Virus record (IMG/VR): IMGVR_UViG_2695420804_000018
Origin: a virus
Taxonomy: Duplodnaviria; Heunggongvirae; Uroviricota; Caudoviricetes
Length of the DNA: 11,055 nt
Strand: one strand, 5' to 3'
Shown here: piece after piece, positions 1 through 11,055 of the stretch
How the letters are laid out: each line of letters opens with the position of its first letter
Position numbering within the stretch: position 1 is the stretch's first letter
Position numbers and translations under genes: made by a program
The notes under the pieces: model-generated
The model's database searches: none
Told to the model about the DNA's origin: nothing
Seen by the model: only the letters and a program-made list of their open reading frames with translations

Positions 1-483
1 ATGACGAAGAAAAAAGCACATAAACCTGGTTCAGCGACCATCGCGCTTAACAAGCGCGCCCGTCACGAATACTTTATCGAAGAAGAGTTCGAAGCGGGAC
101 TTGCCCTGCAAGGCTGGGAGGTTAAATCCCTGCGCGCAGGAAAAGCCAATATCAGCGACAGCTACGTCCTTCTGCGTGACGGAGAGGCATTTCTGTTTGG
201 CGCTAACATCACGCCAATGGCCGTGGCCTCCACGCATGTGGTGTGCGATCCTACCCGTACCCGCAAGTTACTTCTCAACCAGCGCGAACTGGACTCATTG
301 TACGGTCGCGTCAATCGAGAAGGCTATACCGTAGTGGCGCTCTCCCTGTACTGGAAAAATGCCTGGTGCAAAGTGAAAATCGGCGTCGCCAAAGGTAAAA
401 AACAGCACGATAAACGTTCAGATATCAAAGAACGCGAATGGCAGGTGGATAAAGCACGTATCATGAAAAACGCCCACCGTTAA
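1..483 (+). CDS. smpB: SsrA-binding protein SmpB
   Basis: 160-aa ORF ([25 protein letters not shown]...IMKNAHR) with TAA stop at 481-483; recognised from memory as enterobacterial SmpB; sits directly upstream of the tmRNA gene as in E. coli. Confidence 0.96.
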
Positions 484-646
484 ACCTGCACTCCAATTAT
501 TGACCAGTTCCTCACCGCGCCTCCCTCTCCGGCGGCGCGAATCAACATCTTATTGGCTATCACATCCGACACAAATGTTGCCATCCCATTGCTTAATCGA
601 ATAAAAATCAGGCTACATGGGTGCTAAATCTTTAACGATAACGCCA

Positions 647-683
647 TTGAGGCTGGTCATGGCGCTCATAAATCTGGTATACT
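647..683 (+). promoter_or_regulatory. putative ssrA promoter region (-10-like TATACT at 678-683)
   Basis: TATACT hexamer about 15 nt upstream of the mature tmRNA 5' end, consistent with a short 5' leader; a -35 element could not be placed with proper spacing, so this is tentative. Confidence 0.3.
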
Positions 684-697
684 TACCTTTACACATT

Positions 698-1060
698 GGG
701 GCTGATTCTGGATTCGACGGGATTTGCGAAACCCAAGGTGCATGCCGAGGGGCGGTTGGCCTCGTAAAAAGCCGCAAAAAATAGTCGCAAACGACGAAAA
801 CTACGCTTTAGCAGCTTAATAACCTGCTTAGAGCCCTCTCTCCCTAGCCTCCGCTCTTAGGACGGGGATCAAGAGAGGTCAAACCCAAAAGAGATCGCGT
901 GGAAGCCCTGCCTGGGGTTGAAGCGTTAAAACTTAATCAGGCTAGTTTGTTAGTGGCGTGTCCGTCCGCAGCTGGCAAGCGAATGTAAAGACTGACTAAG
1001 CATGTAGTACCGAGGATGTAGGAATTTCGGACGCGGGTTCAACTCCCGCCAGCTCCACCA
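698..1060 (+). ncRNA. ssrA: transfer-messenger RNA (tmRNA, 10Sa RNA), 363 nt
   Basis: Begins GGGGCTGATTCTGGATTCGACGGG and ends GGGTTCAACTCCCGCCAGCTCCACCA (tRNA-Ala-like acceptor/T-arm with encoded CCA); contains the canonical tag reading frame; matches E. coli tmRNA as I recall it. Confidence 0.97.
787..819 (+). other. tmRNA tag-peptide reading frame (ANDENYALAA + TAA)
   Basis: GCA AAC GAC GAA AAC TAC GCT TTA GCA GCT TAA read directly from the sequence; this is the SsrA degradation tag, starting at the GCA resume codon. Confidence 0.93.
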
Positions 1061-1189
1061 ATCATGATTGGACGGTGTAAGGACAACACCAACAAAAACA
1101 GGAAGTTAGCAGTCTCAGCAGGACACCGACCAGACGGTGAGGAGACAAAAAAGGATACGCAAAGGAGCCGCGGCTCTCAAGTGTGAAAG

Positions 1190-1217
1190 AAGCCCGCAAA
1201 TTGCGGGCTTTTTTATT
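1190..1217 (+). terminator. rho-independent terminator downstream of ssrA
   Basis: 8-bp stem AAGCCCGC / GCGGGCTT with a 5-nt loop, followed by TTTTATT. Confidence 0.65.
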
Positions 1218-1269
1218 GATCAGTCAACAATAAACAGTAACCGAATGAGAATTTAATAAGGATATTCAT

Positions 1270-2301
1270 ATGGAAGCTACTGTGGATTCGATTGATTTTC
1301 TGATCCGTAGTGAAGATGATTTTCTAAACTTTCTGGAAGAAATGAAAGCCCGAGAGGGGCTTGATTCTAAAGAGTTTATTTTCCCTAACGTAAAGTTTGC
1401 AGGCTGGCCATCCTTAGACATAAATGTAAAAGGAGAGCGGTATCATTCATCAATTACATCAGCAATGTTGTTTGGTATGTCAATGCTCAACGAGGAGATA
1501 CAGCGGGCGTTTGCAACCATACGATACGGATCGCAGAATCTTCAACGCTTGACTAATGAAGACAAGCAACGACTTGATATAAATTTTAAAATTAGCGAAG
1601 GTTCTAGTGATGCGGAAGGCACCACTGACAAGATCATCAACGCAGTAACTGATTTTTTGCGAGATACTATGTCTGGACTGAACGGCTGGCAGAAAATGCT
1701 TGTTATAATCACAATGGTTGGCGCGGCCAGCACATGTGGTTATCACTACATTTCAGAAAATGCCGTAACAGAAAGACATGCAACTGATCGGCAGGTTGAA
1801 ATTGCAAAAACCACATCCGATGGCATAAACAAAGCCATAGAAGCAACATTAGATTATAAAATCTATGGGAAATCAGCGATTAGCGATAAAGTTACTAGTC
1901 ACGGACAAGCAGGTAAAAGTGCTTTAGTGAAGCAATTAGCTGCTGATCCTACTGTCGAAACCGTGACTTTAGGAAATGAGAAACTAACACGACAAGACCT
2001 AAATACCTACAACAGCCGACAATCTGTAGATAGAGAACGTAAAGAACGAACTGATATATTTTCCATCAAAGGTGTAACCAGAACAGGGCCAACAAATCAG
2101 GATATTAATATTAACGTTGTTAGGGTCTCTAATGACGAATGCTTCACAATCAAAGCTTCAGCTGATGTTATCACCCAAGATGAGTTGACAGCTATTGTTG
2201 ACGCTTTGTCAAACAACTCTCATATTAAAATCAGTTACTTAGAGGTAATTGAAAAGGGTGCTGTTTCTATAGGTCAGTTCAACACTATTGTTTCAGAATA
2301 A
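1270..2301 (+). CDS. hypothetical protein, 343 aa, with a central hydrophobic segment; no family recognised
   Basis: Long ORF in AT-rich DNA (about 37% GC in the first 60 nt, counted by hand), where long open frames are unlikely by chance; AAGGA 7 nt upstream of ATG; residues ~143-161 (MLVIITMVGAASTCGYHYI) are hydrophobic; no Walker A, HEPN or other motif found by eye. Confidence 0.78.
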   Translation: MEATVDSIDFLIRSEDDFLNFLEEMKAREGLDSKEFIFPNVKFAGWPSLDINVKGERYHSSITSAMLFGMSMLNEEIQRAFATIRYGSQNLQRLTNEDKQRLDINFKISEGSSDAEGTTDKIINAVTDFLRDTMSGLNGWQKMLVIITMVGAASTCGYHYISENAVTERHATDRQVEIAKTTSDGINKAIEATLDYKIYGKSAISDKVTSHGQAGKSALVKQLAADPTVETVTLGNEKLTRQDLNTYNSRQSVDRERKERTDIFSIKGVTRTGPTNQDININVVRVSNDECFTIKASADVITQDELTAIVDALSNNSHIKISYLEVIEKGAVSIGQFNTIVSE

Positions 2302-2352
2302 TCACTTAACCCCATTTATGTCGGTTGAGGTTATAAGTCACGGAGACCAGAT

Positions 2353-2697
2353 ATGTCCTTAAAGTATGCACATGAAAAATTTCATACTGCAGTACTTACT
2401 CTTGCGGGCCATGGAAGTATTCAAGAACGCTTGATTAATTCGTATGTTTTTAGCCTTGGGCATCTTAAAACAGCCGATGATATTCCAAATGCCTTACAAA
2501 GCAGGTTCGATGAATTATGTAAGGAACTGACTAAGTTTGATGCCACTGGCGATGAGGGGCGAGTTCAAGCAACAGTATCAAAACTTAACGATTTCGAGAT
2601 CAATAAACTGATCGAAGATATTGTCAGTCTTAACGATGATATTTGCATGAAATTGGCTCTGACGGATGAGACTTACCAAGACATACACCAAAGTTAA
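2353..2697 (+). CDS. hypothetical small acidic protein, 114 aa; no family recognised
   Basis: Same strand as the upstream gene with a 51-bp gap; GGAG 7 nt upstream of ATG; same AT-rich composition; followed by a hairpin terminator. Confidence 0.7.
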   Translation: MSLKYAHEKFHTAVLTLAGHGSIQERLINSYVFSLGHLKTADDIPNALQSRFDELCKELTKFDATGDEGRVQATVSKLNDFEINKLIEDIVSLNDDICMKLALTDETYQDIHQS

Positions 2698-2724
2698 TTG
2701 ATTAAATTCAAAAAGTTAACGTTC

Positions 2725-2755
2725 AACCAGCCAGTTTTTGGCTGGTTTATTGTCT
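2725..2755. terminator. putative bidirectional hairpin terminator between convergent units
   Basis: AACCAGCCA-gtttt-TGGCTGGTT stem-loop with T-rich runs on both sides; lies between the + strand cassette and the - strand small ORF/invertase unit. Confidence 0.5.
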
Positions 2756-2781
2756 TATAATATTCTTGCTCGAATGATGCA

Positions 2782-2994
2782 CTATTTATGATGTAATCCG
2801 GACATCAGTTCATGGACAAGATTATCTCTTTCATTGTGTTGCAACCGTAAATGCATAGCAAAAAGGTGAGCACTATCCTCATTCCTCTTCAAGCCATGCT
2901 GTTCAAGATACCCGAAAAAACGGCTTCTCTTATCCGCTATTTCCTGAGTCTGACGTGCAACATTTACCAAATTTTCTAGCGTTTTTCTTGGCAT
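2782..2994 (-). CDS. small ORF downstream of invertase (first 63 codons conserved in both copies, then divergent tail); unknown function, possibly a 3'-truncated gene
   Basis: AGGAGG 8 nt upstream of ATG (reverse complement of 2995-3010); N-terminus MPRKTLENLVNVARQTQEIADKRSRFFGYLEQHGLKRNED...; the reading frame crosses the module boundary at 2807, so the C-terminus differs between copies. Confidence 0.45.
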   Translation of the reverse strand: MPRKTLENLVNVARQTQEIADKRSRFFGYLEQHGLKRNEDSAHLFAMHLRLQHNERDNLVHELMSGLHHK

Positions 2995-3192
2995 ACTATT
3001 TCCTCCTGAAATTGTTGTAATTCACTAGGATATTCATTTTAATTTGTATCATTTAGTACCAAAACCGCTATCAATTAACAAAGCCATCGTTGTGGTTTAC
3101 CTTGCAGCCGTTTTTTGTCATTGACTCTATGTGAAAATAATGAATCATCATGAGATTGGCTCACACGTTCTTGAATTCGACGAGCTGTGTCT

Positions 3193-3747
3193 TTATTTAT
3201 CTCCTGCCGGAAACCTCTGATACAAAGTCGATACGCCAACATCATAGATAATCGCAACTTTCTGGCGCGGAACTCCTGATGCAATTAATCGTCCGGCTTG
3301 TGCCCATTGTTCTGGTGTAAGTTTGGGACGACGTCCACCAATTCGTCCCTGTGCGCGAGCAGCTTCCAGTCCAGCTTTTGTTCGTTCAACAATCAGTTCT
3401 CGTTCCATTTCAGCCAGGGCCCCCATCACATGAAAGAAAAAGCGCCCCATTGGGGTACTGGTATCAATTGAATCCGTCAGACTACGAAAGTTGATGCCTC
3501 GTTCGCGCAACTCCTCCACCAGCACGACAAGATGCCGCATACTGCGCCCCAGTCGGTCCAGTTTCCAGACCACCAGCGTATCGCCTGCCGATAATGTCCT
3601 GAGCAGTTTTTTCAGTCCCGGCCTTTCGGACTTTGTACCGCTTATCTTGTCTTCAAAAATCAGCTCGCATCCTGCACAGTTCAGCGCATTACGTTGTAGA
3701 TCTGTGTTCTGGTCATTTGTTGACACACGTACATAGCCAATAAGCAT
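3193..3747 (-). CDS. site-specific DNA invertase, serine recombinase of the Gin/Hin/Pin/Cin family, 184 aa
   Basis: MLIGYVRVSTNDQNTDLQRNAL... gives the resolvase/invertase catalytic N-terminus with the active-site Ser in VRVST, plus a C-terminal HTH region (GVPRQKVAIIYDVGVSTLYQRF); start taken at MLIGY (AGGGAG upstream) rather than the upstream in-frame ATG of the ORF track; strongly resembles e14 Pin as I recall it. Confidence 0.93.
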   Translation of the reverse strand: MLIGYVRVSTNDQNTDLQRNALNCAGCELIFEDKISGTKSERPGLKKLLRTLSAGDTLVVWKLDRLGRSMRHLVVLVEELRERGINFRSLTDSIDTSTPMGRFFFHVMGALAEMERELIVERTKAGLEAARAQGRIGGRRPKLTPEQWAQAGRLIASGVPRQKVAIIYDVGVSTLYQRFPAGDK

Positions 3748-3801
3748 GGTAGATCTCCCTGACAAAAGCAGGAATGATGCCATTTGCTCGTTATTTCTGC
3801 A

Positions 3802-5557
<1,756 letters not shown>

Positions 5558-5560
5558 TCC

Positions 5561-6322
5561 ATGCATCGTATAGACACGAAAACCGCGCAGAAGGATAAGT
5601 TCGGCGCGGGTAAGAACGGTTTTACCCGTGGTAACCCCCAGACCGGCACACCTGCCACCGATCTGGATGATGACTACTTTGACATGTTGCAGGAAGAACT
5701 CTGCAGCGTGGTGGAGGCATCCGGTGCCAGCCTGGAGAAGGGGCGGCATGACCAGCTGCTTACCGCGCTTCGTGCGCTGCTGTTAAGCCGCAAGAATCCG
5801 TTTGGCGATATCAAATCTGATGGCACGGTGAAAACGGCTCTCGAAAACCTTGGTTTGGGAGAAGGTTCGGCATTACCCGTTGGTGTGCCTGTTCCGTGGC
5901 CTTCCGCCACTCCGCCAACGGGGTGGCTAAAATGTAACGGAGCAGTATTTTCTTCTGAAAAGTACCCAAATCTGGCAAAGGCTTACCCAACATTAAAATT
6001 ACCAGATTTACGCGGTGAATTTATTCGTGGCTGGGATGATGGGCGCGGGATTGACTCTGGTCGTAACTTATTATCTGCACAGAATGATGCAATTCAGAAT
6101 ATTGTTGGTTCTTTTGGGCGTACCCAGCTTTTTAGAGACGTACTTAGTTCAGGGCCATTTAGTCAACATGGGCAAGTATTATCTACAGGTCTAAAGGAAG
6201 CCGCAATTATTGAGGGTTATGGCGCTTATAACTGGACATTCGACGCATCTCGCTCAGTTCGCACAGCATCTGAAACCCGCTCCCGTAACATCGCCTTTAA
6301 TTATATTGTGAGGGCTGCATGA
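5561..6322 (+). CDS. phage tail-fibre protein: constant N-terminal domain (Sc, to about 5864) fused to variable C-terminal cassette Sv
   Basis: GGAG 6 nt upstream of ATG; [43 protein letters not shown]... is a typical tail-fibre N-terminal domain; a crossover site sits at the GLGE junction; the stop overlaps the start of the assembly gene (ATGA). Confidence 0.88.
5838..5863. other. hix/gix-like crossover site inside the tail-fibre gene (Sc/Sv junction)
   Basis: CTCTCGAAAACC-TT-GGTTTGGGAGAA; the reverse complement TTCTCCCAAACC-AA-GGTTTTCGAGAG matches hixL at about 19 of 26 positions; encodes ALENLGLGE. Confidence 0.75.
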
Positions 6323-6468
6323 TAAGTAAAGCTGTATTAAATAATGAACTCATCGCCACAAAGGCCGGAGACATTACCGTTTATAATTATGATGGTGAAA
6401 CACGGGAATATATTTCCACATCAACTGAATATCTTGCTGTGGGTGTTGGTATCCCGGCATGTTCCTGT
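5850..6468. repeat. 619-bp direct repeat (site inside half + Sv + U 5' part); partner is 9048-9666
   Basis: Offset 3198; identical ORF products (Sv and U codons 1-50). Confidence 0.85.
6319..6468 (+). pseudogene. tail-fibre assembly protein U, N-terminal 50 codons only, interrupted by pin module copy 2
   Basis: Identical to codons 1-50 of the full gene at 9517-10122; diverges at 6469 where the module begins. Confidence 0.75.
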
Positions 6469-6657
6469 AAGTTCATGGACAAGATTATCTCTTTCATTGT
6501 GTTGCAACCGTAAATGCATAGCAAAAAGGTGAGCACTATCCTCATTCCTCTTCAAGCCATGCTGTTCAAGATACCCGAAAAAACGGCTTCTCTTATCCGC
6601 TATTTCCTGAGTCTGACGTGCAACATTTACCAAATTTTCTAGCGTTTTTCTTGGCAT
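6421..6657 (-). CDS. small ORF downstream of invertase, copy 2 (same first 63 codons, different C-terminal tail)
   Basis: Same start and AGGAGG as copy 1; the tail (...TGTCRDTNTHSKIFS) comes from the reverse complement of U sequence beyond the module boundary. Confidence 0.4.
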   Translation of the reverse strand: MPRKTLENLVNVARQTQEIADKRSRFFGYLEQHGLKRNEDSAHLFAMHLRLQHNERDNLVHELTGTCRDTNTHSKIFS

Positions 6658-6855
6658 ACTATTTCCTCCTGAAATTGTTGTAATTCACTAGGATATTCAT
6701 TTTAATTTGTATCATTTAGTACCAAAACCGCTATCAATTAACAAAGCCATCGTTGTGGTTTACCTTGCAGCCGTTTTTTGTCATTGACTCTATGTGAAAA
6801 TAATGAATCATCATGAGATTGGCTCACACGTTCTTGAATTCGACGAGCTGTGTCT

Positions 6856-7410
6856 TTATTTATCTCCTGCCGGAAACCTCTGATACAAAGTCGATACGCC
6901 AACATCATAGATAATCGCAACTTTCTGGCGCGGAACTCCTGATGCAATTAATCGTCCGGCTTGTGCCCATTGTTCTGGTGTAAGTTTGGGACGACGTCCA
7001 CCAATTCGTCCCTGTGCGCGAGCAGCTTCCAGTCCAGCTTTTGTTCGTTCAACAATCAGTTCTCGTTCCATTTCAGCCAGGGCCCCCATCACATGAAAGA
7101 AAAAGCGCCCCATTGGGGTACTGGTATCAATTGAATCCGTCAGACTACGAAAGTTGATGCCTCGTTCGCGCAACTCCTCCACCAGCACGACAAGATGCCG
7201 CATACTGCGCCCCAGTCGGTCCAGTTTCCAGACCACCAGCGTATCGCCTGCCGATAATGTCCTGAGCAGTTTTTTCAGTCCCGGCCTTTCGGACTTTGTA
7301 CCGCTTATCTTGTCTTCAAAAATCAGCTCGCATCCTGCACAGTTCAGCGCATTACGTTGTAGATCTGTGTTCTGGTCATTTGTTGACACACGTACATAGC
7401 CAATAAGCAT
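6856..7410 (-). CDS. site-specific DNA invertase (Gin/Hin/Pin/Cin family), copy 2, 184 aa
   Basis: Identical to 3193-3747. Confidence 0.93.
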   Translation of the reverse strand: MLIGYVRVSTNDQNTDLQRNALNCAGCELIFEDKISGTKSERPGLKKLLRTLSAGDTLVVWKLDRLGRSMRHLVVLVEELRERGINFRSLTDSIDTSTPMGRFFFHVMGALAEMERELIVERTKAGLEAARAQGRIGGRRPKLTPEQWAQAGRLIASGVPRQKVAIIYDVGVSTLYQRFPAGDK

Positions 7411-7464
7411 GGTAGATCTCCCTGACAAAAGCAGGAATGATGCCATTTGCTCGTTATTTCTGCA

Positions 7465-7490
7465 TTTTCATAAACGTTGGTTTGGGAGAA
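7465..7490. other. hix/gix-like crossover site (invertase-proximal, copy 2)
   Basis: Same 26-bp sequence as 3802-3827; here it abuts the Sv' cassette. Confidence 0.7.
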
Positions 7491-7491
7491 G

Positions 7492-7931
7492 CGGCAAAAC
7501 GAAATGTGGGCAACGGGGAAAACCAAATCCCTGATATGTCTTTCTGGACGGTTACTGGTGGCAATGGAAATTTTGTGATTCGTCAACCTGACGGGCTAAT
7601 CATTCAGATGGTTACTGTAAGTATAAGCGGTCCAGTGGCGATGAATGGAATGACTGATAATGCTTATGCCATTACAGGTTCTAATAAGTCTTATATTGCC
7701 ACAGCCACATTGCCCTTTGTATTTCCTAATAAGGTGCTGGGCGTTATCCCTCTGGTATCAACAACAGCTTATGGTGGTGTATCCAGTAATATTACAGGTT
7801 CATACGCGACGGCGGTTTGTTCTTTTGCCGCTGTCAGGGGGAATAATACGATTGTGTTCAAAGTCGACAAACCACTGAATGCAGCCTTTCCTTCAGATAC
7901 CAGCGTCTCAGCGTTAATCATTGGACGGTAA
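7492..7931 (+). other. tail-fibre variable C-terminal cassette Sv' with no constant region upstream (silent cassette)
   Basis: Encodes [21 protein letters not shown]...ALIIGR, identical to the C-terminus of the - strand tail-fibre gene at 10540-10979; preceded by a crossover site instead of Sc. Confidence 0.7.
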
Positions 7932-7933
7932 GA

Positions 7934-8377
7934 ATGAACTCAGTATTCTTTTCACCCGCAAGTAAAAGTTTTTATCTGCAAGAATTGTTTCCAGAATATG
8001 AGGATGCGGGAACGCTTCCTGATGATGTTATTGAAATTACCAGAGAAACATATGAGCAATTTCTTGGGCTGCATCCAGAAGGGAAAGAAATTGGCGCTGA
8101 CAGTTCAGGACGGCCAATATGGATTAATTCCCCGCCGCCTTCAAAAGAGGATGAGATGCTGGCGGCTGAAATGAAAAAGATATCTTTGGTTTCAGAAGTC
8201 AATACCTACATCAATACCCATCAGTGGCCTGGCAAAGCTGCTATTGGTCGTCTGAAAGGTTACGAGCTGGAACAATATAATTTATGGCTGGATTATCTGG
8301 ACGCACTGGAACTGGTTGATACCTCCAGTGCTCCAGATATTGAATGGCCTACGCCTCCGGTAGTTCAGGCCAGATGA
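7934..8377 (+). CDS. tail-fibre assembly protein U' (alternative chaperone), 147 aa
   Basis: MNSVFFSPASKSF...; C-terminus LWLDYLDALELVDTSSAPDIEWPTPP is the conserved Tfa motif; identical to 10094-10537 on the opposite strand. Confidence 0.85.
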   Translation: MNSVFFSPASKSFYLQELFPEYEDAGTLPDDVIEITRETYEQFLGLHPEGKEIGADSSGRPIWINSPPPSKEDEMLAAEMKKISLVSEVNTYINTHQWPGKAAIGRLKGYELEQYNLWLDYLDALELVDTSSAPDIEWPTPPVVQAR

Positions 8378-8981
8378 CATCCGGCGCGGTGCTGGTATCT
8401 GTTGCAGTCACCGCGTCAATGTAATCCAGCACAGCGTTAAGCCGGGTTGTTTCTGCCTGCGTCAGCTTCCGCCCGGCCTGCAATTTCAGCTGAATCAGAC
8501 TAATGGAAGCCATAGCAGCATCAATCAGTGACTGGCGCCGTACTTCTGCCGCGTCTACTGCGGCGTTATGCTGTGCCTCAGTATCGGTCACCCATTTCTC
8601 ACCATCCCATTTATCGTATGACGTTAACGGGGCGATAGTGGTTGTATTTTCAGGACCCATCACATGAAAGAAAAAGCGCCCCATTGGGGTACTGGTATCA
8701 ATTGAATCCGTCAGACTACGAAAGTTGATGCCTCGTTCGCGCAACTCCTCCACCAGCACGACAAGATGCCGCATACTGCGCCCCAGTCGGTCCAGTTTCC
8801 AGACCACCAGCGTATCGCCTGCCGATAATGTCCTGAGCAGTTTTTTCAGTCCCGGCCTTTCGGACTTTGTACCGCTTATCTTGTCTTCAAAAATCAGCTC
8901 GCATCCTGCACAGTTCAGCGCATTACGTTGTAGATCTGTGTTCTGGTCATTTGTTGACACACGTACATAGCCAATAAGCAT
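8349..8981 (-). pseudogene. chimeric ORF: invertase codons 1-109 fused in frame to tail-fibre assembly protein U codons 101-201
   Basis: ...MGRFFFHVMG | PENTTTIAPLTSYDKWDGEKW...WPELPEA; nucleotide junction at 8655/8656 with short CAGG-type microhomology; lacks the invertase C-terminal HTH. Confidence 0.7.
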
Positions 8982-9062
8982 GGTAGATCTCCCTGACAAA
9001 AGCAGGAATGATGCCATTTGCTCGTTATTTCTGCATTTTCATAAACGTTGGTTTGGGAGAAG
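8656..9062. repeat. pin module partial copy 3 (407 bp: invertase 5' part, upstream region, crossover site)
   Basis: Identical by eye to 3422-3828 and 7085-7491. Confidence 0.88.
9036..9061. other. hix/gix-like crossover site (invertase-proximal, copy 3)
   Basis: Same sequence as 3802-3827; here it abuts the Sv cassette. Confidence 0.7.
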
Positions 9063-9520
9063 GTTCGGCATTACCCGTTGGTGTGCCTGTTCCGTGGCCT
9101 TCCGCCACTCCGCCAACGGGGTGGCTAAAATGTAACGGAGCAGTATTTTCTTCTGAAAAGTACCCAAATCTGGCAAAGGCTTACCCAACATTAAAATTAC
9201 CAGATTTACGCGGTGAATTTATTCGTGGCTGGGATGATGGGCGCGGGATTGACTCTGGTCGTAACTTATTATCTGCACAGAATGATGCAATTCAGAATAT
9301 TGTTGGTTCTTTTGGGCGTACCCAGCTTTTTAGAGACGTACTTAGTTCAGGGCCATTTAGTCAACATGGGCAAGTATTATCTACAGGTCTAAAGGAAGCC
9401 GCAATTATTGAGGGTTATGGCGCTTATAACTGGACATTCGACGCATCTCGCTCAGTTCGCACAGCATCTGAAACCCGCTCCCGTAACATCGCCTTTAATT
9501 ATATTGTGAGGGCTGCATGA
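9063..9520 (+). other. tail-fibre variable C-terminal cassette Sv, second copy, without constant region
   Basis: Identical to 5865-6322 ([21 protein letters not shown]...IVRAA). Confidence 0.7.
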
Positions 9521-10122
9521 TAAGTAAAGCTGTATTAAATAATGAACTCATCGCCACAAAGGCCGGAGACATTACCGTTTATAATTATGATGGTGAAACA
9601 CGGGAATATATTTCCACATCAACTGAATATCTTGCTGTGGGTGTTGGTATCCCGGCATGTTCCTGTTTAGATGCTCCTGGCTCATATAAAGCTGGTTATG
9701 CAATTTGCCGTTCTGCAGATTTTAACTCATGGGAATATGTGCCAGACCATCGCGGTGAAATCGTCTATAGCACCGAAACAGGAGAATCAAAAGAAATCAC
9801 ACTTCCGGGTGATTACCCTGAAAATACAACCACTATCGCCCCGTTAACGTCATACGATAAATGGGATGGTGAGAAATGGGTGACCGATACTGAGGCACAG
9901 CATAACGCCGCAGTAGACGCGGCAGAAGTACGGCGCCAGTCACTGATTGATGCTGCTATGGCTTCCATTAGTCTGATTCAGCTGAAATTGCAGGCCGGGC
10001 GGAAGCTGACGCAGGCAGAAACAACCCGGCTTAACGCTGTGCTGGATTACATTGACGCGGTGACTGCAACAGATACCAGCACCGCGCCGGATGTCATCTG
10101 GCCTGAACTACCGGAGGCGTAG
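9517..10122 (+). CDS. tail-fibre assembly protein U, full length, 201 aa
   Basis: [27 protein letters not shown]...; C-terminal Tfa motif LDYIDAVTATDTSTAPDVIWPELPE; start overlaps the Sv stop (ATGA); 3' end overlaps convergent U' by 29 bp. Confidence 0.9.
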   Translation: MISKAVLNNELIATKAGDITVYNYDGETREYISTSTEYLAVGVGIPACSCLDAPGSYKAGYAICRSADFNSWEYVPDHRGEIVYSTETGESKEITLPGDYPENTTTIAPLTSYDKWDGEKWVTDTEAQHNAAVDAAEVRRQSLIDAAMASISLIQLKLQAGRKLTQAETTRLNAVLDYIDAVTATDTSTAPDVIWPELPEA

Positions 10123-10979
10123 GCCATTCAATATCTGGAGCACTGGAGGTATCAACCAGTTCCAGTGCGTCCAGATAATCCAGCCATAAATTATATTGTT
10201 CCAGCTCGTAACCTTTCAGACGACCAATAGCAGCTTTGCCAGGCCACTGATGGGTATTGATGTAGGTATTGACTTCTGAAACCAAAGATATCTTTTTCAT
10301 TTCAGCCGCCAGCATCTCATCCTCTTTTGAAGGCGGCGGGGAATTAATCCATATTGGCCGTCCTGAACTGTCAGCGCCAATTTCTTTCCCTTCTGGATGC
10401 AGCCCAAGAAATTGCTCATATGTTTCTCTGGTAATTTCAATAACATCATCAGGAAGCGTTCCCGCATCCTCATATTCTGGAAACAATTCTTGCAGATAAA
10501 AACTTTTACTTGCGGGTGAAAAGAATACTGAGTTCATTCTTACCGTCCAATGATTAACGCTGAGACGCTGGTATCTGAAGGAAAGGCTGCATTCAGTGGT
10601 TTGTCGACTTTGAACACAATCGTATTATTCCCCCTGACAGCGGCAAAAGAACAAACCGCCGTCGCGTATGAACCTGTAATATTACTGGATACACCACCAT
10701 AAGCTGTTGTTGATACCAGAGGGATAACGCCCAGCACCTTATTAGGAAATACAAAGGGCAATGTGGCTGTGGCAATATAAGACTTATTAGAACCTGTAAT
10801 GGCATAAGCATTATCAGTCATTCCATTCATCGCCACTGGACCGCTTATACTTACAGTAACCATCTGAATGATTAGCCCGTCAGGTTGACGAATCACAAAA
10901 TTTCCATTGCCACCAGTAACCGTCCAGAAAGACATATCAGGGATTTGGTTTTCCCCGTTGCCCACATTTCGTTTTGCCG
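9816..10979. repeat. right arm of the 1164-bp inverted repeat
   Basis: Reverse complement of 7492-8655. Confidence 0.85.
10094..10537 (-). CDS. tail-fibre assembly protein U', 147 aa
   Basis: Reverse-complement copy of 7934-8377; lies downstream of the - strand tail-fibre gene. Confidence 0.88.
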   Translation of the reverse strand: MNSVFFSPASKSFYLQELFPEYEDAGTLPDDVIEITRETYEQFLGLHPEGKEIGADSSGRPIWINSPPPSKEDEMLAAEMKKISLVSEVNTYINTHQWPGKAAIGRLKGYELEQYNLWLDYLDALELVDTSSAPDIEWPTPPVVQAR

Positions 10980-11055
10980 CTTCTCCCAAACCAAGGTTTT
11001 CGAGAGCCGTTTTCACCGTGCCATCAGATTTGATATCGCCAAACGGATTCTTGCG
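10540..11055 (-). CDS. phage tail-fibre protein (Sc + Sv'), 5' end beyond the window edge
   Basis: C-terminal Sv' cassette joined through a crossover site to the same constant-region sequence as 5789-5864 (...[21 protein letters not shown]); the ATG at 11016 in the ORF track is internal. Confidence 0.85.
10981..11006. other. hix/gix-like crossover site in inverted orientation (Sc/Sv' junction of the - strand gene)
   Basis: TTCTCCCAAACC-AA-GGTTTTCGAGAG, the exact reverse complement of the site at 5838-5863. Confidence 0.75.

Follow-up and report, generated by a model that had tools for sequence, protein, structure and literature searches.

The 343-amino-acid protein P1, encoded by the left-hand gene of an accessory block in the 11,055-nucleotide stretch of DNA analysed here (the window), belongs on sequence comparison to a horizontally mobile, phage-carried family of solo genes. 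Because its homologues lie in slots where prophages keep phage-blocking genes, P1 is a good candidate exclusion protein. The best reading of the data, which we hold tentatively, is that P1 would be a solo, membrane-anchored prophage exclusion protein made in lysogens. The case for an anti-phage role of any kind appears evenly balanced, and a block of phage entry as the mechanism is possible but doubtful.

Organization and borders of the locus

The initial annotation had described two co-oriented open reading frames with a 51-bp gap, Shine-Dalgarno sites and a closing hairpin in AT-rich DNA, and this description was confirmed. P1 (WP_021530618.1; 1270–2301, + strand), the candidate active component, is preceded by AAGGA 7 nt before its ATG, and P2 (114 aa, WP_000054185.1; 2353–2697, + strand) by GGAG at the same distance. 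The pair is closed by a hairpin at 2725–2747, with a 9–10-bp stem of approximately -15 kcal/mol on either strand and a U-rich tract directly after it. It lies between P2 and a convergent gene and is likely a bidirectional terminator. The GC content was 0.36–0.44 over 1201–3150 versus 0.48–0.54 in smpB-ssrA.

The cassette indeed lies between ssrA and a pin/tail-fibre block, but it begins neither at the 3′ end of ssrA nor at the ssrA att core. The tmRNA gene ssrA (698–1060, + strand; found by ARAGORN with the tag ANDENYALAA and annotated in RefSeq) is outside the cassette and is followed by a conserved trailer of core-type sequence (1061–1220, + strand) that marks the left edge of the accessory block. 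This trailer was found in 4,170 of 5,426 E. coli genomes at 88–95% identity and is also conserved in Cronobacter; in a K-12-type strain, ypjA directly follows it. The trailer ends in a strong hairpin terminator (1186–1214, -19.3 kcal/mol by folding, then U6), after which the accessory DNA starts at approximately 1221. On the right the block is bordered by the invertase gene pinE (3193–3747, - strand), and similarity to other E. coli pin regions starts at approximately 3164–3191. Both genes of the proposed two-gene cassette stood, but the strain-specific cargo (approximately 1221–3163) consists of three genes, the third being a convergent gene for a basic 70-aa orphan protein (WP_001137529.1; 2782–2994, - strand) with a strong Shine-Dalgarno sequence (AGGAGG).

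Tail-fibre genes and pinE follow the cassette, and the host prophage is a tail-fibre/invertase remnant with an IS3 insertion. The view of the cassette as accessory cargo at a prophage end was supported. The comparison with e14 also held: beyond pinE, the cargo takes the place that mcrA has in e14 and PD-T4-3 in O157:H7. An invertase crossover-type repeat, AAACGTTGGTTTGGGAGAAG (3809–3828), occurs in the window in four direct copies and one inverted copy at 10980–10999. A 2,637-bp "circular plasmid" containing pin, the 70-aa gene, P2 and P1 might have been an excised circle. It was instead judged an assembly artefact, since its ends lie within the invertase crossover repeat on one side and immediately to the left of the hairpin of the ssrA trailer on the other.

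No sigma-70 promoter matching the consensus at 9 or more of 12 bases was found between the ssrA terminator and P1. Expression of the window copy is thus unproven, as it lies in a decayed prophage, directly after the strong ssrA terminator and with no recognizable promoter.

P1 represents a large unnamed family

The P1 family comprised 831 cluster representatives at 50% identity, all unnamed, across the Gammaproteobacteria, including Enterobacterales, Aeromonas, Pseudomonas, Pasteurellaceae and marine Gammaproteobacteria; homologues were 35–82% identical across many genera. P1 matched the profile of PHROG 6191, annotated as of unknown function, over its full length (E 6.8e-38; residues 7–340 on profile positions 5–331 of 338). 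Searches of Pfam (2025 copy), NCBIfam (2026) and PDB sequences (2026) gave nothing significant for P1, P2 or the 70-aa protein, and PADLOC-DB 2.0.0 (2023) gave no match for any of the three and no consistent match among 70 diverse P1-family members. The PADLOC controls from the same slot were detected (mcrA, E 6e-203; PD-T4-3, E 2e-140). These searches bore out the earlier impression: neither protein of the pair matched a known family, and no nuclease or other recognizable domain was detected. As the PADLOC copy dates from 2023, newer defence catalogues could already list the P1 family.

Marginal matches to DUF3861, GrpE, lmo0673 and AlgK were all far below cut-offs and were set aside. In GenBank the PhiR12 homologue is labelled "T2SS GspM containing protein", a label rejected as an annotation artefact because Pfam gave GspM for 0 of 70 P1-family members. 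A literature search returned no paper mentioning the P1 or P2 accessions or PHROG 6191, and the phi458 paper does not discuss its P1 homologue. Two papers, on HepS (PMC13043305) and on a lambdoid Chi hotspot (PMC12315714), were considered as descriptions of the P1 family, and neither concerns it. A second 343-aa open reading frame near the Cronobacter homologue proved unrelated to P1, and a locus search with the Aeromonas homologue as query found no viral contigs.

The distribution in E. coli was sporadic, with three P1 alleles present in 46, 18 and 5 of 5,426 genomes. Among 11 E. coli copies of P1 compared, 5 substitutions were synonymous and 2 non-synonymous, and the protein was identical among copies differing at up to 7 DNA positions (window 1061–2800). 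In some assemblies (L014, L026 and L075) P1 was frameshifted or split.

Predicted architecture of P1

P1 contains a single hydrophobic helix at residues ~139–162, MLVIITMVGAASTCGYHYI (1684–1755, + strand), predicted to be a membrane anchor. The mean Kyte-Doolittle score of the hydrophobic 19-mer was 1.86 in the close family, where 33 of 34 members reached at least 1.6, and 1.71 in the wide family. All close relatives have a hydrophobic 19-mer, 69 of 70 superfamily members have one at the corresponding position, and none of the 70 contains another hydrophobic segment. From these hydropathy profiles, P1 is probably membrane-anchored.

The 138-residue N-terminal domain preceding the helix is the most conserved part of the protein, and the C-terminal half is more variable. 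The helix is followed by a poorly conserved linker and helical hairpin (residues 163–228; 1756–1953, + strand); residues 157–182, spanning the junction with the helix, were modelled with low confidence. The C-terminal beta-rich domain (1954–2298, + strand) contains an OB-fold (core residues ~250–343) and varies across the superfamily. It is acidic (net charge -4, pI ~5.0; family median pI 5.1), and among the best structural matches of the OB-fold are OB proteins that are secreted or act in the periplasm, such as SilF, toxin B subunits and YgiW. No conserved catalytic-type residues were found across the P1 superfamily, and Foldseek against BFVD returned no P1 match at E < 1e-3.

A poor initial AF2 model based on an alignment of the close family (pLDDT 62.8) was superseded by a deep-alignment model with a pTM of 0.71. 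This pTM raises some doubt about the membrane location, since the N- and C-terminal domains may be packed against each other, an arrangement that would be at odds with a membrane-spanning helix between them. The positive-inside charge bias favoured an N-in/C-out orientation in the close family and vanished in the wide superfamily; since it gave a clear answer in the close family only, it was not relied on. The N-terminal domain is probably cytoplasmic and the C-terminal OB-fold probably periplasmic.

P1 homologues occupy prophage slots that carry exclusion genes

Consistent with the suggestion that the cassette might have a defence or exclusion function, comparison of gene neighbourhoods placed homologues of the large protein in classic prophage exclusion-gene slots. 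An open reading frame with HTH_3 and Peptidase_S24 domains was located just upstream of the P1 homologue in 15 of 28 scorable loci, drawn from IMG/VR contigs and loci collected beforehand. These upstream repressors were 20–99% identical to one another, indicating that many immunity types are involved. In phi458 the homologue is directly downstream of cI and co-oriented with it across a 25-bp gap, in the PhiR12 phages it is immediately downstream and co-oriented, and the prophages carrying the homologues P0008 and P0010 likewise have it just after cI in the same orientation. N follows the P1 homologue in 6 loci. This position in enterobacterial lambdoid prophages is the rexAB/bstA slot, a hotspot downstream of cI that is transcribed with cI and holds bstA, an abortive-infection system like RexAB (PMC8585504). 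Co-transcription of the P1 homologues in this slot with cI is plausible, and their close, co-oriented spacing after cI suggests expression in lysogens.

A 36%-identical P1 branch was inserted between the tail chaperone and tape measure genes, the moron slot of HK97 gp15, an inner-membrane superinfection-exclusion protein (PMC3594210). Further copies were located at att-proximal prophage ends, past the tail fibres and directly beside att sites of the tRNA or ssrA type. The gene is not beside a repressor in Pasteurellaceae and Pseudomonas phages; in the former it lies among early genes and antirepressors. Downstream neighbours of P1 homologues were heterogeneous. Of the features that define a moron, as described for HK97 gene 15 (PMC3594210), deviant base composition (GC), a terminator of its own (at 2725–2747) and horizontal spread among unrelated phage genomes were found for P1, the last shown by copies between cI and N, within the tail module, at att-proximal ends and in the early region of Pasteurellaceae phages. 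For a further feature, an own promoter permitting expression from a repressed prophage, the sigma-70 search upstream of P1 gave no match. Position is nevertheless a weak guide to function, since morons with no part in defence occur in these slots as well.

P2 and the 70-aa gene are confined to this cassette

In a search of 5.8 billion clusters, P2 was represented by only 6, all variants of this locus, and the 70-aa protein by only 3, all from this locus. No P2 relative was present at any of the other P1 homologue loci examined (L002–L013, L015–L017 and L024–L063). One locus, L014, at which P2 seemed to be paired with other upstream genes, was rejected as such; it is the same cassette, 99.2% identical and with frameshifts. 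In the closest relative, from Cronobacter, DNA similarity ends at the P1 stop codon.

An open reading frame of at least 114 aa arose in 12 of 2,000 dinucleotide-preserving shuffles of 2302–2781. With a codon model derived from P1, a positive score was obtained for the annotated P2 frame alone, and GC1 exceeded GC2 in this frame. Judged from these composition measures, P2 is probably coding. P2 and the 70-aa gene are lineage-specific orphans travelling with this copy of P1. The initial annotation had drawn a contrast between a large protein and a small acidic partner, and this was not borne out, as P1 is as acidic as P2 (pI 5.06 vs 4.91). Nor was the layout of a toxin/immunity or two-gene abortive-infection pair supported, P2 being found only in this cassette.

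A model for P1 and its relation to known systems

In the exclusion model, the P1 gene alone would be the functional unit, a moron expressed in lysogens. Its product would reside in the inner membrane, where a single transmembrane helix would separate a conserved cytoplasmic N-terminal domain from a helical stalk and a periplasmic OB-fold, the latter acidic and variable. Most likely, the stalk and OB module would bind a part of the machinery that delivers the genome of an incoming phage, be it the tape measure, the tail tip or the ejection proteins, or else the corresponding docking site in the inner membrane. Binding would block DNA entry of the superinfecting phage, as with HK97 gp15 and P22 SieA. 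Counting against an entry block, conservation in P1 is highest in the N-terminal domain, which is putatively cytoplasmic and would be dispensable for a simple blocker in the periplasm.

HK97 gp15, whose slot one P1 branch shares exactly, resembles P1 in being encoded by an AT-rich moron with a terminator and in being a membrane protein (predicted for P1) without enzymatic motifs (PMC3594210). It is, however, a YebO-like protein of 62 aa, whereas P1 has 343 aa and two globular domains, and hhalign of the P1 profile against gp15 indicated no homology (probability 1.2%). P22 SieA is a prophage inner-membrane protein that disturbs the genome-delivery conduit (PMC10883804), the mode proposed for P1, but it is encoded at another genome position and has no PHROG, Pfam or PADLOC link to P1 in a comparison made at the profile level only. 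McrA and PD-T4-3 share the physical slot of the cassette, on the invertase side of related tail-fibre modules; they are nucleases (type IV restriction and GIY-YIG, respectively), whereas P1, P2 and the 70-aa protein have no recognizable domain.

The enterobacterial P1 homologues, co-oriented and just after cI, share the slot of lambda RexA/RexB between cI and N, and a membrane component is involved in RexAB and, by prediction, in P1. RexAB is encoded by two genes, whereas each P1 homologue is a lone gene; the copy in the window is found beside ssrA and pin rather than cI. RexB is a multi-spanning membrane protein; P1 has one hydrophobic helix. In hhalign comparisons the 70-sequence P1 profile gave probabilities of 0.3% for RexA and 0.6% for RexB, and there were no Rex matches in PADLOC or PHROG. 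BstA of prophage BTP1 is, like P1, the product of a lone accessory gene of a prophage, placed in the same post-cI slot, but it is found at phage DNA replication sites (PMC8585504), whereas P1 is predicted to be membrane-anchored and has no PADLOC or Pfam link to it. AbiP of Lactococcus and PdpSau of S. aureus prophages are, like P1, single proteins of prophages or mobile elements in which an OB-fold is joined to a membrane helix. They are anchored at the N terminus, and the OB-fold is cytoplasmic, basic and nucleic-acid-binding (PMC10127798). In P1, by comparison of descriptions rather than sequences, the anchor is central, the OB-fold is acidic and there is an additional N-terminal domain of 138 aa.

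Alternative explanations

Moron slots house many genes outside defence, lom and sopE among them (PMC3594210), and P1 might be a lysogenic-conversion or life-cycle gene unrelated to defence. It could act as a factor in the envelope or in virulence, as a membrane protein linked to stress, or by modulating lysis-lysogeny or induction. We regard this as rather unlikely, although no P1-family member matches a defence model and the Pasteurellaceae phages place the gene among early genes and antirepressors. Modulation of the lysis-lysogeny switch or of induction has also been ascribed to RexAB. The GspM label on the PhiR12 homologue would suit an envelope function, but Pfam reproduced it in none of the 70 members. 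Furthermore, three independent slot types are occupied, each documented for exclusion genes, and the sporadic, allele-rich distribution and variable C-terminal half better fit an arms-race gene. P1 could also be an abortive-infection protein rather than an entry blocker, one that would sense infection and collapse membrane integrity or potential in the manner of RexAB, AbiP or PdpSau; in a variant, the periplasmic OB module would sense the incoming tail and signal through the conserved cytoplasmic N-terminal domain. The cI-N slot houses the abortive-infection systems RexAB and BstA (PMC8585504), PdpSau and AbiP combine a membrane anchor and OB-fold with abortive infection and membrane depolarization (PMC10127798), and strongest conservation of the N-terminal domain is expected for an effector or signalling module. 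Against this stand the central anchor and acidic OB-fold of P1, its one hydrophobic segment with no pore-forming or multi-transmembrane element, and the lack of homology to RexA and RexB, and we consider abortive infection unlikely.

A multi-gene toxin/immunity or abortive-infection system, in which P2 and possibly the 70-aa gene would neutralize or regulate P1, appears improbable. P1 and P2 occurred together in 46 of 46 complete E. coli genomes, with the 70-aa/pin stretch complete in 45, and P1, P2, the 70-aa gene and pin were all present at 10 of 10 distinct places; the two genes are also separated by only 51 bp, have one terminator in common, and P2 probably is coding, with P1-like codon usage. 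This constant linkage is accounted for by one recent acquisition, all copies being at least 99.6% identical. Both small proteins are orphans, other P1 loci have heterogeneous downstream neighbours and no P2 relative, and the presence of P1 alone in hundreds of lineages indicates that it is not a toxin needing P2 as antidote. Recent acquisition is also invoked in the explanation to which we give the least weight, that the cassette is merely inert cargo left in a dead prophage, intact only for that reason and without current function in its host. The reduction of the prophage to an IS3-interrupted remnant, the failure to detect a promoter and the frameshifted or split copies are consistent with such decay. 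The ratio of synonymous to non-synonymous substitutions in P1, the unchanged protein among copies that differ in DNA and the conservation of the family across Gammaproteobacteria argue against it, making inert cargo very improbable.

Biological implications

The cI-N slot has been studied for more than 60 years through rexAB, and most of the lambdoid cargo there is unnamed. The comparisons made here connect a family of 343-aa proteins with this slot, with the moron position of HK97 gp15 and with the site beyond pinE where mcrA or PD-T4-3 is found. Prophage exclusion genes shape which phages infect a strain and are relevant to phage therapy and horizontal gene flow. If P1 does exclude phages, it would represent a new membrane-level defence family, and phi458 and the PhiR12 phages, cultured and inducible phages that grow on laboratory E. 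coli, would offer a ready experimental system. If its role is not anti-phage, the family would still be among the larger uncharacterized lysogeny-associated families of enterobacterial phages.

Limits and distribution of the accessory block at ssrA

The window opens with smpB (1-483), followed by ssrA (698-1060) and a 160-nt ssrA trailer (1061-1220) that closes with a strong terminator hairpin (-19.3 kcal mol-1) and then U6. Beyond it, as the initial annotation had described, two ORFs encoding P1 (343 aa, WP_021530618.1; 1270-2301) and P2 (114 aa, WP_000054185.1; 2353-2697) were found 51 bp apart, each with a Shine-Dalgarno sequence 7 nt 5′ of the start codon (AAGGA and GGAG, respectively) and closed by a hairpin at 2725-2747 (about -15 kcal mol-1). 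Convergent with the pair, on the minus strand, lies a gene for a 70-aa protein (WP_001137529.1; 2782-2994). The AT-richness noted earlier relative to the flanking core genes was also evident, with a GC content of 0.36-0.44 over 1201-3150 and 0.48-0.54 in smpB-ssrA. The chromosome of strain 602687 is collinear with window 1-3828 at 100% identity; in RefSeq its P1, P2 and convergent 70-aa genes are all annotated as hypothetical proteins, and beyond the 70-aa gene are pinE and a tail-fibre/ymfQ remnant interrupted by IS3.

The trailer was found in 4,170 of 5,426 complete E. coli genomes (88-95% identity), and in a K-12-type strain ypjA lies directly 3′ of it. Resemblance to other E. coli pin regions starts only at window ~3164-3191. 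Together with the trailer end at 1220, this places the strain-specific cargo at ~1221-3163, a stretch holding P1 and P2 as well as the 70-aa gene, three genes in all. The P1-P2 cassette was present in 46 of the 5,426 genomes, complete every time and at least 99.6% identical, and the 70-aa/pin stretch was complete in 45 of the 46. In each of 10 distinct places, pin, the 70-aa gene, P2 and P1 made up the same invariant set.

The trailer (1061-1220) is better conserved than the adjoining P1 gene, its conservation in Cronobacter (~160 nt) being similar to that in E. coli. Where islands occupy ssrA, it lies at the island's distal end (after ypjF in a K-12-type strain). At loci L073, L077, L082 and L004-L006, other ssrA-integrating elements (an integrase-bearing island, a P4-like primase element, CP4-57-like islands and a 186-like prophage) are wedged between ssrA and the P1 cassette, which shows tandem accretion at ssrA with the cassette always distal. 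In the complete genome CP123010.1 (L079, 1-3802), the neighbours at the pinE end of the cassette are genes of glycolysis (Pfam families Gp_dh, PGK and F_bP_aldolase), not tail-fibre genes, suggesting a large rearrangement with its breakpoint at the invertase region.

From 3829 to 11055 the window is pieced together from parts of this same locus, as found in strain 602687. Three pinE copies, complete or partial, occur in the window at 3193-3783, 6856-7446 and 8349-9017, and tail-fibre blocks are inverted and repeated within 3829-11055. The block junctions (3829, 6469 and 8655, a single A each) fall within IS3, tfaE, the 70-aa gene and pinE, not at invertase sites, and yield chimeric ORFs such as a pin::tfa fusion (8349-9017); an altered repeat of the 70-aa gene lies at 6421-6657. 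This region looks like misassembly or artificial joining, not biology. A 2,637-bp RefSeq "circular plasmid" (NZ_CP148395.1) equals window 1177-3813, exactly pinE, the 70-aa gene, P2 and P1, with one end just left of the trailer hairpin and the other inside the invertase crossover repeat; the limits of a 2,676-bp Logan contig are almost identical. The plasmid is probably an assembly-graph artefact, a real excised circle being less likely.

The slot beyond pinE

The initial annotation had likened the site to that of mcrA in e14. Indeed, K-12-type e14 carries mcrA and then an icd fragment beyond pinE, where the window carries the 70-aa gene, P2 and P1, the soil isolate MEI4O1-23 a GIY-YIG gene annotated "LEM-3-like", and GCEC19 nothing. 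These varied contents identify the slot as a small cargo hotspot holding validated defence genes. From its PADLOC model name, we take PD-T4-3, which fills this slot in O157:H7, to be the GIY-YIG system. The PD-T4-n names originate in the functional screen of Vassallo et al., which validated a GIY-YIG nuclease among its systems and stressed prophage hotspots (PMC9519451).

P2 and the 70-aa protein are confined to this locus

P2 yielded only 6 clusters in 5.8 billion and the 70-aa protein only 3, all of this locus. Apparent P2 homologues at 84-86% identity were rejected because they are the same DNA, 99.2% identical, carrying frameshifts. P2 looks coding: an ORF of its length arises in 0.6% of shuffles, a codon model trained on P1 scored positively in its annotated frame only, and its E. 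coli copies, one of lower quality excepted, differ by 2 synonymous and no non-synonymous substitutions. No P2 relative was found near the other P1 homologues examined, and its steady linkage to P1 in E. coli reflects one recent acquisition rather than a conserved partnership. The suggested toxin/immunity layout is therefore not supported.

The 70-aa protein is basic (pI 9.4), and its gene has a near-perfect Shine-Dalgarno sequence (AGGAGG). No homologue was seen at any other locus, although the assembly collection indexes the protein in 4,933 blocks; one record is labelled Salmonella Derby.

The window's P1 copy lies within a dead prophage, behind a strong terminator and with no recognisable promoter, and some cassette copies are frameshifted or split. 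Pure decay of P1 is nevertheless argued against by 5 synonymous versus 2 non-synonymous substitutions (about p = 0.013, a binomial estimate taking one quarter of random changes as synonymous) and by the identical protein accessions of diverged copies.

P1 represents a large phage-borne family

Neither protein had been recognised at first reading, and P1 had no match in Pfam, NCBIfam, PADLOC (2023 version) or PDB sequence searches. It matched phrog_6191 (function unknown) over its full length (E 7e-38). A word-indexed search returned 76 clusters at 90% identity, every one from Enterobacterales and labelled "hypothetical", and an exhaustive profile search 831 representatives at 50% identity (E ≤ 1e-3; 480 at E ≤ 1e-10), mostly of 320-350 aa and aligned over their full length. 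Sampled sources were Pseudoalteromonas, Methylococcales, Pseudomonas, Aeromonas, Pantoea, Pasteurellaceae and Oceanimonas. Seventy diverse members gave no consistent Pfam or PADLOC match, and no paper found mentions the P1 or P2 accessions or the PHROG. A defence catalogue newer than this PADLOC version may already list the family. The family is large, unnamed and phage-borne throughout.

An AlphaFold2 model built from a 70-sequence alignment (mean pLDDT 84.6, pTM 0.71; low confidence only at residues 157-182) comprised an acidic alpha/beta N-terminal domain (aa 1-138, pI 4.6), an uncharged hydrophobic helix (aa ~139-162), a helical hairpin (aa 173-225) and a beta-rich C-terminal domain with an OB-fold (aa ~250-343, pI 5.0). 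The N-terminal domain is the most conserved, with superfamily members 29% identical to the window's P1 there, against 12% for the hairpin and 17% for the C-terminal domain. The modelled pTM may reflect packing between domains. The hydrophobic 19-mer averaged 1.86 on the Kyte-Doolittle scale in the close family (at least 1.6 in 33 of 34) and held its position in 69 of 70 distant members, 47 of which reached 1.6; no member scored had a second such segment. The natural reading of these profiles is a bitopic membrane protein. The lack of a signal peptide and the 138-aa domain ahead of the helix make N-in/C-out the likelier orientation; a positive-inside bias is present in the close family and gone in the wide set.

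Genomic positions of P1 homologues

The homologues of phi458 (46% identity) and PhiR12_1 to _5 (26%) lie between cI and N, immediately behind cI and on its strand, and prophages carrying homologues at 65% (P0008) and 47% (P0010) identity have the same arrangement behind cI. The upstream neighbour was an HTH_3 plus Peptidase_S24 ORF in 15 of 28 scorable loci (IMG/VR contigs and loci fetched earlier), and N was common downstream. Because these repressors are 20-99% identical to one another, the linkage covers many immunity types. The same slot holds rexA and rexB of lambda and bstA of BTP1, whose authors describe a hotspot probably on the repressor's promoter (PMC8585504).

Other branches lie elsewhere. 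The 36%-identical tail-module branch, inserted between tail chaperone and tape measure, shares its slot with HK97 gene 15, the archetypal moron, whose product is a superinfection-exclusion protein of the inner membrane (PMC3594210). An Enterobacter branch, 43% identical, occupies a prophage end past the tail fibres, adjoining tRNA-Pro. The 82%-identical Cronobacter gene is directly behind the ssrA trailer, as in the window, DNA similarity beginning at the ssrA 3′ end and stopping precisely at the P1 stop codon. Pasteurellaceae phages carry the gene amid early genes and antirepressors, once with a PtuA/GajA-like ATPase as neighbour, and a Pseudomonas homologue is near a genome end. The cI linkage is a trait of the enterobacterial lambdoid branch.

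Several neighbouring ORFs were recorded. In the Klebsiella tail-module insertion (L011-L013), a convergent 157-aa ORF (9104-9577, minus strand), with no Pfam match on record and no PADLOC match, lies beside the P1 homologue; this layout of a large gene and a small convergent orphan is the window's. In Cronobacter (L005, 10157-11188; also L004 and L006), a second 343-aa ORF ~1.1 kb downstream, unlike P1 in sequence and lacking a Pfam match, is rich in lysine and glutamate at its N-terminus and contains several hydrophobic stretches; a 23-aa DUF4113 (UmuC C-terminal) fragment lies between. In the Pasteurellaceae phage contig L088, the first large ORF upstream of the P1 homologue, at a distance of 1.4 kb, specifies an AAA_15/AAA_21 ATPase of 615 aa (781-2628) with PADLOC matches to PtuA, GajA and AriA-type models (E down to 3e-18), suggesting a small defence cluster.

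Proposed function of P1

We propose that P1 would be a solo, membrane-anchored prophage exclusion protein, expressed together with cI in lambdoid lysogens, whose variable stalk and OB module would block entry of an incoming phage by binding its genome-delivery machinery or its docking site. That P1 is anti-phage in some way appears evenly balanced; entry block, by analogy with gp15 (PMC3594210) and SieA (PMC10883804), is a tentative possibility. Profile comparison gave no homology to RexA (0.3% probability), RexB (0.6%) or gp15 (1.2%), and P1 therefore belongs to none of these three families. A moron with a non-defence function is a rather unlikely reading.

Within defence, the main rival is abortive infection, which we consider unlikely. 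RexAB and BstA share the cI-N slot, and membrane-anchored Abi proteins with an OB-fold are known in AbiP and PdpSau (PMC10127798); in contrast to P1, the anchor of these two is N-terminal and their OB domain basic and cytoplasmic. The conservation of the P1 N-terminal domain is more in keeping with signalling or an effector role than with passive blocking, and an "outside-in sensor", although quite improbable, is retained for that reason.

Of the proposed defence/exclusion cassette, cargo in a defence slot and P1 as a candidate for exclusion stand, while P1-P2 as a toxin/immunity pair is not supported. As a candidate for a new family of prophage-encoded exclusion proteins, P1 is solid and testable, but it is not a demonstrated system. 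The finding is best put as a strain-specific block of three cargo genes in a slot validated for defence, with P1 as representative of a widespread, phage-borne and uncharacterised family of probable membrane proteins that in lambdoid prophages takes the rexAB/bstA slot.

Follow-up and report, generated by a model that had tools for sequence, protein, structure and literature searches.

Several described systems invite comparison with the prophage protein considered here. RexAB of phage lambda is an abortive-infection and exclusion operon transcribed with cI; it consists of two proteins, the soluble RexA and the four-helix membrane protein RexB, and the position adjacent to cI is the slot that rexAB fills in lambda. 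HK97 gp15 is the product of an accessory gene that lies between the tail-chaperone and tape-measure genes. P22 SieA, which blocks DNA delivery, is a protein of 162-164 aa with three predicted transmembrane helices (PMC10883804). SNIPE is a membrane-bound GIY-YIG nuclease defense, with an N-terminal helix and cytoplasmic DUF4041 and nuclease domains (bioRxiv 10.1101/2025.11.03.685801).

The stretch of DNA analyzed here (the window; 11,055 nucleotides, IMG/VR record IMGVR_UViG_2695420804_000018) opens with smpB (1-483) and continues with ssrA, the tmRNA gene located by ARAGORN (698-1060, + strand), a prophage integration site with a remnant on its 3' side. The first gene of that remnant, directly after ssrA, is a 343-aa open reading frame (1270-2301, + strand, from the ORF list), with a ribosome-binding site, AAGGA, 8 nt upstream of its ATG. 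The same DNA is found at 100% identity in E. coli 602687, where the product is WP_021530618.1 in RefSeq and is named "hypothetical protein." The protein can be divided into an N-terminal alpha/beta domain (1297-1665, +; about residues 10-132), a hydrophobic segment that is a candidate single transmembrane helix (1696-1752, +; residues 143-161), two long charged helices that would form a stalk or helical hairpin (1783-1941, +; residues 172-200 and 203-224, from AlphaFold2 secondary structure), and a C-terminal OB-fold domain (2032-2289, +; residues 255-340). The preliminary description of this DNA had split the protein at the hydrophobic segment into parts of about 140 and about 180 residues, and this is about right, with AlphaFold2 placing the N-terminal domain at 10-132, helices at 172-224, and a beta-rich domain at 231-340.

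Set against the described systems, this architecture is unusual. Like lambda RexA/RexB, the family is carried by lysogens and has a (here predicted) membrane component, and many homologues sit in the same slot, just after cI in its direction of transcription and ahead of N; unlike RexAB, it is a single gene encoding a protein with one central hydrophobic helix, with no conserved partner. The Rex families of Pfam gave no match at E<=1 and NCBIfam gave no match, so that a search for RexAB homology came back empty. P22 SieA, HK97 gp15 and T4 Imm are likewise prophage-encoded inner-membrane proteins with no signal peptide that work singly and stop the delivery of DNA, which the 343-aa protein may also do; a homologue in Klebsiella oxytoca even occupies a slot in the tail cluster comparable to that of gp15. 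Those three proteins, however, are small and without large soluble domains, whereas members of the present family are of ~340 aa and have an N-terminal domain, central helix, stalk and OB-fold, and HMM library scans found no sequence similarity of the family to SieA, HK97 gp15 or T4 Imm. SNIPE shares the single gene and the one transmembrane helix, and its diversified non-membrane domains are thought to contact phage proteins at genome entry; it differs in that the helix of the 343-aa protein is central, and that no nuclease or DUF4041 was detected. A last likeness is to proteins built of a membrane anchor plus a stalk (ATP synthase subunit b, PilN/GspM-type proteins, FtsB/DivIC), in which a transmembrane helix is followed by a long charged helix; in these the helix is at the N-terminus, and there is neither an N-terminal domain ahead of it nor an OB-fold. 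The resemblance to DivIC was seen as a weak match to one distant homologue (P0147, E 0.13), far below curated cut-offs.

Whether the central segment is a membrane anchor is the question on which much of the interpretation turns. Read in frame, 1696-1752 (+) gives MLVIITMVGAASTCGYHYI (residues 143-161 of the 343-aa ORF), which forms the top 19-residue Kyte-Doolittle window of the protein at 1.41, against 0.71 for the next best elsewhere; an uncharged run of 20 residues around it is bounded by K142 and E163. The earlier observations that this is the sole long hydrophobic stretch and that charged residues flank it are thus both borne out. For a bitopic protein we looked for one hydrophobic segment with about 18-23 uncharged residues, a 19-residue Kyte-Doolittle mean of at least 1.6, and a Wimley-White octanol sum below 0, using the published hydropathy scale values. 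The window protein falls below the classical Kyte-Doolittle cut-off of 1.6 and passes on the Wimley-White sum (-3.9), while its simple Hessa sum is marginal (+3.7 kcal/mol). The helical hydrophobic moment of the segment is low (muH 0.17 at <H> 0.44; other helices of the protein, 0.22-0.75). Among composition-preserving shuffles, 45% reach a Kyte-Doolittle value of 1.41 and 18.5% reach a 20-residue uncharged run. In the window sequence alone, the segment is not beyond chance; its significance comes from conservation in the family.

That family is large. A word-indexed search returned 76 homologues, all of them "hypothetical," and a profile search over 1.84 billion cluster representatives (clusters at 50% identity) returned 841 representatives at E<=1e-3 and 499 at E<=1e-10, mostly of 320-350 aa. 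Among 203 full-length members, the top hydrophobic segment falls at the same relative position (0.42) in 98%; its median Kyte-Doolittle value is 1.82, with 77% at 1.6 or above, 97% give a negative Wimley-White octanol sum, and the median uncharged run is 19 residues, while the Hessa sum is 1 or less in only 22%. A lysine or arginine lies within six residues upstream of the segment in 90% of members, and a tryptophan or tyrosine marks its C-terminal end in 93%, as opposed to 9% for the N-terminal end. Pairwise identity within the segment is only 0.21 across the family and hydrophobicity is nonetheless kept; G157 is among the best-conserved columns of the family. The family segment is, in short, a non-amphipathic helix with interface-type flanks at a fixed position in a drifting sequence.

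These family-wide features bear directly on a competing explanation, in which the protein is soluble and cytoplasmic, the helix is buried in the core of a monomer or in a homo-oligomeric bundle, with nucleic acid or a phage protein as the ligand of the OB-fold. The sub-threshold hydropathy of the window protein and the ease with which shuffled sequences reach it would suit such a protein, as would the weak charge asymmetry around the segment and the AlphaFold2 model, which, consulted as the preliminary description had proposed, does draw a helix at this place, although it spans only the 16 residues 139-154 and so only part of 143-161, and gives low confidence to 156-183. OB-folds are moreover classic single-stranded DNA binders, and some homologues have acidic tails like those of SSB. 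On the other hand, about 19-20 residues free of any charge, together with very low amphipathicity, would be unusual for a soluble helix when seen in 203 members; the segment is one of the stretches with the weakest sequence conservation and yet stays hydrophobic, whereas the packing residues of a core helix are usually conserved; the flanks, K/R before and W/Y after, are of the interface type; and the OB domain of the window protein is net acidic, as read from its sequence. A transmembrane helix fits better than a buried core helix, since position, length, hydrophobicity and flanks are kept in a highly divergent family while the sequence drifts, and we regard the soluble alternative as unlikely. 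The preferred reading of residues 143-161 as a single membrane anchor is accordingly a likely one at the level of the family. The earlier proposal of an anchor dividing the protein in two thus finds its support in family-wide position, length, hydrophobicity and flanks, and falters in the window protein taken singly, with its sub-threshold hydropathy and short predicted helix.

If the protein is inserted in the membrane, its orientation matters for any function. The N-terminus of the 343-aa protein is acidic and without a signal peptide, 140 residues ahead of the sole hydrophobic segment. In the family, the 5-residue flanks carry K+R of 1.38 on the N side versus 0.87 on the C side, and D+E of 0.53 versus 1.24; this bias is gone beyond about 8 flanking residues (8-15) and is reversed at 25. 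Cysteine makes up 0.1% of the C-terminal region versus 0.4% of the N-terminal domain, and the C-terminal regions that do contain Cys are few and mostly have an odd number. The acidic, signal-less N-terminus, the charges of the immediate flanks and the Cys-poor C-terminal region weakly favor an arrangement with the N-terminus in and the C-terminus out. SSB-like acidic tails in some distant homologues would suit a cytoplasmic C-terminus, and neither the charge and Cys counts nor the C-terminal tails decide the matter. Given membrane insertion, we consider the N-in/C-out arrangement fairly probable from these sequence features.

In the reverse arrangement the N-terminal domain would be periplasmic, and the stalk and OB-fold would lie under the membrane, where they could bind entering phage DNA or ejection proteins. 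That the OB-fold is similar to single-stranded DNA binders, that the C side carries more K+R when 20-25 residues are counted, and that acidic C-terminal tails occur in some homologues would all agree with it, and SNIPE is a precedent for cytoplasmic domains that are tethered to the membrane and act on injected DNA (bioRxiv 10.1101/2025.11.03.685801). Such a topology would nevertheless call for export of a folded, acidic N-terminal domain of ~135 residues with no signal peptide, and the immediate flanks favor N-in. Signal-less export of a folded acidic N-terminal domain is rare in bacteria. Further, the OB domain is net acidic and no nuclease or effector domain was found. We hold the reverse topology to be quite improbable, and continue with the N-in/C-out orientation.

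The soluble parts differ in conservation. The N-terminal domain is the most conserved part of the protein, with motifs GWP, INVKG, NLQRLT..DK and EGSS, and no fold match was found for its conserved ~135 residues. The stalk helices (172-224), which follow the low-confidence linker at 156-183, have the lowest conservation in the protein. The C-terminal domain is a five-stranded barrel in the order strand 1-2-3, helix, strand 4-5, modeled with pLDDT of about 90; with its helix between strands 3 and 4 and its structural similarity to OB-fold proteins, it qualifies as an OB-fold and resembles single-stranded DNA binders. In four distant homologues (P0098, P0099, P0103, P0147) strongly acidic tails come right after the OB-fold (for example, ...SEDEDDEDEEA); these recall SSB and T7 gp2.5, and they bear on the membrane side of the C-terminus. 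The best-kept columns of the family hold G, L, F, W, I and P; residues of a catalytic type are nowhere invariant, and the window protein yielded no nuclease, DUF4041 or other catalytic or effector-type domain; judged by its sequence, the protein is probably not an enzyme.

Library searches place the family without naming its function. Neither Pfam nor NCBIfam gave a significant match for the 343-aa protein or for the 114-aa protein encoded beside it (see below), PADLOC-DB 2.0.0 returned zero families at E<=1 for either, and a wider Pfam scan, over 33 diverse members plus the homologues in phi458 and PhiR12, gave nothing significant. The one full-length match is to PHROG 6191 (residues 7-340 against 5-331 of the 338 profile positions, E=6.8e-38), which is the same family and carries no functional annotation. 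Run against all PDB sequences, the family profile met with weak matches only (E 0.03-0.6): ATP synthase subunit b, PilN and Tom20. Each of these consists of a membrane anchor plus a stalk helix, in keeping with an anchor in the present family; the matches are compositional. A GenBank record labels the PhiR12 homologue (26% identical) "T2SS GspM containing protein," a label that we set aside: PhiR12_1 has no Pfam family at E<=1, and a T2SSM match was seen in 0 of 33 diverse members.

Genomic context also bears on function. The homologues are solitary accessory genes of temperate phages in Enterobacterales and other Gammaproteobacteria. In phi458 (with a 25-nt gap), in PhiR12_1-5, and in Yersinia and metagenomic lambdoids, the gene comes next after cI, is read in the same direction and precedes N; this cI-adjacent arrangement recurs in at least 19 of 45 IMG/VR loci, as probed with only four cI types. 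Elsewhere (Enterobacter, Xenorhabdus, Cronobacter, and the window itself, at ssrA) homologues are found at the outer ends of prophages or islands, by the attachment site, and in Klebsiella oxytoca prophages the homologue is inside the tail gene cluster, where it follows a DUF6246 gene and stands two ORFs ahead of the tape-measure gene. No conserved partner gene was found beside the homologues, and they were never seen in a lysis cassette. Such variable positions (between cI and N, at prophage ends, in the tail region) are typical of mobile accessory genes rather than of core phage functions. In Cronobacter, an 82%-identical homologue (L013-L015) follows either a CbtA/CbeA toxin-antitoxin pair or a P2-like integrase; a second unannotated ORF of 343 aa (8157-9188), located ~1.1 kb downstream of the Cronobacter homologue, proved unrelated (BLASTP E 0.08).

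At the window locus the gene has outlived its phage. It is present in 46 of 5,426 complete E. coli genomes at >=99% identity, and its persistence at this identity within a decayed remnant suggests that it is kept without a functional phage. A 114-aa ORF (2353-2697, +), 51 nt 3' of the 343-aa ORF, accompanies it in all 46, and a terminator-like hairpin (2725-2747, +) closes the two-gene unit. This ORF is absent beside homologues of the 343-aa gene at other loci, and its product had no match in the HMM libraries (Pfam, NCBIfam, PADLOC, PHROG), in phage records or in GTDB representative genomes; it is a companion specific to the E. coli ssrA locus, not a family-wide partner. The product is apparently all-helical and its gene shares the terminator hairpin with the 343-aa gene; it could be a locus-specific partner, for example, a regulator or immunity protein.

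Beyond the hairpin lies the decayed prophage, with a pin invertase, tail-fiber cassettes and an IS3 element. The pin and tail-fiber region (2782-11016) has several 100%-identical copies in the window: a 300-nt block occurs three times (at 3422, 7085 and 8656), two further blocks are duplicated, inverted arms of 1183 nt lie at 7472-8654 and 9817-10999, and the ORF at 8349-9017 (-) is a chimera of a Pin N-terminus and a tail-fiber-assembly C-terminus. In the closest RefSeq genome pinE occurs once; set against it, the multiple copies make 2782-11016 look like several inversion states strung together, by assembly artifact or by real amplification. An IS3-family transposase, orfA (4614-4961) and orfB (3805-4494), occupies 3805-4961 (-), with a pin copy on one side and a ymfQ-like tail gene (4946-5557) on the other. 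Several IMG/VR "viral" contigs (L022-L025, L028) have the 343-aa gene at the same offset as the window (1270-2298), which indicates that prophage callers count smpB-ssrA and the remnant as viral sequence.

A role in defense has been raised before, by machine learning. In Table S10 of DefensePredictor (Science 2026), the cluster of WP_021530618.1, with member WP_001272876.1 (348 aa), has a mean log-odds of 6.86 (PMC13092281), above the cut-off of 4 used for listing, and WP_021530618.1 is the window protein itself. The cluster is labeled "Predicted novel defense gene," with neither an HHblits nor a Foldseek match (PMC13092281). Both accessions appear in Table S10 only and are absent from the supplementary tables of cloned and validated units (12 files, PMC13092281); among the validated proteins of Table S8, no transmembrane region is a single mid-protein helix (PMC13092281). 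The literature mentions WP_021530618.1 in that one place, and a search on the accession, the PHROG number, PhiR12 and phi458 found nothing on function. The defense idea is thus already in print, and the architecture of the protein has not previously been discussed. Table S5 also lists WP_001288169.1 (310 aa, log-odds 5.8), with a weak HHblits match to the OB-fold family BOF over residues 235-293 (PMC13092281); this E. coli "predicted novel defense gene" may have a related architecture.

That the family often occupies the lambda rexAB slot makes an anti-phage role likely for these prophage proteins, as far as sequence and context can indicate. The more specific earlier suggestion of an abortive-infection effector fares less evenly: the prophage accessory context, including the rexAB slot, and the machine-learning prediction agree with it, and the lack of any detected effector-type or catalytic domain does not. 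A membrane-anchored protein with some other role must also be weighed, whether in lysogenic conversion (as a host envelope or fitness factor), in control of induction, or in the lytic cycle (spanin-like, holin-regulating, or accessory to DNA entry). With periplasmic helices following a transmembrane anchor, the predicted layout would be reminiscent of an i-spanin, and one homologue context is inside a tail gene cluster. Accessory slots also hold non-defense cargo; lambda bor and lom are of this kind, and RexAB itself affects the lysis-lysogeny switch. The experimental validation rate of DefensePredictor was 45% overall, with 55% of candidates failing (PMC13092281). Counting against a non-defense role are the consistent absence from lysis cassettes and the positions, which vary as in mobile accessory genes, as well as the retention of the gene in the decayed remnant of 46 E. 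coli genomes and its high log-odds. We find this alternative doubtful, and return to a protective function.

From the observed sequence features, family conservation and genomic contexts, and from the predicted folds, we infer membrane insertion, topology, expression in the lysogen and an anti-phage function, along with every mechanistic step sketched here. Residues 143-161 would be the only membrane anchor of a single-pass inner-membrane protein, leaving the conserved N-terminal domain of 135 residues on the cytoplasmic side and the more variable helical stalk and OB-fold on the periplasmic side. The gene is probably expressed in the lysogen, and in many prophages it would be co-transcribed with cI, so that the lysogen would be protected against other phages at the inner membrane. 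There, the variable stalk and OB-fold, as the likely specificity part, may engage incoming tail-tip or ejection proteins, or a host entry factor; the N-terminal domain and the small-residue-rich helix would be the likely oligomerization or effector part. In one outcome, genome delivery would be blocked, amounting to superinfection exclusion of the SieA kind (PMC10883804); in another, membrane failure would be triggered through the conserved cytoplasmic domain and through the small-residue-rich helix associating with itself, amounting to abortive infection and cell death as with RexAB. Abortive infection is no more plausible than a block to the entry of phage DNA. The whole reading, in which lysogens make a bitopic inner-membrane protein that acts at the envelope against superinfecting phages, is offered tentatively, with a chance that we would put a little short of even. 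More speculative, and improbable in its full form, is a widespread single-gene immunity module of temperate phages that signals across the inner membrane, in which a fast-evolving periplasmic stalk and OB-fold would detect the tail-tip or ejection apparatus and a cytoplasmic domain of novel fold would execute exclusion or suicide, making it a one-protein functional counterpart of RexAB in the same cI-adjacent slot.

This is an uncharacterized family of unusual architecture in a well-known kind of genomic slot. Among the exclusion and abortive-infection proteins described so far, none is known to join a domain of novel fold to a single central membrane helix, a stalk and an OB-fold. If the family protects lysogens, it would be a common new cargo of the cI-adjacent lambdoid slot, spread over 841 clusters and lacking any Pfam domain; a defensive function would also give experimental meaning to one of roughly 1,000 untested DefensePredictor clusters, and provide a tractable one-gene model for the sensing of envelope events during phage entry. 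Should its role lie outside defense, this would still be a conserved, probably membrane-anchored protein that E. coli has retained in a decayed prophage beside ssrA.

Follow-up and report, generated by a model that had tools for sequence, protein, structure and literature searches.

Genes and features of the window

The window, by which we mean the whole 11,055-nucleotide stretch analysed here (IMG/VR virus record IMGVR_UViG_2695420804_000018, Caudoviricetes), opens with smpB (1-483) and the tmRNA gene ssrA (698-1060), after which a prophage remnant begins. The approximately 120 bp that follow ssrA (1062-1181) are common to the best-matching E. coli genomes and homology ends at about 1181, which marks the left edge of an AT-rich cargo block. 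Between ssrA and the gene of interest to us lie two AT-rich genes on the plus strand, encoding proteins of 343 (1270-2301) and 114 (2353-2697) amino acids. The 343-aa gene matches PHROG 6191 only, a family of unknown function, and neither gene has a match in Pfam, NCBIfam or PADLOC.

Our gene of interest occupies positions 2782-2994 of the minus strand and encodes a protein of 70 amino acids that starts with MPRKT and ends with HELMSGLHHK; the stop codon is TAA (2782-2784). This protein is identical to WP_001137529.1, and RefSeq annotates the 213-bp coding sequence at the same locus in complete genomes as a hypothetical protein. The gene converges with the 114-aa gene, and between the two lies a GC-rich hairpin (2725-2747) that was called as terminator-like on the plus strand. 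On the minus strand the hairpin is located 35 nt past the stop codon of the 70-aa gene, which it may also serve as a terminator. Upstream of the small gene, on the same strand, is pinE (3193-3747), a serine invertase with the Pfam domains Resolvase and HTH_7 (RefSeq WP_000904997.1). Adjoining pinE is a crossover site of 26 bp (3802-3827, TTTTCATAAACG TT GGTTTGGGAGAA), the 20-bp core of which recurs inverted at the far end of an invertible segment; the extent of 26 bp and the central TT were assigned by analogy with invertase crossover sites.

Part of this region appears twice in the window. A perfect direct repeat of 1,022 bp, 100% identical, joins positions 2807-3828 to positions 6470-7491 and contains part of the small gene, the serine invertase gene (Resolvase and HTH_7) and the crossover site. 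The second copy of the small gene belongs to a different open reading frame (6421-6657, minus strand) of 78 amino acids, ending in ...HELTGTCRDTNTHSKIFS. The two frames have 188 nt in common, that is 62 codons and two nucleotides of a leucine codon. Codon 63 reads CTG in copy 1 and, in the letters of the window, CTA in copy 2, which gives 63 identical residues, and past these the tails are MSGLHHK in copy 1 and TGTCRDTNTHSKIFS in copy 2.

Composition of the source record

The window corresponds, less 2 nt, to the last 11,055 bp of the draft contig CXZN01000041.1 (assembly GCA_001284765.1), and an exact-protein look-up of the 78-aa chimera matched the same contig. Only three mismatches separate the window from this contig: at positions 3829, 6469 and 8655 the record has 'N' and the window 'A'. 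BLAST comparison with the native loci of complete genomes divides the window at these same places into four pieces, each 99.9-100% collinear with the native locus and separated from the next by exactly one unaligned base, which is always 'A'. Piece 1 (1-3828) is in forward orientation; piece 2 (3830-6468) is reversed and runs from the interior of the IS3 transposase gene to the interior of the tail-fibre-assembly gene tfaE; piece 3 (6470-8654, forward) runs from the interior of the small gene to the interior of tfaE; and piece 4 (8656-11055, forward) begins within pin. In native-locus coordinates the four pieces overlap one another. Because they overlap collinearly and the bases at their junctions are N, the window is a scaffold in which single-N gaps connect four redundant contigs of one locus.

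Any open reading frame or repeat boundary that touches 3829, 6469 or 8655 is consequently an artefact. This applies to one full and one partial copy of the invertase gene out of three, to the 78-aa frame, to a 222-aa fusion of pin and tfa (8349-9017) that the gap at 8655 creates, and to a truncated transposase frame ending at 3805. The gap at 6469 falls within codon 63 of the copy 2 frame (CTN, leucine in every case). Codons 1-62 of that frame are the redundant contig copy of the small gene, and the last 15 codons, which form its tail, correspond to the first third of tfaE in the neighbouring contig, read in antisense. Copy 2 has thus lost the last seven native residues; L63 is kept and M-S-G is replaced by T-G-T.

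The invertible segment is oriented as in strain 602687 in piece 3 and as in strain CD45 in piece 4. Both orientations are therefore present in one scaffold, which shows that the sequenced culture was a mixture holding both inversion states of the Pin-invertible tail-fibre segment. Alternative paths through both inversion states were thus assembled and then chained with single-N gaps, as scaffolding software may insert one N between linked contigs that should lie end to end. This chaining generated two full and one partial copy of pin together with two apparent copies of the small gene, the second of which crosses the gap at 6469 and enters antisense tfa sequence.

Complete genomes give the same picture of which copy is native. 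The arrangement of copy 1 (114-aa gene, small gene, invertase) is found in 46 of 5,426 complete E. coli genomes, once in each, at full length and with 99.7-100% identity. A sensitive nucleotide search of the same 5,426 genomes recovered the complete reading frame, native 3' end included, as a single copy in each of the 46, at an identity of at least 99.1%, and no diverged copies of the small gene. The junction of copy 2 (6250-6750) was present in none of the 5,426 genomes and had no match in IMG/VR or among the GTDB species representatives. Copy 1 is the native form, and two copies with different tails are not a feature of a real genome. The initial annotation had described one N-terminus with two tails; this is correct for the letters of the window, where 63 residues are identical, but does not hold as a property of a genome, position 6469 being an N. 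Its premise of a gene present twice, each time with another end, reflects the assembly (N at the junctions, collinear redundant pieces). One of its two proposals for the native gene, a short gene that stops just past the boundary, was essentially accurate, since the protein of 70 amino acids ends seven codons beyond it, as in copy 1.

The identity of the two copies could also be explained by a real event in which pin and the small gene were copied in vivo into the tail-fibre-assembly gene, where the small gene acquired a new tail, by aberrant Pin recombination, IS3-mediated rearrangement or template switching during replication. An IS3-family element is present in the locus, copies that are 100% identical are what a recent event would leave, and serine invertases of this group, such as Cin, use quasi-sites at low frequency. 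However, the source record has N at all three junctions, none of them coincides with the central dinucleotide of a crossover site or with an IS end, piece 2 begins within the transposase gene, no other genome contains any of these junctions, and the pieces, among which both inversion states occur, overlap in the manner of redundant contigs from one locus. We consider a real duplication highly improbable. Two specific origins of the junctions were discarded: Pin recombination at pseudo-sites, as no junction lies at the central dinucleotide of the 26-bp site and Ns were found, and a long read made chimeric by ligation of A-tailed fragments, as the three 'orphan A' bases had suggested, because the source shows N. 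Taken as a whole, the best explanation is that there is one real gene and that the second tail is a scaffold artefact, to which we assign a probability of roughly 0.88.

The native locus and its inversion switch

In strains 602687 (NZ_CP189657.1, 3603816-3611700), CD45 and 042 the native order is smpB, ssrA, the 343-aa and 114-aa genes on one strand, the 70-aa gene and pinE on the opposite strand, and then the invertible tail-fibre segment with a crossover site at each end, beyond which come the tail fibre's constant part, ymfQ and an element of the IS3 family. CD45 and 602687 are inverted relative to each other between the two crossover sites. The two orientations can be compared in the scaffold pieces 6470-8654 and 8656-11055, and the same inversion separates the CD45 and 602687 loci (L002 and L003, 9829-11745); the presence of both orientations in the scaffold, together with the inversion between these strains, indicates that the switch is active in a small prophage remnant. 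This remnant measures approximately 5.8 kb and adjoins ssrA. In the native locus of CD45 and 602687, as in the window (3830-4997, 4998-5557), the IS3-family element interrupts ymfQ (Mu gp48-like), and a ypjA remnant lies beyond the element, the prophage being cut down to about 5.8 kb in both strains. E. coli 042 carries at the same site a frameshifted invertase and a long lambdoid prophage.

A separate record, NZ_CP148395.1 (L015), contains the same genes in 2,637 bp and was deposited as a complete circular plasmid. It equals the window from 3813 to 1177 and holds pinE and the 70-, 114- and 343-aa genes and nothing more. One of its ends abuts the central dinucleotide of the crossover site, and the strain has no chromosomal copy. 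The reciprocal deletion junction expected for such a circle, searched for as built with the state-A flank only, was not present in any genome. NZ_CP148395.1 may be either an assembly artefact or an excised circle.

A small family of short proteins

A word-indexed search of 5.8 billion proteins returned only sequences nearly identical to the 70-aa protein. The same sequence as copy 1 (WP_001137529.1) is also named in Salmonella Derby, and WP_021530619.1 of E. coli 042 differs from it by one residue (Y29D); both occupy the position of copy 1, between the 114-aa gene and pinE with ssrA nearby. Diverged relatives were retrieved by exhaustive HMMER comparison with 1.84 billion representative sequences, which identified proteins of 67, 70, 73, 76 and 70 amino acids with 40-58% identity, and a profile search enlarged the set to 17 clusters, with members in Pantoea, Citrobacter, Scandinavium and Escherichia sp. 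Together the exhaustive searches identified about 15 diverged relatives, all in Enterobacterales, with real lengths of about 67-76 amino acids; longer entries of 74, 90 and 96 amino acids are N-terminal over-calls and one of 84 amino acids has a drifted C-terminus. A tblastn search of 50,697 phage records gave no match to the small protein, and among plasmids the sole match was the 2,637-bp E. coli record described above.

Eight columns of the family alignment are invariant (A13, L30, A42, A46, R56, L59, V60 and L63) and three more are conserved in at least 90% of the members (R23, E39 and M64); copy 1 has all of them. S-G is common after M64, and many members stop directly after L-M-S-G-[FI]. 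The contig boundary cuts exactly through this conserved C-terminal LMSG motif, so that copy 1 has the motif and copy 2 does not. In length, in conserved columns and in its outer position in the prophage, copy 1 agrees with the other members of the family (P0001 and P0004-P0018). The protein therefore belongs to a small unnamed family with a real length of about 67-76 amino acids that occurs only at prophage ends in Enterobacterales.

These lengths bear directly on a second proposal of the initial annotation, according to which the two copies are what 3' truncation left of a larger gene that formerly lay behind the invertase. The reading frame does span the repeat boundary in both copies, which is the observation from which the proposal came. 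Nevertheless, the relatives are free-standing proteins of 67-76 amino acids that keep the C-terminus (L63, M64, S, G) and stop 0-12 residues past the LMSG motif, no longer protein carries the shared segment, and copy 1 is intact in 46 genomes. The sole long match, P0008 (1,959 amino acids), aligns in seven stretches at 28% identity, is repetitive and is probably spurious. The full-length homologues retrieved by the exhaustive search have real lengths of about 67-76 amino acids, and an invertase adjoins none of the nine relative loci examined. The small gene is not a fragment of a larger one, and an origin by truncation has a negligible probability in our assessment.

Coding and expression signals

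A Shine-Dalgarno sequence, AGGAGG (3002-3007, minus strand), precedes the ATG of the small gene by 7 nt, and a purine-rich element is found at the same place in all seven aligned loci. Further upstream, approximately 33 nt before the ATG, is a -10-like hexamer, TATCCT (3028-3033, minus strand), which fits TAnnnT; in an alignment of 110 bp of upstream sequence the T, the A and the final T are invariant in the seven loci. A consensus promoter scan called no promoter on the strand of the small gene because there is no good -35 element. The same scan found no terminator between pin and the small gene, and read-through transcription from pin into the small gene is possible in this lineage. No known RNA family was found to overlap the region of the small reading frame.

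Selection was examined in eight sequences representing seven sequence types with DNA available, of which the window and 042 are one residue apart. In each of the 28 pairs pN was clearly lower than pS, with pN of 0.16-0.45 and pS of 0.50-1.0 between family members. pS is mostly saturated, and in the 11 pairs for which dN/dS could be computed it ranged from 0.09 to 0.48. The family is under purifying selection.

Could the frame be one that is open by chance in AT-rich intergenic DNA and that annotation pipelines have propagated? Its very narrow distribution, the lack of any Pfam, NCBIfam, PHROG or PADLOC family and the failure of the consensus scan to call a promoter would agree with such an origin. 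On the other hand, frame, length, start, Shine-Dalgarno sequence and C-terminal motif are kept across genera at 40-58% identity, pN is well under pS and the structure model is confident, so we regard a chance frame as most improbable. Judged by its sequence, the small open reading frame is a real gene, as the initial annotation had argued from the AGGAGG before the ATG; the position of this element 7 nt upstream, the purine-rich Shine-Dalgarno sequence in 7 of 7 loci and the lower pN in 28 of 28 pairs bear that argument out.

Genomic context of the relatives and the link to the invertase

In the window and in the 46 genomes the small gene is found in a prophage or prophage remnant, at the end nearest ssrA. 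We examined the loci of nine relatives (L004-L013), which represent seven distinct contexts, and in these the small gene is the outermost gene on the phage side: tail-fibre or tail-spike genes and cargo precede it, and host genes lie beyond. The cargo near the relatives includes genes for SRAP/YedK-like proteins, DinI, UmuDC, Abi, an acyltransferase and an EAL protein. A conserved partnership with the convergent 114-aa gene was rejected, the gene of 114 amino acids beside the relative at L011 being unrelated.

Another possibility is that the small gene is co-transcribed with pin and that its product assists the Pin system, where it might regulate the frequency of inversion or couple inversion to another process, and a tie to the invertase was implicit in the initial annotation. 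This tie did not survive the examination of the relatives: an invertase adjoins the small gene at none of the nine loci (0/9), and L008 offers no more than an HTH_7 remnant approximately 4 kb away. pinE is the upstream neighbour of the small gene in the lineage of the window only. The GC content is 50% in pin and falls to 35-40% at its stop codon (40% in the small gene, 39-40% in the 343- and 114-aa cargo genes), and the gene has a -10-like element and a Shine-Dalgarno sequence of its own. Inversion by Gin, Hin, Cin and Pin needs only the invertase, Fis and an enhancer inside the invertase gene. A role as accessory factor of Pin is thus very unlikely. We infer instead that the small gene is a 'moron', an accessory gene of the prophage that would be expressed independently, from its own signals, and would have no part in the inversion switch. 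RefSeq already lists its product as a hypothetical protein; the gene is real but of an ordinary kind. A search of the literature for the protein accessions and the source assembly found nothing.

Several further observations concern the ends of these prophages. A fragment of approximately 50 nt from the 3' end of a tRNA, which we take to be tRNA-Pro, lies in antisense about 90 bp upstream of three relatives (L004, ~5850-5910; L007, ~4860-4910; L012, ~4950-5000). L005 has in place of the tRNA fragment a ~28-nt fragment of the 3' end of ssrA (263-334, Rfam E = 0.002). ARAGORN identified no complete tRNA, and L011 and the window may hold degenerate versions of the tRNA fragment. The tRNA and ssrA fragments look like copies of attachment sites, in an arrangement that is at odds with a simple prophage end. 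Approximately 130 bp past the stop codon, three relatives from different genera have in common a conserved block, ...TGGCGAAAAA...ATAACACGC[AG]TGATTTAAA (L004, ~6330-6354; L011, ~5330-5354; L012, ~5420-5441), which may belong to an arm of an attachment site. In Citrobacter portucalensis (L011), immediately downstream of the relative, Rfam gives a weak hit to STnc130, an enterobacterial sRNA, at positions 5438-5564 of the minus strand (36 bits against a gathering score of 55, E = 0.07).

Properties of the protein

The 70-aa protein contains no cysteine, is mildly basic (pI ~9.4) and hydrophilic (GRAVY -0.9). AlphaFold2 models it as a helical hairpin or three-helix structure with a pLDDT of 80-82, and its predicted fold is that of a small helical bundle. 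Searches with this protein and 15 family members placed it in no family of Pfam, NCBIfam, PHROGs or PADLOC: no hit had an E-value under 0.02, and none of the families was matched by more than one of the 15 members. PADLOC profiles of known anti-phage defence systems gave no match at E <= 1 to the protein or to its 343- and 114-aa neighbours. The best hit of a profile search against PDB sequences, a cytochrome P450 at E = 0.075, is noise. The product would be a soluble, mildly basic, small helical protein and may act through binding another macromolecule, either protein or DNA.

Candidate functions were compared with these properties. An excisionase or recombination directionality factor (Xis, AlpA or TorI, with a winged-helix or MerR-type helix-turn-helix) was rejected, as the 15 members have no Pfam match, the model is all-helical and lacks a beta wing, and the one member that matched an excisionase PHROG did so at E = 0.15, which is noise. 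The possibility that the protein is an att-proximal one resembling the core-binding domain of a recombinase (SAM-like, as in tyrosine recombinases such as Cre, XerD and IntI) we judge to be quite unlikely.

Comparison with known systems

The placement of com and mom after gin in Mu and of mcrA after pin in e14 offers a parallel to the locus of the window, but the likeness consists of the position downstream of a Gin/Pin-type invertase only. Neither Mu com/mom nor e14 mcrA has sequence or domain similarity to the 70-aa protein, and the relatives of the small gene, unlike com/mom and mcrA, are not tied to invertases. A Mu Com-type activator (a Cys4 zinc finger of ~62 amino acids encoded upstream of mom) was rejected, as the protein has no cysteine and no Pfam match and no mom-like gene follows the small gene; so was an McrA/HNH nuclease (~277 amino acids), as the protein has 70 amino acids and no HNH, Pfam or NCBIfam match. 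That the protein would be neither McrA-like nor Com-like had been anticipated in the initial annotation, and the missing cysteine and the lack of a Pfam, NCBIfam, PHROG or PADLOC match agree with it.

DinI-type morons resemble the small gene in size, position and autonomy. They too are small, soluble and free-standing, have their own expression signals and lie at the tail-fibre end of lambdoid prophages with a GC content below that of the structural genes, and DinI itself is a frequent neighbour of the relatives. The small protein differs from them in that it shares homology with neither DinI nor any of the named moron families, and by eye we saw no LexA box upstream of its gene. As a family without a Pfam or PHROG entry it is of modest interest to those who catalogue prophage cargo.

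The two apparent copies find their counterpart in the scaffold artefacts that short-read drafts show at invertible DNA. Single-N gaps rendered as a base call for caution, as they can produce false duplications, false alternative C-termini and false fusion frames, and in draft assemblies this happens at the invertible segments of phages. Invertible DNA is a documented problem for assembly, since the DNA stems from a mixed population (PMC4670535). The window is like such drafts in its single-N joins, its redundant overlapping contigs, the presence of both inversion states and its location at the end of a contig.

Follow-up and report, generated by a model that had tools for sequence, protein, structure and literature searches.

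The window, by which we mean the whole stretch of 11,055 nucleotides that was analysed, is the end of draft contig CXZN01000041.1 of an E. coli draft assembly (GCA_001284765.1). It carries a gene for a DNA invertase, the crossover sites of this enzyme (pix), and the constant and alternative parts of a tail-fibre gene, together with neighbouring genes. These features are listed below by their position in the window (w); positions marked g refer to the canonical single-copy locus in window numbering, i.e. the coordinate in the complete genome L002 minus 4000.

3193..3747, minus strand: pinE, real copy, a serine DNA invertase of the Gin/Hin/Cin/Pin type, 184 aa (Pfam, similarity to Mu Gin, RefSeq pinE)
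3809..3828, plus strand: pin-side pix, AAACG TT GGTTTGGGAGAAG, whose core TTGGTTTGGGAGAAG is the published e14 inverted repeat
3830..4925, minus strand: IS3-family transposase with programmed frameshift (Pfam rve and HTH_21; RefSeq, L002 10685-11862)
4985..5557, plus strand: ymfQ, Mu Gp48-like baseplate/tail protein (Pfam Phage_Mu_Gp48, 1.1e-26; RefSeq); its strand in the real genome is minus
5561..5844, plus strand: Sc, encoding the constant N-terminal portion of the tail fibre; its place in the real genome is after the invertible segment, minus strand
9050..10992, no strand: the actual invertible P segment, 1943 nt from one central TT/AA dinucleotide to the other, in opposite orientations in L001 and L002
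9063..9520, plus strand: tail-fibre C-terminal cassette B, collar domain (Pfam Collar, 2.9e-15; PHROG tail fibre families)
9517..10122, plus strand: tail-fibre assembly chaperone of cassette B, 201 aa (Pfam Caudo_TAP, 1.1e-31)
10094..10537, minus strand: tail-fibre assembly chaperone of cassette C, 147 aa (Pfam Caudo_TAP, 6.4e-27)
10540..10979, minus strand: tail-fibre C-terminal cassette C (Gp53-like_C just under the Pfam cut-off; PHROG tail fibre families)
10980..10999, minus strand: tail-fibre-side pix, AAACC TT GGTTTGGGAGAAG, shown again at 5845-5864 (plus strand) in a flipped piece (P2, see below)

PinE matches the Pfam families Resolvase (PF00239, 1.8e-51) and HTH_7 (PF02796, 4e-13) as well as the DNA invertase family phrog_125 (7.5e-97), and is 77.9% identical to Mu Gin in structure 3uj3 (E=1.3e-93). 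Its N-terminus, MLIGYVRVSTNDQ, includes the catalytic Ser9 within a Y-V-R-V-S motif, position 9 being Ala in the aligned Gin crystal construct. Given the 78% identity to Gin, the invertase gene is expected to contain a Fis-bound recombinational enhancer towards its 5' end. The pix sites consist of the half-sites TTTTCATAAACG and CTCTCGAAAACC, then TT, then GGTTTGGGAGAA, and we take these half-sites to be similar to the hix/gix consensus. The canonical locus has exactly one pix site on the plus strand and one on the minus strand. The inverted repeats that truly exist measure just 20 bp, of which 15 are perfect.

The approximately 1.94 kb between the pix sites encode two convergent alternative tail-fibre ends, each with a chaperone. 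Cassette B together with Sc gives a 253-aa fibre, as in 5561-6322, and cassette C is joined in frame through pix to Sc in the last piece of the window (P4). The complete genomes L001 and L002 carry the segment in opposite orientations between identical flanks. The base 5' of the TT is polymorphic, G on the pin side and C on the Sc side, and stays with the left flank in all five junctions (5/5), while the right half-site pairs with either cassette. The behaviour of the polymorphic base locates the exchange within the 15 shared bases 3' of it, and strand exchange, placed only to these 15 bases, is consistent with a central TT core. We recognize the feature as an ordinary e14-type P segment, a predicted DNA-invertase switch of the Hin/Gin/Cin/Pin type, in which site-specific exchange at the central TT would swap the tail-fibre tip fused to the constant N-terminus. 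Judging from the sequence, flipping is the work of the site-specific serine invertase acting at pix, not of homologous recombination.

The original prediction was concerned with much of the same region, and described 7492-8655 as the exact reverse complement of 9816-10979 (1164 bp) and 5850-6468 as a direct repeat of 9048-9666. The direct repeat is exact over its 619 nt and extends to 5845/9043 with one mismatch. The inverted repeat stands for 1163 of its 1164 nt and fails at w8655, which is N in the source; in full, its arms span 1183 nt (7472-8654 and 9817-10999) and disagree only at 7476. We also found repeats that had not been mentioned, namely a direct repeat of 2807-3828 at 6470-7491 (1022 nt, 100%), a sequence of 407 nt in three copies (3422-3828, 7085-7491, and 8656-9062), and an inverted repeat of 76 nt that reaches the window end (5789-5864 and the reverse complement of 10980-11055). 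The 20-mer AAAC[G/C]TTGGTTTGGGAGAAG borders every repeat family, at 3809, 5845, 7472, and 9043 on the plus strand and 10980 on the minus strand. Within the repeats, pinE is seen again at 6856-7410 and, truncated, at 8656-8981, the pin-side pix at 7472-7491 and 9043-9062, and the chaperone of cassette C at 7934-8377 (plus strand), all of them artefactual. The repeats are real for the window as given and go beyond chance, yet they are no property of the organism's DNA.

Comparison of the window with CXZN01000041.1 revealed mismatches at three positions only, w3829, w6469, and w8655, where the record has N and the window has 'A'. The 'A' at these positions is an N-to-A substitution introduced somewhere between the record and the window. 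The three positions are exactly the three breaks in collinearity with complete E. coli genomes, and there are no further non-collinear joins.

3829, no strand: scaffold gap J1; the public record has N, the window 'A'
6469, no strand: scaffold gap J2; the public record has N, the window 'A'
8655, no strand: scaffold gap J3; the public record has N, the window 'A', and the gap creates a spurious Pin-Tfa fusion ORF

Each junction had been examined before the source was known, and each showed a single base ('A') fitting neither flank and zero microhomology. The J1 gap removes the last 82 nt of the IS3 transposase coding sequence (breakpoint L002 11780). The spurious Pin-Tfa fusion ORF across J3 lies at 8349-9017 on the minus strand; its 210-aa product (start MLIGYV) has an exact protein match on record, as a predicted protein of contig CXZN01000041.1 in GCA_001284765.1, and the 222-aa form had no match in the exact-protein look-up. 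An exact scan for the J3 junction in a collection of genome contigs gave no match, as expected, since each species is represented there by one genome and Ns are retained. A literature search for the accession found no citing paper.

The Ns delimit four pieces, each 99.9-100% identical to one single-copy locus of about 8 kb. In the complete genomes L001 and L002, this locus reads smpB-ssrA-three unknown genes-pinE-[invertible tail-fibre cassette]-stf-ymfQ-IS3.

1..3828, plus strand: P1, correctly placed, 100% identical to L002 4001-7828; smpB, ssrA, the three unknown genes, pinE, and the pin-side pix
3830..6468, minus strand: P2, misplaced and reversed, L002 11780->9142 on the minus strand with 1 mismatch in 2639 nt; truncated IS3 transposase, ymfQ, Sc, pix, and cassette B to mid-tfa
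6470..8654, plus strand: P3, redundant with P1, 100% identical to L002 6807-8991; a second version of pinE and pix, then cassette C (flip state 'pin-C')
8656..11055, plus strand: P4, differs from L001 7422-9821 at 2 of 2400 nt; 5' half of pinE, pix, the invertible segment in full (flip state 'pin-B'), the second pix (inverted), and Sc up to its nt 56

There is redundancy of content among the pieces, P2 runs backwards, and both flip states occur; taken together, the four cover every pix junction that can arise (pin-B, pin-C, Sc-B, and Sc-C). Of the parts of the window, P4 gives the best view of the real switch. The segment 8656-9815, which had been put forward as the invertible one, is not a unit, since it begins directly after a scaffold gap; the true segment, w9050-10992, is flanked by the 20-bp pix sites.

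None of 5,426 complete genomes covered at least 80% of the window, and probes for the J2 and J3 junctions were found in 0 of the 5,426. The J1 probe gave four apparent matches; in the three listed records they consist of two pieces over a span of about 545-548 bp, and in the one record that was inspected, the two pieces are non-contiguous, about 430 bp apart. Many complete genomes have the true pix junctions (pin-B in 777, pin-C in 832), and the junction probes hit a single place in most genomes (median 1).

We are almost certain that the window is the mis-scaffolded end of a short-read draft, and that next to ssrA the isolate carries a single Pin switch of the e14 type. The original prediction had offered an assembler artefact from mixed inversion states as one of its two readings, and this proves essentially correct, given the Ns at 3/3 joins and an arrangement present in 0/5,426 complete genomes. 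Its other reading, in which the kilobase repeats serve as RecA substrates for inversion, deletion, and duplication, is unsupported, as the genome contains no such long repeats. For the arrangement to be real, with genuine inverted and direct kilobase duplications on which RecA could act to invert, delete, or amplify DNA, the Ns would have to be merely ambiguous base calls. The repeats are indeed perfect in the deposited sequence, but the three Ns, and only those, sit at the collinearity breaks, no join has microhomology, J2 and J3 are absent from all 5,426 genomes, the J1 matches are two-piece in the listed records, one of which was inspected, and the joins interrupt genes, with breaks in the middle of pinE, 82 nt short of the end of the IS3 transposase, and in tfa. 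We regard this arrangement as highly improbable.

Even less credible is an origin in vitro, by ligation of dA-tailed fragments into a chimera with one untemplated A per join, sequenced as one molecule. A single 'A' without microhomology at 3/3 joins is what such ligation would leave, but the three 'A's are N in the record, on which ground we reject this origin, and it is implausible that four random fragments would come from one 8-kb locus of a 5-Mb genome. Moreover, P1 ends at the end of the 20-mer, on the last base common to both flip states, as one would expect of an algorithm and not of shearing. Pin recombination at secondary (quasi-pix) sites was also considered and rejected; the joins lack pix-like sequence, and J1 keeps the complete right half-site, with no break at the core.

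The artefact originates in scaffolding, i.e. in contigs joined by gaps, and not in a contiguous mis-traversal of reads. From the contigs, it appears that Pin flipped the segment during growth, so that both orientations would have been present in the sequenced culture and the assembly graph would have branched at the pix sites. P1 stops on the last shared base, and the contig itself stops exactly 78 nt into shared sequence. A read-pair scaffolder would then have made false joins between contigs, and a greedy gap-filler may have grown the contig ends into the false gaps until one N was left, thereby copying the same DNA two or three times. We infer this GapFiller-type route from the pattern of pieces and Ns. 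SSPACE and GapFiller are known to be greedy, to make false joins, to leave N gaps, and to extend contig ends into gaps from both sides (PMC5320598, PMC3446322). Mixed e14 P segments have been reported in ordinary clonal cultures (PMC4272514; PMC12529663), with about 30% inverted in the wild type (PMC12529663).

The scaffold could also be an artefact in which nothing flipped in culture, the two 'states' being paralogous pin/P-segment copies fixed in opposite orientations, one in the ssrA remnant and one in an intact e14/Mu-tail-like prophage. Some strains, CD45 among them, have such a second cassette copy in an intact prophage; that of CD45 encodes the same cassette proteins, and P4 lies wholly within the region common to both CD45 copies. 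When the piece starts and stops g2807, g3422, g4991, g5142, and g7780 were checked as graph branch points, only g3422 gave a hint: the CD45 paralogs differ at g3421, the base preceding the P4 start, as expected if a paralog had made the graph branch there. Nevertheless, the CD45 copies differ at 20 positions over the P4 span, whereas the P4 overlaps with P1, P2, and P3 are all 100% identical (407 nt of pin, 619 nt of B, 1178 nt of C, and 56 nt of Sc). P2 and P4 also share a strain-specific SNP, C at w6204 and w9402 against A in the references, indicating that they come from the same strain. In addition, the junction probes found one place in most genomes, and mixed cultures are the documented norm for e14 (PMC4272514, PMC12529663). 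We thus consider fixed paralogs unlikely and retain a single switch that flipped in culture as the source of the two states.

The kilobase repeats are therefore not a real genomic feature, and the underlying switch is a textbook e14/Pin P segment that brings little biological news. The occurrence of all four pix junctions in the assembly of one isolate suggests that the Pin switch of the remnant is still active. What is left in the remnant beside ssrA amounts to pinE, ymfQ, and the invertible stf/tfa cassettes; none of these reading frames is broken. It is conceivable, if rather doubtful, that the remnant has been domesticated by the host as a phase-variable module and is not phage DNA in decay. 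A possible role would be that of a surface protein like StfE2, which in the e14 of K-12 is reported to block phage adsorption in one orientation (PMC12529663).

Between ssrA and pin, we observe a low-GC islet of three genes encoding 343, 114, and 70 aa. Pfam and PADLOC gave no matches for these genes, and PHROGs gave only a family of unknown function, for the 343-aa protein. If the remnant is such a host module, they could belong to the same island.

For users of draft genomes, the implication is that segments inverting during growth lead to local duplication and misjoins in scaffolded short-read drafts, and that such artefacts put spurious products, such as the 210-aa 'Pin-Tfa fusion', into public protein collections. 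Single-N scaffold gaps turned into 'A' make false joins resemble determined sequence; Ns should be kept or flagged.

The closest known system is the e14 P segment of E. coli K-12, which, with its PinE, was reportedly described by Plasterk and van de Putte in 1985. It has the same invertase, annotated pinE, and the same crossover core TTGGTTTGGGAGAAG (PMC4272514, PMC12529663). The layout is also the same, with the invertase beside a segment of about 1.8-1.9 kb that holds two convergent tail-fibre C-termini and their chaperones, ymfQ lies upstream of the fibre gene as here, and both orientations are found in nature. Nevertheless, e14 sits at icd, whereas the present locus is a short remnant beside ssrA (pin, segment, stf, ymfQ, then IS3). 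The present segment measures 1943 nt between cores, against a published 1797 bp in K-12, its cassette sequences differ from those of e14, and the three-gene low-GC islet between ssrA and pin is extra. The Mu G and P1 C segments follow the same logic, a constant S part with alternative variable parts that have their own chaperones (U/U'), and the crossover sites of Mu Gin, whose recombinase is the one 77.9% identical to PinE here, and of P1 Cin have a 2-bp core, as here; Mu and P1 are phages, whereas the present locus is a defective chromosomal remnant. As for the arrangement of the window, misjoins of the SSPACE/GapFiller type likewise show contigs joined by N, greedy extension into gaps that never close, and false joins in repeated or heterogeneous regions (PMC5320598, PMC3446322). 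Unlike in ordinary misjoins of this type, the residual single Ns are here further disguised as 'A' in the window.

The repeat arrangement of the window is a scaffolding artefact over a Pin/e14 inversion switch. In the self-comparison of the window, the inverted arms span 7472-8654 and 9817-10999 (1183 nt) with a single mismatch at 7476. The original prediction had taken 7492-8655 as the exact reverse complement of 9816-10979; 1163 of the 1164 positions do match, and position 8655 does not. The direct repeat also described there (5850-6468 and 9048-9666) is indeed exact. Three further families were absent from that description, namely a direct repeat of 1022 nt (2807-3828 and 6470-7491), a three-copy repeat of 407 nt (3422-3828, 7085-7491, and 8656-9062), and a 76-nt inverted repeat (5789-5864 and the reverse complement of 10980-11055) running up to the window end. 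The families all converge on a 20-mer, AAAC[G/C]TTGGTTTGGGAGAAG, located at 3809, 5845, 7472, and 9043 on the plus strand and at 10980 on the minus strand, which is the Pin crossover site (pix). Positions 2807-11055, about 8.2 kb, re-describe approximately 5 kb of genome, partly two to three times and partly reversed. The genes are as follows.

Gene content of the window
1-483: smpB
698-1060: ssrA tmRNA
1270-2994: three-gene low-GC islet between ssrA and pinE, function unassigned
3193-3747, minus: pinE, 184-aa serine invertase (Resolvase and HTH_7 domains; 77.9% identity to Mu Gin, E=1.3e-93)
3830-4925, minus: IS3-family transposase
4985-5557: ymfQ
5561-6322: tail-fibre gene crossing the 20-mer
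9063-10979: two alternative fibre C-termini, each with a Caudo_TAP chaperone downstream

The islet (GC about 38%) encodes products of 343, 114, and 70 aa, the last on the minus strand. Pfam and PADLOC gave no match for any of them, and the sole match of the 343-aa protein is phrog_6191, of unknown function. Of 5,426 complete E. coli genomes, only 46 cover 80% or more of positions 1061-3192.

No place covering 80% of the window was found in any of the 5,426 genomes. The closest ones carry the locus in single copy and in a canonical order: smpB-ssrA-hyp343-hyp114-hyp70(-)-pinE(-)-pix on the left, then the invertible part with cassette B and tfa facing tfa' and cassette C, the alternative tail-fibre C-termini, and then pix(inverted)-Sc(-)-ymfQ(-)-IS3(+), Sc being the constant N-terminal part of the fibre gene. 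The cassette segment lies in opposite orientations in strains CD45 (L001) and 602687 (L002). Against these two loci, the window resolves into four collinear pieces.

Pieces of the window and their matches
P1, 1-3828: L002 4001-7828, plus
P2, 3830-6468: L002 11780 to 9142, reverse strand
P3, 6470-8654: L002 6807-8991, plus
P4, 8656-11055: L001 7422-9821, other flip state

As controls, 120-nt probes were compared with the complete genomes at a threshold of at least 80% coverage. The probes across the joins at 6469 (J2) and 8655 (J3) matched 0 genomes, and the true pin-pix-B and pin-pix-C junctions matched 777 and 832, respectively. The probe for the join at 3829 (J1) gave four apparent genomes, the listed matches each consisting of two pieces over about 545-548 bp of the record; in the one inspected, about 430 bp separates pix from IS3, and the site belongs to a different prophage. 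NZ_CP026085.1, labelled DH5alpha, encodes an identical copy of the IS3-family transposase protein (WP_085968792.1; L005 1907-3084), inserted some 400 bp into a further recombinase-linked invertible tail-fibre segment, in a different prophage. IS3-type repeats adjoining paralogous pin-pix sites could misguide a read-pair scaffolder. Downstream of IS3 and adjoining a ypjA remnant, L002 12722-12862 is a recombinase pseudogene fragment that matches part of pinE (3478-3618) at about 85% identity, the remains of another Pin-type gene of that island.

At each join, one base fits neither the continuation of the left piece nor the lead-in of the right one; microhomology is zero, and the odd base is always A. 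The joins cut pinE and tfa mid-gene and the IS3 transposase 82 nt short of its end, and P1 stops at the final base common to both flip states. Exact-sequence look-up of the ORF spanning J3 identified the window as the end of contig CXZN01000041.1 (34,448 nt; GCA_001284765.1), from which it differs only at 3829, 6469, and 8655, where the record has N and the window A. Each join is thus a scaffold gap of a single N rather than determined sequence, and the three A's are N-to-A substitutions, apparently introduced by the encoding of the window, which hid the gaps from a sequence-only reader. Together with the J2 and J3 probes and the absence of the arrangement from all 5,426 genomes, the N's bear out the assembly artefact that the original prediction had offered as one alternative. 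Across J3, a spurious 210-aa fusion of the Pin N-terminus and the Tfa C-terminus (8349-8981, minus) reads through the gap as a GGN glycine codon, and a public protein collection lists this fusion as a predicted protein that matches Resolvase and Caudo_TAP. The warning on N-to-A substitution and the detection of such a fusion in public collections are the useful outcomes.

This assembly contains each of the four possible junctions, namely pin-B, pin-C, Sc-B, and Sc-C. Since the overlaps between pieces are 100% identical and share a strain-specific SNP (6204 and 9402), the pieces represent one locus in two states. Both orientations of e14-type P segments are found in ordinary clonal cultures (PMC4272514), and about 30% of the wild-type K-12 e14 P segment is inverted (PMC12529663). 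Such a culture might be imitated by a pair of paralogous loci, one fixed in each state. CD45 does have a second pinE and invertible cassette (NZ_CP182220.1, L004 7406-10858), which lie in an intact prophage whose baseplate and tail genes are Mu-like; they share 97.7% identity with the remnant beside ssrA and have the opposite orientation. Nevertheless, we consider a paralog pair as the source of the two states improbable, as the CD45 copies differ at 20 positions across the P4 span, whereas P4 of the window is identical to the other pieces in every overlap; if true, it would leave the verdict on the repeats unchanged. One CD45 paralog difference, at position 3421 of the canonical locus (L002 coordinate minus 4000), falls directly before the P4 start.

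For one locus in mixed orientation, a de Bruijn graph would branch at the pix sites, in agreement with P1 stopping at the last base common to both states. The contig ends exactly 78 nt past the first common base of the inverted pix (10980-11055, the record running 2 nt beyond the window), from which we infer an overlap of k-1 in a graph built with k=79, a hint of a Velvet-type assembler. A read-pair scaffolder would then have made the false joins, and a greedy gap-filler would have extended contig ends from both sides into gaps that never closed, duplicating sequence and leaving one N per gap. SSPACE and GapFiller are described as greedy programs that make false joins, leave gaps of N, and extend contigs from both sides of a gap (PMC5320598, PMC3446322); no paper citing the accession of the record was found, and a route of this type most likely produced the artefact.

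The true inverted repeats measure 20 bp and include one mismatch, leaving 15 bp perfect. This is far below the length assumed for the RecA-dependent recombination proposed as the other alternative, which does not hold. In the left half-site of pix, the base directly upstream of the central TT (3813, 5849, 7476, 9047, and 10995) is polymorphic, with G beside pin and C beside Sc. Which base is present always follows the left flank, and the right half-site pairs with either cassette; the polymorphism is therefore a natural marker of the position of strand exchange. At a resolution coarser than the core itself, this sequence pattern is consistent with the exchange that a Gin/Hin-type site predicts at its 2-bp core. 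The inversion unit is the 1943 nt between the cores (9050-10992, in P4), and not 8656-9815 as originally proposed. Inversion fuses Sc either with cassette B, for a fibre of 253 aa, or with cassette C, each time placing the matching chaperone behind the fused cassette. Within the 20-mer, the 15-nt core, TTGGTTTGGGAGAAGG, is identical to the inverted repeat published for the e14 P segment (PMC12529663), and the underlying switch is of the already known Pin/e14 type.
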